Below, one piece after another: positions 1 to 64,000 of a stretch of DNA of 64,000 nucleotides. This DNA comes from an uncultured Gammaproteobacteria bacterium (lineage in GTDB: Bacteria; Pseudomonadota; Gammaproteobacteria; JACCXJ01): positions 1 through 64,000 of the forward strand of contig CAVXTM010000004.1 in the NCBI GenBank assembly GCA_963764725.1, written 5' to 3'. Under the pieces are notes generated by a model. That model had not been told where the DNA came from. It did not search any database and was given only the letters and a program-made list of their open reading frames with translations. Positions within the stretch are counted from its first letter, which is position 1, and each line of letters starts with the position of its first letter. Both the position numbers and the translations under genes were made by a program.

Positions 1-406
1 CCGGCAGATGTTTGGAATCTTTGCAGCGTTCGGCTTGAACCCTCTTCCGTAACTACGGTACCGCCCTTGACCCGTGCAAGCGCTACAACAATGGGTCTGC
101 GACCGGCGTTCCCTGAAGGACGCTTTTCTTTGAGAGGTTTTGCTGGAAGTGCGCCACAGCAAATATCTGCTGGACAAAGGCCGTCTCGGCTCGAGTGGGC
201 GTCAGGAAGATCGCCTTGTGTTGATCCACCCAATCCCTGATGAAGTCACTTCGATTGAGCCGATCCAGTTCATTCCGCACTTCCCGCGTAGAGATCAGAC
301 GCCCGTTTGCAACAAGCCGATCTACGGACTGCCACAGCGTTGGAAATCGGGTGGGGTAATAGTTGCCGAGCACTCGCAGACTGTTGTTATCCAGGACGTA
401 GATCAC
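1..406 (-). CDS. DUF4411-family PIN-like protein (runs off window; apparent frameshifts near 40 and 90)
   Basis: MIYVLDNN..NYYP..FPTLW N-terminus. Correcting two homopolymer indels gives ADPFVVALARVKGGTVVTEE...KIPNIC, the usual C-terminus. Overlaps the stop of the ImmA gene. Confidence 0.75.
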
Positions 407-1581
407 TAAGACGCTGCTCTTTTCATGAACAGCTCCTCAAGCGCGGTCAAGCTACGGACCTTCACGCCGAGGTAATCAGCAAGTTGGTCCCTTGAAATCG
501 AGCCTTGGTAATACTTGCCGAAAGCCAGTGACATGAAATGCTCGCCCAGATAACTGGCTTTGGTCAGGTAGTAATCGCCGCCACCCTCACCTTCACCGAC
601 CGATACCTCAGTCTCTTCCCTCCATTCGGATACCCGATTGCGATATTCGGACGCCGAAATACGGTGCAGGTCCCGATACTTCCGCAAAATGACCAGCCGA
701 CTGACCTTGTATCGGTTCGCTAATCGCGACAGGGTAAAGTCGTCCGGAGCTTGCGGCAGGTCCTTCACTTGAGCGGCGAAGTCAGCATTTGGAACCAGCA
801 AAGCCGCGGAAAAAGCGTTGCACCGCTGCTCAAGAAGTTTGGCACCTTGAGACAGCCCGTCCATGTAGTCGTCGCCAAATTTGGTGATTGACTCCGTATC
901 GAAAAGAAGATGGGCCAACTCATGGAACAGGCTGAAGATTTGACGCTGCTTCGCAGTCGAGTTGTTAATGACGATGACCGGAAACTCATCGTCGCGAAGA
1001 CAGAATCCGGAAACGTCCTTCTGCTTGAAGGAACGTTTGAAAACGAAAATTCCGGAGTCCTCCACCTTTGAACGCCATGCCTTTAGCGCTTCATCCGCTG
1101 TACGCCATTGCAGTTGCTGATCGAGCCCGACGGTCAAATACTCACGAACAAATGCGGCAAGCGCGGCGAAAGACCGATCGGTGAGACTAGACACATCACG
1201 CAGTAGGCGCTGCTTGCTCGGATTGACGCCAACGGTAAGTTCTTTGAGAGCGAGTTGTGTCGCCTGTGCCTCGCGCACGGCATACAGGGTGTCAGGAGAA
1301 AGATGTTCCAATTCGAAGGCAGGTAAGGTCCGGAAGAACCTTTTCGGATCGCGCTCCTCTGGTGGCTCGGGAAAGAAGAACAGCGCAAGAGGGCGTTTAT
1401 AGAGCGAATAAGCGATTCGTTCGAGCTGCGAGTACGTCGGCGCGCCAATGCCCTGCTCCCACCCTTCTATTACGGTCGCGTCTTTGCGCAGCGTAAGCGC
1501 GACATCATCGACAGAAAGACCTGCACGCTCCCGTGCCCATTGGAGCACTTTCCCCGAAAGCCCGGCGACCTGTTCAGCCAT
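406..1581 (-). CDS. XRE HTH + ImmA/IrrE-family Zn metallopeptidase
   Basis: N-terminal HTH (LQWARERAGLS...), RQIFSLFHELAH HExxH motif, EQRCNAFSAALLVP. ATG at 1581. Confidence 0.9.
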   Translation of the reverse strand: MAEQVAGLSGKVLQWARERAGLSVDDVALTLRKDATVIEGWEQGIGAPTYSQLERIAYSLYKRPLALFFFPEPPEERDPKRFFRTLPAFELEHLSPDTLYAVREAQATQLALKELTVGVNPSKQRLLRDVSSLTDRSFAALAAFVREYLTVGLDQQLQWRTADEALKAWRSKVEDSGIFVFKRSFKQKDVSGFCLRDDEFPVIVINNSTAKQRQIFSLFHELAHLLFDTESITKFGDDYMDGLSQGAKLLEQRCNAFSAALLVPNADFAAQVKDLPQAPDDFTLSRLANRYKVSRLVILRKYRDLHRISASEYRNRVSEWREETEVSVGEGEGGGDYYLTKASYLGEHFMSLAFGKYYQGSISRDQLADYLGVKVRSLTALEELFMKRAAS

Positions 1582-1907
1582 GATGCGGCCCCTTTCTCTG
1601 TGGCGACCATTTTGCACTAGGCTCCCGACCGGTGGGTGCAATCGCGCCTTCCGCCTTCATCTTCGACATACTTTGCCCTGGGCACCTTGAACAGCTCGCC
1701 GCGCACCTCGTTGAGCTCGAACGGGTCCGCTTCGCTGATGCGGCGGTCGGCTTAGCGATCCAGAAAGTCCACGAGCCATTTCTTGTTGGATTCTACCTCC
1801 GTGGTTGGGCGTAGAAGTATTCTGCGCTCCATGCGGGCCGTAGAATATAGGCCCCTATACTCCACGTCGGCGCCGCAAGTTGCAAGAACTGTATTCTCGA
1901 ACGGAAA

Positions 1908-2111
1908 TCAACCTATGCAGCGCGCGTAGGGCGAAAACGTCTCGACGTAACGCCGTTGCCTCTCGGCGTAGATGGTGTTGAACGCCAGCGACGATTTCCC
2001 CGATCCCGACACACCGGTGACCACGATCAGCTCGTTCAGCGGCAGCTCGAGGTCAAAACCCTTCAGGTTGTTCTGCCGGGCGCCTTTAATAAGGATGTGG
2101 TCGTGCGACAT
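1908..2111 (-). pseudogene. uvrA: excinuclease ABC subunit A, 5' fragment
   Basis: [10 protein letters not shown]...[34 protein letters not shown], then an abrupt end. Confidence 0.9.
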
Positions 2112-2172
2112 GAGAAGCGGCGGAAAGCTAAGAAAGCCGCGAGTATAACGGGCAACGCAGAGCGGAGCACCG

Positions 2173-2480
2173 GTGGACGATACGTCGTGCTCGCGCCCAA
2201 CCGCTGGAAGCTCGGGAAAGGGGTGCGGGTCGTGAACCAGACGCTGAACGGATTAGGGTTGGAACAACATCCCGAGAAAACGTTTATCGGTAGGATAGAA
2301 CAAGGCTTTGATTTTTTGGGCTATCACCTTCGTCCAGACAGGCTTGCCGCGGCCAAGACGGTTGAGCGTTTTCGTTGAACGTGCGAGCCCGCTTTATGAG
2401 CGCAAGCCGGGGGAGACTTTCGACTCCTCCCGGCTTGGACGGTATGTGCAACGGTGGCTCAGGTAGGCCCGAGCTGGGTT
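2173..2480 (+). pseudogene. group II-like reverse transcriptase, 3' remnant 1
   Basis: Starts at VDD (xDD motif), then [17 protein letters not shown]...HPEKTFIGRIEQGFDFLGY...RLGRYVQRW. Contains frameshifts and a stop. Confidence 0.8.
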
Positions 2481-2603
2481 TTCGGAGGGAGTGATAGAAG
2501 TGTGACCCCATTGCCGCAACTATCTCATTGTGGGCGGTGGCTGCCTTGGCACACCTCCATTATTAACCTATCAAATACCGTTGATTTCTATCCATTGCAC
2601 TTA

Positions 2604-2900
2604 CTAACAATGGCCACACGGCCAATTGTTATCGATGTTAAATGCTTTGTTGTATATTGCTCTATGCATAGCCATTTCTATGGCGTGCGCCATTGTTGGT
2701 GATATATAAATTCCCCCTCTGGTCTTATCCAGCTGGATTTCTGTTAATCTCATTTTTATGTTTGAGTCATTATTTCGGTCCTGCACCGTTTGGTAACGAT
2801 GTCTGGTAGAAGTGCTTGATTCATTCGCAGCCACCACTGGTGTTAGGCCTGTGAGGGCGACCATCAGGCTAAAGATTGCAATGTATTGTCGCTGTTTCAT
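2604..2900 (-). CDS. secreted precursor peptide 1 (Sec signal + pro-region + LTEIQLDKTRGG + 35-aa core)
   Basis: AAGGAG RBS. Signal MKQRQYIAIFSLMVALTGLTPVVAA is paralogous to 3278-3556 and 4673-4939. Confidence 0.8.
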   Translation of the reverse strand: MKQRQYIAIFSLMVALTGLTPVVAANESSTSTRHRYQTVQDRNNDSNIKMRLTEIQLDKTRGGIYISPTMAHAIEMAMHRAIYNKAFNIDNNWPCGHC

Positions 2901-3053
2901 TTCTACTCTCCTTCAATATTGAATTAACAAACATGGGTGTACCACGCTAAGTCCCGGACGTCCACAACCTTCCCCGCGGTGACTGCGTCCATTTGGTGTG
3001 CCGTGAGTTCGATTGTCTGGGGTGGGACGGGGTCGGAATGAGAATTCGCGGGC

Positions 3054-3127
3054 CCGGGGAGACACTTTCGAGTCTCCCCGGCTTGGTAGGTACGTACAAC
3101 GGTGGTTCAGGTGGGCCCGAGCTGGTT
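3054..3127 (+). repeat. RT 3'-end remnant 2 (hairpin + ~45-nt tail only)
   Basis: ccggggagac-actttcga-gtctccccgg perfect 10-bp stem, then a tail encoding RLGRYVQRWFRWARAG. Homologous to 2404-2480 and 4124-4194. Confidence 0.85.
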
Positions 3128-3277
3128 ATGGTTGCGTGCGCTTGGAGAACGGGGCCAGCCTGGTTTTCGCCTCGCTGAGCGTGAGGTCAAGCTTTGCCAA
3201 ACCGTCGCCGAGTATTGACGTGGCCAATTTCTTCAACTCGATCCCTCACAGGTTATGATGATGTGTCCAGTGACCCC

Positions 3278-3556
3278 TCATAGCCCCGCACATGCTATGT
3301 GTCTGCAGGTTACTCCGCGGCCATCGGAACCGTAGGGCGGGGGTGAGAGTTGTTTGTCCTCATTTATCATACCACCATATAATTTGTCCATTTGCTCGGG
3401 CGACAGTCTATACCCTGGGCTACTCTCGAACTGCCGCGTGTCTGGTTGGATTCGCTCACCACGTGATGTTCTTTCTGCATCCGCCACTACCACGGGCGAC
3501 AGACCAATGAGCCCCATTATCATGGTCAAGGCTGTGATATATTGTCGCTGTTTCAT
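3278..3556 (-). CDS. secreted precursor peptide 2 (Sec signal + pro-region + LSPEQMDKLYGG + 30-aa core)
   Basis: AAGGAG RBS, MKQRQYITALTMIMGLIGLSPVVVA signal. Confidence 0.8.
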   Translation of the reverse strand: MKQRQYITALTMIMGLIGLSPVVVADAERTSRGERIQPDTRQFESSPGYRLSPEQMDKLYGGMINEDKQLSPPPYGSDGRGVTCRHIACAGL

Positions 3557-3769
3557 TTCTCTCTCCTTCAATAATGAATTAACAAACATGGGTACACGAT
3601 GGTCCCTGCCGGTTCTCTCGCCTCTACTACCCAGTAAGGAATATTTGATATAGGCGCTGGGCCCCGGGTCCCATCTTGCAACGCGAATATAGAGGGGTGA
3701 AAGGATTTGATCTGTGAAATATTTCACGGAAAAAGTGTGAAATATTCACAAAATCTGTTGTGGAACACT
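3557..3769. repeat. conserved ~210-bp upstream region of precursor 2
   Basis: Closely similar to 4940-5153. The first ~40 bp are also present at 2901-2941. Confidence 0.9.
3713..3750. promoter_or_regulatory. tandem palindromic operator-like sites
   Basis: GTGAAATATTTCAC (perfect palindrome, 3714-3727) and TGTGAAATATTCACA (3736-3750). Repeated at 5098-5135. Confidence 0.6.
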
Positions 3770-3949
3770 GGGCTAATGGAAGACTTTCAATGAGAGGGTC
3801 CATTGAGCTTTTAACTAGATCCAACCTTGCCCTGACTCATTGCGCAAAATGAGGGGGTTTCCTGAGGGTGGGCATTAGCCTCCTAATCCGTGCACCTCCT
3901 GTCGCTCCGACGCCGCGCGTGCCCCTGGCGCCCGCGGGAGGAGACCTCC

Positions 3950-4194
3950 ACCAGACGCTGAACGGATTAGGGTTGGGAAAAACATCCCGAGAAAATGTTG
4001 ATCGGTACGATAGAAAAACCTTTGATTTTTTGGGCTATCACTTTCGCCCAGGCAGGCTTGCCGTGGCCAAAGACGGTTGAGCGTTTCGTTGAATGTGCGA
4101 GCCGGCCTTATGAGCGGAAGCATGGGGAGACTTTCTAGTCTCCCCCGGCTTGGTACGTACGTGCAACGGTGGTTCAGATGGTCCCGGGCGGGGC
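3950..4194 (+). pseudogene. group II-like reverse transcriptase, 3' remnant 3
   Basis: [11 protein letters not shown]...FDFLGYHFRPGRLAVAK...RLGTYVQRWFRWSRAG, hairpin ggggagact..agtctcccc. DNA aligns to 2236-2480. Confidence 0.8.
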
Positions 4195-4672
4195 TCGGCG
4201 AGGTCCGCCTCTTGTGGGTTTGGCACAAGGGGTTTCGCCGTAGCGTATGAAGGTTGTCTGGCGGCCGCCGCCGAAGTGGGTGGACCGGCTGTCTTTGGGC
4301 TTTGGTAGAATCCCAACCCCGAGATCACGTCAACCAAAAGCGAATGGTCACACACCAACATCCTTCGCCCCTCACCACCCCCCATTACAACAAGGTGCCG
4401 GCTGCGCAACACACACCTCGCGCCGGTACCCCCTATCCTCAGGTCACCCAGACCTCTTCAATCTCGTCTGTGGATACACCTCATCCCACACTCTCGAGGG
4501 GACACACCTAAACAACAATCTACACCGCGCTACAAACTCGTCTTCATTGCGGGACCTTGGGTATACGCGCGACGGCCCGACATCCCTGGTGCTTCTCTAT
4601 ATAACCCTGCCTCACCTGCGCGTCGCCCCCGAAGCTACGCCATCCAATAACACCCCGACATCCCGTCCGTCA

Positions 4673-4939
4673 CTACCGTATCCGATCATATAGTATGTGC
4701 TCGGCCGCTTGCTTGAACGCGCCGGTGAACCTGGTCAAACGGTGGAGAGTCTCTCCGGCATGGACTCTGTCCAACTGCGCTTGCCCTAGTTCGTATCGTT
4801 GCGGGCTCTCTCTATCTTGTCGGGCCTCCTGTATCCTACCACTTACTGATGTGCTCCCCGCATCCGCCGTTACAATTGGTGACAGACCCGTGAGGGTCAT
4901 TATCAGACCAAAGATTGTGATATATTGACGCTGTTTCAT
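4673..4939 (-). CDS. secreted precursor peptide 3 (Sec signal + pro-region + LGQAQLDRVHAG + 26-aa core)
   Basis: AAGGAG RBS, MKQRQYITIFGLIMTLTGLSPIVTA signal. Confidence 0.8.
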   Translation of the reverse strand: MKQRQYITIFGLIMTLTGLSPIVTADAGSTSVSGRIQEARQDRESPQRYELGQAQLDRVHAGETLHRLTRFTGAFKQAAEHILYDRIR

Positions 4940-5153
4940 TTCTCTCTCCTTCAATAATGAATTAACAAAGATGGGTGTACGATGGTCCCCTGCCGGTTGT
5001 CTCGCCTCTACCACGCAATAAGGAATATTTGATAGAGGCGCTGGGCCCCGGGTCCCATCTTGCAACGCACATATAGAGGGGTGACCGCAATTTGGTCTGT
5101 AAAATATTTCACGGAAAAAGTGTGAAATATTCACAAAATCTGGTGTGGAGCAC
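4940..5153. repeat. conserved upstream region of precursor 3, including palindromes at 5098-5135
   Basis: Direct repeat of 3557-3769. Confidence 0.9.
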
Positions 5154-5267
5154 TTTGAATGGAGGGACCATGCTATGCACGCTTGCTGAGCGCGTTACTG
5201 CGCTACCCGCGGTACTGACGCCGGGGGGCGCCCGCCTCGTCCAAGGAGATGCAGCCCGACTTCATTC

Positions 5268-5885
5268 ATGCGAACTTGGATCCCCATTGCTCTGATCCTC
5301 AGTGCCGCGGTCGGGGTGCCCTTGCTGGCCGTCGAACGGGGGCCCGTCGAATCGCTCCTGGAAATGCGGCGAGATCGAGTGGTGGTTCAGAAGTGGGACT
5401 TAAGTTGTGGCGCCGCGGCGCTTGCCACTCTACTGAATTACCAGCACGGCGACCCAGTTGCGGAGAGGGAGATCGCGCGGGCGCTGATGCAACGCCGGGA
5501 ATACCTGGCCGATCCGTTGCGGGTGCGGGTGCAGCAAGGGTTCTCTCTGCTCGACCTCAAGCGCTACGTCGATAAGCGGGGTTATGAGGGCATCGGCTAC
5601 GGCCGGCTTACGCTTCAGGACCTGATCGAACAGGCCCCCATTCTGGTGCCGCTCAGCCTGCACGGTTACAATCACTTTGTCGTGTTCCGCGGCAGGCGCG
5701 GGGATCGGGTACTGATTGCGGATCCCGCCTGGGGGAACCGTACCCTGCGGGTAGAGAGATTCGAGGAGGCCTGGATTGACTCTCCAGAGATCGGTAAGGT
5801 AGGTTTCGTGGTGGTGGGGCGTGAGGGCAGCACGCCGCCTAATCGCCTCGCCCCTCGCGCTAGTGATTTCGTGATGTTGCGGTAA
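5268..5885 (+). CDS. stand-alone C39-family peptidase with signal peptide (FapD-like)
   Basis: QKWDLSCGAAALATLL (Cys), YNHFVV (His), IADPAWGN (Asp), GFSLLDLKRY. AAGGAG upstream. Confidence 0.9.
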   Translation: MRTWIPIALILSAAVGVPLLAVERGPVESLLEMRRDRVVVQKWDLSCGAAALATLLNYQHGDPVAEREIARALMQRREYLADPLRVRVQQGFSLLDLKRYVDKRGYEGIGYGRLTLQDLIEQAPILVPLSLHGYNHFVVFRGRRGDRVLIADPAWGNRTLRVERFEEAWIDSPEIGKVGFVVVGREGSTPPNRLAPRASDFVMLR

Positions 5886-5908
5886 GCCATCAATCAGAAA
5901 GGACGCAA

Positions 5909-7186
5909 ATGACACCACCCAGGGGTTCGCGCCAGCTGATGCAAGGCGCGGCCTTAGGCGCATCTTTCGCTTTGGTGGGACTGGTTGTGGCCGGGCCCCA
6001 GACAAAGCAGGCCGGCTCTCATCCTCAGCCGACGATGGAGGAACTGATGCGAAGGCTCGAGGAGCGCGACGCCCTCATTGTTGATCTGCAGCGACGCGTT
6101 GGAGAGCTCGAGCGGCAAATCGCCACGCCGCCCGTTAACCCGCAACCGGTGGCTGCCAAGCCCGTGCCCTCAGTGCCGCCGGTAGCCTCATCGGCTGAGC
6201 AGAAGCCATCGAACGCGGAGCGTCGGAGCGACAGGATGTCGCCGGCCAGTACAGGGACGTACGCATCGACACAAGCCGAAGAGGCTCCAGCGGCTGCAAG
6301 CAGCGCGGCGCCGGCAGTGCCCGGCCAATTCGAGGTCGATGAGGAGGCCGCCGAGCGCGCGCTGGAGCAGACACTGGTCGTGACGGGCGCACTCCTTCTG
6401 CCATTTGGACAGGCCGACATCCAGCCCAGCTTCACCTATATCCGAAGCGAGGAAGAAGCACCTACCCTCTTAGCGCAAGGTGTGGCTGCATCGCAAGATG
6501 TTCGCCGCAATACCTTCATCGCCGATCTTTTTCTGCGCTTCGGTCTACCCTTCGACTCACAACTGGAGGTCGGCATTCCTTATCGATATGTAGAGCAGCA
6601 AGTGGTCACAGAAGTAGATTTCGGCGCGCGGGCCGAGACGGAGTCTCATGGCTCCGGATTCGGCGATCTCGGTTTCGGCCTGGCCAAGGGGTTGCTGGAA
6701 GAGCGCAACTGGTGGCCGGATCTAATCGGTAGGGTGACATGGGATACTGACTCCGGTGAAACCTCCGATGACGGCTTTTCGCTTGGCGGCGGCTTCCACG
6801 AGCTCCAGGGTTCGTTAACCATGACCAAGCGCCAGGACCCGCTGGTGTTCATCGGCAGCGCCTCCTACGGGACTACATTCGAAAAGGACGATTTCAATCC
6901 GGGCGACCAGCTTGGCTTCTCGGTCGGGGCGGTGCTGGCCGCCAGTCCTGAGACCTCGCTGCGCGTTGTTCTCAATCAGACATTCGTCAGCGAGCTGGAG
7001 GACGAGGATAGGACCATCAGCGGATCCGATCAGGTGTTCGGAACGCTGAACTTTGGGGCCTCCTCGATCATCGGCCGCGGGAAATTTCTCGACCTGACGG
7101 CTGGGATAGGTTTGACCGATGAGGCCCCCGATTACTCAGCAGGGATTTCTCTCACGATTAGCTTCGACGTCCCCACTCGCTTCTAG
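5909..7186 (+). CDS. outer-membrane beta-barrel transporter with N-terminal coiled coil (FapF-like)
   Basis: Signal, heptad segment MEELMRRLEERDALIVDLQRRVGELERQI, Pro/Ala linker, RALEQTLV..GALLLP, GFGD, DPLVF, IGLTDEAPD, terminal Phe. Confidence 0.8.
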   Translation: MTPPRGSRQLMQGAALGASFALVGLVVAGPQTKQAGSHPQPTMEELMRRLEERDALIVDLQRRVGELERQIATPPVNPQPVAAKPVPSVPPVASSAEQKPSNAERRSDRMSPASTGTYASTQAEEAPAAASSAAPAVPGQFEVDEEAAERALEQTLVVTGALLLPFGQADIQPSFTYIRSEEEAPTLLAQGVAASQDVRRNTFIADLFLRFGLPFDSQLEVGIPYRYVEQQVVTEVDFGARAETESHGSGFGDLGFGLAKGLLEERNWWPDLIGRVTWDTDSGETSDDGFSLGGGFHELQGSLTMTKRQDPLVFIGSASYGTTFEKDDFNPGDQLGFSVGAVLAASPETSLRVVLNQTFVSELEDEDRTISGSDQVFGTLNFGASSIIGRGKFLDLTAGIGLTDEAPDYSAGISLTISFDVPTRF

Positions 7187-7219
7187 CATTCCTATTTTGG
7201 CGGATCATCGGCAAGGTCA

Positions 7220-7412
7220 TTCGTGCATGATCAGCTAGCAGACCTGGAAGCTCCGGAATTTCAGCTTCCGGATGGCCTTGGCGGAACAGTACCACGGCAA
7301 CTATGGAAACAGGCGCGGGCTATTCGAGAATCTATCGTGGTGACCCTCCCCAGCCTGCCTGAAGAGCCTGGGCAGACGTGGCTTAATGAGACTTGGTGGT
7401 TTTTGGCCACAG
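7220..7412 (+). repeat. 193-bp copy of an internal segment of the patatin gene (34429-34621)
   Basis: Direct alignment by eye, about 3 mismatches. Confidence 0.95.
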
Positions 7413-8032
7413 CGAGCGTAGCGTGCGCTGTGCGCACGAATAACTACAGTTACCGCGTGGCCACATTTCGTCGTGCTGTCACGCCTGGGGCGACGTACTT
7501 TTTTACTGTCAATACCTATCGACGTCAGGCGCTATTGACCGATCCACCCGTGTACTCTGCGCTGAGCGAGGCACTACGGGCGGTAAAAGGTCCGCATCCG
7601 TTTACCATCGATGCCTTTGTCTTGTTGCCTGACCATCTGCACTGCCTGTGGACGTTACCCGAAGGCGATGCGGACTATGCATCGCGCTGGAACTTGGTGA
7701 AACGGAGGGTAAGCCAACAGGTCAGGCACTTGATTACGACCGATCTGACCTCATCACGCCGCAAGCGACGGGAATTGGGGTTATGGCAACGCCGCTTTCT
7801 GGGAACACCCGATACGCGACGACCTTGACTTTGCTAAACACGTCGATTACGTCCATTGGAACCCGGTTAAACATGGTTACGTTATCCGGGTGGCCGACTG
7901 GCCGTATTCGAGCTTTCATCGTTATGTGACGCGAGGTCTCTACCCTTTAACATGGGCCAGCCATGCGGAAGACGATGCGGGGCGGTATGGCGAGACGCTC
8001 TAATCGTGCGCATAGCGCACGCTACACTCGCT
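7411..8032 (+). mobile_element. REP-associated tyrosine transposase (RAYT/TnpA-REP) at 7457-8003 with flanking inverted REPs
   Basis: GATYFFTVNT, LPDHLHCLW (HUH), WQRRFWEH.IRD, YVHWNPVKHG after a +1 frameshift near 7798. 29-bp IR agcgagcGTAGcgtgcgctgtgcgcacga at 7411-7439 and 8004-8032. Confidence 0.9.
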
Positions 8033-8267
8033 AGCACGCGGTAAGCGTTTCCCTTGATGTCGCGCTGCTCGCGTGCACGGCGCTCGCACGAGCAACTACG
8101 GGGCAGATCTTGTTCCTTGCATACACCCGTAGCCACAGCACCTCGCGCATCCCTCAAATTAACCATTCAAAGGATCTGAACCTCCTCATAGCTTCCTGGA
8201 GAAGCACCATGGACCGCGCGCACCGCAGCTGCGATATCGTTCTGTATGCGGAGCCAGCTTGTCGATG

Positions 8268-8486
8268 TCACAACAACAGTGGCAATGCGTCGCGCGCAAG
8301 GTTCTGCTGATGTATGAGGTTCTTATCGGTCGTGACAAATACTTCAAACCCATCTTGTTCTGCGGCGTCAAGCAATTCGCTGTTCTTGAGCTTCGACCAG
8401 CCACGTTCGTGTGCAGTCGAGACTTCGTGCTGCGTCAACGATTCCCGCAAGGGCACCGGTACTCCCTGATCAAACAGTACGCGCAC
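8268..8486 (-). CDS. DUF5615/VapC45-like PIN toxin (probably frameshift-truncated)
   Basis: MRVLFDQGVP...GWSKLKNSELL..AE..GFEVFVTTDKNL.HQQNL. Downstream of DUF433. Confidence 0.8.
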   Translation of the reverse strand: MRVLFDQGVPVPLRESLTQHEVSTAHERGWSKLKNSELLDAAEQDGFEVFVTTDKNLIHQQNLARDALPLLL

Positions 8487-8708
8487 CTAAGCGGGAGCCA
8501 GCGCACTCCGAGCAGCATGTTCGAGGACGGCGCGAACTTGTTCGAGCGAAACGCGGGGAAACCACTGCACGAACTGGGATAGCTGCGCGCCATCCTCTAG
8601 GTTCTCAAACAGCGCAGCAACGGGCACACGTGTGCCACGAAATACCCACGCGCCACTGACGCGCTGCGGATCCCGCTCAACGGCTGTACAGGTCAACCAA
8701 TTTATCAT
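8487..8708 (-). CDS. DUF433 antitoxin-like protein
   Basis: VERDPQRVSGAWVFRGTRVPVAALFENLEDG. Confidence 0.85.
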   Translation of the reverse strand: MINWLTCTAVERDPQRVSGAWVFRGTRVPVAALFENLEDGAQLSQFVQWFPRVSLEQVRAVLEHAARSALAPA

Positions 8709-8813
8709 AAAGGTAATATTAGCACTGACACCTTTTGGCAGCTATGGAGTTATACCCTGAGCTGACTGTACATTTTCACCATCCGCAAATGCTTCGCCAT
8801 CGGACACCTGCCG

Positions 8814-9066
8814 GTAGGGCGCACCACGTGAGCGTATTGCGCCGAATGGAAGACGGTGGGGAGTCAGATGCGCCTGGATGACCTGTGCCTATGTCGCCGA
8901 ACGGAGGCAGGTGCTGCATCGAAAGTGGCGTGGGCTAAATCGCCCCAATGCCTCAGCCGTCTTGCGCCGCTCGGCCGTGCATCTGGATGCGCCATGGACG
9001 GGGAGGATGGGCGGGTTCGCGGAATACGGTGATTTGGCGCAATACGCTAACGCTATTGCGCCCTAC
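8814..9066. repeat. inverted pair of GTAG-type REP sequences (REPIN-like)
   Basis: gtagggcgcaccacgtgagcgtattgcgcc (8814-8843) vs reverse complement gtagggcgcaatagcgttagcgtattgcgcc (9036-9066). Confidence 0.75.
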
Positions 9067-9116
9067 GAAATGGTGCACGAGATGCTGGGCTAACCACGAC
9101 CTTTCATGGTGGGCGG

Positions 9117-9497
9117 TCAAGCTGCCCGGTGATCGACTGTGCGATAGGGTTGGATAAGAGCGTCGGTGGGGATCTCCAGTCCCACGGTGAGGCGGCGGAT
9201 CATGCGCAAGGTCAGCGGGCGGCGCCTTGCCATCACCTCGGAGACCCGCGCCCGGCTGCCGATGAACGGCTCTAGATCTTTCCGGGTGAGCCCGCGGCTT
9301 TCCATGCAGTGCTCGATGGCCGCGATCGGATCGGGCGGCGGGATAGGATAGTGCTCCCGCTCGAACGCTTCGACGAGGATGCAGAGGAGCTCCAAGCGGT
9401 CGCTCTCGGGCGTCTCGGGCTTGGCCTCCCACAACCGCTCGATCGCGCGCAGCGCTCGCTTGTAGTCGCCTTCGGACTTGATCGGTTTGATGTCCAT
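9117..9497 (-). CDS. higA: HigA-type HTH antitoxin
   Basis: MDIKPIKSEGDY..AL..IE.LW...DPIAAIEH.MESRGLTRKDL..IGSRARVSEV. Confidence 0.85.
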   Translation of the reverse strand: MDIKPIKSEGDYKRALRAIERLWEAKPETPESDRLELLCILVEAFEREHYPIPPPDPIAAIEHCMESRGLTRKDLEPFIGSRARVSEVMARRRPLTLRMIRRLTVGLEIPTDALIQPYRTVDHRAA

Positions 9498-9683
9498 GGT
9501 ACCGATGGTCTCTGGCTTGATGCGGTCGTAAGCGGCGTGCGTGCCGATAAAGCGTACGAATCCGATGCCTTTGTCGTAGCGCATGGCCACTAGCAAGCGG
9601 TAAGCGTTTCCCTTGGTGTTGAACACCACGCGGTTATTGGCGATGAAGCTCGCGTTCCGATAGTCAGTAGGTGCCCACTGCAT
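9498..9683 (-). pseudogene. higB: HigB toxin, 5'-truncated
   Basis: NRVVFNTKGNAYRL...FVRFIGTHAAYDRI. N-terminus missing. Confidence 0.75.
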
Positions 9684-9735
9684 TGGGGTGTAAAACTGGT
9701 AAAGATGACTTGGGTAGCCAGCAGCGAGTGGCCAC

Positions 9736-11622
9736 CTAGTTCAGGGACGAAGGCTTCCCCGTCGAGAAGCCTTCATAAAGGACCGCAAGTTCCCGAACGA
9801 GGACTCCCATGGACCAGTCATCAGAGACAATGTGGTGCATAGCCAGCAACAGCACATGCTCCTCCTGGCCCAACCGCAATAAGACGGCGCGAAAGAGCGG
9901 CCCTTGGGCCAGGTCGAAGGGCCGTCTCGCCTCCTCGCCAGCCAGCCGTCGCGTCTCCGCTTCGCCTTCAGTCTTGGGCAGTCCACTCAGATCCACCACC
10001 GGCAGCGTCAAGGCCATCTTCAGAGCGATATCTTGAACCGCTTGTCCGTCCACGACCGAGACACTTGTCCGCAAGGCTTCGTGGCGCCGCACGATCTCGT
10101 TGAAGCTTTGTTCCAGTGCGGTCCCATTTAGTGGACCAACCAGTCGATAGGTCGCCGCAATCGTATAGGCCGGGTTGCCCGGCTCCGACTGGTGCCGGAA
10201 CCATAGCCGCTGCTGCGCAAAAGAAAGCGGCAATTGCTGACCGCGTGGACGCCGCTTGATCGGCGGAGCCCGCGTCTCCCCGTCGGCCCGAATCAAGGTC
10301 TTTTTCCGAAGCTGCAATACCAAGAGCGCTTGCTGCTGCGGAGTAAGATCAGCGACACTCTCGCGCACCTTGCCCGTGTCCGAGACTGTGGCGCGCCAAC
10401 CCCGGCCTGTCTGCCTCCCGCCCCATTGATTACCGCTCGCGCTGGATTCCGCCGCGAGGCGAAGAAGCAGATCTTCGAAGGGCACGACGCTCAAGCCGGA
10501 AACAAACTTCGAGGCGGCCTCGCGCGCGGCGGCTGACTGTCTTTCGTATAAGTCGCGATCTGCAAGCAAGCAGCTAAGCGACTCCTGCCACGGGCCGATG
10601 TCCTGCTTCGGAACGACCGGGGCCGGAAGCTGGTTTTCCTCCAGCCGGTCTGCAAAATCCTCGACCGGCTGGACGGGCAGTAAGTAATCCGTCCCCAACT
10701 TGGCCTCAATGAGCCCACCATAGTTACTCGCTAAGACAGGAATCCCGCGCAGCATGGCATCTACCACAGCCATCCCAAACCCCTCAATCCAGAGCGAGGG
10801 CATAAGGAGGACGCGGGTCTGACAGAAAATATCATCGAGATGCTGGCGATTCTTCCACAAGCTCACATTAGGGAGCGCACCGAGGGCGCGCCGCTCCGCA
10901 GCGGTCGTACCCCAGCCTGAGAGCGTCGCAAATTGCCTCTCGGGCAGCGCTCGGGCGAGCGCCAAGAAGATGGAGATCCCCTTCACGGCACAAGCATTCA
11001 TCATCAAGACAGAGCCATGATTGATGTGACCCAAATTGGGGAACGGCCCGGAACCGTAATGTGGCGGGTGGTGGACGAATGACTTGAAACCGGTCCATTC
11101 TTGGATGTAAGCGGCGACAAACTGGCTAATCGTGATAATGGCGGAGGCTCGCCCGACGAGTTCAGTCCTCCTCTTCCCGGGATATAAGCTGGCCGGCCCG
11201 AACGGGAACATCTGCGGCGTATGAGCGAGGTAGATGACTCGGGAAGGGCAGGCCTTTAACGCGGCCTCCAACAGGCTCTGCGACCGATCTTCAGATGAGA
11301 CCATGGTCCAATCTGGCCCAAACTCACGAATTTGCTTCACCAGGTAGGTACATAGCCGAGCCGGCTCGACCACTGCGTGGACCTCAACGCCATTCAAGTT
11401 AAAAACATCGATCTCGCCATCGGAGCTCACGCGAATCCCTTCGGCAGCTAACTCCTCAAGGAGCTGTGGGTGGCTTAATGAACTGGGGGTGGCGAGCGCG
11501 GGCACAACCAGACAAAGCGAGTGTTGCCTCGCAGCAAGCGCTTCGGCCAGGCTGCGATTGGATCGGTTGGCACCACCATAGACGCGGGTATATGGCAGAT
11601 TCATCGTCAACAGAATCTTCAT
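9736..11622 (-). CDS. GT4 glycosyltransferase fused to a truncated NRPS condensation domain
   Basis: GT-B motif LMPSLWIEGFGMAVVDAMLRGIPVLAS, then PLSFAQQRLWF...RHEALRT...MHHIVSDDWS. Ends mid C domain. Confidence 0.85.
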   Translation of the reverse strand: MKILLTMNLPYTRVYGGANRSNRSLAEALAARQHSLCLVVPALATPSSLSHPQLLEELAAEGIRVSSDGEIDVFNLNGVEVHAVVEPARLCTYLVKQIREFGPDWTMVSSEDRSQSLLEAALKACPSRVIYLAHTPQMFPFGPASLYPGKRRTELVGRASAIITISQFVAAYIQEWTGFKSFVHHPPHYGSGPFPNLGHINHGSVLMMNACAVKGISIFLALARALPERQFATLSGWGTTAAERRALGALPNVSLWKNRQHLDDIFCQTRVLLMPSLWIEGFGMAVVDAMLRGIPVLASNYGGLIEAKLGTDYLLPVQPVEDFADRLEENQLPAPVVPKQDIGPWQESLSCLLADRDLYERQSAAAREAASKFVSGLSVVPFEDLLLRLAAESSASGNQWGGRQTGRGWRATVSDTGKVRESVADLTPQQQALLVLQLRKKTLIRADGETRAPPIKRRPRGQQLPLSFAQQRLWFRHQSEPGNPAYTIAATYRLVGPLNGTALEQSFNEIVRRHEALRTSVSVVDGQAVQDIALKMALTLPVVDLSGLPKTEGEAETRRLAGEEARRPFDLAQGPLFRAVLLRLGQEEHVLLLAMHHIVSDDWSMGVLVRELAVLYEGFSTGKPSSLN

Positions 11623-11745
11623 CAGACCTCTCTGGACAGTGCTGAAAAGGGCTACTTTTAGGGAAGCTCTGCAAAAGTTACTGCGCAGTCCATCTGCTTT
11701 GTCGCGTACTCGCTCGTCGCTCGCCTACTGAGCTGTCGGGCCGAT

Positions 11746-12906
11746 TTAAAAATTCTTGCCATGTCGCTCGTGCAGTTCTTCCAGTATTTTAATGAGACAC
11801 TTCGCTGATTGTTCCCAGGTGAAATCCCTGGCAAGCCGCGCCCTCGCCGTCGGCAATCCCTCACCCGCCGTTCTAATGGCTTGACGTACAAACTCCGCCG
11901 CGACTTCTTCATCCGGCTCCCACCAATCAGACCCTCTAAAGAGCTTCCCTAAGCCCTTGCCCCCATTAAAATCTGCTGGAATCCTTTGAGAGGGAATCAT
12001 TTGAGCCACAGACTCATCCAGATAAGCGGTATACGCAGTGTGTTCGGGAGCGATGAGATGTAAACCCGCGGCCCCCGCCTCCATCATGGGAAAGTCCCAA
12101 CCTTCTCCATATGACATGCTCCAGTAATGTGTTGCTGCCGCATAGAGACTGGGCATTTGAGACTCAGTCAAAACTTGGTCATAAAAAACTACAGGGGCAG
12201 CTTTCCTTCTCGACTTCCCGATCTCTCTCTCGATTGCGGCGAGGGTTCGCTTGAATCGATCAGGCCACCACCAGCGATATCTATAACCACTCAATTTCAA
12301 GATCAGAATTGTGTCATCATTCGCACTGGTTGTTTTTATCCAGACCCGCAGCAGCCCCCAGATATTTTTTCTGGGCGCGGAAATAAAATCAGATACATTT
12401 AGAAATCTTGTCTTGTATTCGAGAACGCTGCGCTCCCTTCGGCACGCGAGCTTTAATGGCTCGACGCCCGGATGAAACCGATCCGAGTCAACCCCATGTG
12501 GACAGAGCCTGAGATGCTCTTCTGGAATTCCGCTTGCCATCCAAGCTCGCTTAGATGAATCGGTGGGCAGCACGACTAGATCCTGGCTCGAGCTGAGCTT
12601 TGCCCAGGTTTCGGGAATTCGCGTCGTTTCGAAGGTTGTGGAATTGACGTTGAGCATCCCTTCAACAATCCTCGCCTGATTCGGCAAACAAATATGCAGG
12701 ATAGCGCGAGAGCTGACCGGGCGGTCTAATGTATCGAACCAGGGGTCACGCTTCTCTTCGGGTAATGCGCCGACACTACCTGTGGGAAGATCTACGAGCT
12801 GCACACGAATTCCCAGTTTGTCCAACGCGCGTACGATTTCTCTGATATGGCCCCCATACCCAGAGGGGCGTCTATAGTGTCCAGAGATGATCAGCGATCT
12901 ACCCAT
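11746..12906 (-). CDS. GT4-like glycosyltransferase
   Basis: SGYGGH, PHGVD, RKN, SYGEGWDFPMMEA, FTWEQSA. Confidence 0.8.
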   Translation of the reverse strand: MGRSLIISGHYRRPSGYGGHIREIVRALDKLGIRVQLVDLPTGSVGALPEEKRDPWFDTLDRPVSSRAILHICLPNQARIVEGMLNVNSTTFETTRIPETWAKLSSSQDLVVLPTDSSKRAWMASGIPEEHLRLCPHGVDSDRFHPGVEPLKLACRRERSVLEYKTRFLNVSDFISAPRKNIWGLLRVWIKTTSANDDTILILKLSGYRYRWWWPDRFKRTLAAIEREIGKSRRKAAPVVFYDQVLTESQMPSLYAAATHYWSMSYGEGWDFPMMEAGAAGLHLIAPEHTAYTAYLDESVAQMIPSQRIPADFNGGKGLGKLFRGSDWWEPDEEVAAEFVRQAIRTAGEGLPTARARLARDFTWEQSAKCLIKILEELHERHGKNF

Positions 12907-12987
12907 CGGCGGTCATCGAGTTGTGAGACGTCCCATCCTGAGCAAATTTTCCGCGGTAAAGTGCCAACACAATATAGTCGAAGAGAG

Positions 12988-15900
12988 TCACTGTTCGCCT
13001 TCCGATACACTTAACCCGCGCTCCGCTTCAAGTAACGCTGTTACTTCATCTGGCGAGAGTTGTTTCAATTCCTCCAGTATTCGAGCCACTTCAGCCGGGT
13101 CTTCCTGATCGACCTGCGCCGCGGCGATCGCCGCACTGAGGTCGGTGATCGTCGGCGCATCGAAGAGGATCCGGAGCGGCAGTTGCACGTGAAAGGCTTG
13201 CTGGATCCGAAAGGCAAGCAGGGTGAGTAAAAGGGAGTGCCCACCCAACTCGAAAAAGTTGTCGCGGATCCCGATCCCCTCGAGGCCGAGTAACCCGCGC
13301 CAGATCTCGGCAAGCTCTTCCTCGACCGGGGTGCGGGGCGCGACAAAGGGGCTCTCTAAATCGGGCCTAGCCTGTTCGGGCGCCGGCAGCGCCCGCCGAT
13401 CCACCTTCCCACTCGGTGTCAGCGGCAGCGCCTCGAGTACGACGAAGCTCGCGGGCACCATATACTCGGGTAGCTTTTCCTTGAGGAAGCTCCGCATCTC
13501 ATTGGTTGCAGGGGCTGTCTCCGGCGTGACAACCACGTAAGCCACCAGACGCTGGTCGCCGGACCCTTCCTGACGGGCCGCCACTACCTCGCGTATCCCC
13601 GGATGCTGGCTGAGCACCGCCTCGATCTCGCCCAACTCGATGCGGTAACCACGAATCTTCACTTGATGGTCGCTGCGACCCAGGTAGACGAGCTCACCAT
13701 GGGATAAGTAACGGGCCAGATCACCGGTCTTGTACAGCCGAGCCCCGAACTCCTGGCTGAAGGGATTCGGAATGAACCTTTCAGCGCTGAGTTCTGGGCG
13801 GTTCAAATAGCCCCGGCTTAGCCCCTGCCCAGCCACATAGATTTCACCCGGCACCCCGATCGGGACTGGTTGCAGGTGCTCGTCCAGCAGATAAAGCTGC
13901 AAATCAGGGAGCGGCCGGCCAATGGGACTTCCTTTTTCCTGGCTCAGGTCGGCCAGCTTCAGTGGGCGAGAGGTGACATGGACGGTAGTTTCAGTGATCC
14001 CGTACATGTTGACTAACCGAGGTCGCTCATCGCCGTGGCGCTCAAACCAGGGCCGGAGCCGGTTGACTTCAATCGCCTCGCCGCCGAAGATGACGAGGCG
14101 CAGCGCCAGTTCTCCGACGCGATCCGGCCCGCTTTCCTCCTCGACCCGCATCAGTTGGTAGAAGGCTGAGGGGGTCTGATTGAGGACCGTCACCTGCTCC
14201 TGGCACAACAGTTCATAGAAGGAGTCAGGCGAGCGAGTCATCCAGCCGGGCACCACCACCAACCGCCCGCCGTAGATCAGCGCCCCCCACATCTCCCAGA
14301 CCGAGAAGTCGAAGGAGTAGGAGTGAAAGAGGGTCCACACATCTTCCTGGTCGAAATGAAACCAGGGGTCAGTGGCCGCGAACAGACGCGTGACATTGTG
14401 GTGGCTGACTAAGACTCCCTTCGGGCTCCCCGTCGAGCCGGAGGTATAGATGACATAGGCGAGGTTTCCAGCCGTCGCACCGCTGGCAGGATTTTCCTCA
14501 CTCTGGTTGTCCGTGATTTCCCGGTCTGCGTCCAGACAAACGGTCTTTGCCCGGTGCTGGGGAAGAGAGCAAACCAAGCGCTCCTGGGTTAACAGCACAG
14601 GCGCTTGGGTATCTTCTAACATGAAGGCCAGCCGATCTTTTGGATAGTCCGGATCCAGCGGCACGTAGGCTCCCCCGGCCTTGAGGATACCCAGCAGCCC
14701 GACCACCAGCTCCAACGAGCGCTCCAGGCAAATCCCCACCAGCACCTCGGGACCTACTCCCAGCTTCTGCAGGTGATGCGCCAGTTGATTGGCCCGGCGG
14801 TTTAGGTCCCCATAGGCCAGCCGCTCTCCCTCGAACTCGACTGCCACCCTCTCAGGCGTCCGTTCGACCTGTGTTTCGAACAGTTCGTGGATGCACTGGT
14901 CCGTCGAGTAATCCGCCTTGGTCTGGTTCCACTCCACAAGCAATCGATGCCGTTCGGCGGCACTCAAGAGCGGTAAGTCAGAGATGCGCTGCTCGGGATT
15001 TGCGGTGATGCCTTCCAGCAGAGTCTGGAAATGTATCAGCATTCGCGTCATCGTCCCTGCATCGAACAGATCCAAGTTGTACGTGAACAGACAACACAGC
15101 CCTTCCGGTTTCTCGACCACGTCGAGGAACAAATCTACTATGGCCACGCCGTTGTCGGTCTCGACATCTTCAATCCTCAGGCCCTGCACCTCGATGGCAT
15201 GTTTGGGGATATTTCTGAAGTTGAGCATCACCTGAAAGAACGGCGTCTGACTCAGATTCCGCGCTGGCTGGAGCTCTTCCACCAGCTTCTCGAACGGCAG
15301 GTCCTGGTGGGCATAAGCGCTTAAGGCCGTCTGGCGCACCCGGTCCAGCAGCTCCTGGAACGTGGGATCGCCCGACAGATCGGTGCGCAGCACCAGCGTA
15401 TTGATGAAGCACCCGATCAACTCCTCCGTCTCCACTCGCAGGCGACCGTTGGTGGGCGCGCCCACCACGATGTCCTCCTGCCCCGTATAGCGAGAGAGCA
15501 GCGTCTGGAAACCCGCTAGCAGCGTCATAAATAGGGTGACGCCCTCCTCACGGCTCAGCGCCTTGAGTCTCTCGGTCAGGCCTTTGGAGAGGACGAGCGA
15601 TTGCCCTGCGCCCCGATAGGTGCGGCTGGCCGGTCGCGGATGATCAGTGGGCAGCCCCAGCGCCGAGAGGGCGCCGGCCAACTGTTGCTTCCAGTAAGCG
15701 AGCTGCCGCTCGAGGAGCTTGCCCTGGAACCACTGCCGCTGCCAGGCCGCGAAGTCGCCGTACTGGATGGATAATTCTGGGAGGGAAGAGGCGCGCCCAG
15801 TAGTGAAAGCGTCGTAGAGCGTGCCGAGCTCTCGCAGGAGCACGCCCATCGACCAGCCGTCGAAGACGATATGGTGGATCGTCAGCAGCAGCACATGCTC

Positions 15901-16413
15901 CTGTTCGCCCAATCGCAGCAGGAGGGCCCGCAAGTGCGGTCCCTGGGCCAAATCAAAGGGTCGCCGGGCCTCTTCGTTCACCAACTGCCACGCCTGTGCC
16001 GTCCGCTCAGACTCCGGTAGATGTTGAAGGTCCACTACGGGAAAGCTGAGCGGGCGCGCCGGGGCAATCACCTGGCACGGGCTGCCATCGACCGAGACGA
16101 AGGTGGTGCGCAACACCTCGTGGCGGCGGATAATTTCAGTCAGACTTCGCTCCAGCGCCTCCACGTCGAGAGCACCTGTCAGGCGAATATGCGAGGGGCG
16201 GTTGTAGACAGAGCTGCCGGGCTCCAACTGGTCGAAGAACCACAGTCGCTGTTGGGCGAAGGAGAGAGGAATACGGCTCTGCTCTGGCCGCCGCGCAATT
16301 CCCTTCGGCCTCCCATCGCCCAGGTTTTTCTGCCGCAGCCGCTTCTCCCAGAGCGCCTGCTTTGCGCTTGAGAGCCTGGACCCGTGCTGTGAGCTCTCGT
16401 CGTTTCTCGACAT
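12988..16413 (-). CDS. single-module NRPS (C-A-PCP), predicted Thr-activating
   Basis: HHIVFDG, YTSGSTGSPKG, YKTGDL, FFELGGHSL. Signature segments DFSVW/LNQT/IFGGE/NMYGITETTVH match the DFWNIGMVHK Thr code. Confidence 0.92.
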   Translation of the reverse strand: MSRNDESSQHGSRLSSAKQALWEKRLRQKNLGDGRPKGIARRPEQSRIPLSFAQQRLWFFDQLEPGSSVYNRPSHIRLTGALDVEALERSLTEIIRRHEVLRTTFVSVDGSPCQVIAPARPLSFPVVDLQHLPESERTAQAWQLVNEEARRPFDLAQGPHLRALLLRLGEQEHVLLLTIHHIVFDGWSMGVLLRELGTLYDAFTTGRASSLPELSIQYGDFAAWQRQWFQGKLLERQLAYWKQQLAGALSALGLPTDHPRPASRTYRGAGQSLVLSKGLTERLKALSREEGVTLFMTLLAGFQTLLSRYTGQEDIVVGAPTNGRLRVETEELIGCFINTLVLRTDLSGDPTFQELLDRVRQTALSAYAHQDLPFEKLVEELQPARNLSQTPFFQVMLNFRNIPKHAIEVQGLRIEDVETDNGVAIVDLFLDVVEKPEGLCCLFTYNLDLFDAGTMTRMLIHFQTLLEGITANPEQRISDLPLLSAAERHRLLVEWNQTKADYSTDQCIHELFETQVERTPERVAVEFEGERLAYGDLNRRANQLAHHLQKLGVGPEVLVGICLERSLELVVGLLGILKAGGAYVPLDPDYPKDRLAFMLEDTQAPVLLTQERLVCSLPQHRAKTVCLDADREITDNQSEENPASGATAGNLAYVIYTSGSTGSPKGVLVSHHNVTRLFAATDPWFHFDQEDVWTLFHSYSFDFSVWEMWGALIYGGRLVVVPGWMTRSPDSFYELLCQEQVTVLNQTPSAFYQLMRVEEESGPDRVGELALRLVIFGGEAIEVNRLRPWFERHGDERPRLVNMYGITETTVHVTSRPLKLADLSQEKGSPIGRPLPDLQLYLLDEHLQPVPIGVPGEIYVAGQGLSRGYLNRPELSAERFIPNPFSQEFGARLYKTGDLARYLSHGELVYLGRSDHQVKIRGYRIELGEIEAVLSQHPGIREVVAARQEGSGDQRLVAYVVVTPETAPATNEMRSFLKEKLPEYMVPASFVVLEALPLTPSGKVDRRALPAPEQARPDLESPFVAPRTPVEEELAEIWRGLLGLEGIGIRDNFFELGGHSLLLTLLAFRIQQAFHVQLPLRILFDAPTITDLSAAIAAAQVDQEDPAEVARILEELKQLSPDEVTALLEAERGLSVSEGEQ

Positions 16414-16551
16414 ACTTGCTACCCCATTAAAAATTCAATAACCGGTTCTCAAAAACCAAAGATGCTCTTAAACAGAGGCATTCCGCGGAGGTACCTCGCT
16501 CCATGCCAGGCTCGCTCGAAGACCGAGAGATTGAACTTTTCGTGTAAGGCA

Positions 16552-16770
16552 CAACATCCTGGCGAACATCTCGCCGAACAGCTTGAAGAGCTGCAGATGA
16601 GCACGGCTGTATTAAGCCGCCAGCTCAAGGTCCCGACGAATCGTATTACCGAGATCCTGAATGGCCAGAGGTCCATAACAGGCGATACTGCCCTGCGGCT
16701 CGGCCATTTCTTTGCGACCAGCGCCGAGCTCTGGATGAACTTACAGAAGCTCTACGAGCTGCGCCTGCAG
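16552..16770 (+). pseudogene. HigA/VapI-type antitoxin remnant
   Basis: HPGEHLAEQL...NRITEILNGQRSITGDTALRLGHFF.TSAELWMNLQ. Confidence 0.8.
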
Positions 16771-16862
16771 ATCAGAAGGGCGGCGACAGGATCTGTAATC
16801 CGCTTGCGATCAGAGGTCGAGATCACGCTGATATGCCGCAAAGGCACAACAGGAGCGCCCGA

Positions 16863-17225
16863 TCAGACCTTTCGACGCGCGCCGACGAACGATTTGACGG
16901 CAAGCACGACAAACAGAAGGCAAACCGCGGCCATTGAAATCTGCGCGATCTCGGCGCCCGAAAACGTCAGTTCGCCAAGACGCGGTATCAGACGACCGGC
17001 CGTCGCGATAAATCCGAGCAGGGCTACAACGACAGCCGCGTGCATCAAGTGTTTTCGCAGATTTTCTTTCCGTTGCGCGATAACCCCCAACAGAAGCAGG
17101 AGCGCACCGAAGATAGCCGGAATAAGCGCCGTATAGCTTGCTCTGTCGGACATCACCCCATTCACGTACCCTAAGATTCCGATCAGAATTAGCAAAACCC
17201 CGCAGCGAATCGATAAAGAAGGCAT
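16863..17225 (-). CDS. small 4-TM membrane protein
   Basis: Hydrophobic helices, TALIPA, RKHLMHAAVV. Confidence 0.7.
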   Translation of the reverse strand: MPSLSIRCGVLLILIGILGYVNGVMSDRASYTALIPAIFGALLLLLGVIAQRKENLRKHLMHAAVVVALLGFIATAGRLIPRLGELTFSGAEIAQISMAAVCLLFVVLAVKSFVGARRKV

Positions 17226-17639
17226 CTGGTTTCTTCCAAAAAAATGGATTTACAGCCTAAACCTACCAGAGTTTGCCGCGAATGACGAACCCGAAGCGAT
17301 ACAAGTGCAAGGCATCGCATCCGATCGCCAAATCCGCAGTCGGGCCGAACTATTTCTTCTACGCCCAGAAACATGCCACTTCGGGCCGATGAAGGGCCCG
17401 AAACTCCCCGCTTCTGGGCCGAGACTAGCGTGATTGACAGTTTCCAGGTCGATTAGTACTGTTGCGTTCGACGAAAAATGGCGTTTAAACGTACTATTTT
17501 CGAACGGAATCAACTTGTGCAGAGTTTACCGAAGTAACGGGCCGGGACAGGACTCACCGCCCGCTGGGCGGTGCAGGCGATCATCTACCACAACATCCTT
17601 GGGTATCAATGCCAGACATCGGCAAAGGCCGGGCCTACA

Positions 17640-18070
17640 CTTGACGTCAAGCAACTGGATCCCCAACACTGCTATGAAGCGCTCCGGGCACGCGATGCGC
17701 GCTTCGACGGAGCCTTTTTCGTGGCGGGTTCATCCACCGGTATCTACTGCCGGCCGGCTTGTACCGCGCGCCTGCCGCGCCGGGATCCTTGTTCCTTTTA
17801 CAGCAGCGCCGCCTCCGCGGAAGGTGCAGGCTATCGCCCTTGTCTGCGCTGCCGCCCAGAGCTCGCGGCAACGCGGCGCGTGATCGAGCAGGAATCCGGT
17901 ATCGGAGATTGACGGCGAGCTACATCGCGATGCGCGATCCCGATGCGTTGCGGCAGGGCGATCTGGGCTTGATGAAGGCGCTGAAGCTCACCAAGCCGAA
18001 ACAACTCCTCGCGTCGCCGAAGCCTGGCGGCCCTGGCGCGCCTATGCCGCTCTGCACTTGTGGAACCACT
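17640..18070 (+). pseudogene. Ada-AlkA with large internal deletion
   Basis: Ada Zn site ([16 protein letters not shown]...[10 protein letters not shown]) joined to the AlkA end ([29 protein letters not shown]). Confidence 0.75.
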
Positions 18071-18088
18071 CGAATGCCGGAGGATGAA

Positions 18089-18583
18089 ATGAAGACTTTT
18101 TTCAGCCTGCTGCCGAGCCCCATCGGTGAGCTCCTGCTGACCTCGGACGGCGTGGCCGTGACCCGGCTCTACATGGATGCCGAACGGCAATCGTCACGGC
18201 CGCAGGAAGGTTGGGTGCGCGACGACGCCCGGTTCAAATCCGCCCGCCAGCAATTGGCAGCCTACTTCGCCGGTGAGCTGACCGGGTTTGACCTCCCCCT
18301 CGTCGCCGAGGGCACGGCCTTTCAGAAACAGGTCTGGAAAGCGCTCTGCGACATTCCCTACGGCGAGACCATCAGTTACGGTGAGCAGGCAAGGCGCATC
18401 GGACAACCCAATGGCGCGCGGGCCGTGGGAACCGCGAACGGCCAGAACCCGATTTCCATCATCGTTCCCTGTCATCGCGTGATTGGTGCGAACGGTACCT
18501 TGACCGGTTACGGCGGCGGCCTGCCCCGCAAGAAATGGCTGCTGGAACATGAGGCGGCGCATCGTAAATTTGCATTGAGCTGA
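18089..18583 (+). CDS. ogt: methylated-DNA--protein-cysteine methyltransferase
   Basis: [34 protein letters not shown]. Confidence 0.92.
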
Positions 18584-19127
18584 GTTTGCGGCGACCCGCA
18601 GTGCTGAAACCTGCGTTCCGGAGGTCGGCCCGCGAAGGCTTCTGAGGGCAACAGAACTGTTTATATTACGGCTTGTTATTTGCGGTCCACCCTTCGACTA
18701 ATGCCGTTAATATGTCGAACTGCAGCCTACTCGAACCTTCGCCCCGACCTGGTTGTTTGCGTCGTCCGATCCACAGATGGGTCGAGCCACCAATCCAGCG
18801 GGCATATTGATACGAGCGGGTCATGCGCGCGCCTTCACGAGGCTTCCTGATGGGTCACCTCCTGGCTTCCCATGCAACCGGACAGATCATGTGCTACAAA
18901 CCCGGACATTATTTGCTCCCAACATACGCTTGACGATTGGAACGTAGTCCGGATATCATCTAGACAGCTGTTGTTCCGTGTGGCTCCAGGCGCTGGCGCG
19001 GCATCGAGTCGCCGCAGCTCGCCCGACGATGGAAGGCCACCGAAGGTTCTGATATCCATCGAAGCCGAAGCCTGACATGCTACTCGCCAACAGGCATCCG
19101 GCCCTTAGGCCCGGAAAGGAGAGCCCC

Positions 19128-19709
19128 GTGTTTCAGCGACATGTCTGTCGACGCCTTGTCCTTGGTTTCTCATTGCTCGGTTTTCTCGCGGTCGCGGGCT
19201 GCGCCTCCGGCCCATCGGTGCGCACGAGCTACGACCAAGGCGTCGATTTCACGCGCTTTCGCACTTTTGGCTTCTTTCAACCGCTGGGAACCGACAGAGC
19301 CGGCTTTCGGTCGCTCGTTTCGCAGCGGCTCATGTCCGCGACGCAGCGGGAGTTGCAGGCGCGAGGACTGCAGCGCGCGGACTCCGACCCGGACTTGCTC
19401 GTGAACTTCAACGCCAATCTCGATCAACGCCTGCGCGTCACACAGACGCCGGTCAGCACCAGCATCGGCGGCTTCTATGGCCACCGGGGAAGGTTCTACA
19501 GCACCTGGCCCATGTACCAGCAAACACAGATCCACCAGTACACCCAAGGCACGCTGGTGGTCGATGTCGTCGATGCAGCCCAGCGGCAGCTGGTGTGGGA
19601 GGGCCTGGCAGTGGGCCGCGTCACGGAGAGAACGGAGCAGAACCTGGGGCCGGTGCTCGATCAGGTGGTTGCAGAGATGTTCGAGCAGTTCCCGCTGCGA
19701 CCGCGCTAG
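19128..19709 (+). CDS. DUF4136-family lipoprotein
   Basis: Lipobox VAGC, DFTRFRTF, YTQGTLVVDVVDA...LVWEG. Confidence 0.8.
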   Translation: MFQRHVCRRLVLGFSLLGFLAVAGCASGPSVRTSYDQGVDFTRFRTFGFFQPLGTDRAGFRSLVSQRLMSATQRELQARGLQRADSDPDLLVNFNANLDQRLRVTQTPVSTSIGGFYGHRGRFYSTWPMYQQTQIHQYTQGTLVVDVVDAAQRQLVWEGLAVGRVTERTEQNLGPVLDQVVAEMFEQFPLRPR

Positions 19710-20186
19710 ATTTTCGTTATCCGTCAGGCGGGGCAGTCGCGGCCCGGTTTGTAGTCCAAGGGTAGGGCACGACCAGGGTCGATCATAGGTACTTCGAGCT
19801 GCGTTTCTCGCAACGTCCGATATTGATTACTGCGAGCTTCGTGCGCCGATTGATGGCGCACCGCACCTCGGCATGCAGGCTAAAGCCCTGACACAGCGTT
19901 GTTCTGTGGGCGGCGCCTGACGTGTAACGTCAGCACCCTCTGGCCCACCCGGGGCCCGAACGCCGCAGGCGTCGGAGCAACAAGGACGTTGCCGGCCAAT
20001 CCAGGGATGGATGCTTCAAACGCAATGCGGGAAGTGCAGGCCGCCGCTTGCAGGGGTGCCAGAGCGCTTTCCGGACTGGGGTCGGCCAAGGTAGTCAAGC
20101 CCTGCTCTTCAGGCGCGCCACGCGCGCGGAATACCGGCACTCGGCGGTGCGGTAGATCCCATTGAGCACGAGGCAGGAAAATCCGG

Positions 20187-20678
20187 CTACGCTTTGGTCG
20201 CGGCGATGGCTGCCTGCAGCTTTTTTTCGTCCTCGTGCGAGAGAGTGGACTTGAGGACCTTGCCACCCGTCCCCGCGAGCTCCTCGAGCACCTTGTCGGG
20301 CGCTGCAGTTTTCACGAGCACGAAGAGCATGGAACTGTCAGGCTTCAGGGTCGACGCCAGTTCCTTCATGAAGTTGTCATTGAGGCCCACTTCGATGAGA
20401 GCGCCGGAAACCCCGCCTGCGGCCGCACCGACCACCATGCCGAGTAGCGGATTGAGGAAGATCAAACCGACGAGTGCCCCCCAAAAACCACCGCTGACCG
20501 CACCCGGGGCCTTCAGCTGGATGGCCTGATGCACGTGGACATCCCCCGCTTTATGCTTCACGGCAAAGGCGGCATCCTCCAGATCGACGAGATAGTCCTT
20601 GTGCATCTTCCGCAATTTGAGATGAACCTCTTCGGCCTTATACGGGTCATCATATCCGACGACGATTAGCGTGTTCAT
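20187..20678 (-). CDS. DUF1269 membrane protein
   Basis: LVDLEDAA, GAVSGGFWGALVGLIFLNPL, VLKSTLSHEDE. Confidence 0.85.
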   Translation of the reverse strand: MNTLIVVGYDDPYKAEEVHLKLRKMHKDYLVDLEDAAFAVKHKAGDVHVHQAIQLKAPGAVSGGFWGALVGLIFLNPLLGMVVGAAAGGVSGALIEVGLNDNFMKELASTLKPDSSMLFVLVKTAAPDKVLEELAGTGGKVLKSTLSHEDEKKLQAAIAATKA

Positions 20679-20943
20679 GCAACTCTTCTCCTTTCGTTCG
20701 ACGTACTGACTTGATTTGAGCGTGACCGCCAACGGCTTCTACGCGGCGTCGTGGATAAGGCCAACTATCAGACCCCCCCGGGTCCCCCCTTGAAGCCTCG
20801 ACCGAATCCAGTGTACGAAGCGAAACAGGGACTGTCAAGGTTCAGTCTTTTCCATATTGTATGAGTCTGAACATATGGGTTGCCGCAGTACCCATTTCCC
20901 TTTCCTCGACTTCCCCGGCAGGTGAGTGAACCCGATCGGGCGA

Positions 20944-21372
20944 CTACTCGATGAACTCGCTGCCGAGGACGTAGGTGTCCCAGAGCTTCCAGCGTCCGCC
21001 TTCCTGGTGAAAGATCGTCATCGTGTCGACGATGTTGTCGTCGAAGCCCTCCGCGCCGGGCGCCGTCACCTTTACCTTGACGCGCGCCACGGCGAACTCG
21101 TCGTCGTGGCCGACGTACTGGAAGGACACCTGCTCGGCCTTGGCGTCGAGAGCGCTGAACTGCGAGCTCAGCTCCGCCTGGGTCTGGGCGTACGCCGGGG
21201 ACTTCGTGTGCACGTATCCCATCGCCGCGGCCACATCCTCGCGGTTGAACGCCGCAATATTATCCTTCGAGAGCCGTTCGAGCGTGGTGACGAGCACCTC
21301 GTCGGCGTGGACCGCCGGGGCCAACGTCACTCCGAGCACCGTCGCGGCGAGAAAGAGAAACCTGGCTTTCAT
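20944..21372 (-). CDS. secreted hypothetical protein (NTF2/SnoaL-like possible)
   Basis: Signal peptide, AAFNREDVAAAM, WKLWDT. GGAG RBS. Confidence 0.6.
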   Translation of the reverse strand: MKARFLFLAATVLGVTLAPAVHADEVLVTTLERLSKDNIAAFNREDVAAAMGYVHTKSPAYAQTQAELSSQFSALDAKAEQVSFQYVGHDDEFAVARVKVKVTAPGAEGFDDNIVDTMTIFHQEGGRWKLWDTYVLGSEFIE

Positions 21373-21407
21373 GGAGAACTCCTCGAATGTCCTTGCGTTG
21401 ATCGAGC

Positions 21408-21800
21408 TCAGAGCACGTTGTGGCCCCGCGACCGCATGCAGTTGTTGAAGGCCCGCTGGAAGGTGGCCTCGGACGCGGAAGCCTGCTGGACCCCACGACC
21501 GATACCGCCCACAGCGGCACCGAGCGCAGCCCCTGTGCCGGCGCTGCCGAAGATGGCCCCCACGGCCGCGCCGCCGGCGGCACCGACGAGTCCACCCGTG
21601 ATGGCCCCTCGCGCGGCCTCGCCGCCGGTCGAGCCGGATGCGTGCCCGGCCAGAGCGCGGCACTCCTCCATGTCGCGGCTCGTGTACTGCGCTCGCGAGT
21701 TGCCGAAGGTGTCGACCGTCGGCGACCACGTGCTCTGGGGGGTCGCGCATCCCACGGCGGCCAGAACTGGGAGAGCGAGAATCAAAACGAGTCTTCGCAT
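21408..21800 (-). CDS. glycine-zipper lipoprotein
   Basis: Lipobox AVGC, Gly/Ala zipper, NCMRSRGHNVL end. Confidence 0.8.
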   Translation of the reverse strand: MRRLVLILALPVLAAVGCATPQSTWSPTVDTFGNSRAQYTSRDMEECRALAGHASGSTGGEAARGAITGGLVGAAGGAAVGAIFGSAGTGAALGAAVGGIGRGVQQASASEATFQRAFNNCMRSRGHNVL

Positions 21801-21964
21801 GATGGGAACCCTCCTGAAATCGAGTGCCTCGGACGAGGTGCGCCGCCTATGACTGGCCTCGTTCAGAGCCGCCTGCACTTTGGTTTCGTCTTCTGGCACA
21901 CGCACCTCAACGATTTTCGCGAACTTCCAACGCGGATCTTTATACGTTCATTACGAAGGGCCTG

Positions 21965-22489
21965 TCAAGAGCCAGTCTCTTCCAATATGAGATGCTCGGC
22001 GGCGTGGTAGAAGTCGATGATCTCCTCACCCGCGGGCAGTTCATCGCTGAGGAAGGTCCAGTTGTCCTTGGCCCCGTCGGCAAGCTTGACCACCCGCAAC
22101 GGCGGGCGTTGTCGGAGTGCGGCCGCCACCTCCGCCGCTAGCATCGTCTTCACGGTCGCTTTCTTTGACTCCGGCATCCGCGCCATGCGCACCGTGCCCA
22201 GCCGCTCGCCTTCGACATCGTGAAAGCTCAGCGTCGCACAGCCCACTTCTTGATAGCCGGCCGGTCCTTTCGTGCGCTTGCCTTCGGCAACACCCTGGTC
22301 GCGCTTGGCAGCGCGTGCCCCGTCCTTCATCGGCGTCATCACCCCATCGAGCGACACCGCCACCGTGACCGCCGCTTCGGGAATCGTCATCGCTCCGTGC
22401 AACTGCGCCTCGAAGTGTTCCCGTTGCGCTTCCCACTGCGCCGAGCACTGCTTCGGCAACCGATCCAGACTGCTCTTCGAGGGGCTCAT
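21965..22489 (-). mobile_element. ISKra4-like transposase internal fragment
   Basis: PSKSSLDRLPK, VSLDGVM, KLADGAKDNW, IDFYHAAEHL. Confidence 0.7.
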
Positions 22490-22494
22490 GATAT

Positions 22495-22724
22495 GGTATG
22501 AGTCTGAACATGGGTCCGTATTTCCAACGAGGTATGAGTCTGAAGGCTAGGGTTTGGGTCGATCATTGCCGCATGGTGATCGACATGAACGAAACGCAGC
22601 TCAAGATGGCGGCGCAGTTACGCGCTTTTTTTCAACGGCACGCTGGCTTCGAGTTCCAACCTATAGGCGAGGGCAGCTTGCGCTACGAGCGCATCGCAGC
22701 GGTACTCAGGCGCTTGGGGTACCC
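22495..22724 (+). mobile_element. IS end and 5' transposase/integrase remnant
   Basis: Repeated gtatgagtctgaa motif (~22497, ~22532, also ~20859) followed by MVIDMNETQLK..AQLRAF, truncated at YPR. Confidence 0.55.
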
Positions 22725-22858
22725 GAGGAAAAAGGTCTTTTAAAATTCTTATTCTCAATCGGCCACCCTCGTGATTGACAACTCATCGGACACACCGTAT
22801 ATTCCTGTTTAATAAAAAGGCTGGTTATTTTTCTATTCTTTTCAAGGGGGATTCGAGC

Positions 22859-23266
22859 ATGCAGACGGGATTGGCCAAACGAATCGACGAACTCGTCGAG
22901 TGCGGGTGGGAACCCATGACGACCACGGAGACCAGCGGGAGCCTCGTCGGACGCAGGCCGTTCAGCTTTTGGTTGTTCTTGTTCATGGTGATCTTCTTTC
23001 CGGTCTTCGGAGGCATCCTGTACCTGATCTTCTGGCTGGCGACCTCTCGGGCGACCGTCTTCCTCCACCAGGATGGCGACCAGGTCCACGAAGCGGGCGA
23101 TCTGTGGCTGGTCCGGATGCAGGAGGCCCGGAGGGACGCGCACATCCGCGAGATGAAGCAGATCAAGGAGCGGGGCTTCCTGGCCGTGATGTGGCCGAAG
23201 CTCCTGGCTTTCCTCGTGTTGATGGTTCTGTGGATTGTTTTCCTGCGCTGGTACTTCTACTCCTAG
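22859..23266 (+). CDS. small membrane protein, hypothetical
   Basis: GC3-biased ORF with 3 TM segments. Confidence 0.65.
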   Translation: MQTGLAKRIDELVECGWEPMTTTETSGSLVGRRPFSFWLFLFMVIFFPVFGGILYLIFWLATSRATVFLHQDGDQVHEAGDLWLVRMQEARRDAHIREMKQIKERGFLAVMWPKLLAFLVLMVLWIVFLRWYFYS

Positions 23267-23455
23267 CTCCACGTTTCGTCTCTCGCCGGCTACGGGCTCG
23301 AGAGGACCACCTGCCACCTGGCGGGCCGATTACGAGGTTCAACGACGAGTTCGACGCCTCGAATGCGGCCCTAGCCCACGGCTCTGCGCTGCGCAGAGTG
23401 CGCCCATGAGACGCTCGTCGCCCTTTCGTGTAAAAAGCGTGGCTTTTGTCCAGTG

Positions 23456-23580
23456 CGCGGATTCACGAAGTAAGCGCAACGCGTCTTGAACGAGGGTGGG
23501 GAGCGGTGACACTTGCTGCCTCCTCATCCGGCCAGAAACGTGGTTACACCCATGACGACGTACCACCAGCTCACCCAAGT
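23456..23580 (+). mobile_element. IS30-like left-end remnant
   Basis: aagtaagcgcaac end-like motif followed by MTTYHQLTQ, typical of IS30 transposase starts. Confidence 0.45.
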
Positions 23581-23616
23581 CGTGGCGTACGGGAGTCGTC
23601 ATGACTGTCGGCGAGG

Positions 23617-24699
23617 CTACTTCTTGACGTTCGCGAAGATCGCGCGCTCTTTGTCCGCGCGATGCATGTCGAGCACACCACCTTCGACGCTCCAGGTGAC
23701 CGCGGACTCGAGCGCGGCCAGGAACTCGCGCTCCTGGACCATGAGTTCCTCGGCGCACGACTTTCGGGTGGTTATCGCAGGTCCGACCTTGAGGCTGGTC
23801 CCCTGCGTGGAGTAGGGCGCCCGGAAGGTGTTGCAGCCGGCGTTGCCCGACGCCGTCCCTTCTGCGAAGGAGAAGGTGATCCGGGTTCCCGCGAGGAGGC
23901 TGACGACGGCGTGCCGGTTGTTGTTGAAGCCGGTGACGTCCCAGGTGACGCCCTCGATCCGCGGAGCCGGTTCGGGCTCGAACGCGAGCACGTCGCCCGA
24001 TGCGGCGGTCAGGCTCAACCGGTCGCCCGTGATCGTGTAGCGGACCGTACCCGAGAACGCCGCCCTGAGAGCGCTCTCGAACGACATCGCCGGCTCGGGG
24101 CAGGCCATCATCGTGCCCGCGAGCTGCCCAAGCGTCACGCGATCCGCGTCGACCGTGTACGAGCCCATGAAGTTGTTGCAGCCCGAGAACCCCGAGACCC
24201 GACCCGCCTCGAATCGCGCGGTCGCGGGACGCGACAACGCAGCGAGGACCTTCGGGTCCTTCCCGGAGAGGCTGGTGAGCCGCCACGAGACGCCCTCGAG
24301 CCTCCTCGCGTTCGCGGCAGAGCCGGCCGGCACCGGGACCCGGCAGCATCCCGCAAGGAATCTCAGGTCGGGCAGCGAGACCCGCGCCGTCACGGGGTGC
24401 TTCGCGTCGGACATGCCGTCGCTGCAGGCGGCGTCCCGCAGGAAGACCACGAGGTCACGGCCCGCGGCTGGCGACCCACGCCAGAGCCCCTCACGAAGCA
24501 CCTCGTTGCGGGTCGCGACACCCCGGAATGTCATGGGCTCTTCACCGGGAATCGTGACACGGGCGATGCCGGGTGCTGTGAGCTCGACGCTCCACGAGGG
24601 CTCGTTGCCGAAACAAACGAGCGGCGACTCCCCAGCCGCCGCCGCGCAGGAAGAGGCCACCACACACAAGACTGCCACACCGAATCTGAGCATCGTCAT
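23617..24699 (-). CDS. secreted protein with COG3650-like N domain and two META (HslJ) domains
   Basis: GNEPSW..CSDGMSD, two repeats of SG..GCN.F...T.MAC/TRKSC. Confidence 0.85.
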   Translation of the reverse strand: MTMLRFGVAVLCVVASSCAAAAGESPLVCFGNEPSWSVELTAPGIARVTIPGEEPMTFRGVATRNEVLREGLWRGSPAAGRDLVVFLRDAACSDGMSDAKHPVTARVSLPDLRFLAGCCRVPVPAGSAANARRLEGVSWRLTSLSGKDPKVLAALSRPATARFEAGRVSGFSGCNNFMGSYTVDADRVTLGQLAGTMMACPEPAMSFESALRAAFSGTVRYTITGDRLSLTAASGDVLAFEPEPAPRIEGVTWDVTGFNNNRHAVVSLLAGTRITFSFAEGTASGNAGCNTFRAPYSTQGTSLKVGPAITTRKSCAEELMVQEREFLAALESAVTWSVEGGVLDMHRADKERAIFANVKK

Positions 24700-24884
24700 C
24701 GTCTCCAGGAACGGCCGCAGCCTAGCACGCTCGCGTCGTCCGTAGAAATGGTGCGCGTTCCCTGTCATCGAGGCTGGACCATCAGCTTAGATCGTGGAGA
24801 TAGGGATAAGAAAATCAATCCGGCACCCAAGCCAGGACGGCCCGCTGGTCCGCTGCAATCAGGTGCTTGAGCTGGCAGATGCAG

Positions 24885-25742
24885 TTATGTTAGGCCCTTG
24901 CGCGAACCGAACTTGTGGGAGTACGCCCACGTGAATTCCGCGCCGAACAAAAAAATCTGAGCGGAGTAGTAAACCCACAGCAGCACTATGACGAGCGACG
25001 CGGCTGCCCCGTAGCCTGAGGAGATGGCGCTGCGTCCGATGTAGGCGCCGATCAGAAACCTGCCGGTGACAAACAACAGCGAGGTGACGGCCGCGCCGAT
25101 CCAGACATCTTTCCAATCGACCTGCACGCGCGGTATCGTCTTGTAGATCATTGCGAACACCGCGGTCGACAGCACGAAGCCGAGCGCGGGGTCGATCGCC
25201 TGCGCAATCGTCTCCCATCCACCGAACAGCGGGTCCCACCATCGGCTCAGCGCGGCCAGGGTGGCGCTGAACGCCAGCGACACCATCAACAGGAAGCCAA
25301 TACCGAGAATCATCCCGAACGACAACAGCCGGGCACGCACAAATCGCCACACACCGGTGTGCCCGCTCTTTGCTGGCGCCCGCCAGATGCGATCGAGAGC
25401 GTCCTGAAGTTCGGCAAAGACGGATGTCGCGCCAATGTAGAACAGGACAAGGCCGAAGGCTGTGGCGAGCACGTTTTCGACTGGCTTACCGCCGCTTTCG
25501 ATGAGGCCCTGCACCGCCAACGCGCCCTGCGGGCCGAGCATACCGTCCAACTGATCGAAAATTTCGCCGCGGGCGGCTTCTTCGCCGAAAACCATTCCAG
25601 CGATCGAAATCACGATCAGCAACAGCGGGGCGATCGAGAAGATCGTGTAAAAGGCCAATGCTGCACCCATGCTCTGGGCATAGTCCTGCACCCAGTTGAC
25701 GGCGGTAGCCTTGAGCAAATCCACGACATCCTTGCGACTCAT
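24885..25742 (-). CDS. YihY/virulence factor BrkB-family membrane protein
   Basis: GAALAFYTIFSIAPLL, ELQDALDRIW, YGAAASL..LLWVYYSAQIFLFGAEF. Confidence 0.9.
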   Translation of the reverse strand: MSRKDVVDLLKATAVNWVQDYAQSMGAALAFYTIFSIAPLLLIVISIAGMVFGEEAARGEIFDQLDGMLGPQGALAVQGLIESGGKPVENVLATAFGLVLFYIGATSVFAELQDALDRIWRAPAKSGHTGVWRFVRARLLSFGMILGIGFLLMVSLAFSATLAALSRWWDPLFGGWETIAQAIDPALGFVLSTAVFAMIYKTIPRVQVDWKDVWIGAAVTSLLFVTGRFLIGAYIGRSAISSGYGAAASLVIVLLWVYYSAQIFLFGAEFTWAYSHKFGSRKGLT

Positions 25743-25789
25743 GTTGCCGCTCCACGTCGCTCGTGGGGCATCTTTGCCTGGTTCCTCGC

Positions 25790-26040
25790 GCGGTTGAAGC
25801 ACCGCACCGCGATCAGCCGCGTTCCGGCAAATTCGGAAAACACGATGGCCATGATCACAGTGATCAAGACAGCCAAAAAGGCGCCTGGAATGCCCCACAG
25901 TCCTGACCAGACCGTCAGGCTGACCAGAATGGCGAAAGGACTGAGATTGAGCGAATTACCCATCACGCATGGGTCGAGAAAGTTGCCGATGAGAAGCTGA
26001 ACGACAGTTAGAAGCAACAACACGGCAAAGACCTCGTTCG
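25790..26040 (-). pseudogene. AI-2E-family transporter, 3' fragment
   Basis: IGNFLDP.VMGNSLNLSP...WSGLWGIPGAFLAV. Confidence 0.7.
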
Positions 26041-26249
26041 GATTTCCGAATCTTCGGTGTACGCGCGTCGCTCCGCTCGAATTTCCCGGCACAATTAGCA
26101 ATGACTGCCATCGGGATCCGTTGCGATAAGCCCGATCCACGCGCCGCAACGCAGCGTGGAATGATCGTCGGCTGATCATACACCGCGTTGCAATACGAAA
26201 TCCAACCAATAGGATCGAAGGCGGTCAAGCTATAGATCGGGTAGCGGCG

Positions 26250-27041
26250 CTACAGCGGTGCACGGTTCATCGGTGTCCGCAGCTTGAGCATGCGCAGCAG
26301 CCGGAAGACTGCCGCCGCCGCGAGCAGATGCTTTAGTGTATGCCCGCTCACGATCTCGCCGGTAGCGGTGAAGATCGCGCGATCGAAGTGCTCGGCGATC
26401 TTCGCCAGCGCATACAGGATTGCCACCACGAAAAAATCCCCGTCCCGCGTATAGCGGGGAGGGAAGAGCGCAATCATGAGCAGGACAAGGAGCGCCGAGC
26501 CGAACTGCACCGCGCCATAGGGGTTCAGGTTCTCGACGCCTTGCGCGGCGCTCCAGCGCCAATACCACACGCTCGCCGCCCCGAGCAGGCCCAGCGGAAT
26601 GAGCAGCCGCCGGCCCGCCTTCACGCTGATGCGCTCGCTCACCGCAGCCGCGACGATCCCCATGAACCCGATGGCCATGGGCAGCCGATCCCAGGCGAGG
26701 CGCGGACTGTCCGGCGCCGCATGGTAATACCACGAACCGCAGCAGGTCAGCGCGGTCGCGGCGAACACCAAGCCCCATGCCCATCGCTCCGACGAGTCTT
26801 GGAACGCCCTGCTGCCGTCCGCCTGCGTCCCCATGAGCACGAAGTGCAGCCCCATCACGCCCGCGACGAAGAAAGCCAGGTTCGACGTCACGTTGAGGAA
26901 GTTGGCGATGCCCAGCATCGGCCGCTGGTCCGCGAAGTAGTGGTAGTCCTCGGGCTGCGCGAACCGCGGTGCAATCCCGGCGGCGAAAGCGATCGTGGCA
27001 GCGCTTGCCCAGACGATGGCAATGCGCGTTTCGCGGCTCAT
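26250..27041 (-). CDS. alkaline ceramidase-like membrane protein
   Basis: YHYFADQR, NVTSNLAF, GSWYYH, WDRLPM, SGHTLKHL. Confidence 0.8.
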   Translation of the reverse strand: MSRETRIAIVWASAATIAFAAGIAPRFAQPEDYHYFADQRPMLGIANFLNVTSNLAFFVAGVMGLHFVLMGTQADGSRAFQDSSERWAWGLVFAATALTCCGSWYYHAAPDSPRLAWDRLPMAIGFMGIVAAAVSERISVKAGRRLLIPLGLLGAASVWYWRWSAAQGVENLNPYGAVQFGSALLVLLMIALFPPRYTRDGDFFVVAILYALAKIAEHFDRAIFTATGEIVSGHTLKHLLAAAAVFRLLRMLKLRTPMNRAPL

Positions 27042-27098
27042 AGAAAAGGTGTGCGTCCCCTTTTCGCTTTCGCCTTTTCGCTTTTCGTCCCGGGGGCC

Positions 27099-28355
27099 TC
27101 AGTTCCCTTCGCGGCGCAATTCGGGCGCGATCTCGTACACCGCAGCTCCGACGCGCTCGGGATAGTCGTCCGGGAAGGTCCACATGCTGCGGTCCGGCGC
27201 GTGCACCAGGCCGCGCCAGGCCGGGTCGAAGGGATAGATCATCGACAGCAGCACGTCGCTGGAGATCTTCTCGTTGGCCACCCAGTAGCCGTGGCCGCGC
27301 ATGCCGGCGAGCTCGTGGGCGCCGTACACGTCGGCCACGTCGATGCCCACCAGGCGATCGTTGCTCGAAAGGGTCTCCAGTTCGTCCCGCGTGAGCTCGT
27401 CGAAACGCGGACGCCCCAGGCGCGAAGCGCGGGACAGGAGAGCCGCGAACTGGAGCGCGCCGTCGTTCTCCGAGACGTACACCTCCGTGCGCCTGGCGAT
27501 GTCGTTCAGCGCCGGCAGGTGGGAACGCGCGAAGGTCTGGAGGTCGATGTCGGCGGCCACGAAGATCGCGTTGGCGATGCGATAGCGGCGCTGCAGCGCC
27601 GCGTGGTCCTCCGCGGGGTGGCGGTTGCGCAGCTCGACCAGCGCCTCGGCGAGCAGCGGCGAGCCGCAGCTGAAGGCGATCAGATTGATGCGTCGGGCCT
27701 GGCTGCGCTCGGCGACCAGCTCCACCAGCCGCGCGATGTCCGGCACGAAGGCGCGCGCGCGCGGACAGTCGACCAGGTAGTTCCAGACCGAAGTGCCCGT
27801 CGGCCAGCTGAAGGCCACCACCGACGACGAGCGACCGAGGTAGTGCGCCCAGCTGCCCATCAGCACCATCACCTGGTCGAAGGTGACGCGGTACCCCGGC
27901 ACGTAGATCACCGCTTCCCCGGTGCGCGAGGTCTGGACCTGCCGATCGATGCCGTCGATGAAGGCGCGATCGGCGTCGCTCCCCAGCACGCCGAACTCCT
28001 CGACCGACGTGACGCGGGCCGGGCGCAGCGCGTCGATGCTGCTGTTGCGATCCGATTCCACGAGATCGGCGAAGGACCAGCCGGGCTCGCCGAGCTGCAC
28101 GTGCGCGAGGCCGAGGCGCACCGCATCGCCTCTGCTCTGGGAATAGCGTTCGGGATATCCCTCGGGTGCCGGCGCTCGCGTCGTGGCGTAGAAGACGCGC
28201 ACGTCGGTGTCGCGATTCTCGGGCGCCACGAAGCGCGTGAAGTCGAGACGCGGATCCTTCATGAGGATCGGCGCCGGGAACATGGTCCAGTAGCGTTCGC
28301 CGGCTGCACAACCGAACAGCACACCGACGAGTAGGAGGGCGGCGACACGGTCCAT
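27099..28355 (-). CDS. DUF900-like alpha/beta hydrolase lipoprotein
   Basis: Lipobox LFGC, VFYATTR, YVPGY, FSWP, AFSCG nucleophile elbow, AADID, GHGYW. Confidence 0.75.
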   Translation of the reverse strand: MDRVAALLLVGVLFGCAAGERYWTMFPAPILMKDPRLDFTRFVAPENRDTDVRVFYATTRAPAPEGYPERYSQSRGDAVRLGLAHVQLGEPGWSFADLVESDRNSSIDALRPARVTSVEEFGVLGSDADRAFIDGIDRQVQTSRTGEAVIYVPGYRVTFDQVMVLMGSWAHYLGRSSSVVAFSWPTGTSVWNYLVDCPRARAFVPDIARLVELVAERSQARRINLIAFSCGSPLLAEALVELRNRHPAEDHAALQRRYRIANAIFVAADIDLQTFARSHLPALNDIARRTEVYVSENDGALQFAALLSRASRLGRPRFDELTRDELETLSSNDRLVGIDVADVYGAHELAGMRGHGYWVANEKISSDVLLSMIYPFDPAWRGLVHAPDRSMWTFPDDYPERVGAAVYEIAPELRREGN

Positions 28356-28687
28356 AGGGCGAGCGTAGCCGCGTGCGTGGGAATGTTCAAGCACACTGCG
28401 CGCCACCGATCGGGAGCGTGCGCCGGTGCAGGAGGAGCCAGGCGAAGACGCAGGCGATGAGACCCCGCCAGCGGGCACGTGCTTCAGATTGTGCCCGCTC
28501 AAGCTGCCCCAGGTCGCAAACCCGATCTGCCAGTGAGCATAGTCAACATGAACGCCCTCTGCCCTCGCTCCCGCTGCTGGGTCCCGTCCCCATGACGTCC
28601 GGATAGGACGTCCAAGCGGGTGATTCTAGGTCTGAGAAGGCCCATTCTGTCAAATCGCGGTCTAACGATTCCCCCGCTCTCGGGCGA

Positions 28688-29248
28688 TTACGCGGCGTCG
28701 TTTTTGCCCCGGCGTGGCCAGAAGGTGATGGCAAGCCCGATGAGAAGCACAGCGGCCAGGAGCAAAAAGAGTGCGGACTGTTTGAACCACGCGATCGCCG
28801 GCACCGAAAGTACCATGGCGAGGCCCAGAAAGCAGATTTGCAAGGAAAGGAGATTGACTCCGGCGAGAAAAGTGCCGAGCGCAAGCAACATCAAAAAAAC
28901 CAGACTCTGTGCCGGCCTAGGCACCAGACTTTGAACCCCGGGTAACAGCATGATGTTCATCATGACCAAAAAAGTCGTCCAGTGGAGCGCTTGCGTCCAA
29001 ACTAGCCGAAGGTGAGCTTCCCTGTTGTCAACCTTAGGCCATTCCGTGAGAACGCAGACAGCTCCGATTGCAAGAGCCAAAAACTCCCAGAAGCCAGCGA
29101 GAGGGCGGTGCGAAATGCTGTTATAGGCCACGCCGAGAATTGCCAGCGTTAGTACGACAACGAAAGGCAACTTCGCCCGTAAAAAGCTCACTTTCCGGGA
29201 ATGGCCCGGGGGATCAGCTGTATCTTGTGTCAATCTCGGTTCGCTCAT
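28688..29248 (-). CDS. hypothetical membrane protein
   Basis: Multi-TM ORF, TQALHW motif. Confidence 0.7.
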   Translation of the reverse strand: MSEPRLTQDTADPPGHSRKVSFLRAKLPFVVVLTLAILGVAYNSISHRPLAGFWEFLALAIGAVCVLTEWPKVDNREAHLRLVWTQALHWTTFLVMMNIMLLPGVQSLVPRPAQSLVFLMLLALGTFLAGVNLLSLQICFLGLAMVLSVPAIAWFKQSALFLLLAAVLLIGLAITFWPRRGKNDAA

Positions 29249-29340
29249 TACTAGTCTCCAATTCCGAACACCCAGTTAGCATCGCGCTCGCATGTGTCAT
29301 TCCACTAGAAGCTGCATGACTCTCAAATCCCTGAATATCG

Positions 29341-30393
29341 CTAAGCTTTAGTAGTAGCGCCAGATTTTGACATTAGGTGTGCGATCCAACGGGTTGACGG
29401 ATTCTGTTCCCAGACGGTGAAAAGTGCGATTGTCAGGGGGAGGCCGATAAATGCCCCGGGCATGCCCCATAGAAAATCCCAGATTATAAATGCGAACAGC
29501 ATCACGAAGGGTGAAATTGCGAGAGCGGTGCCAGCCAGCATCGGCTCCAGGTAGCTGCCGATCACAAATTGGATCAGGTACAAACTCCCGAAAATGATCA
29601 CCGCCATCTGCCACGATTCGAATTGCACGGCCGCGAAAATCACTGGAAGGACGACGGCTATAAGTGTGCCGAGATAAGGGATGTAGTTCAACACAAACGA
29701 TATGATGCCCCATTCGACTGGGAGTTCAAGCCCGACAGAAAGCGCGAAGATAAAGACCGCCAAGCCGGTCACAGCACTCGCCACGGTGCGTATGAGCATG
29801 TATGTCCGGATTTTCTTGGCAATCTGACTGCTCGTTTCCGACAAACTCCAACCACTCAATTTCTTGTCCAGCGCTTCAATTTTCATTTTGAAGTCGCCGA
29901 TTTCCGCAAGCCCAAACATCAGAAATAAAAATACGACAAGAGAGAAGCCAACAAAATAATTGACTTGTGCCGCGATATACTGAAAGACGCCAACGAACCA
30001 GGACTTATCGAAGCCAGTGGACAAGTCCAATGTAAAAATCTCATTTCCCTCAAGCCATTGATTTGCCCGCATGTACAGAGATTGAAAGCGGTCAACGTTA
30101 GCCACGGCCCAATGACCAACTTCGCCAACACTCCAGATAATTGCCCACACAAGTATTGAGATGACAAGGAGTGTCAAGAGAACGCTGAGGGTGAGCGCAA
30201 TAGGCTTCCCCATCCTCGCCTCAGCCGCTTCATGGAAGGGTGCAACAAGAGCCATGATGAAGAGCACGAACGCGATCGGCTCTAACACGATGCGAGCAAA
30301 ATGAAGAGCGGCGGCTACGAGAACCACAGCCAAAATGGCGGAAACGATGCGATCTGGTCCGGCGCCAGTCACGACTGCTTCCTCATTGCTCAT
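29341..30393 (-). CDS. AI-2E-family transporter
   Basis: FVLNYIPYLGT, GSYLEP, WDFLWGMPGAFIGLP. Confidence 0.85.
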   Translation of the reverse strand: MSNEEAVVTGAGPDRIVSAILAVVLVAAALHFARIVLEPIAFVLFIMALVAPFHEAAEARMGKPIALTLSVLLTLLVISILVWAIIWSVGEVGHWAVANVDRFQSLYMRANQWLEGNEIFTLDLSTGFDKSWFVGVFQYIAAQVNYFVGFSLVVFLFLMFGLAEIGDFKMKIEALDKKLSGWSLSETSSQIAKKIRTYMLIRTVASAVTGLAVFIFALSVGLELPVEWGIISFVLNYIPYLGTLIAVVLPVIFAAVQFESWQMAVIIFGSLYLIQFVIGSYLEPMLAGTALAISPFVMLFAFIIWDFLWGMPGAFIGLPLTIALFTVWEQNPSTRWIAHLMSKSGATTKA

Positions 30394-31137
30394 TTTCCTG
30401 CCCGCCGTCTTTCGGTCTCGAGGTGCTAGCGACGTTGCGCCACAGGATAGCACCTCGGATGACGCACGATAAGCACGTTTGAGATTAAACCACAATGCCG
30501 TTGCCCTCATCGCTCTCATTGCCATGGAACCGCACGACATACGACGCCGGCGTGTCGATCAGCATTAGAACCGCCGGCGCCCGTCCGTTATCGCAAAGGC
30601 CATCCGTCCCCAGAACACCTTCGAAGCAATCAAGATTAAGTCGCGCACCATGGAAACCGCTTTCCCCAGAATCCGCCGGAAGAGGGGATGATAGCCCCGA
30701 AATCGGCAACGTATCATGGGCTAGCAAATGTTTTTTCACAAGGCCGGCCGTAAACAGCGCTCGAGGCATGGACACTGGCCGCGCAGATACTTCGACATTG
30801 TCATGATCGGCATTGTGATTGCGGTTATGCTCTGGTGCACGCGGCATAACCGGGGCATACTTGCTGTCGAGCGACGCCGCTAGACGCACGTCCCGAAAAA
30901 GTTGCTCGGCTTTTTCGATCATGCTCCGGCTCTTTGATTTTGAGCTGCGTCCTTATCGAGCAAATGATTCCATTTGGTCAGGACACGCTCTAAGAGAACA
31001 CGACCCAAGCATCAGCACCAATGGAGCTCTATGAGCGATGCTCGCTTTGCGACTCTGCGTCGCGCGCGGAAAAGCGGTAAAGTGCGTGACGCCTCGGTCT
31101 AGCTGTCTTACAATGTTAAAATTGTGATGGCCGTTAC

Positions 31138-32184
31138 ATGACCAAAAAATCGGCCAAGGCAGCCCCCTCGCGCGATCCCGTCCTTGTCGATTTTGCGCTG
31201 CAGGGAGGAGGCTCGCATGGGGCATTCACCTGGGGCGTGCTCGATCGTCTGCTGGAGGAGCCTTGGCTTGGAATCGACGGCATTTCCGGCACCTCCGCTG
31301 GCGCCATGAATGCCGCAGTGCTTGTCGATGGCTTCGCGGAAGGCGGGGCGGCTGGCGCACGGATGGCCTTAGAGAGTTTCTGGCGCCGCGTCTCCGAGGC
31401 GGCTCGCTTTAGCCCTTTCCGGCGCGGTCCGCTCGATGTGCTTCTCGGCCGCTGGACATTGGATTCCTCACCCATCTATGTCGGCATGGATCTCCTCTCC
31501 CGCCTGGTCTCGCCCTATGATTTGAATCCAATGGGCAACAATCCATTGCGCGCAATTCTGGGCGAACTCATCAATTTCGAACGGCTGGCGCAAGCGCCCA
31601 TCAAGCTCTTCATCACCGCCACCAATGTCCGGACTGGGCGCGGTCATGTGTTCAAGAACAACGCTATTACGCCGGACGTTCTGCTCGCCTCGGCCTGTCT
31701 GCCCACCATGTTCCAGGCCATCGAGATTGACGGCGAGCCCTACTGGGACGGAGGTTATTCCGGCAATCCCACGCTTACGCCCCTCATTCGGGAGTGCAAA
31801 TCGCAAGACACCATTCTCATTCAGATAAACCCGGTCGAGCGCAAAGGATCACCGCGCTCCGCCTCCGAGATTATGAACCGTCTGAATGAAGTGTCCTTCA
31901 ACGCCGTTCTACTGAAGGAGCTGCGCATGATCGCCTTGCTGCGGCAAGTCGCCAATCCGGGCGACAGCGAGGGCGCGCAATGGGCCGGCATGCGCATCCA
32001 CCGCGTCGCGAGCGAGATGATGACGGACCTCGGCGCCTCCTCCAAGCTCAACGCGGAATGGGAATTCTTTTCCCTGCTACACGAGGAAGGGCGAAGGTCT
32101 GCGCAAGTCTTTTTGGAGACGCATGCATCGGATATCGGGCGTCGCTCAACCCTGGATCTCGACGTTTTGCTGGAACAGGTCTGA
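31138..32184 (+). CDS. patatin-like phospholipase/esterase
   Basis: GGGSHG, GTSAG, YWDGG motifs. Confidence 0.9.
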   Translation: MTKKSAKAAPSRDPVLVDFALQGGGSHGAFTWGVLDRLLEEPWLGIDGISGTSAGAMNAAVLVDGFAEGGAAGARMALESFWRRVSEAARFSPFRRGPLDVLLGRWTLDSSPIYVGMDLLSRLVSPYDLNPMGNNPLRAILGELINFERLAQAPIKLFITATNVRTGRGHVFKNNAITPDVLLASACLPTMFQAIEIDGEPYWDGGYSGNPTLTPLIRECKSQDTILIQINPVERKGSPRSASEIMNRLNEVSFNAVLLKELRMIALLRQVANPGDSEGAQWAGMRIHRVASEMMTDLGASSKLNAEWEFFSLLHEEGRRSAQVFLETHASDIGRRSTLDLDVLLEQV

Positions 32185-32187
32185 CGC

Positions 32188-33636
32188 ATGGGACTTTTCG
32201 GCATTCTTCTCGCTCTCGGTCTCTTGGTCTGGCTGGCGTATCGGGGCTGGAGCGTGCTTCTTCTCGCTCCAGCCGCCGCCGTCCTCGCGGCAGGATTGGC
32301 CGGAGAGCCGCTGCTCGCCCACTGGACGCAAACCTTCATGGGGAGCGCCGCGCGCTTCATCATGCAGTTCTTCCCGATTTTTCTCCTCGGCGCCCTGTTC
32401 GGCAAACTGATGGCGGACAGCGGCTCCGTGTCGGCCATCGCCAGCGTCATGACCGAGCGCCTCGGCGCAAAGCGGGCGGTGCTGGCGGTGGTGCTCGCTG
32501 GTGCTCTCGTCACCTATGGCGGCGTCAGCCTCTTCGTCGCCTTCTTCGTGCTCGCCCCCATGGCGCATGAGCTATTTCGCGCAGCCGCAATCCCGAAGCG
32601 GCTGATGCCGGCGGCGATCGCGCTCGGCACATCGACCTTCACCATGTCGGCGCTGCCCGGAACGCCTGCGATCCAGAACGCGATCCCAATGCCGTTTTTC
32701 GGCACCACGCCGTTCGCGGCGCCGGGCCTTGGCGTCATCGCCTCGATCATCATGCTGGGGTTCGGCCTTTGGTGGCTTGCCCGCGTTGAGGCCAAGGCTC
32801 GCCGCAAGGGCGAAGGCTATGGGACGGAAGCACCCGCCGAAGATGCGGCGGAGGATCCGACCGTCCGCGAGCGCGCAACGACCTCCAGCACGTTCGATCC
32901 TGCGGAGATTCGCCACGGCCATCAAAGCGATGCAGCTCCATCCATTGCCCTGGCCGTTTTGCCGCTCGCCGTTGTGGTCGGCGTCAATCTCTTGATGTCG
33001 CTGTTTGTATTGCCTCGTCTCGACGCTTCTTATCTCGCCGACGAGGCTTGGGGTTCGACATCGCTGTCCGCCGTCGGAGGCGTGTGGGCGGTTGTGACCG
33101 CGCTCGCGGCCGCCATCATCATCCTGATCGCAGTCAACTATCGGCGTCTGCCCGCGCTGCGCGCGAGCATGGACGCCGGCGCCAACGCATCCGCCCTGCC
33201 CGTGTTGAGCGTCGCCAGCCTCGTCGGCTTTGGCTCGGTCATCGCGGCCCTTCCCGCCTTCGCGATGGTGCGCGATTGGGTGCTGGGAATCGAGGGCGGT
33301 CCGCTGGTTTCGCTGGCGGTGGCGACGAACGTGCTCGCCTCACTCACCGGGTCGGCGTCGGGCGGACTGACGATCGCGCTCACCGCGCTCGGCGAGACCT
33401 ATATGCGCCTTGCCGGCCAGATGGGCATCGACCCGGGGCTGATGCACCGCGTCGCCGTCATCGGCGCGGGCACGCTCGACAGTCTGCCGCACAACGGAGC
33501 GGTGGTTACCCTGCTTGCAGTCTGCAATTCGACCCATCGCGAGAGCTATCTCGACATCGTCATGGTGTCCATCGTCGGCGGCCTGCTCGCGCTCGCCGCT
33601 GTGATTGGGTTGGGAACTGCTTTCGGATCGTTCTAG
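32188..33636 (+). CDS. GntP-family permease (3-hydroxybutyrate permease-like)
   Basis: TYGGVSLFV, PGTPAIQN, TGSASGG, DSLPHNGAV. Confidence 0.85.
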   Translation: MGLFGILLALGLLVWLAYRGWSVLLLAPAAAVLAAGLAGEPLLAHWTQTFMGSAARFIMQFFPIFLLGALFGKLMADSGSVSAIASVMTERLGAKRAVLAVVLAGALVTYGGVSLFVAFFVLAPMAHELFRAAAIPKRLMPAAIALGTSTFTMSALPGTPAIQNAIPMPFFGTTPFAAPGLGVIASIIMLGFGLWWLARVEAKARRKGEGYGTEAPAEDAAEDPTVRERATTSSTFDPAEIRHGHQSDAAPSIALAVLPLAVVVGVNLLMSLFVLPRLDASYLADEAWGSTSLSAVGGVWAVVTALAAAIIILIAVNYRRLPALRASMDAGANASALPVLSVASLVGFGSVIAALPAFAMVRDWVLGIEGGPLVSLAVATNVLASLTGSASGGLTIALTALGETYMRLAGQMGIDPGLMHRVAVIGAGTLDSLPHNGAVVTLLAVCNSTHRESYLDIVMVSIVGGLLALAAVIGLGTAFGSF

Positions 33637-33966
33637 AATTTCGCCCTCAGGCCGCAGCGCGCTCCCGCGCAGGCTCCTTGACGCGGAACCAAGCGACGTA
33701 AAGTGCGGGCAGGACGATCAACCGACGCCATTTTCTGCTAATACTCGTCAATATTTATGCAACTGGAAGGTTAACCAATCCGCTCGCTCCCAGTCACCGT
33801 TGACGTAGAAGAAAAAGTGCGTTAGAAATTCTTATCCGCGTCAGTTTTCAAAAATATCTCAATCCGCGATCTTGTGCTGTATGTTTGTGAGAACAGGTAT
33901 GGCTTCATTTGACGTATCGGGAAGTCGGTTAAAAATTGGCGTTAAATTTCTACTAGAGGCTGGCAT

Positions 33967-36594
33967 ATGAAGCAAGACCTAGGGGAAGCTGTAAAAGAGG
34001 CCAATGACATCTTAGCGGGCAAACGATCCACGCCGGATGAATTGCTGAAACTGGTGAGTAGCCTGCACAAAAATCGGCAGTTTGGGCTGGCGCGCAAGCT
34101 CCTCGACCACTACAGCGGCGATCGCCGAGTGACCAGTGATCCAAAGCTCCGCCTGAAGTTTGCCCAAAAGCGTGCGCTCTCCACATATAAAGATCCTGAT
34201 CTCCAAGCTGATAAAAAGCTGGAACGGGCACTGCAAATCCTGAAAGAGGCAGATGATCTCGGCAAGACGAAAGATCAAGAAACACTTGGGCAAGCCGGCG
34301 CCATCTACAAGCGTCTCTGGGAACTCACCGCGCAAGAGCGGCATCTGAAAACATCTCTTAGCTACTACCTTCGAGGCTACAATGAAGGCGTGAAGTCGGA
34401 TTATGGATATACCGCCATCAATGCTGCCTTCGTGCATGATCAGCTAGCAGACCTGGAAGCTCCGGAATTTCAGCTTCCGGATGGCCTTGGCGGAACAGTA
34501 CCGCGGCAACTATGGGAACAGGCGCGGGCTATTCGAGAATCTATCGTGGTGACCCTCCCCAGCCTGCCTGAAGAGCTTGGGCAGACGTGGCTTAATGAGA
34601 CTTGGTGGTTTTTGGCCACAGTCGGCGAGGCCTATTTCGGTCTCGGTAACTACGAAGAAGCCGGAAAATGGTTGATGAGGGCTGCAGCGCTTTCGGACGT
34701 GTCTGACTGGGAGCGTGAAAGTACTGCCCGGCAGCTTGCCACCTTATTGCGGCTCCAGCAACGCGCAGTTGAGCGCAACGGTGGACGGATTGACCCGGGT
34801 GCTGAGAAAGTGCTCAGAGAGTTCCTCGGCAACAGCTATGCGGCGATGACCTCGGTTATCCAAGGCAAAGTCGGGCTGGCGTTATCAGGGGGAGGTTTCC
34901 GGGCTTCTCTCTACCACATCGGCGTACTGGCCAAGCTCGCGGAGCTCGATCTACTGCGTCATGTGGAGTACCTCTCCTGTGTGTCCGGGGGATCAATCAT
35001 CGGGGCACATTATTACTTGGAAGTACGCAAGCTGCTCCAAGAAAAAGCTGACCAGGAGATCAAACGGGAAGACTATATCAATATGGTCATGCGGATTTCC
35101 GAACAGTTTCTCGAAGGCGTGGAGCGCAATATCCGCACGTGGATCGCCGCCGAGTGGAAGACCAATCTAAAAATGATATATGCGCGAGATTACTCGCGCA
35201 CGATGCGCGCGGGCGAGCTGTATGAGACGGAGCTCTATTCGAAAGTAGCGGACGGCGAAGGCGATAAGGAGCGATGGCTCAACGAGCTGAAAATCTTTCC
35301 GAAAGGCGAACCCGGATTTATGCCAAAGGATCATAACTGGCGCCGCTCGGCCAAAGTCCCGATCCTCATCCTGAATGCTACCACACTCAACACCGGCCAC
35401 AACTGGCAGTTCACCGCTACCTGGATGGGCGAGCCGCCCGCCTCCATCAACTCTGAAGTCGATGCCAACTACCGACTGCGGCGTATGTACTATGAGGATG
35501 CTCCGGAACCGCACAAGCGTATGCGCCTTGGCTACGCGGTCGCCGCCTCAGCCTGTGTGCCCGGCATCTTTGAGCCGCTCCCTCTCGTTGACCTCTATGA
35601 ACGGATACCCCAGGACGGCAATTCCAGAATTCGGCCTATAGTGAGGCTTGTGGATGGCGGCGTACACGATAATCAGGGTATAGCTGCGCTCTTGGAACAG
35701 AGCTGCTCGGTGATGCTGGTCAGCGACGCCAGTGGTCAGATGGAAGCCCAAGACTTTCCTAAAAATAGCCTGCTTGGTGTGCCCCTGCGGGCAAACAACA
35801 TCTTACAAGCGCGCGTTCGCGTAAGCCAGTTTCAGGATCTGGATGGGCGACAGCGTGGCGGCTTGCTAAAAGGCCTGATGTTCGTACATCTCAAAAAAGA
35901 TCTCGAAACCATGCCGGTAGATTGGATCGATTCCCAGGATCCTTCTATCCCCCAGCGGCTATCTCCATTGACCAGCTATGGTGTCCAGCGATCCGTACAG
36001 CGTCGACTCGCAGCGATCCGCACTGATCTGGATTCCTTTTCGGAAGCCGAAGCCTATGCACTCATGACCGACGGTTACCTGATGACTGAACAGGCGTTGA
36101 AAGAGCCTGATGCCCTCGGTTTCCCGGTAAAGCAGGAGAGTCGCGAACCGTGGAAGTTCTTGCAAATCGAGCCTCTGATAAAGCAGCCCGGCGCCGATAA
36201 CCCGCTACTTCTGCAGCTTAAGGTTGCCGATAAGCTCTTCTTCAAGGTTTGGCTATTAGTGCGATGGTTGCAGCTAGCGGCAGGCGTGATAGTTTTGTTG
36301 TTGCTGGTAATGCTTGGCTATGCGCTGTGGGGATGGTGGACCAAGCAGATCATCAGCTTGACCGTAGGGGGTGCTGTTCTGGCTGTGGCCACGACCGCTC
36401 TGACTATGGCCGGCCTTGCCATCATTTTCAGAATCCTCAATTACCGCAAGACCCTCCAGGAGGTGCTGATCGGTTTGGGCATGGTGTCTGTCGGCACATT
36501 AGTGGCCCGTCTTCATCTGCATGTATTTGACCGGCTGTTCCTTTGGCAGGGCAGGCTGGAGAGATTGCTCACGAAGCCAGCCGGTAATGTTTAA
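33967..36594 (+). CDS. TPR/MAP3K-TRAF-binding-like domain + patatin/cPLA2-like phospholipase + C-terminal TM helices
   Basis: DQETLGQAGAIYKRLWE..YTAINAA..WWFLAT.GEA.FGLG, then GLALSGGGFRA, SCVSGGS, LVDGG. Confidence 0.85.
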   Translation: MKQDLGEAVKEANDILAGKRSTPDELLKLVSSLHKNRQFGLARKLLDHYSGDRRVTSDPKLRLKFAQKRALSTYKDPDLQADKKLERALQILKEADDLGKTKDQETLGQAGAIYKRLWELTAQERHLKTSLSYYLRGYNEGVKSDYGYTAINAAFVHDQLADLEAPEFQLPDGLGGTVPRQLWEQARAIRESIVVTLPSLPEELGQTWLNETWWFLATVGEAYFGLGNYEEAGKWLMRAAALSDVSDWERESTARQLATLLRLQQRAVERNGGRIDPGAEKVLREFLGNSYAAMTSVIQGKVGLALSGGGFRASLYHIGVLAKLAELDLLRHVEYLSCVSGGSIIGAHYYLEVRKLLQEKADQEIKREDYINMVMRISEQFLEGVERNIRTWIAAEWKTNLKMIYARDYSRTMRAGELYETELYSKVADGEGDKERWLNELKIFPKGEPGFMPKDHNWRRSAKVPILILNATTLNTGHNWQFTATWMGEPPASINSEVDANYRLRRMYYEDAPEPHKRMRLGYAVAASACVPGIFEPLPLVDLYERIPQDGNSRIRPIVRLVDGGVHDNQGIAALLEQSCSVMLVSDASGQMEAQDFPKNSLLGVPLRANNILQARVRVSQFQDLDGRQRGGLLKGLMFVHLKKDLETMPVDWIDSQDPSIPQRLSPLTSYGVQRSVQRRLAAIRTDLDSFSEAEAYALMTDGYLMTEQALKEPDALGFPVKQESREPWKFLQIEPLIKQPGADNPLLLQLKVADKLFFKVWLLVRWLQLAAGVIVLLLLVMLGYALWGWWTKQIISLTVGGAVLAVATTALTMAGLAIIFRILNYRKTLQEVLIGLGMVSVGTLVARLHLHVFDRLFLWQGRLERLLTKPAGNV

Positions 36595-36753
36595 ATCTGT
36601 TGTTGCAAGATGTATTGGCCGACGTGTTTGACAGCTAATAGGTTCGGTCGTATCTTCCCTTAATCCAGAGCACTCACTCGGGGAGTATCGGGACAGTATG
36701 AGATCAACCTTCCGCTTCGGACCCGATCCCGACGATTTTCACGGAGCACGCGG

Positions 36754-39495
36754 GTGAGCACGGCGGTGGACGTCGGATCCGAGGTCGAAGTCACGCCTTG
36801 GCATGCCCTGCCTGCGGAGGAAGTGGCTCACCGGCTGGACACCAAGGCCGAGTCGGGTCTCGACGCCGGCGAAGTCTCGCGCCGCCTCGAGAAGTACGGC
36901 CGCAACCGCTTGCCGGAAGGGGTGAAGCGGGGCCCCTGCTGCGATTCCTGCTGCAGTTCAACAACATCCTCGTCTACGTCCTGCTCGCCGCCGGGTTCGT
37001 CAAGCTGATGCTCGGCCTGTGGCTCGACGCGTCGGTCATCCTGGGCGTCGTCATCCTCAACGCGCTGCTCGGGTTCATCCAGGAGGGAAGGGCGGAGAAG
37101 GCCCTGGATTCGATCCGCAACATGCTCTCCGCGGAGGCCCGGACCGTGCGCGACGGGGAGACCCGGCTGATCCCGGCCGAGGAGCTGGTGCCGGGCGACG
37201 TCGTGCTCCTCGAATCGGGCGACCGGATCCCGGCGGACCTTCGCCTCGTCGACGTGAAGAACCTGCGGACGGAAGAGGCGGCGCTCACGGGCGAGTCGGT
37301 TCCCGCGGACAAGTCCACGGACGCCGTGGCCGCCAACGCGACGGTCGGCGATCGCGACGGCATGGCCTTTTCCGGAACGCTGGTGGTGTCCGGTCGCGCG
37401 ACGGGAGTCGTCGTCGGCACGGGGAGCGACACCGAGCTGGGTCGCATCAACCAGATGCTCGCCGCCGTCAGCCCGCTCGAGACGCCGCTGCTGCGGCAGA
37501 TCAAGAAGTTCGGCTACGCGATCACCGCGGTCATCGGCGTGGTGAGCGTTCTGGTGTTCGCCTACGGCAGATGGGTGCAGGGCATGCCGTTCGTGGAGCT
37601 CTTCCAGGCGGTGGTCAGCATCGCGGTGTCGATCATTCCGGAGGGGCTGCCCGCGCTCATCACCATCACGCTCGCGATCGGCGTGCAGCGCATGGCCCAA
37701 CGCAACGCCATCATCCGGCGCCTGCCGGCCGTGGAGACGCTGGGCTCGGTCTCGCGGATCTGCTCCGACAAGACGGGCACGCTCACGCTGATGGAGATGA
37801 TGGTGGTCTCGGCCGTCACGGCCGATTCGGCGTACACGGTGACCGGCGACGGCTACGCGCCCGAGGGCGAGGTCCTGAAGGATGGAAAGCCCGCCGGCGA
37901 GGATCCCGTGCTGAGGCTCATGGGGCGCGTCTCCATGCTCTGCAACGATGCGGAGCTGCGCCAGGAGGAAGGCGTCTGGAAGGTCGAGGGCGATCCGACC
38001 GAGGGGGCGCTCTACCCGTTCGCATCCAAGCTCGGGCTCGAACGGCAGGCCGAACAGACGGCGTATCCCCGGATCGACGCCATCCCGTTCGAATCGGAGC
38101 ACCGGTTCATGGCGACGCTGCACAAGGACGGGCGGCGGCAAGCAGATGCTCCTGGTCAAAGGCGCGCCGGAAGTCATCCTCGAGCACTGCGATCGGCAGG
38201 CGACCAGGAGCGGACAGCCGGCGCCGATCGATCGCGACCATTGGATGAAGGCGTCGGACCAGCTCGCGGCGCAGGGCGAGCGCGTGCTGGCCCTCGCGTG
38301 GCTGGAGAATCCGGGCCTCGAGGCGGGCAACCTCGGTCCGGCGGACCTGCCGAAGAACCTGGTCCTGCTCGGCCTGATCGGGCTGCTCGATCCGCCGCGC
38401 AAGGAGGCGATCGAGGCGGTGAAGGAATGCCACGCCGGCGGCATCCGCGTGACGATGATCACCGGCGATCACAAGATCACCGCGGCGGCGATCGCCAAGA
38501 TGCTCGGCATCGGCGACGGCAAGACGGCGATCACCGGGGCCGAGATCGAGGAGATGGACACCGCCACGCTGCAGGAGCGGGTCCGCGACGTCGACGTGTT
38601 CGCGCGCTCGAGCCCCGAGCACAAGCTGCGTCTCGTGAAGGCGATCCAGGCGAACAGGCAGATCGTGGCGATGACCGGCGACGGGGTGAACGACGCGCCG
38701 GCCCTCAAGAAGGCCGACATCGGCGTCGCGATGGGGATCAAGGGCACCGAGGTCACCAAGGAGGCGGCCGAGATGGTGCTCGCCGACGACAACTTCGCCT
38801 CGATCACGGCGGCCGTCCGCGAAGGGCGCACGGTCTACAACAACATCGAGAAGGCGATCCTCTTCATGCTGCCGACGAACGTCGCCCAGGGGCTGGTCAT
38901 CCTGGTGGCGATCTTCGTGGGCTTCACCGCGCCGATCACCGCGCCGCAGATCCTGTGGGTCAACATGGTGACGTCGGTCGCGCTCGGGCTCGTCATCTCC
39001 TTCGAGCCGCACGAGCTCGACGTCATGCAGCGGCCGCCGCGCGCGGTCGATCGTCCGATCCTGGACGGCTTCGGGATCTGGCGCGTCGTCTTCGTCGGTC
39101 TGGCGCTGCTCGCGCTCACCTTGTGGGCGTTCTTCTGGATGAAGTCCCAGGACGCATCGGACGAGCTCGCCCGGGCGGTCGCGGTGAACGCGCTGGTGAT
39201 CGGCCAGATCTTCTATCTGCTCAACAGCCGCTACAAGCTGGACTCGTCGCTGTCCCTCAAGGCGCATCTCGGCAACCAGTACCTGCCGCTGGGCATCGGC
39301 GCGGTGGTGATCCTGCAGCTCCTGTTCACCTATGCGCCTCCGCTCCAGGCTCTGTTCGACACCGAGGCGGTACCGCTCCGGATCTGGCCGTGGCTCTTCC
39401 TCGGAGGCCTGCTGTTCTTCCTCGTCGTGGAGGTCGAGAAGCTGGTGATTCGCGCCGCCCGCGGTTCCCCGCGCCGCGACCCGGCCCCGGCGTAG
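36754..39495 (+). CDS. P-type cation-transporting ATPase (frameshifts near 36935 and 38130)
   Basis: LTGES, IPEGLP, CSDKTGTLT, KGAPE, MITGD, TGDGVNDAPAL. Confidence 0.9.
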
Positions 39496-39519
39496 ACGGA
39501 AGGACGCGAGGCGACACCG

Positions 39520-40311
39520 ATGGCGATCGACGAGCCGATGAAGCGAGCGGAATACGAGAAGGCGCTGCGCGAGCTGCAGGTCGAGCTGTGCGCGCTGCAG
39601 GACTGGGTCAAGGAGCACGGTCAGCGGGTGGTCGTGGTCTTCGAGGGGCGCGACGCCGCCGGCAAAGGCGGCACGATCAAGGCCATCACCGAGCGCGTGA
39701 GCCCGCGCGTCTTCCGCGTGGTGGCGCTGCCGGCGCCTTCCGACCGCGAGAGGTCGCAGATCTACATGCAGCGCTTCCTCGAGCACTTCCCGGCCGCGGG
39801 CGAGATCGTGATATTCGACCGCAGCTGGTACAACCGGGCCGGGGTCGAGTACGTGATGGGATTCTGCTCGAAGGCCCAGCACCGTCGCTTCCTCGTGATC
39901 TGCCCCGAGTTCGAGAGGTATGTCGTCGACGACGGCATCCTGCTGATCAAGTACTGGCTCGAGGTGAGCGAGGGGGAGCAGAAGCGCCGCTTCGAGGCGC
40001 GCATCACCGATCCGCTGCGCCAGTGGAAGCTGAGTCCGACGGATCTGTGCTCGCGGAGCCGGTGGTTCGAGTATTCGCGGGCGCGCGACACGATGCTCGA
40101 GGCCACGGATACGGAGTTCGCGCCTTGGTACATCGTCCCCTCGGACGACAAGCGGCGCGCGCGGCTCAACTGCATCAGTCACCTGCTCGGCCTGATCCCT
40201 TACAAGAAGGTGCCCCGCAAGAAGGTGAAGCTTCCCGCGCGCTCGAGAAAGGCCGCCTACGACGACCAGGCGACGCTCGAGAGCAGGCGTTTCGTTCCCG
40301 CGAAGTACTAG
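39520..40311 (+). CDS. ppk2: polyphosphate kinase 2
   Basis: FEGRDAAGKGG, FDRSWYNR, WKLSP.D. Confidence 0.93.
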   Translation: MAIDEPMKRAEYEKALRELQVELCALQDWVKEHGQRVVVVFEGRDAAGKGGTIKAITERVSPRVFRVVALPAPSDRERSQIYMQRFLEHFPAAGEIVIFDRSWYNRAGVEYVMGFCSKAQHRRFLVICPEFERYVVDDGILLIKYWLEVSEGEQKRRFEARITDPLRQWKLSPTDLCSRSRWFEYSRARDTMLEATDTEFAPWYIVPSDDKRRARLNCISHLLGLIPYKKVPRKKVKLPARSRKAAYDDQATLESRRFVPAKY

Positions 40312-40322
40312 GAGCGCGCTCG

Positions 40323-41890
40323 GTGGACGCCTCCTCAGCCGTCGTCACGCTCCTGGGTGGGCTCGGCATGTTCCTGCTCGGGATCCATCACCTCACCGAG
40401 GGCCTGAAGGATCTCGCGGGCGACTCGCTGCGCCGCGCGCTCCAGAGGCTCGTCTCCGGGCCGCTCAGCGCCATCGCGTCGGGCGTGGTCTTCACCGTCC
40501 TGATCCAGTCCTCGACCGCGGCCATCCTCACCGTCATCGGCTTCGTCAGCGCGGGACTGATGACGTTCGCGCAGGCGATCGGCGTGATCATGGGCGCGAC
40601 GCTCGGCACGACCTCGACGCCGTGGATGGTGGCGTTCTTCGGCTTTCGCGTGAGGATCGCGAGCTTCGCCATGCCCATCCTCGGTGTCGGCGCCCTGCTG
40701 TGGCTCGTCGCCAAGGGCCGGACGCGATCGCTCGGCGCGCTGCTCGCGGGCTTCGGGCTGCTCTTCACCGGGATCGACTACATGCAGACGGGGATGGAGG
40801 GCGTCTCGTGGAACTTCGAGCGTTCACCGGCCCCGGCTCGATGTGGATCCTCGCCGGGATCGGGATCGTCATGACGATCGTCATGCAGAGCTCGAGCGCA
40901 GCCGCTGCGACGACGCTCGTGGCCTTGAATGCGGGCGCGCTGACCTTCGAGCAGGGCTGCGCGCTGATCGTCGGGCAGAGCATCGGAACGACCGGCGACG
41001 ACCGCGCTGGTGATGATCGGCGCGGGCCTCGCGGTGCGGCGCGCGGCGCTGGCGCACATCCTCTTCAGCTCGATCGCCGGCGTCCTCGCTATGGTGTTGC
41101 TCGGGCCGCTCACGGCAGCCGCGGACTGGGTGGGCTCCCGGCTCGACGATCCCGATGGCGTGCTGGCTCTCGCGGCATTCAGCAGCATCTTCAAGCTCGC
41201 GGGCGTCGTCGCGTTCTATCCGTGGCTCGATCACTTCGCGCGGTTCATCTCTCGGATCTCCGGGAACAGGCAGCGAGTCGGCCGTCAGCCGCCTCGAGCC
41301 GACCCTCGCCGAAGCAGGAGGAGCGGTCGCGCTCGAGGCCGCCTGGCGGGCGATCCTGGAGGTCGCGCATGGAGCAGTCGATGCAGTCCGCCGCCGGCTC
41401 GCCGGCGCATCCGTCAACGTACGACCCGCCGAGCGAGGCGGTCCAGCAGATCGAGCACTTCCTCGAATCGCTTTCGCTGGAAACCACCGATCTGGGCACG
41501 ATCGGGCCCCGCCTGGTCCGGCTCGTCCACGCGCTCGATCACCTGACGCAGCTGCACGACGACCTCACGCGCATTCCGCCGGCCGTGAGTGGCTGGCAGC
41601 CGCCGGCCAGCTTCGAGGCGGGCTCGCGGGCGCTCGCTGCGTGGCTCGACGCCACCCGGGACCCCGAGGCGGTGCCCGCTCCGGCCACCTTCGAGGCCGT
41701 CGAACGCGCCTCGCAACAGATCGGTGTCGAGTGCAAGGCCGCCCGCGAGAAGATGCTGGAGGACGTCGCTTTGCAACGCACGCCGGCGGCGACGGCCCGC
41801 GCGGCTCTCGACACGCTCGCATGGGCCGACGGCGCCTTCTACCACGCATCGGCTCTGGCCGAATCGCTGAGAATCGCCTCGACCGGATAG
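40323..41890 (+). CDS. Na+/Pi cotransporter family protein (several frameshifts)
   Basis: LGGLGMFLLGI, two QSS repeats, GATLGTT / GQSIGTT. Confidence 0.8.
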
Positions 41891-41985
41891 CTGCCGTTGT
41901 CGGCGATAGCCGGGACCCGTCGGCCGTTCCAGGACTTACAAGACGAGCGATCGCGCACGGACGAGTCGTGCCCATATCAGCGCGT

Positions 41986-42116
41986 GAGCTGATGCCCTCG
42001 GTTTCCCGGTAAGCAGGAGAGTCGCGAACCGTGGAAGTTCCTGCAAATCGAGCCTCTGATAAAGCAGTCGGGCGCCGATAACCCGCTACTTCTGCAGCTT
42101 AAGGTCGCCGATAAGC
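41986..42116 (+). repeat. ~130-bp copy of patatin gene segment 36103-36235
   Basis: Direct alignment with few mismatches. Confidence 0.92.
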
Positions 42117-42395
42117 GACCTCTCTTCTTGTTCATTTTGTTCACAGTCTTAAAAAGCAGGCAGAGAATCTGTCTGAGCACAAAACCCCGTACGGGTTTTC
42201 AGTGGCGAAAACACCAACCGACAAGGCGCAGAAGAACCACTTATTGCTTCCGTGAGGAGGGTATGGGAAGCTAACGCGCGGTCAAAGGCCTACGGCGCTT
42301 GTCGGGTACCAGTCTATGTATGAAGGGACATTTCATACGGCCCTGCGCGTGGTTCTTTCGAGTCTTGTTTTCGTTGCGCATGCCGGAGGTGACAC

Positions 42396-43622
42396 ATGGC
42401 AGCCATCGATGGTCTGACTGAGGTGGCGGGTTGGGCCGCCCAGGCAGAGAGCACGGCGAGATCCGTCATCTGGCAGGACCAGTCGGCGATCGATGCTGCA
42501 ACGACCAAGGTGGCCCGATCCCTGGCACAGGACCGCGTTGCTCTTAGCAGGCCGGGCCTTTCCGCTGTGGAACCTTCAGACATCTGGCGCCGGCGGCTGG
42601 CCGAAATGGTCGACCCGGACCGGGATCAACGGGGCGACCCGCCTCCGGCGGATCCGGTCGTGGCAGCGGCTCAGGCTGAGGCCAACGCGGACGCAGCGGT
42701 CGCGGTGGCGCGGCTGTCCCTGATAGAGGCCCACCGGGCTGTTCTCGCAGCTCGGAGCTCGGCGTTGCGAGCGGGCGATTCAGAGGCCGTAGCCGCCGCA
42801 GTCCACGGGTACCGGGTTCTGCCGCCGGGCAACCCTGCGCTGCGACACGGTCAGGCGCTCGGCGCCGGTGTGAATGCCGAGTTCGCCAATGTCCTACATC
42901 GCCGCCCGCGGTCGATCCTGATCAGATTGGCCGTCGGCCTGGGCATCGGTCTCGCCTACCTCGGGTTCCTTCGGCTCTTCCACTGGGACACCAAGTCCGA
43001 GATGCTACCGTATCTCGCCATATACGCGTTGTCCGGCGTGATCGGCGGCGTGGTCTGCACCAACGCGCTGAGTTGGGACGCCAGCCGGGTCCGGACGGAG
43101 TTAACCAGCGGAAGGCGTCTGTGGCACCTGTTGATGAGCAAGAACGCGACGATGTTTCTGCTGGTCGGCGCCGTCGGCGTGGTGCTCAGCGTGCTGCTGG
43201 CCTGGCTGGCCGGAGACTTCGCGACACTCGTCAAGGCGCTCGGCGAGCTGGTAACGATGATGCTGGTCTGGCTCGGCGTTGGAAACGTGTTGTCGGTGCT
43301 CTCGCCCTTGCGTGTGGAACCGCTGAAGGAGCGTCTCTACGACGGCACTCTCAAACCGTTCCTGCTCTCGTTCGCGATCTCCTACGTCGTCGGCCTAGGG
43401 GTCAACCTCATGCTGACCTGGAAGGTGTGGGCGAAGCAATCGATGATCGAAGAGCTCGGCGGTACGTGGGTGCCGGTGCTCATGCTCGTAACGAGCGCGT
43501 TCGTGACCTACCTGCTGCTGACAGTTGCGGCCATCAGCCTGGCCCATCAGCCTCAGATACGTCGGGCCCTGCTGCGAGAGATGGTTGAATACAAGGCAGT
43601 CAAGGCAGGCGGAAGCGGCTGA
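42396..43622 (+). CDS. hypothetical protein: Ala-rich helical N-region + multi-TM permease-like C-region
   Basis: GGAGG RBS, long ORF with about 6 TM segments. Confidence 0.7.
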   Translation: MAAIDGLTEVAGWAAQAESTARSVIWQDQSAIDAATTKVARSLAQDRVALSRPGLSAVEPSDIWRRRLAEMVDPDRDQRGDPPPADPVVAAAQAEANADAAVAVARLSLIEAHRAVLAARSSALRAGDSEAVAAAVHGYRVLPPGNPALRHGQALGAGVNAEFANVLHRRPRSILIRLAVGLGIGLAYLGFLRLFHWDTKSEMLPYLAIYALSGVIGGVVCTNALSWDASRVRTELTSGRRLWHLLMSKNATMFLLVGAVGVVLSVLLAWLAGDFATLVKALGELVTMMLVWLGVGNVLSVLSPLRVEPLKERLYDGTLKPFLLSFAISYVVGLGVNLMLTWKVWAKQSMIEELGGTWVPVLMLVTSAFVTYLLLTVAAISLAHQPQIRRALLREMVEYKAVKAGGSG

Positions 43623-43989
43623 GAGGGCACGCGCCGCGCCAGCAATACTAGACGCACGGCCTTGCCCACGAGTCGTCAAACGGCGCGCCGTCGGAAGGAA
43701 CAGGCCAAGCAGAAACAACCACAAAATCGCCGACACGGCTTCGAACTCCCGAAGCTACGGCCGGCGCCGCCTACATTACTCGCCCGGCGATTGTTAACGA
43801 GCGGCTCAAGCGCAATCGCGTAGGCCAACTCGTACTGCAACTCAAGACGGCACCACGCATACTCGCGCCCCAGTTGCGTGCCGCAATTGTCCCGAGCGCG
43901 CCGGCCAACGCGAATGCCTCCTCAGCTGAGCACGGTGACGTAGCCGACCTATAACCCCGACAATTCCCCAATTCTGGACCGAGATAGCG

Positions 43990-44028
43990 CGTGTTTGACA
44001 GCTAATAGATTTCGGTCGTATCTTCCCT
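43990..44028 (+). repeat. copy of intergenic segment 36623-36660
   Basis: cgtgtttgacagctaatag..ttcggtcgtatcttccct at both sites. Confidence 0.9.
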
Positions 44029-44082
44029 CTTGGAGAAAAAAGGCTTTTGAAATTCTTATTCCCATTCCCGAGGACTAGGCCG

Positions 44083-45097
44083 ATGTTCGGAAACGCCGTC
44101 CCGATCGCCGCCGCGCTGATGGCAGTCTTCATGGTCGCTGTGCCCGCACCGGTCCACGCCAATCCCCGTGCCGCAACGCTGCTGGCCCAGTTTCCGTTCA
44201 GCGACGGCGAACGGAAGCGGATCATGGCAGGCGAGCTGGTGACCACGGCGAGCAGGGAGAAGACCTCGGATCGCGAACTGGCGATCACGATGGCGTTTCT
44301 GATCAGCAAGTCACCCGCCGATCTGGTTGAAAGGTTCGGGAAGGCCTCCGACTACGGCACCGACAAGTCCGCGACCGCACATGGCGAGCTGCGCGGCGCC
44401 GGCAGCCTTGCCGACCTGCAGCGCCTGCGCCTCGAGCCCAACGGCGACGCGGAAGCGCGGCGCTTCGCCGACGCCAAGGCCGGCGACGAGCTCAATCTGT
44501 CGAGTACGGAGATCACCGCCCTTCGCAGCGCTACCCGACAAGAGCAAGGCCGCGGTCGAGGCAGAGCTGCGTAAGCTGCTCCTGGCCCGGTACCAGGACT
44601 ACCGCGCCAAGGGGCTGGCCGGGATCGCCCCTTATGACCGCGGCGGCGGCAAGACGACCAATCCTGCGCAGGATCTGACCCGGGCGACCAAGGCATCGCC
44701 CATCCTGGCCAGGGAAGCGCCCGAGGTCGTCGCCGCGTTGCTCAACTTCCCGAAGTCGCAGCCGGCGAAGGCGACGGCGAGGTTCTTCTGGGTGAACTTC
44801 GAGGTCGATAAGCGGCCGACCATCGCCCTGACGCATCGGCTCGTCACCCCGCAGGACGACGGGACGTACGTGTTCGCCGATCGCCACTACTACGTCAGCC
44901 GCAGCCACAACGCCGTGCAGGCGGTCGCCGGGATCTTCCCGGTCCAGGAGGGGGCGCTCGTCATCTATGCGAACCGCACCTTCACCGATCAGCTTGGGGG
45001 CTTCGGCGCCAGCGCGAAGCAGGCGATCGGCCGCAGGATCATGAGCGGACAGATCGCGGCGCTCTACGAACAAATCCGCGCGCAGTCCAGGAAGTGA
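44083..45097 (+). CDS. secreted hypothetical protein (frameshift near 44535)
   Basis: Signal peptide. Two overlapping GC3-biased frames join. Confidence 0.65.
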
Positions 45098-45196
45098 AGG
45101 CATCGGAGACAGCGCGGGCCGGCAAGCCAAAGGCAGCCGGAGCGTAACGTGGTAAAGAAATTTCTTATGATCCAACCGTAAATCCCAGGGGACAGT

Positions 45197-46822
45197 ATGA
45201 GAAACATATACGATCTCGTAAGCCCACTCGATTTCCGTTATTACGGAGATGATCCACACGTTTTTCGGCGCGTACAGCCATATTTATCTGAGGCAGCGTT
45301 TATTAAATATCAAGCACGTGCTGAACGAGCGCTTATATCGACATTCTTTGATTTAGGGTGGTGCCCCCCAGCTCACGCAGACGAGATATTAAAAGCGTGC
45401 GACGGAGTGACGGCTGATGAGGTCTATGAGGAAGAGAAGAAAACGGGCCACGTTGTTCGTGCTTTAGTGAACTGCATTGCCAGGATGGTAAGTAGTGACG
45501 CAGCACGTTTGGTACACCTTTTTGCAACGTCTGCTGACATAACAGACACAGCAAATGCGTTACGGTTTCAAGAATTTGTGCGTGACATATTGTTGCCGGA
45601 TCTTCTGGAATTTCAAATAACACTAATTAAGCTTGCCCGGCAGCACGCGAGAACACCTCAAATCGGACGAACACATGGTCGTCATGCTGAACCTATTACG
45701 TTCGGATTTGCTATGGCTTTGTACGTGGACCGTCTGGGTGGGCGTATAAAATTATTAGAAGACACTCGACAGAAACTTCCTGGGCAACTTTCTGGTGCGG
45801 TGGGAGCTTATAACGCGCTTTCCCTCCAACTGCCACGCGGGGCCGTTATGTTCGAGAAACTCTTTCTTTCGCACCTTGGGCTTCAAGCGGCACCTGGAAG
45901 CATATCAAGTCAGGTTGTTCAGCCGGAGTATATAACGGATCTCGGCTATGCAGCGCACTCCTGTTTCTCTGTGCTTGCAAATTTGGCTGATGATATCCGC
46001 CATCTTCACAGAAGTGAGATAGGAGAGGTGCAGGAGCAATTTTCTGCGGACACGGTCGGTTCGTCCACCATGCCGCACAAACTAAATCCAAAGAACTTTG
46101 AAAATGTGAAGGGCATGTGGAAGGCTTTTGCCCCTAGGATAACAACACTCTTGATGGATCAAATCTCTGAACACCAACGCGATCTTACAAATTCGGCGTC
46201 GCAACGGTTTCTCCCTGAACTTTTCGTGGCACTCGATTATTGCACGGTCCGCCTAAATAGAGCGATTAGTGCACTACGCATAAATGAAGAGGAGATGCGG
46301 AAGAATATAGAAATGAGCAAAGAGCACATTGTCGCCGAGCCACTATATATCTTATTGGCCTTACAGGGCTATTCGAAGGCTTACGAACGAGTACGAGCTC
46401 TTGCAAGGGAAGCTCGTGAAGGGGGCAAGCGTTTAATCGATTTAGCTCGTGAAGACACGGATATTGGGCCTCGCATTAAGGGTTTGAAACCGGAGCATCT
46501 GGGCATATTGGAGGATCCAACAAAATACATTGGGCAGGCATATGAACGAACTGTTGCTGTCTGTGATCAAAGAGAGCGGGAGATAAATGAATTGCGCGAA
46601 TACTTGAAGGAAGAGAAAGAAGTCTTAAGTAGCAGTAAGACGGAACGGTTTTCCGCGATATACGCGCAACTTCGCGCTCTCGAAGAAGGGGAAGCGCCTC
46701 CAGAAGGTTTTTGTCCCGCAGAAGATCGCCAAGAATTGATAAAGGCTTGGATAGAAGACGCTAAACTCAATAAACAATCACAGAATAACATCGTAGAAAT
46801 GAAAACCGGGGTAAACGGCTAG
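45197..46822 (+). CDS. purB: divergent adenylosuccinate lyase-family protein with C-terminal extension
   Basis: SPLDFRY, ATSADI.DTA, GRTHGRHAEP.TFG, GSSTMPHKLNP..FEN, EHQRDLTNS. Confidence 0.8.
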   Translation: MRNIYDLVSPLDFRYYGDDPHVFRRVQPYLSEAAFIKYQARAERALISTFFDLGWCPPAHADEILKACDGVTADEVYEEEKKTGHVVRALVNCIARMVSSDAARLVHLFATSADITDTANALRFQEFVRDILLPDLLEFQITLIKLARQHARTPQIGRTHGRHAEPITFGFAMALYVDRLGGRIKLLEDTRQKLPGQLSGAVGAYNALSLQLPRGAVMFEKLFLSHLGLQAAPGSISSQVVQPEYITDLGYAAHSCFSVLANLADDIRHLHRSEIGEVQEQFSADTVGSSTMPHKLNPKNFENVKGMWKAFAPRITTLLMDQISEHQRDLTNSASQRFLPELFVALDYCTVRLNRAISALRINEEEMRKNIEMSKEHIVAEPLYILLALQGYSKAYERVRALAREAREGGKRLIDLAREDTDIGPRIKGLKPEHLGILEDPTKYIGQAYERTVAVCDQREREINELREYLKEEKEVLSSSKTERFSAIYAQLRALEEGEAPPEGFCPAEDRQELIKAWIEDAKLNKQSQNNIVEMKTGVNG

Positions 46823-46870
46823 AGAATCTCGTTTCGTATATTCGAAGAGAAAACAAATGCGAGCGGGAAC

Positions 46871-46918
46871 GGGGTCTGCTCTTGAAATATCCGTTTCTTA
46901 TATTTCAAGACTCGGCCC
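46871..46918. repeat. REP-like hairpin
   Basis: tcttgaaatat / atatttcaaga 11-bp stem inside ggggtc...ccc. Confidence 0.5.
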
Positions 46919-47018
46919 ATTTATTCGCAGTTGGAGCCCGCGGCAGCTACACGGAAGCTATGTATAACCGGAGCCCTGGGCCGGGCGAGATGTCCCGACT
47001 CGGCATGGCAACGCTGCG

Positions 47019-47095
47019 AAAAAAAGAGGCGGGGTAAGGAGGTGGTACCCCGCCTTAAGGGGTGGAGCCGAGCAGTAAAATCAAGAGAAGTTGCT
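47019..47095 (-). ncRNA. candidate small RNA ending in an intrinsic terminator with an anti-SD loop
   Basis: Minus strand: ctccacccctt-aggcggggta-ccacctcct-taccccgcct-cttttttt. Confidence 0.5.
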
Positions 47096-47126
47096 AACTA
47101 AAACTGTTAACGTCGCGTTTCAAGGC

Positions 47127-47141
47127 TGTTGCAGTGCAACA
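47127..47141. promoter_or_regulatory. palindromic operator (PhaR/AniA-like TGC-N3-GCA)
   Basis: TGTTGCAGTGCAACA. Confidence 0.5.
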
Positions 47142-47268
47142 ACTATAGAGTGGATCCCGCAACCGTTCAACAACATTTTGTTAACCATATTGTTTCCTCT
47201 CGTGAAACAATGACCTGCATGGATACTGGGACGCGTTTTTTCCTCGAATACTGGCGCGGATCGCCGCC

Positions 47269-47600
47269 ATGAAACCCCGACCTTGATGGTGCAGGGCACG
47301 ACTTCGGACGCGGGAAAGAGCGCGCTGGTCACGGGCTTGTGCCGCCTGCTCGCGGCCTGCGACGCGCTGCTACGCTGGGCGGGCCTGCGCGAGCCGCAAA
47401 CGCCCGATTACCACCAGATCCGCGACGCGAACATCGACCGGCTGGCTTATGCTTGCGAAACACACCTCGATCTTGGCGCCATCGAGCGCATCTTGGGAAT
47501 CGATGCCGCGAGCAGCAGAGAGCACGCAGTCTAAAACTTTGATCCTGAGCGGGATGCGCTCGGGCAAGAGCCGGCTGGCCCAGCAACGTGCTAGCGATCA
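47269..47600 (+). pseudogene. cobQ: cobyric acid synthase with most of its middle deleted, followed by a cobU 5' fragment
   Basis: LMVQGTTSDAGKS.LVTGLCRLL joined to ACDALLRWAGL...DRLA..CE.HLD, then LILSGMRSGKSRLA. Confidence 0.8.
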
Positions 47601-47661
47601 TGCTGGTTTGACGGTGCCTGCGATCCGCTTTACTATTTAGTAAAGCAATGAGGTGATCCCA

Positions 47662-47889
47662 ATGACCGTGGCAACCCTGAGTTCAAAATCGCAAATCGTA
47701 TTACCGGCAGAGATGCGAAAGCGGCTTGGCATCCAGGCCGGGGATCGCCTGCTAATCGAGGCGGACGCAGACAGAATTGTCATCCGCAAGGCCCCTCATT
47801 CTTTTACGACTGCCCTAGAAAGCTGCAGTGACGAACTCTGGTGTGGTTACGCAGAAGTCCTCAAGAAGGAGCGGGCTGATTGGGACTGA
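47662..47889 (+). CDS. AbrB/MazE-type antitoxin
   Basis: LSSKSQIVLPAEMRKRLGIQAGDRL. Confidence 0.85.
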   Translation: MTVATLSSKSQIVLPAEMRKRLGIQAGDRLLIEADADRIVIRKAPHSFTTALESCSDELWCGYAEVLKKERADWD

Positions 47890-48314
47890 AGATCCCGGCG
47901 GGCAGCCGCGTCGCGTTCGATACGCCTGTTCTGATCTATTTCCTGGAGCACCACCCGCGGTTTTACCAGGAGGTACAGCAGCTCTTCGAGCGCATGGAGG
48001 GAGGCGATATTCACGGCGTGCTTTCCAGTCTGGCACTAACCGAACTTCTGGTGCCTGCCTTCCGTGTGAGTCAAGCCGACAAGGCCCAGGCTGTGCTCAG
48101 CCTGCTATCCGGATTTCCGAACTTGAACATCTTGGATGTCACGACCTCAATCGCTGTTACAGCGGCACGACTGCGCGGCGAATATAAACTCAATACCCCG
48201 GATGCGCTGCACGCCGCCACAGCTCTGCACGCCAAGGCGAATGCTCTGATCACCAATGACAGGGATTTGCTGCGCCTTGAGTCGGCTGGCTTGCGGGTAG
48301 CCTTGCTGGAGTAG
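47880..48314 (+). CDS. PIN-domain VapC-like toxin
   Basis: [32 protein letters not shown]. Confidence 0.85.
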
Positions 48315-48334
48315 TGACCACTGTTGTATACAGC

Positions 48335-48574
48335 ATGGAAAGCAAGGCAAGAAAGCGATCTCAAGGAATTATCGCCTGGCCTGAAGACGAACGGCCACGC
48401 GAGCGATTGCTTCGGCGTGGTCCGCACGCGGTGACCGACGCAGAGTTGCTTGCCATCCTGTTGCGTGTAGGGTTACAGGGGACCGGCGAACTGATCATTC
48501 CCTATGGCATGGCCGATCACGCCACCGGTTTCGCTACCGTTCCCCTCGATGAAGTGCTGGCTGTCATGCACTAG
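48335..48574 (+). pseudogene. chimera of radC 5' fragment and glycosidase (GH130-like) 3' fragment
   Basis: [13 protein letters not shown]...[12 protein letters not shown] followed by [21 protein letters not shown]. Confidence 0.7.
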
Positions 48575-48592
48575 GAAATACCATCGAACAGC

Positions 48593-49632
48593 ATGACAAA
48601 ACCATACAAAAGAGTGGCTCTCCTGTCGCCGATAGCCTGGCGAACGCCTCCTCGGCAATACGGCGCCTGGGAAACGGTAGCTAGCAACATCACCGAAGGA
48701 CTCGTCGCCCGTGGCTGGGATGTAACGTTGTTCGCCAGCGGGGATTCTGTAACTCGCGCTCATCTGCATGCCGTGGTGGACCAGGGATATGAAGAGGATC
48801 GCGCCGTCGATCCCAAAGTAGCCGAATACCTTCACATCTCCGAAGCGTTCGAGCACGCTGCTGAGTTTGACCTCATCCACAGCCACTACGACTTCATGGC
48901 CTTGACCTACACCCGGTTGGTCAAGACACCGGTCCTCACTACCATCCACGGATTCTCGTCAGCCAAAATCATGCCCGTCTATCAGAAGTATCGTGACGGA
49001 TACTTTGTTTCCATCAGCGACTCCGATCGAGCGCCGGGCTGAATTACCTTGCCACGGTCTACAACGGCATCGACCTCTCGTTGTACCCGCTTCAGGAACC
49101 CAGCGGTGATGACCTGATTTTCCTCGGTCGGATCCACCCGGATAAGGGTGTTCATCTGGCCATCGAGGTTGCTCGTCTGAGCGGGTTGCGTTTGATCATC
49201 GCTGGTATTATTCAGGATGAGGCCTATTTCCGGGAGCAGATCAAACCCCATCTCGATGATCAAAACATCCTTTATATCGGACCGGTGGGCGTGGCGGGAA
49301 AAAACGAATTGTTCGCCCGGGCCCGAGCTCTACTGCACCTGAACACCATCCCGGAGCGATTCGGACTTGTCCTGGTCGAAGCAAATGCCGCCGGCGTACC
49401 CGTCATCGCGATGGACCTCGGATCTTGCCGTGAGGTGATCAAGGACGGGCGGACCGGTTTTCTGGTTGACAACGTCCCTGAAGCAGTGCGGGCCCTTGGA
49501 CGAATTTCTGAAATCGATCGTCGTGCCTGCCGCAGCCGTGTCCGGCAATGCTTTTCGATCGATACCATGGTGGAGGGATACGAACGGGTTTACTCGACGA
49601 TTTTTGATCTGGAGGCGAAGAGACGACCATGA
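48593..49632 (+). CDS. GT4 glycosyltransferase (frameshift near 49040)
   Basis: TPPRQYGAWE, FLGRIHPDKG, ERFGLVLVEANAAGVPVIA. Confidence 0.85.
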
Positions 49633-50564
49633 AGCCGGACATTGTCAGACGATACCGCCACAACCCCATCCTCACCAAGGCCAAGATCCCCTACCCAGTG
49701 GAAACCGTTCACAACGCGGCGGTGGTGAAGCATGAGAACGAATACATCATGCTTTTCCGCTCCCATCTCCGCACGGGACGGTCCATCATTGGTCTGGCAC
49801 GCAGTCCCGACGGATTTCACTTCACCGCCGATCCACAGCCCTTTCTGATTCCGGACCGGGACAACCCTTTTGCCGCCTATGAAGAGTTCGGCGTGGAGGA
49901 CCCACGCGTGACCCGGCTGGAAGGGGAGTACATCATCACCTACAGCGCCTACTCGCGAAATGGAGTGCGGATCGCCCTGGCCAAGACGAAGGACTTCAGT
50001 CAGGTGGAAAGAGTTTCTCTAATCACGCAGGCGGATTATCGAAATGTGGTGATCTTTCCCGAGAAGTTTGACGGACTTTATGCCCGGCTTGACCGTCCTC
50101 ATTCGGAAATCGCCCCCTGGTCAATCTGGATTTCCTATTCTCCGGATCTATGCTATTGGGGCCAATCTCAGCTCATCATGAAGCCTGAACCATATCACTG
50201 GGATGAAATGAAGATCGGTCCCGGCGCACCGCCGATCAAAACGGACCAGGGATGGCTTTCCATCTATCACGGAGTTTTCCGAACTATGGATGGATCGGTC
50301 TATCGTTTGGGGGTTGCTCTTCATGACCTGCAGAACCCAGCAAAGATCATCGGTGTGGGCGACTCGTGGATTTTGCAACCGGAAGATCCTTGGGAAATAA
50401 CTGGATATGTCCACAACGTGGTCTTCACCTGTGGTGCCGTTCCGGAGTCCGATGGAACCGTGAAAATCTATTGGGGGGGCGCAGACACGGTCATGTGCGT
50501 TGGCGAAGCGAATGTCTCGGATCTGGTTGCACTATGCCTGCATCACGGCAGACCGGCAAAGTAA
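49629..50564 (+). CDS. GH130-family glycoside phosphorylase/hydrolase
   Basis: NPIL, GVEDPRV, KIGPGAPPIKT, YHGV, GYVHNVVFTCG, YWGGAD. Confidence 0.88.
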   Translation: MKPDIVRRYRHNPILTKAKIPYPVETVHNAAVVKHENEYIMLFRSHLRTGRSIIGLARSPDGFHFTADPQPFLIPDRDNPFAAYEEFGVEDPRVTRLEGEYIITYSAYSRNGVRIALAKTKDFSQVERVSLITQADYRNVVIFPEKFDGLYARLDRPHSEIAPWSIWISYSPDLCYWGQSQLIMKPEPYHWDEMKIGPGAPPIKTDQGWLSIYHGVFRTMDGSVYRLGVALHDLQNPAKIIGVGDSWILQPEDPWEITGYVHNVVFTCGAVPESDGTVKIYWGGADTVMCVGEANVSDLVALCLHHGRPAK

Positions 50565-50694
50565 GCATAGAGTTTCAAGAGTCCTAATACGCCGAGATCT
50601 GGATGGTCTGGAGGTACTTCAACGTGAGCGAGCACTTCGGGAAAATGCCTGGTCGAGCGAGGACTGAGGCATTGGTCAAAAGGGCTGGCGTCGG

Positions 50695-50808
50695 CCGTGG
50701 CAACCCTGAGTTCCAAATCGCAATCGTATTACCGGCAGAGATGCGGGCCTATTGGGATTGAACATCCCGGCGGGCAACCGCATTGCGTTCGATACACTTG
50801 TTCTGATC
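50695..50808 (+). pseudogene. internally deleted copy of the abrB-vapC pair at 47666-47937
   Basis: Two adjacent segments align to ~47666-47717 and ~47879-47937. Confidence 0.85.
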
Positions 50809-50814
50809 AATCGC

Positions 50815-51408
50815 TTACTTGCGCTTCTGGTACGTTCCGACCAGCTCCGCCTGCGCGAGGACATGGCCTTTCATGGCTGCCTCGACGTTTGCCTTGGTGG
50901 GCTTACCGGGATCCGGGAGGGTGATGTCAAGCGCGTAGAGCTTGTGGAAGTATCGATGGCGTCCGATCGGCGGGCAGGGACCGCCGTATCCGGTGCGCTG
51001 CCAGTCGTTGAGACCTTGCCGAGTGCCGGCCGGAAGCTGCTTCACCGCTTCCGGAAGTCCAGGCGTACTCGCCGGGATGTTGTAGAGCACCCAGTGCACC
51101 CAGGTGACCTTGGGTGCGGCCGGATCGGGTGCGTCCGGATCGTCCACAATCAGCGCGAGGCCCTTGGCGCCCGCGGGCACACCGGACCACGCGAGCGGCG
51201 GAGAGAGGTCCTTGCCTTCGCAGGTGTACTGAGTGGGGATCTCGCCGTTGTGGGCGAAGGCGCTGGACGTGAGAGTCATCGACATGGCTTTGTTCTCCTT
51301 CTCCTGAGCGAGGCTCGCGGCCGGCAGCGCCAGAAGACAGAGCGTCGCTCCGACGGCCTCGATCCGAACGGCGCATGCGGCAAGCAGGGCCCAGCCATTG
51401 GGATTCAT
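50815..51408 (-). CDS. YbhB/YbcL Raf-kinase-inhibitor-like protein
   Basis: DDPDAP, WVHWVLYNIP, GPCPPIGRHRY. Confidence 0.9.
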   Translation of the reverse strand: MNPNGWALLAACAVRIEAVGATLCLLALPAASLAQEKENKAMSMTLTSSAFAHNGEIPTQYTCEGKDLSPPLAWSGVPAGAKGLALIVDDPDAPDPAAPKVTWVHWVLYNIPASTPGLPEAVKQLPAGTRQGLNDWQRTGYGGPCPPIGRHRYFHKLYALDITLPDPGKPTKANVEAAMKGHVLAQAELVGTYQKRK

Positions 51409-51476
51409 TCTAGGGCAATCATGCAGCCTTTCGCAGCGCCTTCACCGGGCCAAGATCCCTCACTGTGCCGGGTTCG

Positions 51477-51854
51477 TCAGCTCACCTTGATTTGGATCCG
51501 GCGCGGTTGGGCGTGCTCGGCCTTGGGGATGCGCAGCTTGAGCACCCCGTCCTTGAACGCCGCGTCGCTCTTCGTGGTATCCAACTCCCGGCTCAGGGTA
51601 AAGGCCCGCCGGTAGCGCGGCGTCTGAACTTCGACGTAGGCTGGGGTCGTACCCTCCGGTGTCTCCAGGACAACCTCGCCTTCGATGAGCAGGCCGTCAC
51701 CGTCCGCGCGTACCGTGAGCCTGTCCTTGGGCACGCCGGGGAGATCCGCAAACAGCGTGATCCCGGTCTCGTCTTCGAGCACATCCACCGCCGGCACCAT
51801 CGCCGGGCTGTGCCGTTCCTCTGGCTGCTTTGCAACTTCTCGCTTCTCACTCAT
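51477..51854 (-). CDS. Hsp20 small heat-shock protein
   Basis: PAVDV.E, ADLPGV, YRRAFTL, DGVLKLRIPK. Confidence 0.92.
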   Translation of the reverse strand: MSEKREVAKQPEERHSPAMVPAVDVLEDETGITLFADLPGVPKDRLTVRADGDGLLIEGEVVLETPEGTTPAYVEVQTPRYRRAFTLSRELDTTKSDAAFKDGVLKLRIPKAEHAQPRRIQIKVS

Positions 51855-51889
51855 GACTCATTCCTCCAAAGAAAATTCGATGACTAGAT

Positions 51890-52342
51890 TCACTTGACCT
51901 CGATACGCCTCGGCTGAGCCGATTCCTGCCGCTGAATGACGATGCGGACGACGCCATCGCGGTAACTCGCCTCGACCCGCGCCGGATCGGCGTCCTCCGG
52001 CAGGCTCACCACCCGTTTGAAGGAGCCGGTGGCACGCTCGTGCGCGTAGAGGCTGAGCTTTTCGCTCTCCTCCGGGACGTCCGAGGCTCGCTCACCCGCG
52101 ATGGTCAGTAGCCCGCGGTCGATGCTGACCGAAAGCTTCGCGGGATCGATGCCGGGCGCGAACGCATAGACTTGGATGGACGTCGGCGTGCTCCCGATAT
52201 TGATCGCCGGAAACGCACCGCGGCCGAGCGCACGTATGCTCGATGGCAGACCCACGCCCCCGAAACCGTGCTGCATCTCACGTTGCAGCCGCTCTAGCTC
52301 GGCGAACAGATCGGTCGGAAACCGCAATAATGACTCGTACAT
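51890..52342 (-). CDS. Hsp20 small heat-shock protein
   Basis: FPAINI, APGIDP, ER.TGSFKR..SLP, YRDGV. Confidence 0.92.
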   Translation of the reverse strand: MYESLLRFPTDLFAELERLQREMQHGFGGVGLPSSIRALGRGAFPAINIGSTPTSIQVYAFAPGIDPAKLSVSIDRGLLTIAGERASDVPEESEKLSLYAHERATGSFKRVVSLPEDADPARVEASYRDGVVRIVIQRQESAQPRRIEVK

Positions 52343-52414
52343 GGTTGTACCTCCATAGTGAAGAAATTTATCGCCGCGGCCGCTTCGGCGCGGCGCGGTC
52401 ATGGCTAGGATACA

Positions 52415-52442
52415 ATATGGGGCCGGCAAACCATTGATCAAG
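52415..52442 (-). promoter_or_regulatory. sigma-32 (RpoH) promoter for the hsp20 pair
   Basis: Minus strand CTTGAT-N14-CCCCATAT. Confidence 0.75.
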
Positions 52443-52574
52443 ATCAAGGCCCCTTTGCAATGGCTACCGAAGGACGAGTGGCATTCCGGTATAGAATATC
52501 GAGGTGCGACCAAAAGGAGTTGTTCTGGGCGCTAAGATGAGGGTCGGCTCGGCCGGCGATGGACAAGAAAGCAC

Positions 52575-53513
52575 GTGGAGTTTAAAGACTATTACCAGAC
52601 CTTGGGCGTCGCGCGCTCGGCCGCCGAGGGCGAGATCAAGCGTGCTTACCGCAAGCTCGCGCGCAAGTATCATCCCGACGTCAGCAAGGAACGGGATGCA
52701 TCGGAGCGCATGAAGGAGATCAACGAGGCCTACGAGGTGTTACAGGACCCCGAGAAACGCGCCGCCTACGATCGGCTGGGGACGGGCTGGCAGCCCGGTC
52801 AGGACTTTCGCCCGCCGCCCGACTGGGACGCGGGCTTCGAGTTTCGTGGGAGCCCGGCCGGCGAGGCCTTCGGTGGAGACTTCAGCGATTTCTTCGCCAC
52901 GCTCTTCGGGGGCGCGGTTGGGGCGAGGCACGGGGCGGGTTTACACCGCCGCGGCGAAGATCATCATGCCAAGGTCCTCATCGACCTCGAGGACGCCTTC
53001 CGCGGAGCCACGCGGACCGTGACACTGCGGGTGCCCGAGCTCGACGCTAAAGGGCGGCTTGCGGTACGCGAGCGCACGCTGAACGTGCAGATCCCCAAGG
53101 GGATCCGCGAAGGGCAGCTCATCCGCTTGGCCGGCCAAGGATCCGCCGGGGCGAAGGACGGGAAGGCCGGTGATCTCTACATTGAAGTCGGGTTCAAGCC
53201 CCACGCCTTCTACCGGGTTGACGGTCGCGATCTGTACGTGAGTCTGCCGGTGGCGCCCTGGGAGGCGGCGCTCGGCGCCACGGTCAAGGCACCCACACCG
53301 GGGGGCACGGTGGAGGTCAAGGTCCCTCCCCACTCCCAGAGCGGGCGCAAGCTGCGCTTGCGGGGCCGCGGCATCCCCGGGGATCCGCCCGGCGACCTCT
53401 ATCTCGTATTGGAGGTGGTCTTGCCCATTCCCGAGACGGAGCGTGCGAAAGAACTTTATCGGGCCATGGCGCGGGAGCTGGCCTTCAACCCTCGCCGCGG
53501 CTTGGGCGTGTGA
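52575..53513 (+). CDS. cbpA: curved-DNA-binding DnaJ-class protein
   Basis: KDYY, HPD, FSDFF, APWEAALG. No Zn finger. Confidence 0.9.
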   Translation: MEFKDYYQTLGVARSAAEGEIKRAYRKLARKYHPDVSKERDASERMKEINEAYEVLQDPEKRAAYDRLGTGWQPGQDFRPPPDWDAGFEFRGSPAGEAFGGDFSDFFATLFGGAVGARHGAGLHRRGEDHHAKVLIDLEDAFRGATRTVTLRVPELDAKGRLAVRERTLNVQIPKGIREGQLIRLAGQGSAGAKDGKAGDLYIEVGFKPHAFYRVDGRDLYVSLPVAPWEAALGATVKAPTPGGTVEVKVPPHSQSGRKLRLRGRGIPGDPPGDLYLVLEVVLPIPETERAKELYRAMARELAFNPRRGLGV

Positions 53514-53519
53514 AACGAG

Positions 53520-53834
53520 ATGGACGCGGACATCGTCACAGGTATTCTCGTCAGCGAGCAAGGTGCCTTGTCGCTAGAGGAGATGGTCGAGGCCTGCGGG
53601 GCCGAGGTAGAGTGGATCGTGGAGCTGGTCGAGGTCGGCGTCTTGTCGCCCGAGGGCCCGGATGAGACGGCGTGGCGCTTCGGCGCTCTGGATCTCTTGC
53701 GTGCCCGCCGGCTCGCGCGGCTAGAGCGCGACTTCGCGGCGAGCGCCGAGGCCGCCGCCGTGATCCTCGACCTCCTCGACGAGATCGAACGTTTACGCGC
53801 CTGCCTCATACGCGCAGGCGTGGAGGCGGTGTGA
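53520..53834 (+). CDS. cbpM: chaperone modulator CbpM
   Basis: MerR-like IVELVEVGVL.P...RL.RDF. Follows cbpA. Confidence 0.85.
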   Translation: MDADIVTGILVSEQGALSLEEMVEACGAEVEWIVELVEVGVLSPEGPDETAWRFGALDLLRARRLARLERDFAASAEAAAVILDLLDEIERLRACLIRAGVEAV

Positions 53835-53861
53835 ACGACGGCATGCGGAACAAAGCATGTG

Positions 53862-53910
53862 GGTCGTGATTTATAGTTTGCCCTTTCTACGCAAACTATA
53901 AATCGTGACC
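53862..53910. terminator. long hairpin after cbpM
   Basis: ggtcgtgatttatagtttgc / gcaaactataaatcgtgacc 20-bp stem. Confidence 0.55.
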
Positions 53911-54071
53911 TGATTCCAACCCCGCACCCCGCGGGCAAAAATCCCCAATCCCTGAGAAACCGTTCCCCCAAAGCGTCCCTACCAGCAGCGGTCTGGCAGG
54001 AAAAGTGGGATCTTTGTCATTGCAGATAAATTCGATACAGCACCACTATAGGTAAACCAGGAGGATGAAGT

Positions 54072-55205
54072 ATGTCACAAGAAACGCTCGTGGATGATCG
54101 GAGTTACCGAGTGGGGGCAGTGCGCAACATCGCGTTCGTCGCCTTTCCCGATTTTACGATGCTCGATGTGTGTGGCCCGTACGAGGTGTTCGCGGGTGCG
54201 GATGTCTGGTTGCGCAAGACCGGCAGGATAGACCGGCCTGTGTACCATCTGGACGTCATCGCGCCGCAAGCCGGACCGCTCCGGACCTCCTCGGGGCTCC
54301 AGATCGTCGCGGATCATGCCTACCCAGAGTTCGATCAGCCGATCGATACGCTGGTCGTGGCGGGCGGCGTGGAAGGCATGGAGCGGGCGTGTGCCGATGC
54401 GGCGTTGATCTCATGGATCAAGGAGGCCGCGGCACGGGCACGTAGGGTCGCATCGGTCTGCTCCGGCGCCTTTCTGCTTGCCGAGAGCGGTCTCTTAGAT
54501 GGTCGCCGGGCGACCACGCACTGGGCTTTCAGCAAGCGGCTGGCTAACGCCTACCCGTCGGTCTGCGTCGAGGCGGATCAGATCTTTATCCGGGACGGTC
54601 ATATCTACACCTCGGGCGGGATCACCGCCGGTATCGATCTGGCCTTGGCCTTGGTGGAAGAGGATCACGGCCCCGACGCCGCACTGCTGGTCGCGCGCCT
54701 CCTGGTGATGTTCCTGAGGCGCCCGGGAAGCCAATCGCAATTCAACACCTATCTGGGCTCGGGGCCCGACAGCCGGCACGATAGTCGAGAGTTACACGCT
54801 GAGATCCCGGGTCAGCTGGCTTCCCGTCTGGGTAGCGAGGCGCTCTCGTACTTGAGCACAAAGACCCACAGCCGGCCTGATATGCGTGAGTTGCAGGCCT
54901 GGATCCTGGCTCATCCGGATGCCGATCTGAGCATCGAGGCGCTCTCGGAGCGGACGGCCATGAGCCCGCGAAACTTCGCCCGGCTTTTCGTGACGGAGAC
55001 GGGCATGACGCCAGCCAAGTTCGTGGAACAGGCGCGCCTCGAGGCAGCACGCTGCAAGTTGGAGCAGACGGCTCTCCCCGTCGAGGCCATCGCCGAGCGC
55101 TGCGGGTTCGGTGATCCCGAACGCATGCGCCGGAGCTTCCGCCGGATGCTCCGGGTCAGCCCGCAGGACTATCGCGCGCGCTTCAAGTCTACGGTATTGC
55201 ACTGA
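54072..55205 (+). CDS. GlxA-family (DJ-1/PfpI + AraC) regulator with 33-aa internal duplication
   Basis: SVCSGAF.LA, RATTHW, TSGGITAGIDL, MSPRNFAR. Confidence 0.92.
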   Translation: MSQETLVDDRSYRVGAVRNIAFVAFPDFTMLDVCGPYEVFAGADVWLRKTGRIDRPVYHLDVIAPQAGPLRTSSGLQIVADHAYPEFDQPIDTLVVAGGVEGMERACADAALISWIKEAAARARRVASVCSGAFLLAESGLLDGRRATTHWAFSKRLANAYPSVCVEADQIFIRDGHIYTSGGITAGIDLALALVEEDHGPDAALLVARLLVMFLRRPGSQSQFNTYLGSGPDSRHDSRELHAEIPGQLASRLGSEALSYLSTKTHSRPDMRELQAWILAHPDADLSIEALSERTAMSPRNFARLFVTETGMTPAKFVEQARLEAARCKLEQTALPVEAIAERCGFGDPERMRRSFRRMLRVSPQDYRARFKSTVLH

Positions 55206-55554
55206 GGGATTGCTGATGGGCGGCTACTCGCCGGTCCTTCGCCCTGTTTGGAACAGCAGATCGATATGCACAGAGCCATCGCTACCACGCTTTCCGAGCT
55301 TCGCCGTGAGTGGGCTTCATGGATCTCTCTTTGGAGCTTCCTCGTGCACCTCAACGATCTGGACTTCTACAAAGAGCTAGATGAGCAACTCGAGATTTGC
55401 ATTGCGCTATCGGCCTCGCGCCGCGAGGGTGTGCATGGGAAACGATCATGGCCAATTGAATGCGTCGGCGAGAGATCTGTGAACTTTTCACAGCAATCGG
55501 GGAAATATAGGGTAACGGTAGTCGCGGCATCATCTACACATTGAGGGGCACATT

Positions 55555-55685
55555 ATGAACATTTTATTTTTTACCTCAGCGCACAATAGCCTAAGTCAGC
55601 GCTTGTTGATCGAGCTTACGGACCGAGGCCATCAAGTTTCGGTCGCTTGGGCCACGAGTGATGAGGCGCTGTTAAACGCGGTCGC
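55555..55685 (+). pseudogene. hoxX 5' fragment
   Basis: Aligns to 57211-57341 (TSAHNSLSQRLLIELTDRGHQVSV). Confidence 0.85.
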
Positions 55686-56033
55686 ACTCTACCAGTGTCC
55701 TTTCGGAGGAAAATCATGAAACCACTTATTACACCATGGCGCCAGCGAATTTATACAAGCGGAAAAGATCCAGTAAGCCTCTCGTGCATAAGCTTCGAGA
55801 GTGCGGTGGATGTTTCGGTAGCTCTTAATGACCACCAGGTTATCACTTTGAAAAAAGCGCAATGTGTCCGAGAACAGATCGGGCAGGCCGTGGAGAAGCT
55901 CGATATCGAAGTCCTGCTTGATCCGAATATGCCTCATCTGGGCAGCATGGAGGTGTTGGCTAGAATCAAGCGGGATCTAAGTCGCAATCTGCATTCTATG
56001 ACGCCCGTGAAAGTGGCGTAAAGGAAGGATCGC

Positions 56034-57062
56034 TTGTTGCAAAAACCCCTTATTCCCTATGCGCTGACTCACGACCGGAAAGTGAGACGTATCGGTATCG
56101 TCGCATTCCCCGGGGTTGAGGTCTTGGACATTAGCGGGCCAATGGAAGTGTTTTCTTTCGCCAGCCTAGGTTTACAGCGAGCGGGCGTCACCAGGGAAGC
56201 CGTTTATACGTTCGAAGTGCTGGCGGAAAAGCCGGGGCCCGTTAAGACCTTATCCGGCTTGCAGATCATAGCCGATAGAGCCTACTGCGATATAACGAAC
56301 GGTATCGATACCTTGTTGATTCCCGGCGGTGATATGGCGTCTGTGTTGGGCGATCGCTTATTGGTAGATTGGATACGCGCCATGGCACCGCGGGTCAGAA
56401 GGCTCGCTTCGATCTGCACCGGGGCTTTTCTGCTAGCAGAAAGCGGCCTCCTCGACGGTCGCCAAGCTACCACCCATTGGGACTTTTGTAACCAGTTAGC
56501 CTGCAAATATCCGTCGATTACGGTCGATGCGGACCGGATTTTTGTACAGGACGATTTCATTTTTACGTCGGCAGGTATCACCTCCGGCATCGATCTCGCG
56601 TTAGCGATGGTGGAAGAAGACTGGGGACGGGAGCTGGCGTTATATGTCGCACGCTTCTTGGTGGTTTTTCTCAAGCGGCCAGGCGGTCAATCTCAATTCA
56701 GTGCCTATCTGACCAGTGAGCCGGCTAGACATCCGGATCTACGCGACATGCAGGCCTGGATCATGGACCATCCCACAGAGGATTTCCGGATCGAAGCGAT
56801 CGCTGAGCGCATGGCCATGAGCCCACGCAATTTCGCCAGAGTTTTCTTAACGGAAACCGGCATGACCCCGGCTAAATTCGTGGAAAGGGCGCGTATCGAT
56901 GCTGCGCGCTATTACTTAGAGAGCACCGAGCTGCCGATTGAAACCGTGGCAGACAAATCAGGTTTTCGCGACCCTGAACGCATGCGCCGGACGTTTCATC
57001 GCTTGCTCGGCGTGAGTGCCCAAGATTACCGCGCTCGATTCAAGTCGACGACTAGGCATTGA
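56034..57062 (+). CDS. GlxA-family regulator (paralog of 54072)
   Basis: SICTGAF, ATTHW, KRPGGQSQFS, MSPRNFAR. Confidence 0.92.
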   Translation: MLQKPLIPYALTHDRKVRRIGIVAFPGVEVLDISGPMEVFSFASLGLQRAGVTREAVYTFEVLAEKPGPVKTLSGLQIIADRAYCDITNGIDTLLIPGGDMASVLGDRLLVDWIRAMAPRVRRLASICTGAFLLAESGLLDGRQATTHWDFCNQLACKYPSITVDADRIFVQDDFIFTSAGITSGIDLALAMVEEDWGRELALYVARFLVVFLKRPGGQSQFSAYLTSEPARHPDLRDMQAWIMDHPTEDFRIEAIAERMAMSPRNFARVFLTETGMTPAKFVERARIDAARYYLESTELPIETVADKSGFRDPERMRRTFHRLLGVSAQDYRARFKSTTRH

Positions 57063-57210
57063 AATGACGTTACACGGAAATCGAAAGCTACGGCACGCTT
57101 TCGTCACGGTCACGCGCGCGATCGGATTGGGAAACGTGAATTTGTCACAGAAGTTTTGCGAGAAAAGAATTATTTTCAGATGGCGCTAATAAGCGCTGGA
57201 GGGGCTAATT

Positions 57211-58944
57211 ATGAAAATCCTATTTATTACTTCTGCCCACAACAGTCTGAGTCAACGCCTGTTGATCGAGCTTACGGACCGAGGCCATCAAGTTTCGGTC
57301 GCTTTGGCCACGAGTGATGGCGCGATGCTAACCGCGGTCGCGGAGCATGCGCCCGATCTCATCATTGCGCCGATGCTAAAAGTCGCTGTTCCGGAGGCGA
57401 TCTGGTCTCGGTATAAATGTCTCATCGTTCATCCCGGCATCAAGGGCGATCGGGGACCTTCCTCGCTCGATTGGGCTATTGCGAGCGGGCAAGAGAGTTG
57501 GGGTGTCACCATCTTGGAGGCGGCGAAGGAGTTCGATGCGGGCCCAATCTGGGCGACCCACGAGTTCCCGATCGAAGGCCAGTCGCTTACCAAGAGCAGT
57601 CTCTACCGTCACCAAGTGACCGAAGCGGCGGTGCGTGGTGTGATCGAGGCCGTGGCTAAGTTCGAGTCGGGTGAGTTCCAACCCGAGCTGCTCGATTACA
57701 GCAAGCCCGGTGTCCGCGGTTGTTTGCGCCCACCGATGCGCCAGCCGGATCGCAGCATCGACTGGATGCGGGACCCGACAGAGGTCATCGCGCGAAAGAT
57801 CCGAGCCGCCGATAGCGCCCCCGGGGTGTTGGACACCTTGTTCGGCAAGGCGTATTACCTCTACGGCGCACACGAGGAAGACCGCATCAAGGGAGCGCCC
57901 GGCGAGATCCTGGCTCAGCGGCATGGGGCCATCTGCCGCGGCACCGTCGATGGAGCCATCTGGATCACCCACCTCAAAGCCAAGGACCACGGACCCTTCG
58001 CCGGGATCAAATTGCCGGCCATTCAGGTGCTGGGAGAATTCTTCCACACCCCCACCGCGATGCTTTCAATTGGGGCGCCGATAGATTTCTGCACCTTCCG
58101 CGAGATCCGCTACGCCGAGAAGGACCAGGTCGGGTATCTGTACTTCGATTTTTACAACGGCGCGATGAGCACCGAGCAGTGCTACCGGCTACGCGACGCG
58201 TTCCTGGCGGCGCGGGCCCGCCCCACCAAGGCGATCGTGCTCTTTGGGGGGCGCGACTTCTGGTCCAATGGGATCCACCTCAATGTGATCGAGGCAGCTC
58301 CCGATCCCGCCATGGAGTCCTGGCGCAACATCAACGCCATCGATGACTTTATCTATGAGATCCTCAACACGATGTCACATCTGGTGATCGCGGGTTTACG
58401 CGGCAATGCCGGCGCAGGAGGCGCGATGCTTGCCCTCGCGGCCGATTATGTCTATGCGCGCCGGGGCGTGGTGCTCAACCCTCACTACAAAAACATGGGG
58501 GGACTCTATGGCTCGGAATACCATACCTACACCCTACCGCGACGGGTCGGCCCGGCGCAGGCGGCCGAGCTAACCGATTGCTGTCGGCCCATAGGCACCC
58601 AGGCGGCCAAAGCAATTGACTTCCTTGATGGCGCCTTCGGCGACAGCAGCGACGAATTCGAGCAGGAGATGATGCGAAGGGCGACGGGAATGGTGCAGGA
58701 TCCGTGCATCTGGCGCCTACTGCGTGAGAAGCACGAGAAGCGGCTCGCGGGCCACTGCATCAAGCCCCTCGCGGCCTACCGCGCCGAAGAGCTCAAGAAG
58801 ATGCGCACCAATTTCTTCGGTCCGGACCCCGCGTATCACGAGGCGCGACAGAGGTTTGTGTATAAGGGCGCCCCACTCTCGCGTGTTCCAGAGAAGACGG
58901 CGCGCCAGCCCGTTGCCATCAGGTCGTTGCGGGCGATGGCATAG
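57211..58944 (+). CDS. hoxX: HoxX/HypX (formyltransferase + enoyl-CoA hydratase-like)
   Basis: HPGIKGDRGPSSLDWAI, DAGPIWA, FYNGAMST, WSNGIHLN, GNAGAGG, LNPHYKNMGGLYGSEY. Confidence 0.9.
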   Translation: MKILFITSAHNSLSQRLLIELTDRGHQVSVALATSDGAMLTAVAEHAPDLIIAPMLKVAVPEAIWSRYKCLIVHPGIKGDRGPSSLDWAIASGQESWGVTILEAAKEFDAGPIWATHEFPIEGQSLTKSSLYRHQVTEAAVRGVIEAVAKFESGEFQPELLDYSKPGVRGCLRPPMRQPDRSIDWMRDPTEVIARKIRAADSAPGVLDTLFGKAYYLYGAHEEDRIKGAPGEILAQRHGAICRGTVDGAIWITHLKAKDHGPFAGIKLPAIQVLGEFFHTPTAMLSIGAPIDFCTFREIRYAEKDQVGYLYFDFYNGAMSTEQCYRLRDAFLAARARPTKAIVLFGGRDFWSNGIHLNVIEAAPDPAMESWRNINAIDDFIYEILNTMSHLVIAGLRGNAGAGGAMLALAADYVYARRGVVLNPHYKNMGGLYGSEYHTYTLPRRVGPAQAAELTDCCRPIGTQAAKAIDFLDGAFGDSSDEFEQEMMRRATGMVQDPCIWRLLREKHEKRLAGHCIKPLAAYRAEELKKMRTNFFGPDPAYHEARQRFVYKGAPLSRVPEKTARQPVAIRSLRAMA

Positions 58945-58954
58945 AGCCGAAGAT

Positions 58955-59842
58955 ATGGCTGCCATCGTTATAAACGGCAATGCCATCGCGGCAGCGGTAC
59001 GCCGGGAATGGAAGGAGCGGGCAGAGGCACTGAAACGACGCGGCGTCCTGCCGGCTCTGGCGGTGGTCATCGTCGGAGACAATCTAGCGTCCAAGATCTA
59101 TGTGCGTAACAAGGTCAAAGCGTGCTACGAAGTGGGGGTGCATTCCGAGGTGCACGAGTTGCCTACCGACGTCGGCGAGGACATGGTCCTGGCCCAGATA
59201 CGGCGCCTCAATCACAACCCTGATATTCACGGCATCCTGGTGCAGTTACCACTACCGCCGCAGCTCGACAGGGACAAGGTCCTCGCCACCGTGTCGGCGG
59301 ACAAGGACGTCAACGGGTTTCATGTTCACAACCTGGGCACCTTGGTAACCGGGAACGCGCTGGTCCCGCCGTGCACGCCATACGGCATTCAGTGTCTTCT
59401 CGATCACATGCAGATCCCCATAGAGGGCCAGAACGCCGTGGTGGTGGGACGCAGCACGATCGTCGGCAAACCGATGGCCCTGATGCTCCTTCAGAAGGGA
59501 GCCACGGTCAGCATCTGCACCTCGAAGACCAGGGACCTCGCGACGTACACGCGCCTTGCGGACATCCTCGTGGTGGCGGCGGGTAAGCCGAATCTCATCA
59601 CCGCGGCCATGGTGAAGGAAGGTGCTGCGGTGATCGATGTCGGGATCAATCGCGCACCGGATGGCCGTCTGGTGGGTGACGTAGATTTCGATGCGGTCCA
59701 AGAGAACGCTGGTTACATCACGCCCGTACCGGGTGGGGTCGGTCCGATGACGATCGCGATGCTCATCGCCAATACGGTGCGTGCGGCCGAGCGGCTGGCG
59801 GACGAAGCGCAGACGCAAAGAGGTCAAGTCTCGACATTTTAA
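58955..59842 (+). CDS. folD: methylene-THF dehydrogenase/cyclohydrolase
   Basis: YVRNK, GILVQLPLP, PCTP.G, GRS.IVGKP, IDVGIN, TPVPGGVGPMT. Confidence 0.92.
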   Translation: MAAIVINGNAIAAAVRREWKERAEALKRRGVLPALAVVIVGDNLASKIYVRNKVKACYEVGVHSEVHELPTDVGEDMVLAQIRRLNHNPDIHGILVQLPLPPQLDRDKVLATVSADKDVNGFHVHNLGTLVTGNALVPPCTPYGIQCLLDHMQIPIEGQNAVVVGRSTIVGKPMALMLLQKGATVSICTSKTRDLATYTRLADILVVAAGKPNLITAAMVKEGAAVIDVGINRAPDGRLVGDVDFDAVQENAGYITPVPGGVGPMTIAMLIANTVRAAERLADEAQTQRGQVSTF

Positions 59843-60022
59843 TAAACGTATATGTTAAAGACCAAACCCCGTCTGCGTTTTCTGAAGAACAGCGACTTCC
59901 TTGACGCGGCGGAGCGCCATGGCCGAGGGAATGACGGCCTCGCCGTCCTGGCACGCGCTTGCGCCCTCGCAGGTGTGAGAGCGCTTGTCGACCACCCCTG
60001 CCGGGCTTACCGTTGAGGAAGC

Positions 60023-60724
60023 CTAGAACCAGAACCGGATCCCGGCGACGAATGCGGAAGTGTCAAATGCTTCTTCCCCGCCTTTCGCTAAATCGGCTGT
60101 TCGGCCGACCTTCCGTTCCCAAACGAAGCCGATGTACGGCGCGAGCTCACGCACAATCTCGTAGCGCAGCCGTAGACCCAGCTCAACCTGGCTCAGCCCG
60201 GGGCCGATCCGGAGTTCCTCCACCTCCTGGACGGCGAAGTCCAATTCGAACGACGGCTGCAGGATCAGTCGCTGCGTAAGAAGAATCTGGTACTCGACCT
60301 CAAGGCGGGCGGACACATCGCCCTCCTCGCTGATGAACATGTCCGCGTCCACTTCATAGAGATAAGGTGCGAGACCATGGAGAGCGAACACGGCATAAGC
60401 TCGCGAGGGATCGGGTTCCACATCATAGCGGGCCCCGATGGCCAGGTCCCAAAAGGGCGTCACCAAGCGGCTGTATCGGAGCTGCACTTCGCTACCGTCG
60501 ATACCATCATCCCCTTGGGTCTTAAACCATGCGCGGTTGTAGTCCCCGCCGGCCCAGCCCCGCACATCCCAGGCCAGCGTGTCGGACCCGTTGTTCGCGA
60601 TTCGGTACTCCAACTGCTCCCCCTGGACGTAGGTGAAGATCTGATCAGCGTGCGGTTGGGCGGGCGGCGCCGCTGCTAGGCTCGTCACCTTAAGCCAAAG
60701 CAGCGATGCCCAGAGCTTCCGCAT
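60023..60724 (-). CDS. copB: copper resistance outer-membrane protein B
   Basis: GWAGGDYNRAW, GLAPY.YE, TQRLILQP, LRLRYEI.RE.APYIG, RFWF. Confidence 0.9.
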   Translation of the reverse strand: MRKLWASLLWLKVTSLAAAPPAQPHADQIFTYVQGEQLEYRIANNGSDTLAWDVRGWAGGDYNRAWFKTQGDDGIDGSEVQLRYSRLVTPFWDLAIGARYDVEPDPSRAYAVFALHGLAPYLYEVDADMFISEEGDVSARLEVEYQILLTQRLILQPSFELDFAVQEVEELRIGPGLSQVELGLRLRYEIVRELAPYIGFVWERKVGRTADLAKGGEEAFDTSAFVAGIRFWF

Positions 60725-60768
60725 GCTTGGCTCGCCTCCTCGCTCGCCGCCGTCGCAACTCGGCTTGC

Positions 60769-62472
60769 TTAGCCGGGAGCCGCGGCATCCCGGGTGACGA
60801 CGACCTTCCGAAACATGCCAGCCTCCATGTGGTAGAGCAAATGGCAGTGAAAGGCCCACTCGCCGAGCGCGTCGGCCGTCACCTCGAAGGACAGCCGCTC
60901 AGCCGGCTTCGCGTTGATTACGTGCTTGCGCGGCTTGTAGGCGCCCGCCCCGTTGTCGAGATCGCTCCACATCCCGTGTAGGTGCAAGGGATGATTCATC
61001 ATCGTGTCGTTCACGAAGGTGAAGCGCACGCGCTCCCCGTACCGGAGCCGGATGGGCTCGGCATCGGAGTATTTTTTTCCGTCGAACGACCAGATGAAGC
61101 GCTGCATGTTGCCGGTAAGATGCAACTCGATCTCCCGGAACGGTTTTCTAAGGTCATAGCCGGGCTTGCTATTTCGCAGATCCGTGTAAACCAGGACGCG
61201 CCTGTCCGTAGTCTCGAGACCGATGCCGGGCTCGCTGAGCCTATTCGTCGGCATCATCGCTATCATCGCATTGCCAGGTCCGTGGTCGTCGGGTCCGTGC
61301 ATTAATGCCGTCATCTCGTTCGCCTTATCGGCGGCCGCGTGTCCCATGCCATGCATTCCATCCATGTGCCCGCCGTGGTCCATACCTGCCGCTCGCGGTC
61401 CGCTCATAGGACCGTGTGCCATGCCCATGTCCGCCATCGTCAGCAACGGCCGCGGCCGCATCTCAGGGATAGGCGCGGACAGGCCCTCCCGCGGCGCAAG
61501 CGTGCCGCGCGCATAACCGCTGCGGTCCATCGCCTCGGCAAAGAGGGTATACGCGCGGTCGCTCTCAGGCTCCACGATCACATCGTAGGTCTCGGCCACC
61601 GCGATGCGGATCTCATCCACCGCGACCGGCTGCACATCCTGGCCGTCGGCCTGCACTACGGTCATCTTGAGCCCGGGGATGCGGACATCGAAGTAGGTCA
61701 TCGCCGAGCCGTTGATAAACCGCAGCCGCACGCGCTCGCCCGTTTTGTAGAGCGCTGTGTAGTTGGCGGCGGGTGGTTTTCCGTTGATGAGAAACGTGTA
61801 GGTGTAGCCCGTGACATCGGCGATATCCGTGGGGTCCATGCGCATGCGACCCCACTCGAGCCGATCGGAAATAGTCGCCCCCCAGCCCTTATCCGCAACG
61901 TCGCGGAAAAAATCAGAGGCGGTGCGTTTCTTGAAGTTGTAATACCCGCTTTGCTTCTTGAGCTTGGCGTAGACCGTGTGCGGATCCTCGTCGGTCCAGT
62001 CCGAGAGCATGACGATGTAGTCACGATCATAGCGGTAGTTTTCGCGACGGGCCGGCTCTATGATGATGGGCGCGTACATCCCTGCTTGCTCCTGGAACGC
62101 CGAGTGGCTGTGGTACCAGTAGGTGCCGCTCTGCTTGACGGGAAAGCGGTAGGTGAAGGTCGCACCCGGCGCGATCGCATCGAAACTGATCCCCGGCACC
62201 CCGTCCATGCTGGCAGGCAGGATGATCCCGTGCCAGTGGAGGGACGTCGGTTCGTCGAGGCGGTTGGTAACACGGATCGTCGCGTCCTCGCCCTCGCGCC
62301 AGCGGAGCACCGGGCCGGGCACGGATCCGTTGATCGTCGGAACCAATCGATCCCGACCGGTCAGATTAATCACCTTTTTTTCTATGACGAGGCCGAATTC
62401 ACCTCCGTACGCAAAACTGGTTAGTCCCCATGCGCCGGCCAGAAATACACCTATCCGTCGCTTCGTCTCCAT
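60769..62472 (-). CDS. copA: CopA-family multicopper oxidase
   Basis: HWHG, YWYHSH, HPLHLHG, HCHLLYHM, Met/His-rich insert. Confidence 0.95.
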   Translation of the reverse strand: METKRRIGVFLAGAWGLTSFAYGGEFGLVIEKKVINLTGRDRLVPTINGSVPGPVLRWREGEDATIRVTNRLDEPTSLHWHGIILPASMDGVPGISFDAIAPGATFTYRFPVKQSGTYWYHSHSAFQEQAGMYAPIIIEPARRENYRYDRDYIVMLSDWTDEDPHTVYAKLKKQSGYYNFKKRTASDFFRDVADKGWGATISDRLEWGRMRMDPTDIADVTGYTYTFLINGKPPAANYTALYKTGERVRLRFINGSAMTYFDVRIPGLKMTVVQADGQDVQPVAVDEIRIAVAETYDVIVEPESDRAYTLFAEAMDRSGYARGTLAPREGLSAPIPEMRPRPLLTMADMGMAHGPMSGPRAAGMDHGGHMDGMHGMGHAAADKANEMTALMHGPDDHGPGNAMIAMMPTNRLSEPGIGLETTDRRVLVYTDLRNSKPGYDLRKPFREIELHLTGNMQRFIWSFDGKKYSDAEPIRLRYGERVRFTFVNDTMMNHPLHLHGMWSDLDNGAGAYKPRKHVINAKPAERLSFEVTADALGEWAFHCHLLYHMEAGMFRKVVVTRDAAAPG

Positions 62473-62614
62473 CGTTCTCAATCCAGCCGCACCGGCGCGA
62501 GCGAGCGCTGCGCGTAATGTTTTCCATGAAGCGCTCTCATCCCGTTCATCGTTGTCACGGCGTAAGCCAGAAAATCATCGGGCCGTTTCTCGCCGCAACT
62601 GCCCGGATCCCGGA

Positions 62615-63565
62615 CTACTTTTCGCGCTCCACGATGTAGCCGGCGAGACGCTGAAGCAGCTTGCCGGCCGATCCGAGACTGGAAATGGCGGCTGATGCTT
62701 CGTTAAAGAGTTCCGCAGCGGCTCGCCGGGCGCCGTCCAACCCGAGGAGGTTGGGGTAGGTCGGTTTGTTGCGCGCCATGTCGGACCCTTGGGGTTTGCC
62801 GATGACCGCCGTGTGCCCTTCGACATCCAGGATATCGTCCTGGATCTGAAAGGCGAGTCCCACGCATTTCCCGTAGCGATCGAGCCGCTCCAAGATTTCC
62901 GGATCCACGTTGGCTTGGGAAAGGGCGCCTAAACGCACGCTCGCGCGTATCAAGGCCCCGGTCTTATGAATATGCATGTTTTCGAGCTCGGCGATGTTGA
63001 GCGTCTTGCCCACCGCGGCGAGATCGAGCGCCTGTCCGCCCGCCATTCCGCGCGACCCGCTGGCCGTCGCTATGGTGTCGATCATTCGCAGCCTTTGTTC
63101 GGCGCCTACCCGAATGTTCGGGTCGTGTGCGAGCACATGAAAGGCGAGCGCGTGGAGGGCGTCTCCAGCGAGAATGGCCGTGGCTTCATCGTAGGCCTTG
63201 TGGCAGGTCGGACGTCCGCGGCGGAGATCATCGTTGTCCATGGCCGGAAGATCGTCGTGCACCAGGGAATAGGCATGCACCAACTCCACCGCGCAGGCCG
63301 GCCCATCCAAGGCCTCACGGTTGACGCCCAACGCCGTTCCCGCCGCGTAGACGAGGAGCGGGCGGACGCGCTTACCGCCGCCTAAAACGGCGTAGCGCAT
63401 GGCGGTGTGCAAGCTGGCCGGGACCTTGTGAGCCGACGGCAGCCACCGCTCCAAGGCTTGATCCACGGCCAGGCGGAATTGTTCGATTGACGCGCGGGCG
63501 GTCACAGGAGATTTAACGGTGCTCACTGACCGACCGGTAGCAACAACGCCATCATGGGTATTCAC
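62615..63565 (-). CDS. ispA: farnesyl diphosphate synthase
   Basis: GGKRVRP, HDDLPAMDNDDLRRG, FQIQDDILD. Confidence 0.95.
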   Translation of the reverse strand: MNTHDGVVATGRSVSTVKSPVTARASIEQFRLAVDQALERWLPSAHKVPASLHTAMRYAVLGGGKRVRPLLVYAAGTALGVNREALDGPACAVELVHAYSLVHDDLPAMDNDDLRRGRPTCHKAYDEATAILAGDALHALAFHVLAHDPNIRVGAEQRLRMIDTIATASGSRGMAGGQALDLAAVGKTLNIAELENMHIHKTGALIRASVRLGALSQANVDPEILERLDRYGKCVGLAFQIQDDILDVEGHTAVIGKPQGSDMARNKPTYPNLLGLDGARRAAAELFNEASAAISSLGSAGKLLQRLAGYIVEREK

Positions 63566-63816
63566 AGTCCGTCATTGTCCCCGGCACCAGGAGCAAACGG
63601 CGCCAGCGCTTGAGTACCGTTTTTTTCAAGAAGAATTTTAACCCGTTGCTCGGCTTCACTCAGCGCCTTCTGGCAGGCTCTTGTTAACGCCACCCCCCGC
63701 TCGAAGTGCTTTAACGACTCATCGAGGCTAAGCTCGCCAGCCTCCATCTGGTTGACCAAGGACTCTAACTCTCGGAGCGCCTGCTCCAAATCAAACCCGG
63801 TGTTTTTTCTCGCCAC
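63562..63816 (-). CDS. xseB: exodeoxyribonuclease VII small subunit
   Basis: LE.LVNQMEAGELSLDESLKHFERG..L...AEQRV. Upstream of ispA. Confidence 0.95.
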   Translation of the reverse strand: MARKNTGFDLEQALRELESLVNQMEAGELSLDESLKHFERGVALTRACQKALSEAEQRVKILLEKNGTQALAPFAPGAGDNDGL

Positions 63817-64000
63817 GCCCTATCCTCCCAGCATGTTACGGTAAACTAACGAAAATTCGGGGTCAATGCGCGGCGCTCATAGAAATACAAGCCGCCCGTC
63901 GCGCTCGTTTCGGTTGACATTGAGGCGGGAGAATCCTAGACTTTTTGGTGCGCTTAGACTTAGTCTAAAACATACGGCAAGCAAATTCGTGGAGGAGGCG

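Follow-up and report, generated by a model that had tools for sequence, protein, structure and literature searches.

The locus analyzed here raises the question of whether a reverse transcriptase (RT) diversifies, or has diversified, a family of small secreted peptides. The window, i.e., the whole 64,000-nt stretch of contig C4 from an uncultured gammaproteobacterium, contains at 2173-5153 an island of three units, each composed of an upstream block, a Sec signal, a pro-region, a double-glycine motif and a core, and in each unit the peptide gene faces, tail-to-tail, the 5'-truncated 3' end of an RT gene (Table 1). An initial annotation had proposed that an RT generates the DNA between leader and tail and so makes a peptide library. 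The elements that it described in this region are all found in place by ORF, repeat and BLAST analyses, and the likeness between units is, as it had noted, high on both sides and lost in the middle: leaders and upstream regions are 76-86% identical (93-94% for upstream sub-blocks) and RT tails (2173-2500, 3054-3125 and 3950-4193) 84-86%, whereas the repeat finder and BLAST gave no alignment among units between leader and tail. The block upstream of peptide gene 2, which presumably holds a promoter and 5' UTR, contains two TGTGA...TCAC palindromes, read from the sequence, and its sub-blocks D4 and D6 are 93-94% identical to 4988-5154. A scan for intrinsic terminators between peptide stops and tails gave 5 terminator-like sites against 3.0 expected, none of them convincing.

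Table 1. Features of the three-cassette island and the adjoining secretion genes (window coordinates)
Feature	Position	Strand	Basis or remark
uvrA-like gene, 5' fragment (67 codons)	1908..2111	-	ORF list; marks the left edge of the island
Tail T1, 3' third of UG4-class RT gene (~residues 218-318)	2173..2480	+	One stop and one frameshift in translations; database matches at ≤83% identity
Tail T1, model R1 match	2386-2491		93 bits
Peptide gene 1 (98 aa)	2604..2900	-	Sec signal, pro-region, ...LDKTRGG, core with C-terminal WPCGHC
Upstream block of peptide gene 1, shortened	2901..2957	-	Repeat family D5; remainder deleted relative to the C14 copy, which has the whole block
Filler segment	2952..3050	undefined	89% identity to pro-region coding part of the fourth C14 peptide gene; read as a recombination or deletion scar
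Tail T2, shortest remnant, begins at stem-loop	3054..3127	+	Repeat finder, BLAST
Tail T2, model R1 match	3044-3139		50.6 bits
Peptide gene 2 (92 aa; ATG at 3556)	3278..3556	-	Core C-terminus ...YGSDGRGVTCRHIACAGL
Upstream block of peptide gene 2	3557..3769	-	Repeat families D2, D4, D5, D6
Spacer, upstream block to next tail	3770..3949	undefined	Also repeated between cassettes; 94% identity to C14 11009-11187, 78% to C14 12081-12177
Tail T3 (~residues 235-318)	3950..4194	+	Several stops and frameshifts
Tail T3, model R1 match	4100-4206		80.8 bits
Peptide gene 3 (88 aa)	4673..4939	-	Motif ...LDRVHAG; core in this locus only
Upstream block of peptide gene 3	4940..5154	-	Repeat finder, BLAST
Periplasmic C39 cysteine peptidase (205 aa), FapD/FilB-like, signal peptide	5268..5885	+	PF03412
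FapF/FilC-like outer-membrane beta-barrel	5909..7186	+	PF13557

A signal peptide (MKQRQYI...), a pro-region and the motif L..Q(L/M)D...(G/A)G are common to the three window peptides; the cores cannot be aligned. In alignments of 6 and of 28 family members the L, D and G columns are invariant, with leaders ending in GG or GA; a canonical double-glycine leader has an L..(E/Q)(L/M)D motif before GG or GA. The peptide family matched 73 database clusters, and no match with a meaningful score was found to any Pfam or NCBIfam family. The GG or GA leader, the small unrelated cores, often with cysteines, and the presence of several paralogues per locus resemble double-glycine bacteriocins, microcins and RiPPs, and conserved leaders with hypervariable cores are a feature of multi-precursor RiPP families such as the prochlorosins. 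Unlike in double-glycine bacteriocins, the leader here follows a Sec signal, and the peptidase is a stand-alone periplasmic protein rather than the N-terminal domain of an ABC exporter.

In translation the RT tails comprise the thumb region and RT motifs 6 and 7, interrupted by a stop and a frameshift. They begin downstream of the catalytic YMDD motif and are 66-83% identical to database RT proteins, of which 118 matched the tail. Four of four full-length tail relatives match the RT_UG4 profile end to end (E 4.6e-115 to 1.2e-123; positions 3-306 of 307) and so belong with the UG4 RTs (UG/Abi class 2; Simon and Zimmerly 2008, Mestre et al. 2022), whereas the window holds dead 3' fragments only, spanning profile positions 210-305. 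These relatives are ~355 aa long and consist of the RT domain alone, with no endonuclease domain. The "group II-like RT" of the initial annotation is therefore indeed an RT 3' end, but the group II label was imprecise; the match to the group II RT/maturase model reached 26 bits, where the cut-off is 300. When 1500-5600 was scanned against Rfam with E values up to 10, no intron family appeared and the only match was a chance one to alpha_tmRNA (E 0.65), in line with the earlier remark that no domain V follows the RT, and a group II intron is ruled out by the absent intron RNA together with the UG4 class of the RT.

Several traits recall DGRs, i.e., an RT beside the 3' end of secreted or surface-protein genes, a variable segment held between conserved anchors, and a hairpin rich in GC near the target 3' end. 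However, the RT falls outside the DGR clade (its best family is UG4), the differences involve entire segments, in length as well as in sequence, instead of adenine positions, RT and target are convergent, and the cores of this locus are stable. No repeat of the variable segments was found in the locus or elsewhere in the genome, which agrees with the TR/VR pair having been reported missing, and a classical DGR is ruled out as there is no such pair in the locus, the genome or the intact relative L127/L128.

Nor does the genome appear to supply an enzyme that could act on the cassettes from elsewhere, as had been suggested: a profile search of the genome (96.9% complete) found no intact UG4 RT, and its best other RT adjoins Cas1. 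Searched with a covariance model of the tail element, the 4.2-Mb genome yielded exactly six copies; three lie in the window, the other three on contig C14, and every one belongs to a cassette locus. Each of the six is opposed to a peptide gene, and 6 of the 7 peptide genes are accompanied by a tail, a pairing beyond chance. Differences between tails are spread over codon positions as 13/13/13, 13/7/12 and 10/6/12; because they are spread evenly, the tails drift as non-coding DNA, and the idea that they were separately functional RT genes until recently is unsupported. T2 is a shortened version of a longer C14 tail (11121-11431), and some of the unlike 5' truncation points are secondary deletions.

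The second copy of the island, on contig C14, has four peptide genes and three tails. Its flanks are 97.75% and 98.6% identical to those of the C4 copy and its cassette content is unlike, with the order 1-B-2-D on C14 and 1-2-3 on C4; one C14 tail is a hybrid that joins two tail types, and the tails share the spacer-to-tail junction. The uvrA-like gene is full-length at the same place on C14, and genus relatives (G003 and G004, public; G005 and G008, unpublished) keep the uvrA flank to ~2147-2176, followed by unrelated DNA. The tail element was absent from 8 of 8 same-genus genomes searched, while an unpublished genome of another genus (G009) has tails, broken peptide genes and a C39/pore match of 81%, with no intact UG4 RT. 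Environmental contigs share the leader and then diverge, at three breakpoints, into sequence unlike the window. Comparison of these sequences supports the view that the middle segments act as exchangeable cassettes on an evolutionary scale, with boundaries in tail and leader. The original proposal is thus supported in part, as cassette exchange, which the two array orders, the hybrid tail and the breakpoints all reflect, and not as the making of a library by an RT.

The cores themselves are stable, distinct peptide types and form no running library. Between the C4 and C14 copies, core segments differ by 2 (cassette 1) and 3 (cassette 2) scattered differences per ~270 nt, and the cassette 2 orthologue in G009 is 79% identical. 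The core type of peptide gene 2 is widespread in metagenomes and recurs in at least 10 metagenome clusters among the 28 aligned family members. Contigs of 151 nt from three soil or sediment runs match cassette 2 with 0-2 differences; these runs share only 5-9% of words, and their assembled contigs cover little outside cassette 2. The claim of hypervariable cores is contradicted by this low, ordinary divergence, and no sign of a peptide library in the making was seen in this genome; the conservation of one core type in many metagenome clusters is a kind of result that the initial annotation had itself named as refuting. As to their origin, capture from elsewhere in the genome was rejected for V1, V2, V3 and VD, which have no other copy there, and for VB, which contains no more than a short dispersed repeat. 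In this genome the locus is a gene family that is stable and has decayed in part; it is not actively diversifying.

The explanation that we favor, with moderate confidence, is that the island represents a horizontally acquired fossil cassette array with its C39 and pore genes, present twice and reshuffled by recombination, with no RT acting now. It would encode a small secreted peptide family together with its own export machinery: the precursor would cross the inner membrane by Sec, the periplasmic C39 peptidase would trim it after the double-glycine motif, and the trimmed peptide would exit through the FapF-like outer-membrane pore. The conserved blocks of a unit would be (a) the leader with its upstream region and (b) what is left of the 3' end of a dead UG4-class RT gene; in intact relatives this gene appears to lie directly after the pore gene, facing a secreted-protein gene. 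The array would have grown and been reshuffled through duplication, deletion and homologous recombination between repeated blocks; we infer that shuffling occurred by recombination and, because this would run between the repeated blocks, whole core segments would move as cassettes while the blocks stay alike. A comparable process is known from the orphan module arrays of Rhs and CdiA, where variable modules, each after a 5'-truncated piece of the conserved gene, are built up by recombination in the conserved part. The analogy is one of process only, as the conserved piece here is an opposite-strand RT gene instead of being the variable gene's own 5' part. One observation runs against a fossil array: plain duplication predicts that the non-coding 3' parts should be ~85% alike, as the tails are, yet they are unalignable, and repeated recombination or block-limited gene conversion therefore has to be assumed.

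The secretion route and the cleavage site are predicted from family resemblance, which for the Fap and Fil families lies below curated cut-offs. The C39 peptidase matches PF03412 above cut-off (E 5.8e-14) and has a signal-like N-terminus, read from the translation; its matches to FilB (E 3.5e-30, 105 bits) and FapD (E 2.9e-26, 92 bits) are below the cut-offs of 475 and 330, respectively. The beta-barrel matches PF13557 (E 9.3e-6, 26.3 bits; cut-off 22) and, weakly, FapF (E 1e-6, 27.9 bits; cut-off 700) and FilC (E 7e-5, 22.3 bits; cut-off 630). The order of a signal-peptide C39 peptidase followed by a candidate FapF-like barrel resembles the Fap and Fil systems; scores are far below family cut-offs, however, and the Pfam and NCBIfam searches revealed no amyloid or pilin subunit (FapB/C/E, FilA) among the peptides. 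The C39 protein stands alone, and the locus encodes no ABC transporter with an N-terminal C39 domain. FapD has been described as a periplasmic C39 peptidase required for export through FapF, and Fap proteins as having no canonical double-glycine leader, in the consulted part of PMC5557850. In contrast to Fap, the presumed substrates here are precursors of 88-98 aa with a canonical double-glycine leader after the Sec signal. The C39 peptidase presumably cleaves these precursors at the GG motif, and the FapF/FilC-like barrel is presumed to be the export pore. The peptides suggest an undescribed export route, in which Sec transport would be followed by periplasmic cleavage of a canonical double-glycine leader, and such a route would give FapD-like peptidases a clear candidate substrate, which is still missing from the Fap literature.

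The UG4 RT family is linked to C39 and pore genes beyond this island. In metagenome loci L125, L137 and L179 the order is C39, pore and then an intact RT or a tail (the C39 gene of L179 lies off the contig). L137 and L179, which both carry tails, have a convergent secreted protein with a GG-like leader, and the L125 contig ends 14 nt past the RT; L179 retains a minimal tail directly after the pore gene. Profile HMMs run over all 144 UG4 loci found C39, pore and leader in these three metagenome loci only, and tblastn found them near none (0/80) of the reference-genome UG4 loci. UG4 belongs to a small set of bacterial RT classes lacking both a defence signature and an assigned function, in its case since 2008. 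According to the sections consulted of PMC2602772 and PMC9226505, UG4 genes occur several times per genome with 3' flanks that are unrelated, are not enriched in defence islands and have "fimbrial" surface-protein neighbours. Neither these sections nor full-text literature searches for UG4 gave any mention of orphan tails, a covarying 3' stem-loop, a convergent arrangement or a link to C39, pore or GG-leader genes; the supplementary "fimbrial" cluster tables of PMC9226505 may bear on the novelty of the C39/pore association.

Orphan UG4 tails are common in metagenomes and often face secreted-protein genes. Among 64 metagenome loci, 35 have clearly internal tails and 4 have full-length genes; the longest downstream open frame is convergent in 71 of 107 loci, and many stop codons lie 34-110 nt from the tail end. 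This wide recurrence is a further observation that speaks against the fossil array, as chance hitch-hiking in a single array is insufficient to account for it. Another reading is that a mobile UG4 element left the tails behind as dead retro-copies truncated at the 5' side, with the peptide genes lying at its preferred insertion sites. In a manner similar to stringent-type LINEs, the RT would recognize its own RNA by the 3' stem-loop and begin copying at that end, and aborted copies would have a common 3' end and unequal lengths; non-LTR retrotransposons, which copy from the 3' end, likewise leave 5'-truncated copies with a common 3' end. Tails do end alike near residue 318, with starts ranging from residue 167 to 288, and RT reading frames extend beyond the conserved end into unrelated sequence. 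Moreover, one 9.5-Mb genome has at least three intact UG4 genes and at least six tails on different contigs, and the 2008 work, in the part consulted, reported signs of retromobility for UG4 alone among non-intron bacterial RTs, based on two copies with identical 5' flanks and unrelated 3' flanks (PMC2602772). Mobility of this kind is nevertheless improbable as the source of the tails. The RT of ~355 aa has no endonuclease domain, non-systematic inspection revealed no target-site duplications or terminal repeats, and the bias towards convergent secreted-protein genes would be left unexplained. In addition, the shared spacer-to-tail junction and the recombinant structure of the tails in the window argue for duplication inside the array and thus against separate insertions.

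The locus gave three testable features of UG4, namely a stem-loop in the 3' coding end, many orphan tails, and a tail-to-tail bias with secreted-protein genes, in which one lineage has the UG4 element inside a C39 peptidase/pore operon. The stem-loop, which may bear on what UG4 enzymes do, is the sole dip in the folding z-score among 36 non-redundant full-length genes and shows covariation: 85.7% of cells are paired compared to 69.9% in shuffles, double changes occur in 13 of 14 pairs, and none of 500 shuffles scored as high. Its retention in the orphan tails of the window, as a covarying structure, counts against the fossil array in that it hints at a function and less at an inert remnant. 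The tail could be a working cis-element, with a core of ~70-100 nt (the conserved GGCTTTATGAGCAAG stretch and the stem-loop) recognized by a UG4 RT. A tail-to-tail copy would make the 3' part of a gene a substrate on which the RT carries out rewriting or cDNA synthesis, by analogy with the IMH sequence and hairpin of DGR targets, and the array in the window would consist of former targets left after loss of the RT. DGR targets need a hairpin downstream of VR, according to the consulted part of PMC3240598, which offers a parallel. The position-specific, covarying stem-loop, the frequency of tails relative to full-length genes, the convergent frames with nearby stop codons and the minimal tail of L179 all fit this reading, to which we give a limited but real chance. 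It is countered by the stable cores and by the two genomes with these peptide cassettes (the present genome, G000, and the unpublished G009), both of which have no intact UG4 RT. An invariant stem counted in 32 metagenome orphan tails was not used as evidence, since the count is biased by a retrieval peptide pattern that spans the 5' arm and by a filter that required the stem.

One pair of intact relatives, L127 and L128, shows a local patch of change. These loci are identical over most of the target gene and differ by 1 mismatch in the RT, but near the target 3' end 18 mismatches are packed into 90 nt and 4 into 15 nt; of the 15 codons affected, 13 carry non-synonymous changes, and in five the changes fall at positions 1 and 2. 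Such a clustered, mostly non-synonymous patch is DGR-like and favors a cis-element, although it may be the result of gene conversion, and no template repeat was found in this pair. RT-driven rewriting may occur in intact systems. The broader proposal that UG4 RTs drive target-linked rewriting without a template repeat, with the stem-loop as recognition site, orphan tails making the 3' parts of secreted-protein genes substrates, and the window array as a fossil multi-target locus with a new Sec/C39/FapF-like route, is rather unlikely to hold. No further patch was confirmed in other near-identical contig sets, and L133/L134/L166/L177, L156/157, L141-143 and L149/150 have no clustered patch near the tail. 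L131/L132 have 22 differences in 50 nt, with indels, at the target 3' end, where the contig stops before likeness could resume, and L136/139, L151/152, L181/183, L183/184 and L187/188 show ordinary mosaic divergence.

The interval 2173-5153 holds three units, in each of which a small gene stands tail to tail with a 5'-truncated 3' end of a reverse transcriptase (RT) gene, and the genes, leader blocks, RT tails and unalignable middles described in the initial annotation were all confirmed. All three peptide products have a Sec-type signal at the N-terminus (MKQRQYI..LTGLSPVVAADA), a pro-region that is semi-conserved and the motif L..(E/Q)(L/M)D...(G/A)G, while alignment showed the sequences C-terminal to this GG-type motif to be unrelated among the three. 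Units 2 and 3 are 86% identical in a conserved upstream block of approximately 215 nt (93-94% in sub-blocks), of which unit 1 retains 57 nt. The tails are 84-86% identical to one another and, upon translation, were found to encode RT motifs 6 and 7 and the thumb region, broken by stops and frameshifts; no alignable sequence was found from tail to leader motif among the three units. Two TGTGA-N5/6-TCAC palindromes in the conserved upstream blocks (3705-3769 and 5090-5154) resemble CRP/FNR-family binding sites; such putative sites would imply that the peptide genes are commonly regulated.

Peptide genes and RT-gene fragments in the cassette array
Feature	Position	Strand	Remark
Peptide gene 1	2604-2900	-	One of three small genes in 2173-5153
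Peptide gene 2	3278-3556	-	One of three small genes in 2173-5153
Peptide gene 3	4673-4939	-	One of three small genes in 2173-5153
RT-gene fragment T1	2173-2480	+	Tail to tail with peptide gene 1, downstream side
RT-gene fragment T2	3054-3127	+	Tail to tail with peptide gene 2, downstream side
RT-gene fragment T3	3950-4194	+	Tail to tail with peptide gene 3, downstream side

A search with the tail fragment identified 118 proteins at E 1e-3 or better among 262 candidates, with identity up to 83%; many of these are RTs of about 355 aa, and the PADLOC RT_UG4 profile was matched over its whole length by all four full-length relatives compared (E 1e-115 to 1e-123). The tails had been described as group II-like, of which the RT remnant stands and the group II assignment does not. 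As for a group II intron RT, the maturase model scored well below cut-off and Rfam found no intron RNA; the initial annotation had seen no domain V after the RT. According to one study (PMC2602772), UG4 alone among bacterial RTs outside group II introns shows hints of retromobility, two UG4 copies in one genome being identical in their 5' flanks but unrelated in their 3' flanks; another (PMC9226505) reports no enrichment of UG4 in defence islands and one subgroup adjoining predicted fimbrial proteins. An intact UG4 gene was not found in this 96.9%-complete genome by tblastn with the tail, by searches with a full-length relative or with the RT_UG4 profile. The strongest other RT match in the genome, a 333-aa RT with a Cas1-like gene immediately behind it at the start of contig C1 (653-2724), is CRISPR-associated and unrelated to the tails. 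A covariance model found six copies of the tail element genome-wide, all inside two cassette loci. Pairwise differences between tails are evenly spread over the codon positions (13/13/13, 13/7/12 and 10/6/12), indicating that the tails diverged as non-coding DNA.

It had been proposed that an RT generates a peptide library here, which found no support in this genome, where an intact UG4 RT is missing and the cores are stable between island copies, genera and metagenomes. Between the window and a second island copy in the same assembly, core segments 1 and 2 (approximately 270 nt each) differ at only 2 and 3 sites, respectively. An unpublished genome from another genus of the family carries an orthologue of cassette 2, core included, at 79% identity, about equal to the 81% of its neighbouring C39 peptidase and pore genes; its cassette reading frames are broken. 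Three soil or sediment runs contained short contigs that match cassette 2 at 99-100% identity. A peptide profile recovered 73 metagenome clusters, all unnamed, which share the signal and pro-region and carry diverse cores; of 28 family members aligned, at least 10 have the peptide 2 core type (...YGSDGRGVTCRHIACAGL). Judged from these comparisons, the peptide cores are distinct, conserved types, which, on the proposal's own terms, refutes ongoing library generation.

The gene at 5268-5885 encodes a signal-bearing C39 peptidase (PF03412, E 5.8e-14), the nearest families being FilB and FapD, both below cut-off, and the gene at 5909-7186 encodes a PF13557-family barrel with weak likeness to FapF and FilC. 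FapD is described (PMC5557850) as a periplasmic C39 peptidase needed for export via FapF, its substrate being unknown. In the window precursors a Sec signal precedes a canonical GG leader; taken together, this suggests, as the most economical reading, that the precursor would be exported by Sec, cleaved after the GG in the periplasm by the C39 peptidase and released via the pore. Among metagenome loci, one (L125) has the order C39, pore, intact RT; a second (L137) has C39, pore and tail, and a third (L179) has the pore end and a minimal tail; in the latter two, a secreted protein with a GG-like leader follows in convergent orientation. At least one lineage thus has the RT within its C39/pore gene set; C39/pore-type neighbours were found at none of 80 UG4 loci in reference genomes. 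Directly after the pore gene lies a homologue of Y1 (IS200-like, REP-associated type) transposases (7223-7828); of a 32-nt inverted-repeat pair, one arm lies within this gene (7411-7442) and the other downstream (8001-8032). A genome of the same genus, G003, carries the transposase segment at 95% identity beside its own uvrA island. A 27-55-nt sequence of the spacer before T3 (3894-3920) recurs inverted in the linker-coding part of the pore gene (6213-6239), and occurs on contig C14 (11134-11163) and, at 83-96% identity, on several contigs of related genomes; it is therefore a small dispersed repeat.

The second island copy, on contig C14, has flanks 97.75% identical over 1022 nt and 98.6% identical over 2033 nt, and comprises four peptide genes and three tails. 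Its left flank is a full-length uvrA-like gene with a frame broken in the assembly, of which the window retains only the first 67 codons (1908-2111). Same-genus genomes (G003 and G004, public; G005 and G008, unpublished) match this flank to approximately 2147-2176 and continue into unrelated DNA, such as a restriction-modification pair, and the tail element was found in none of eight same-genus genomes; the locus is therefore an acquired island, and the first tail starts exactly at its edge. The C14 uvrA-like gene (3669-9240) is large, of double length, and lies in four overlapping frames; in G005 and G008 it forms a single open frame exceeding 1850 aa, and its split on C14 reflects either frameshift errors or a pseudogene. 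Directly left of the uvrA fragment in the window (83-1641, minus strand), a DUF4411 protein adjoins an HTH and IrrE/ImmA-type metallopeptidase (PF14367, PF06114), which looks like a toxin-antitoxin or regulatory pair.

Cassette order is 1-2-3 in the window and 1-B-2-D on C14. The C14 tail before core 2 is a hybrid, whose 5' part and preceding spacer resemble T3 (87-94%) and whose 3' part is nearly identical to T2; T2 is a shortened form of this hybrid and is connected to the upstream block of gene 1 via a 99-nt filler, itself a copy of pro-region sequence from a different cassette. Contigs from a metagenome run that is possibly RNA match the leader and then diverge from the window at three breakpoints, and another contig passes from a tail into different downstream sequence. 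These observations indicate that cassettes were gained, lost and recombined via the two repeated blocks, which would yield conserved flanks around unalignable middles if, as we infer, the array is old or exchange between genomes occurred. The window holds a stable, partly decayed array of double-glycine peptide cassettes with a presumed periplasmic peptidase and pore, each cassette ending in a UG4 RT remnant; this is probably, though far from certainly, a fossil array. Another tandem array built on the same principle was found at a metagenome locus (L158, 806-3784), where an RT tail followed by a convergent secreted DUF1554-like gene occurs twice, approximately 1.65 kb apart; its tails are 78-93% identical and its DUF1554-like genes divergent.

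Metagenomes yielded 64 UG4 loci, gathered with a close full-length relative: 4 full-length, 35 tails preceded by 300 nt or more of non-RT sequence (or with the entire missing length covered), 14 with 60-299 nt upstream, 8 ambiguous at contig starts and 3 other partials; the full-length to tail ratio is no frequency, because retrieval favoured C-terminal patterns. One large genome has at least three intact UG4 genes and at least six dispersed tails, and two others have tails alone. That such tails are dead retro-copies is an improbable reading. By a crude measure, the longest open frame immediately downstream runs convergently in 71 of 107 non-redundant loci. Many of the convergent frames encode signal-bearing proteins and stop 34-110 nt from the tail end; among ten scanned, one had a CHRD domain, two had weak DUF1554 matches and seven were without a family. 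All metagenome tails end near residue 318, and RT conservation stops at the ...RW.RAG codons, where the frame continues into unrelated sequence. The association pointed out in the initial annotation, of RT tails with convergent peptide genes, is real and general enough to offer first concrete handles on the UG4 class.

Moreover, a stem-loop was located between the LYEQ and LG.YV codons of UG4 genes. The folding z-score of 36 non-redundant full-length genes dips solely at this position (means -2.1 and -1.8 in the two covering windows) and never falls below -0.93 elsewhere. In a 40-sequence alignment, 85.7% of cells were paired versus 69.9% in shuffles, 13 of 14 pairs were changed on both sides, and the covariation score was 0.395 versus 0.153 in shuffles (none of 500 reached it; slid controls, at most 0.18); stem sequences are wholly different between lineages. 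The stem-loop persists in the window tails, where T1 has a mismatch and T3 a weakened base. Its retention could indicate that the tail is a working cis-element of an RT-dependent process, which we consider rather unlikely given stable cores in a genome where no intact UG4 gene was found; the fossil array is the reading we prefer.

Two metagenome contigs, L127 and L128, share both their RT and a convergent gene for a 267-aa secreted, DUF1554-like protein. Over approximately 2.27 kb, one site differs in the RT and most of the target is free of differences; patches near the target 3' end hold 18 differences in 90 nt (L127 1338-1428) and 4 in 15 nt (1571-1585). Of the 15 codons affected, 13 have non-synonymous changes and five are altered at positions 1 and 2. 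A template repeat was not found on these contigs, and no comparable patch was found in four near-identical groups (L133/L134/L166/L177, L141-143, L149/150 and L156/157). In L131/L132, differences with indels occur at the target 3' end, where the contig ends too early to judge. The patch could be explained by gene conversion and is a lead, not a result. The L127 RT and convergent gene are flanked by 160-nt inverted repeats (3-162 and 2385-2544; 93% complementary), which suggests an invertible or mobile unit.

Follow-up and report, generated by a model that had tools for sequence, protein, structure and literature searches.

Hairpins in a bacteriocin-like locus are relics of UG4-class reverse transcriptase genes, whose intact relatives carry a covarying stem-loop

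Introduction

Why do three decayed pieces of a reverse transcriptase (RT) gene each keep a hairpin after their reading frames have been broken? The question arose in a stretch of 64,000 nt from an uncultured gammaproteobacterium (positions 1 to 64,000 of contig CAVXTM010000004.1, assembly GCA_963764725.1), here called the window. A reading made from the letters alone had taken the shortest piece, a perfect 10-bp stem followed by a tail of about 45 nt, as the minimal retained part of the RT gene. It proposed that this unit is kept as structured nucleic acid and not as protein, either as a DGR-like recognition or priming site or as a terminator of a precursor transcript.

Several RTs have a structured nucleic acid as their partner. 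In DGRs, target recognition uses the IMH and a downstream hairpin, and an RNA spacer primes cDNA synthesis. Retrons have RT-specific stem-loops in their msr/msd RNA, which precedes the RT gene. In both retrons and DGRs, the RT reads structured RNA from its own locus. The RTs of R2 and stringent-type LINEs recognize a 3' stem-loop of their own RNA, and truncated genomic copies of these elements are found. Palindromes can also arise by mutation, since template-switch "correction" can perfect a quasi-palindrome without selection.

The RT treated here belongs to UG4, a bacterial class with no known function. Two surveys (PMC9226505, PMC8934634), in their accounts of the class, describe it as not enriched in defence islands and as often lying beside fimbrial genes. 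Among non-intron RTs, Simon and Zimmerly (2008, PMC2602772, in their section on it) single out UG4 as the one that shows a hint of retromobility. The parts of PMC9226505 on DRT2 (UG2), DRT3 (UG3 and UG8), DRT9 (UG28) and UG27 describe a conserved stem-loop RNA that is encoded beside the RT and needed for function.

Results and discussion

The window hairpins lie in decayed 3' ends of one RT gene

Three mutually homologous stretches on the plus strand of the window (2187-2470, 3052-3127 and 3950-4193) are decayed 3' ends of one RT gene. Their features are:

2187..2470, plus strand: RT remnant A, the decayed 3' third of a UG4-class RT gene (profile positions about 210-305), with a frameshift and stops
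2392..2437, plus strand: copy A element, the motif remnant CTTTATGAGCGC (2392-2403) and then a stem-loop with arms 2403-2415/2424-2437 and one bulge
3052..3127, plus strand: RT remnant B, the "minimal piece", a perfect stem (3054-3063/3072-3081) plus tail, without the 5' motif
3950..4193, plus strand: RT remnant C, with weak protein-level homology back to about 3900 and the same 5' limit as remnant A
4106..4151, plus strand: copy C element, the mutated motif CCTTATGAGCGG and then a stem-loop (4118-4132/4137-4151)

Translation of these stretches in a patched frame gives the C-terminal part of an RT, and stops or shifts interrupt all three. Searched at the DNA level, the assembly as a whole yields six remnants, three in the window and three on contig C14, and each of the six has a stem-loop at the homologous position.

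The arms of copy A in the inverted-repeat search (2403-2411/2429-2437) extend in the fold to 13 pairs with a bulge. Copy B has perfect 10-nt arms with 8 nt between them and begins 2 nt before its stem; its homology to the other remnants starts at 3052-3056. In copy C the arms (4118-4132/4137-4151) show 87% complementarity around a perfect 9-bp core. The covariance model described below matched copy A at 2392-2457 (71.7 bits), copy C at 4106-4172 (49.9 bits) and copy B at 3051-3105 (26.9 bits, model positions 13-66 only). The stem of copy A is coding-like (GGGGGAG...CTCC-T-CCC), and the other copies carry the perfect palindrome GGGGAGAC...GTCTCCCC, which in the younger copies (B, C and C14 copies 2 and 3) folds on both strands. 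In every comparison, homology between copies stops at 2477/2478, 3125 and 4192/4193, immediately beyond the RW.RW.RAG codons. What the sequence-only reading had seen here is confirmed: the shortest remnant starts at a perfect 10-bp stem (homology from 3052-3056, stem from 3054), the other copies keep differing stems despite broken frames, as inverted repeats, folds and the stops or shifts in all three attest, and conservation ends sharply after RW.RW.RAG, with the same limits in every comparison of copies.

The window contains seven perfect hairpins of at least 10 bp with loops of 3-10 nt, compared to 0.86 +/- 1.06 expected from 100 first-order Markov resamples (maximum 4). Because the chance expectation is near one, a single perfect 10-bp hairpin in 64 kb is unremarkable. 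What does go beyond chance is the homologous position in all six remnants, together with covariation across the RT family. Within one pairwise alignment, as we read it, copies A and C are no more alike in the stem region than elsewhere along the remnant.

The parent gene is a UG4-class RT

The remnants derive from a UG4-class RT gene, not from a DGR RT gene. Metagenome matches to a 50-aa piece of copy A, at 64-88% identity, are fragments except for a few full-length proteins. Two full-length metagenome relatives, P0005 and P0014 (329 and 351 aa; 74-88% identical to the remnants over 50 aa), match the PADLOC profile RT_UG4 from position 3 to position 305 of its 307, with E-values of 2.4e-115 and 5.5e-109 (382.9 and 362 bits); the runner-up family reaches 134.5 bits. 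The remnants match the same profile, on C14 with 85.7 bits (positions 210-305) and in the window at 2181-2393 with 72.1 bits (positions 210-280). UG4 relatives carry the YMDD catalytic core, and their motif-4 region reads GISLGCPLSP. The signature of DGR RTs contains SQ.

No intact UG4 RT (YxDD, full-length ORF) was found in the window's own assembly, which is 96.9% complete and holds only 3' remnants; tblastn of that assembly with remnant pieces returned only the copies on the window's contig and on C14. Its best other RT_UG4 matches are a CRISPR-linked RT beside Cas1 on contig C1 and a generic RT on contig C2. An intact UG4 RT of 355 aa is present in G011, a genome of the same family.

Other kinds of RT were considered and rejected. 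For a group II intron, TIGR04416 gave 110.6 bits against a cut-off of 300 and there was no match to intron RNA; for a retron, NF038233 gave 45.6 bits against a cut-off of 235. All group II, Drt and retron models of NCBIfam stayed below their cut-offs, and the matches included no DGR model. Self-comparison of the window and C14 loci showed only unit repeats and no template/variable repeats of the DGR type, and such repeats were likewise absent from four intact loci (L030, L018, L133 and L038). The direct repeats in L133 lie inside the neighbour gene and those in L038 are two RT copies, so that neither is a template/variable pair. With the RT assigned to UG4 by profile and no such repeat in the window or the four intact loci, the DGR frame of the earlier reading was abandoned.

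A stem-loop covaries across intact UG4 genes

UG4 loci were fetched from species genomes (79) and metagenomes (28), and the codon segment from LYEQ to Y..RW was located in 78 places. There are two main loop forms, of 10 residues (28 sequences) and 6 residues (43 sequences), plus a few others. Intact UG4 genes of many phyla have a hairpin at the same position in both forms despite differing residues, with a few exceptions. Encoded loops that fold at this place include EPGETFDSSR, KRRTGLAASP, QRTVREGTVR, GPGGGNASAR, ERERSESLSR, GADEIR, GVDMIH and NATASR.

The short-loop class (41 sequences) aligns by reading frame without gaps, and this alignment is therefore independent of structure. Over its 9-pair stem, 88.9% of 369 cells pair, compared to 24-54% when the partners are slid by 1-3 columns. 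Both sides have changed in 40 cells (2-24 when slid), and the covariation score is 0.374 (at most 0.145 when slid), a value that none of 500 shuffles reached. Compensatory codon pairs can be read directly from the alignment: Ala/Arg GCG/CGC becomes Val/His GTG/CAC (L044, L089), and Gly GGT/Ile ATT becomes GGC/Val GTC.

In the long-loop class, counting in a fixed register on the frame alignment gave 71.1% paired and 67.9% at a slide of -1, a comparison blurred because these sequences use two registers. A covariance-model alignment was therefore used instead. The model was built and searched over 97 sources, giving 87 matches at E <= 0.01 and an alignment of 83 distinct rows. In this alignment, which leans towards structure in a way that the frame-anchored short-loop result does not, 84.8% of 796 cells pair, compared to 32-55% when slid. 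There are 158 double changes (13-48 when slid), and the score is 0.421 (at most 0.10 when slid; 0 of 500 shuffles reached 0.421); much of this signal distinguishes the short- from the long-loop clade, and the independent events are accordingly fewer than the cell counts suggest. Covariation of the stem among homologous RT 3' ends, which the sequence-only reading had proposed as a check, was thus found in frame-anchored and covariance-model alignments alike, with slid and shuffled controls for both.

Fold stability gave an alignment-free measure. Ranked by stability against the other 44-nt windows of the same gene, the stem window is within the top 5% in 43 of 77 genes (23/26 long-loop, 18/43 short-loop) and comes first in 15 of the 77. 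AT-richer genomes keep the stem, with covariance-model matches at GC contents down to 0.31-0.46. Plasmid UG4 genes of Escherichia, Burkholderia and Salmonella, at 32-39% identity, keep CGGCTT(TAT/GAG)GAGC followed by a long hairpin, and the covariance model detects two of these three distant genes. The stem is mostly lost in a few full-length genes (the EPSR variant; L020 and L107/L108) and is thus not indispensable. Taken together, these results support selection on the stem of intact relatives as a nucleic-acid structure and not as protein.

Pairing can also suggest which strand acts. The inner stem pairs have 61 G-U and 60 A-C cells; the two outermost pairs have 91 G-U and no A-C cells, which favours the sense strand, but the Gly and Ile/Leu codons could set these positions.

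Searches of Rfam 15 gave no match at E <= 1 in window positions 1-12000, and only two tRNAs over the gathering score in five intact loci, with nothing at the RT 3' end. No description of the motif and stem-loop turned up in Rfam 15 or in full-text searching for UG4; the family-wide element thus appears to be undescribed in the sources searched. The only other occurrences of the motif or its complement in the 78 loci are other RT copies. A search for conserved RNA structure over the 270 nt that precede the RT in 14 long-loop loci, a weak test, predicted no pairs, and this region does not align.

The invariant part lies 5' of the stem

The approximately 15 nt directly 5' of the stem (CGGCUUUAUGAGCAA, codons R-L-Y-E-Q) are near-frozen even at synonymous sites. 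In a codon alignment of 50 full-length genes, the counts are CGG 35/35, CTT 50/50, TAT 40/46, GAG 50/50 and CAA 35/43, and the short-loop class shows a further bias at Gly (GGT 25/30) and Ala (GCG 30/33). Other conserved Leu and Arg columns use at least three codons at near-maximal entropy, and the commonest codon of the other Leu columns accounts for at most 22 of about 48. The tail after the stem shows normal synonymous variation (for example Tyr TAT 26, TAC 24), and RW.RW.RAG is conserved because it forms the final helix of the protein. At the nucleotide level, the element thus consists of roughly CGGCUUUAUGAGCAA and the stem-loop. The unit of a hairpin with a 45-nt tail does not survive, as synonymous sites of the tail vary freely and the constraint falls on the roughly 15 nt that copy B lacks.

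The protein appears to leave room for such an element. In an AlphaFold2 model (24-sequence alignment, mean pLDDT 80.6), the stem encodes a loop at residues 291-301 (block mean pLDDT 53) between helices 276-290 and 302-315. Since this is a low-confidence loop between the last two helices, the protein would tolerate residues dictated by the stem.

Other readings weighed on the sequence alone were programmed frameshifting at CUU-U, translation starting at an internal AUG, a -10-like promoter within the motif and a CsrA site; none of them explains an invariant 15 nt together with a covarying stem.

The relics come from one truncated remnant

Remnants A and C and copies 1 and 2 on C14 share one 5' limit in the RT, at about VLAP. 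Because of this common limit, we take these four to descend from one remnant that was already truncated and was duplicated with its unit. In C14 copy 3, the junction segment is present without its end and without the first approximately 100 nt of the remnant, which is an internal deletion. Copy B of the window is 97.3% identical to C14 copy 3 over 3052-3125 and then continues like C14 copy 2; it is preceded by 99 nt (2952-3050) from the middle of a different precursor gene. The junction of copy B, 2 nt ahead of its stem, is thus the product of a rearrangement and does not testify to selective retention.

The RT of this genome is dead, and a remnant of its 3' part, about 290 nt long, lay tail-to-tail with the gene of a secreted peptide precursor of the double-glycine type. 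The remnant was copied along with the precursor gene by tandem and segmental duplication, and later trimmed by internal deletion (C14 copy 3) or rearrangement (window copy B). The perfect-palindrome state arose once, since it is common to the copies other than A, and coding constraint had probably gone before the younger copies acquired their perfect 10-bp stem. Template-switch correction would explain the perfect palindrome without selection, and selection could also explain the more perfect stem of these copies. Quasi-palindrome correction and palindrome-associated deletion, which are mutational processes and not functions, fit the change from imperfect copy A to perfect B, C and C14 copies 2 and 3, as well as breakpoints at the foot of the stem. 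The palindrome may also have favoured the breakpoint. A comparable case is found in a relative (G009, an unpublished genome), where the remnant starts exactly at GGCTTTATGAG/GGCTTTATGAGCAA and is followed by an orthologue of precursor gene 2. Two independent truncations beside the element, in copy B and G009, are a hint of palindrome-prone breakage or of retention, and no more.

Retention was also surveyed more widely. PREFERENTIAL retention of the 3' piece in the UG4 family was not seen in five multi-copy genomes by profile search: about nine 3'-only and about nine 5'-only fragments were counted, in rows sorted by hand and with pieces as short as copy B invisible to the profile. What had been called the minimal retained piece is one rearrangement junction in a family in which 5' and 3' RT fragments are about equally common in these genomes. 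A scan of genome contigs with a 16-nt motif gave at least 120 matches, mostly chance; among the matches listed, about 22 are UG4-derived. Of the 18 motif-bearing relics with the tail among those listed, 4 lack RT sequence in the preceding 450 nt and another 4 keep fewer than 35 codons of it, in a scan that is conditioned on the motif and so cannot test preferential retention. This shows that short 3' relics are common among the motif matches listed; those without upstream RT sequence could mean retention of the element for some unseen use.

The relics lie in an array of peptide precursor genes

The features around the remnants are:

1908..2111, minus strand: 5' fragment (67 codons) of a uvrA-like gene, at the edge of the segment common to C14, where it is full length
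2604..2900, minus strand: peptide precursor gene 1, with a Sec-type signal peptide, a double-glycine-type leader and a variable core
2952..3050, minus strand: piece from inside another precursor gene (resembling C14 12622-12897) that is joined to RT remnant B
3278..3556, minus strand: peptide precursor gene 2 (ORF list and peptide comparison)
3711..3746, no strand: paired palindromes AATATTTCAC/GTGAAATATT upstream of precursor gene 2 (inverted-repeat search)
4673..4939, minus strand: peptide precursor gene 3 (ORF list and peptide comparison)
5268..5885, plus strand: stand-alone C39-family peptidase with an N-terminal signal-like segment (Pfam PF03412, E 5.8e-14)
5909..7186, plus strand: outer-membrane-type protein of the Phenol_MetA_deg family (Pfam PF13557, E 9.3e-06)

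Window positions 2071-2938 correspond to C14 9200-10067 at 97.8% identity, and 2952-3050 to C14 12700-12796 at 88.9%; the peptide encoded at the latter C14 site matches 3049-2966 by tblastn at 75% over 28 aa. The name uvrA comes from reading the translation of 1908..2111 and is putative. Each product of precursor genes 1-3 has a Sec-type signal peptide and a leader that ends in ...Q(L/M)D...GG/AG, and their cores are unrelated. The paralogous locus on C14 has four such genes. The repeat unit is made up of the remnant, a variable spacer and core, a conserved leader/promoter with the paired palindromes, and a junction segment of about 170 nt. The same palindrome pair recurs at 5096-5131, before precursor gene 3, and the pair at 3711..3746 looks operator-like.

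Five terminator-like sites were called in 1900-5400, and none of them is one of the three window hairpins. That of gene 3 (4412-4395) is met before remnant C is reached. The terminator role once suggested for the stems finds no support, as no T-run follows any of the three on either strand.

No homologues of the window's precursor peptides, C39 peptidase or outer-membrane-type protein were found by tblastn near 107 UG4 loci of other genomes, so the link between RT and peptide is local to this lineage. We conclude that the window hairpins are relics in a rearranging bacteriocin-like locus. They showed no sign of a present function and are most likely not functional now.

Four contig sets from sequencing runs, one of them presumed RNA, cover mainly the relatives' leader/promoter block (3464-3770). 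Eighteen sequencing runs contain small shares only (<= 0.09). Downstream of the outer-membrane-type gene, a Y1-transposase-like ORF (7223-7828) reached 19.2 bits in Pfam, below the cut-off of 23. The stem occurs in RT genes of many phyla without an integrase or RAYT partner.

A proposed RNA site in live UG4 elements

We favour, at a probability of roughly 55%, the reading that the window hairpins are inherited copies of a cis element in the last approximately 100 nt of UG4 RT genes, that the relics are dead and that in live elements the same site acts as RNA. The element would consist of the invariant motif of about 15 nt, CGGCUUUAUGAGCAA, with the stem-loop directly after it, the stem drifting in sequence as pairing is kept. 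The nucleic-acid structure would dictate the sequence of the protein loop and not the reverse, the loop tolerating almost any residues. The earlier claim that the stem is kept as structured nucleic acid and not as protein stands for the living UG4 family, on the covariation and the stable local fold, but is not demonstrable for the window relics.

Within this overall reading, and at somewhat less than even odds, motif and stem-loop would form an RNA site on the RT's own transcript, presumably on the sense strand, that the RT recognizes and uses as an anchor, primer or template boundary. This role, with RNA and not DNA as the presumed acting form, is taken because bacterial RTs of known mechanism read structured RNA from their own locus, and because the weak test upstream of UG4 genes gave no conserved structure. 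Close likenesses include the RNAs of DRT2, DRT3, DRT9 and UG27, whose RTs belong to the same UG/Abi superfamily; the relevant part of the survey (PMC9226505) also includes UG4 and mentions no RNA for it. There, those RNAs are described as intergenic, up- or downstream of the RT, whereas the UG4 element lies inside the ORF and sets the loop sequence. Retrons are alike in that a bacterial RT reads structured RNA from its own locus, as would be the case for UG4, but the msr/msd precedes the RT gene and the UG4 relative falls far below the retron cut-off (45.6 bits, 235). In R2 and LINEs, as in UG4, the RNA that encodes the RT has a stem-loop close to its 3' end, and genomes contain truncated copies; for UG4, no excess of 5'-truncated copies was seen in the five multi-copy genomes. 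In DGRs, as in the UG4 relics, a short conserved sequence adjoins a hairpin near the 3' ends of a variable gene and an RT gene, but the RT clade is another, template/variable repeats are missing from the window and the four intact loci, and the UG4 element is part of the RT ORF, which runs on the other strand from the variable gene.

The motif and stem-loop give a mutable handle on an uncharacterised RT class and indicate where to seek the RNA or DNA that the enzyme reads. They are also a clear case of a protein loop sequence set by nucleic-acid structure, and the covariance model could find both live and dead UG4 elements.

Alternative explanations

The relic stem-loops may instead be in use here, as RNA 3'-end, stability or insulator elements for the convergent precursor genes or as breakpoint or homology sites that drive cassette shuffling. 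All six remnants of this genome keep a stem, the perfect palindrome of the younger copies folds on both strands, and the truncations of copy B and of the unpublished genome G009, which are independent, end beside the element. The remnants and the leader/promoter blocks are also the conserved flanks of hypervariable core-plus-spacer segments, and copy B looks recombinant between C14 copies 2 and 3. We consider this unlikely, as the stems lack a T-run on either strand, the terminator-like site of gene 3 (4412-4395) precedes the remnant, and gene 1 and C14 pep4 are arranged otherwise, the pep4 unit having no remnant after it. Moreover, stem-region identity between A and C is no higher than elsewhere in the remnant, and template-switch mutation can perfect a quasi-palindrome with no selection. 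That the stem is a by-product of protein constraint and GC-rich codons (Pro-Gly-Glu against Ser-Arg-Leu), or chance, is very improbable. One perfect 10-bp hairpin per 64 kb is indeed close to the expected 0.86, and the arms of the closest relatives encode a recurring PGE...SSRLG. However, pairing stays while the amino acids differ widely, paired codons change together, the slid controls pair at only 24-55%, the encoded loop is a low-confidence linker, and AT-richer genomes keep the stem.

It is doubtful that UG4 is retromobile in the manner of LINEs or R2, with motif, stem and tail as the 3' end at which reverse transcription starts and the remnants as 5'-truncated retrocopies carrying a read-through neighbour gene. 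The hint of Simon and Zimmerly, in the section cited above, points this way. So do homology between copies that often ends right after ...AG(L), here and in a multi-copy Acidobacteriota genome, an RT ORF without a conserved stop (tails of 3-146 codons after RW), the several copies and many fragments in many genomes, and the many metagenome matches that are 3' pieces. The last of these comes from a scan seeded with patterns from residues ~235-252, which biases it to 3' pieces. Against it, remnants A and C of this genome reach back to one 5' limit, and the shorter remnants arose from longer ones by deletion, with a common junction segment upstream; 3'-only and 5'-only fragments number about nine each in the five multi-copy genomes, and homology runs past the RT into the neighbour gene in L030/L033/L053 and L018/L032. 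A DGR-type target-recognition site for mutagenic homing into the peptide genes is as improbable as a by-product of coding. Its geometry is loosely similar, with a stem that lies beyond the 3' end of a gene whose C-terminal part is hypervariable, and UG4 RTs elsewhere lie tail-to-tail with variable secreted proteins. Against it, the profile is that of UG4 and motif 4 reads GISLGCPLSP instead of an SQ-containing signature; there is no template/variable repeat in the window or the four intact loci, the paralogous variable regions differ by indels and by all base classes, and the RT is dead here.

Genes beside UG4 RTs

At 60 of the 78 RT 3' ends, a minus-strand ORF of at least 100 aa ends within -300 to +250 nt of the RT stop, and some of these ORFs may not be genes. 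Pfam was run on 37 of the 60, mostly of about 170 aa and up and excluding one of 1,920 aa, plus one same-strand ORF. The matches were PEP-CTERM (6, one below cut-off), the eCIS core domain (5), Collar (2, one below cut-off) and, once each, Lcl_C, collagen/TIG, TcA_TcB_BD, Aspzincin_M35 and Amidohydro_2; 17 had no family. None of the Pfam matches of the window genes and RT-neighbour ORFs is Avd-type.

In one Pirellulaceae genome, three paralogous RT+PEP-CTERM modules are near-identical except for a patch of about 175 columns in the neighbour gene, and no template-like repeat for these modules is present. The window array has a similar layout, with a conserved leader, a hypervariable core and an RT remnant. 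A UG4 RT and a tail-to-tail secreted or surface gene with a hypervariable patch might accordingly form a two-gene module for diversification or cassette copying, unrelated to DGRs, with the window array as a fossil of such activity. The RT would then engage, at motif and stem-loop, a read-through RNA antisense to the 3' part of its neighbour. The Pirellulaceae modules and the window layout are suggestive only, and we hold this to be improbable. Among the plasmid copies, the RT end in Salmonella overlaps the end of an inverse-autotransporter gene, and in Escherichia and Burkholderia the UG4 RT lies inside fimbrial operons, in line with the UG4 accounts in PMC8934634 and PMC9226505.

UG4 reverse-transcriptase genes in other genomes

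The hairpin that follows the R-L-Y-E-Q motif in the 3' end of UG4 reverse-transcriptase (RT) ORFs is reduced in some genes. In UG4 genes L020 (6865-6912) and L107/L108, a set that includes full-length or partial genes, an 18-nt deletion takes away the loop together with the inner stem, which leaves LYEQ-EPSR-LG and a 5-bp mini-stem. L020 lies in an Acidobacteriota genome (G041) that also holds L018, L023, L032 and L088. This genome has at least five near-full UG4 copies, beside which are many 5' and 3' UG4 fragments, and it additionally carries dozens of identical copies of other RTs. The stop after ...AG(L) is not conserved in its UG4 ORFs.

Three paralogous modules, each a UG4 RT and a PEP-CTERM gene, were found in one Pirellulaceae genome (L030, L033, L053). 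They are near-identical outside one hypervariable patch with indels in the neighbour gene (columns ~170-345 of the module alignment, A7). No template-like repeat was found. On a Salmonella plasmid (L133), the UG4 RT ORF converges with an inverse-autotransporter gene and overlaps its 3' end by ~100 nt, and some ~30-100 nt separate the motif and hairpin from the stop of the inverse-autotransporter gene:

L133 3920-5038 and 4940-8918: convergent pair, UG4 RT ORF and inverse-autotransporter gene

Precursor-gene arrays and neighbouring genes

Window positions 1908-2938 and 7000-10067 of C14, another contig of the same assembly (G000), are a segmental duplication. The duplicated loci share 97.8% identity across 871 nt, beyond which rearrangements set them apart. 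A uvrA-like gene is full length on C14, and only its first 67 codons are present in the window.

At 2604-7186 the window has an array of small genes whose products each bear a Sec-type signal peptide and a double-glycine-type leader, with unrelated cores, and after the array come genes for a signal-bearing stand-alone C39 peptidase and an outer-membrane-type protein. Together these look like a bacteriocin-like system with periplasmic processing. Contigs of relatives, from soil and sediment sequencing runs, cover the conserved leader/promoter block of the precursor genes. A palindrome pair is positioned 5' of each precursor gene, and these pairs look like a common operator.

Window 83-406, minus strand: small ORF downstream of the HTH + M78 peptidase gene
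Window 406-1641, minus strand: HTH + M78 peptidase (ImmA/IrrE-like) gene
Window 3711-3746 and 5096-5131: at each site, the perfect palindromes AATATTTCAC and GTGAAATATT with 9 nt between them
Window 7223-7828: ORF with weak likeness to IS200/Y1 transposase (Pfam 19.2 bits, under the cut-off of 23)
C14 9730-15290: second array of the same layout

The minus-strand gene and its small downstream ORF resemble a pair with a regulatory or toxin-antitoxin-like role, and the ORF at 7223-7828 may be an IS200/Y1-like transposase of the REP-associated kind. Elsewhere in the assembly, contig C1 (653-2724, L008) has the gene of a CRISPR-associated RT with cas1 immediately after it (PADLOC Cas1, E 6.7e-84).
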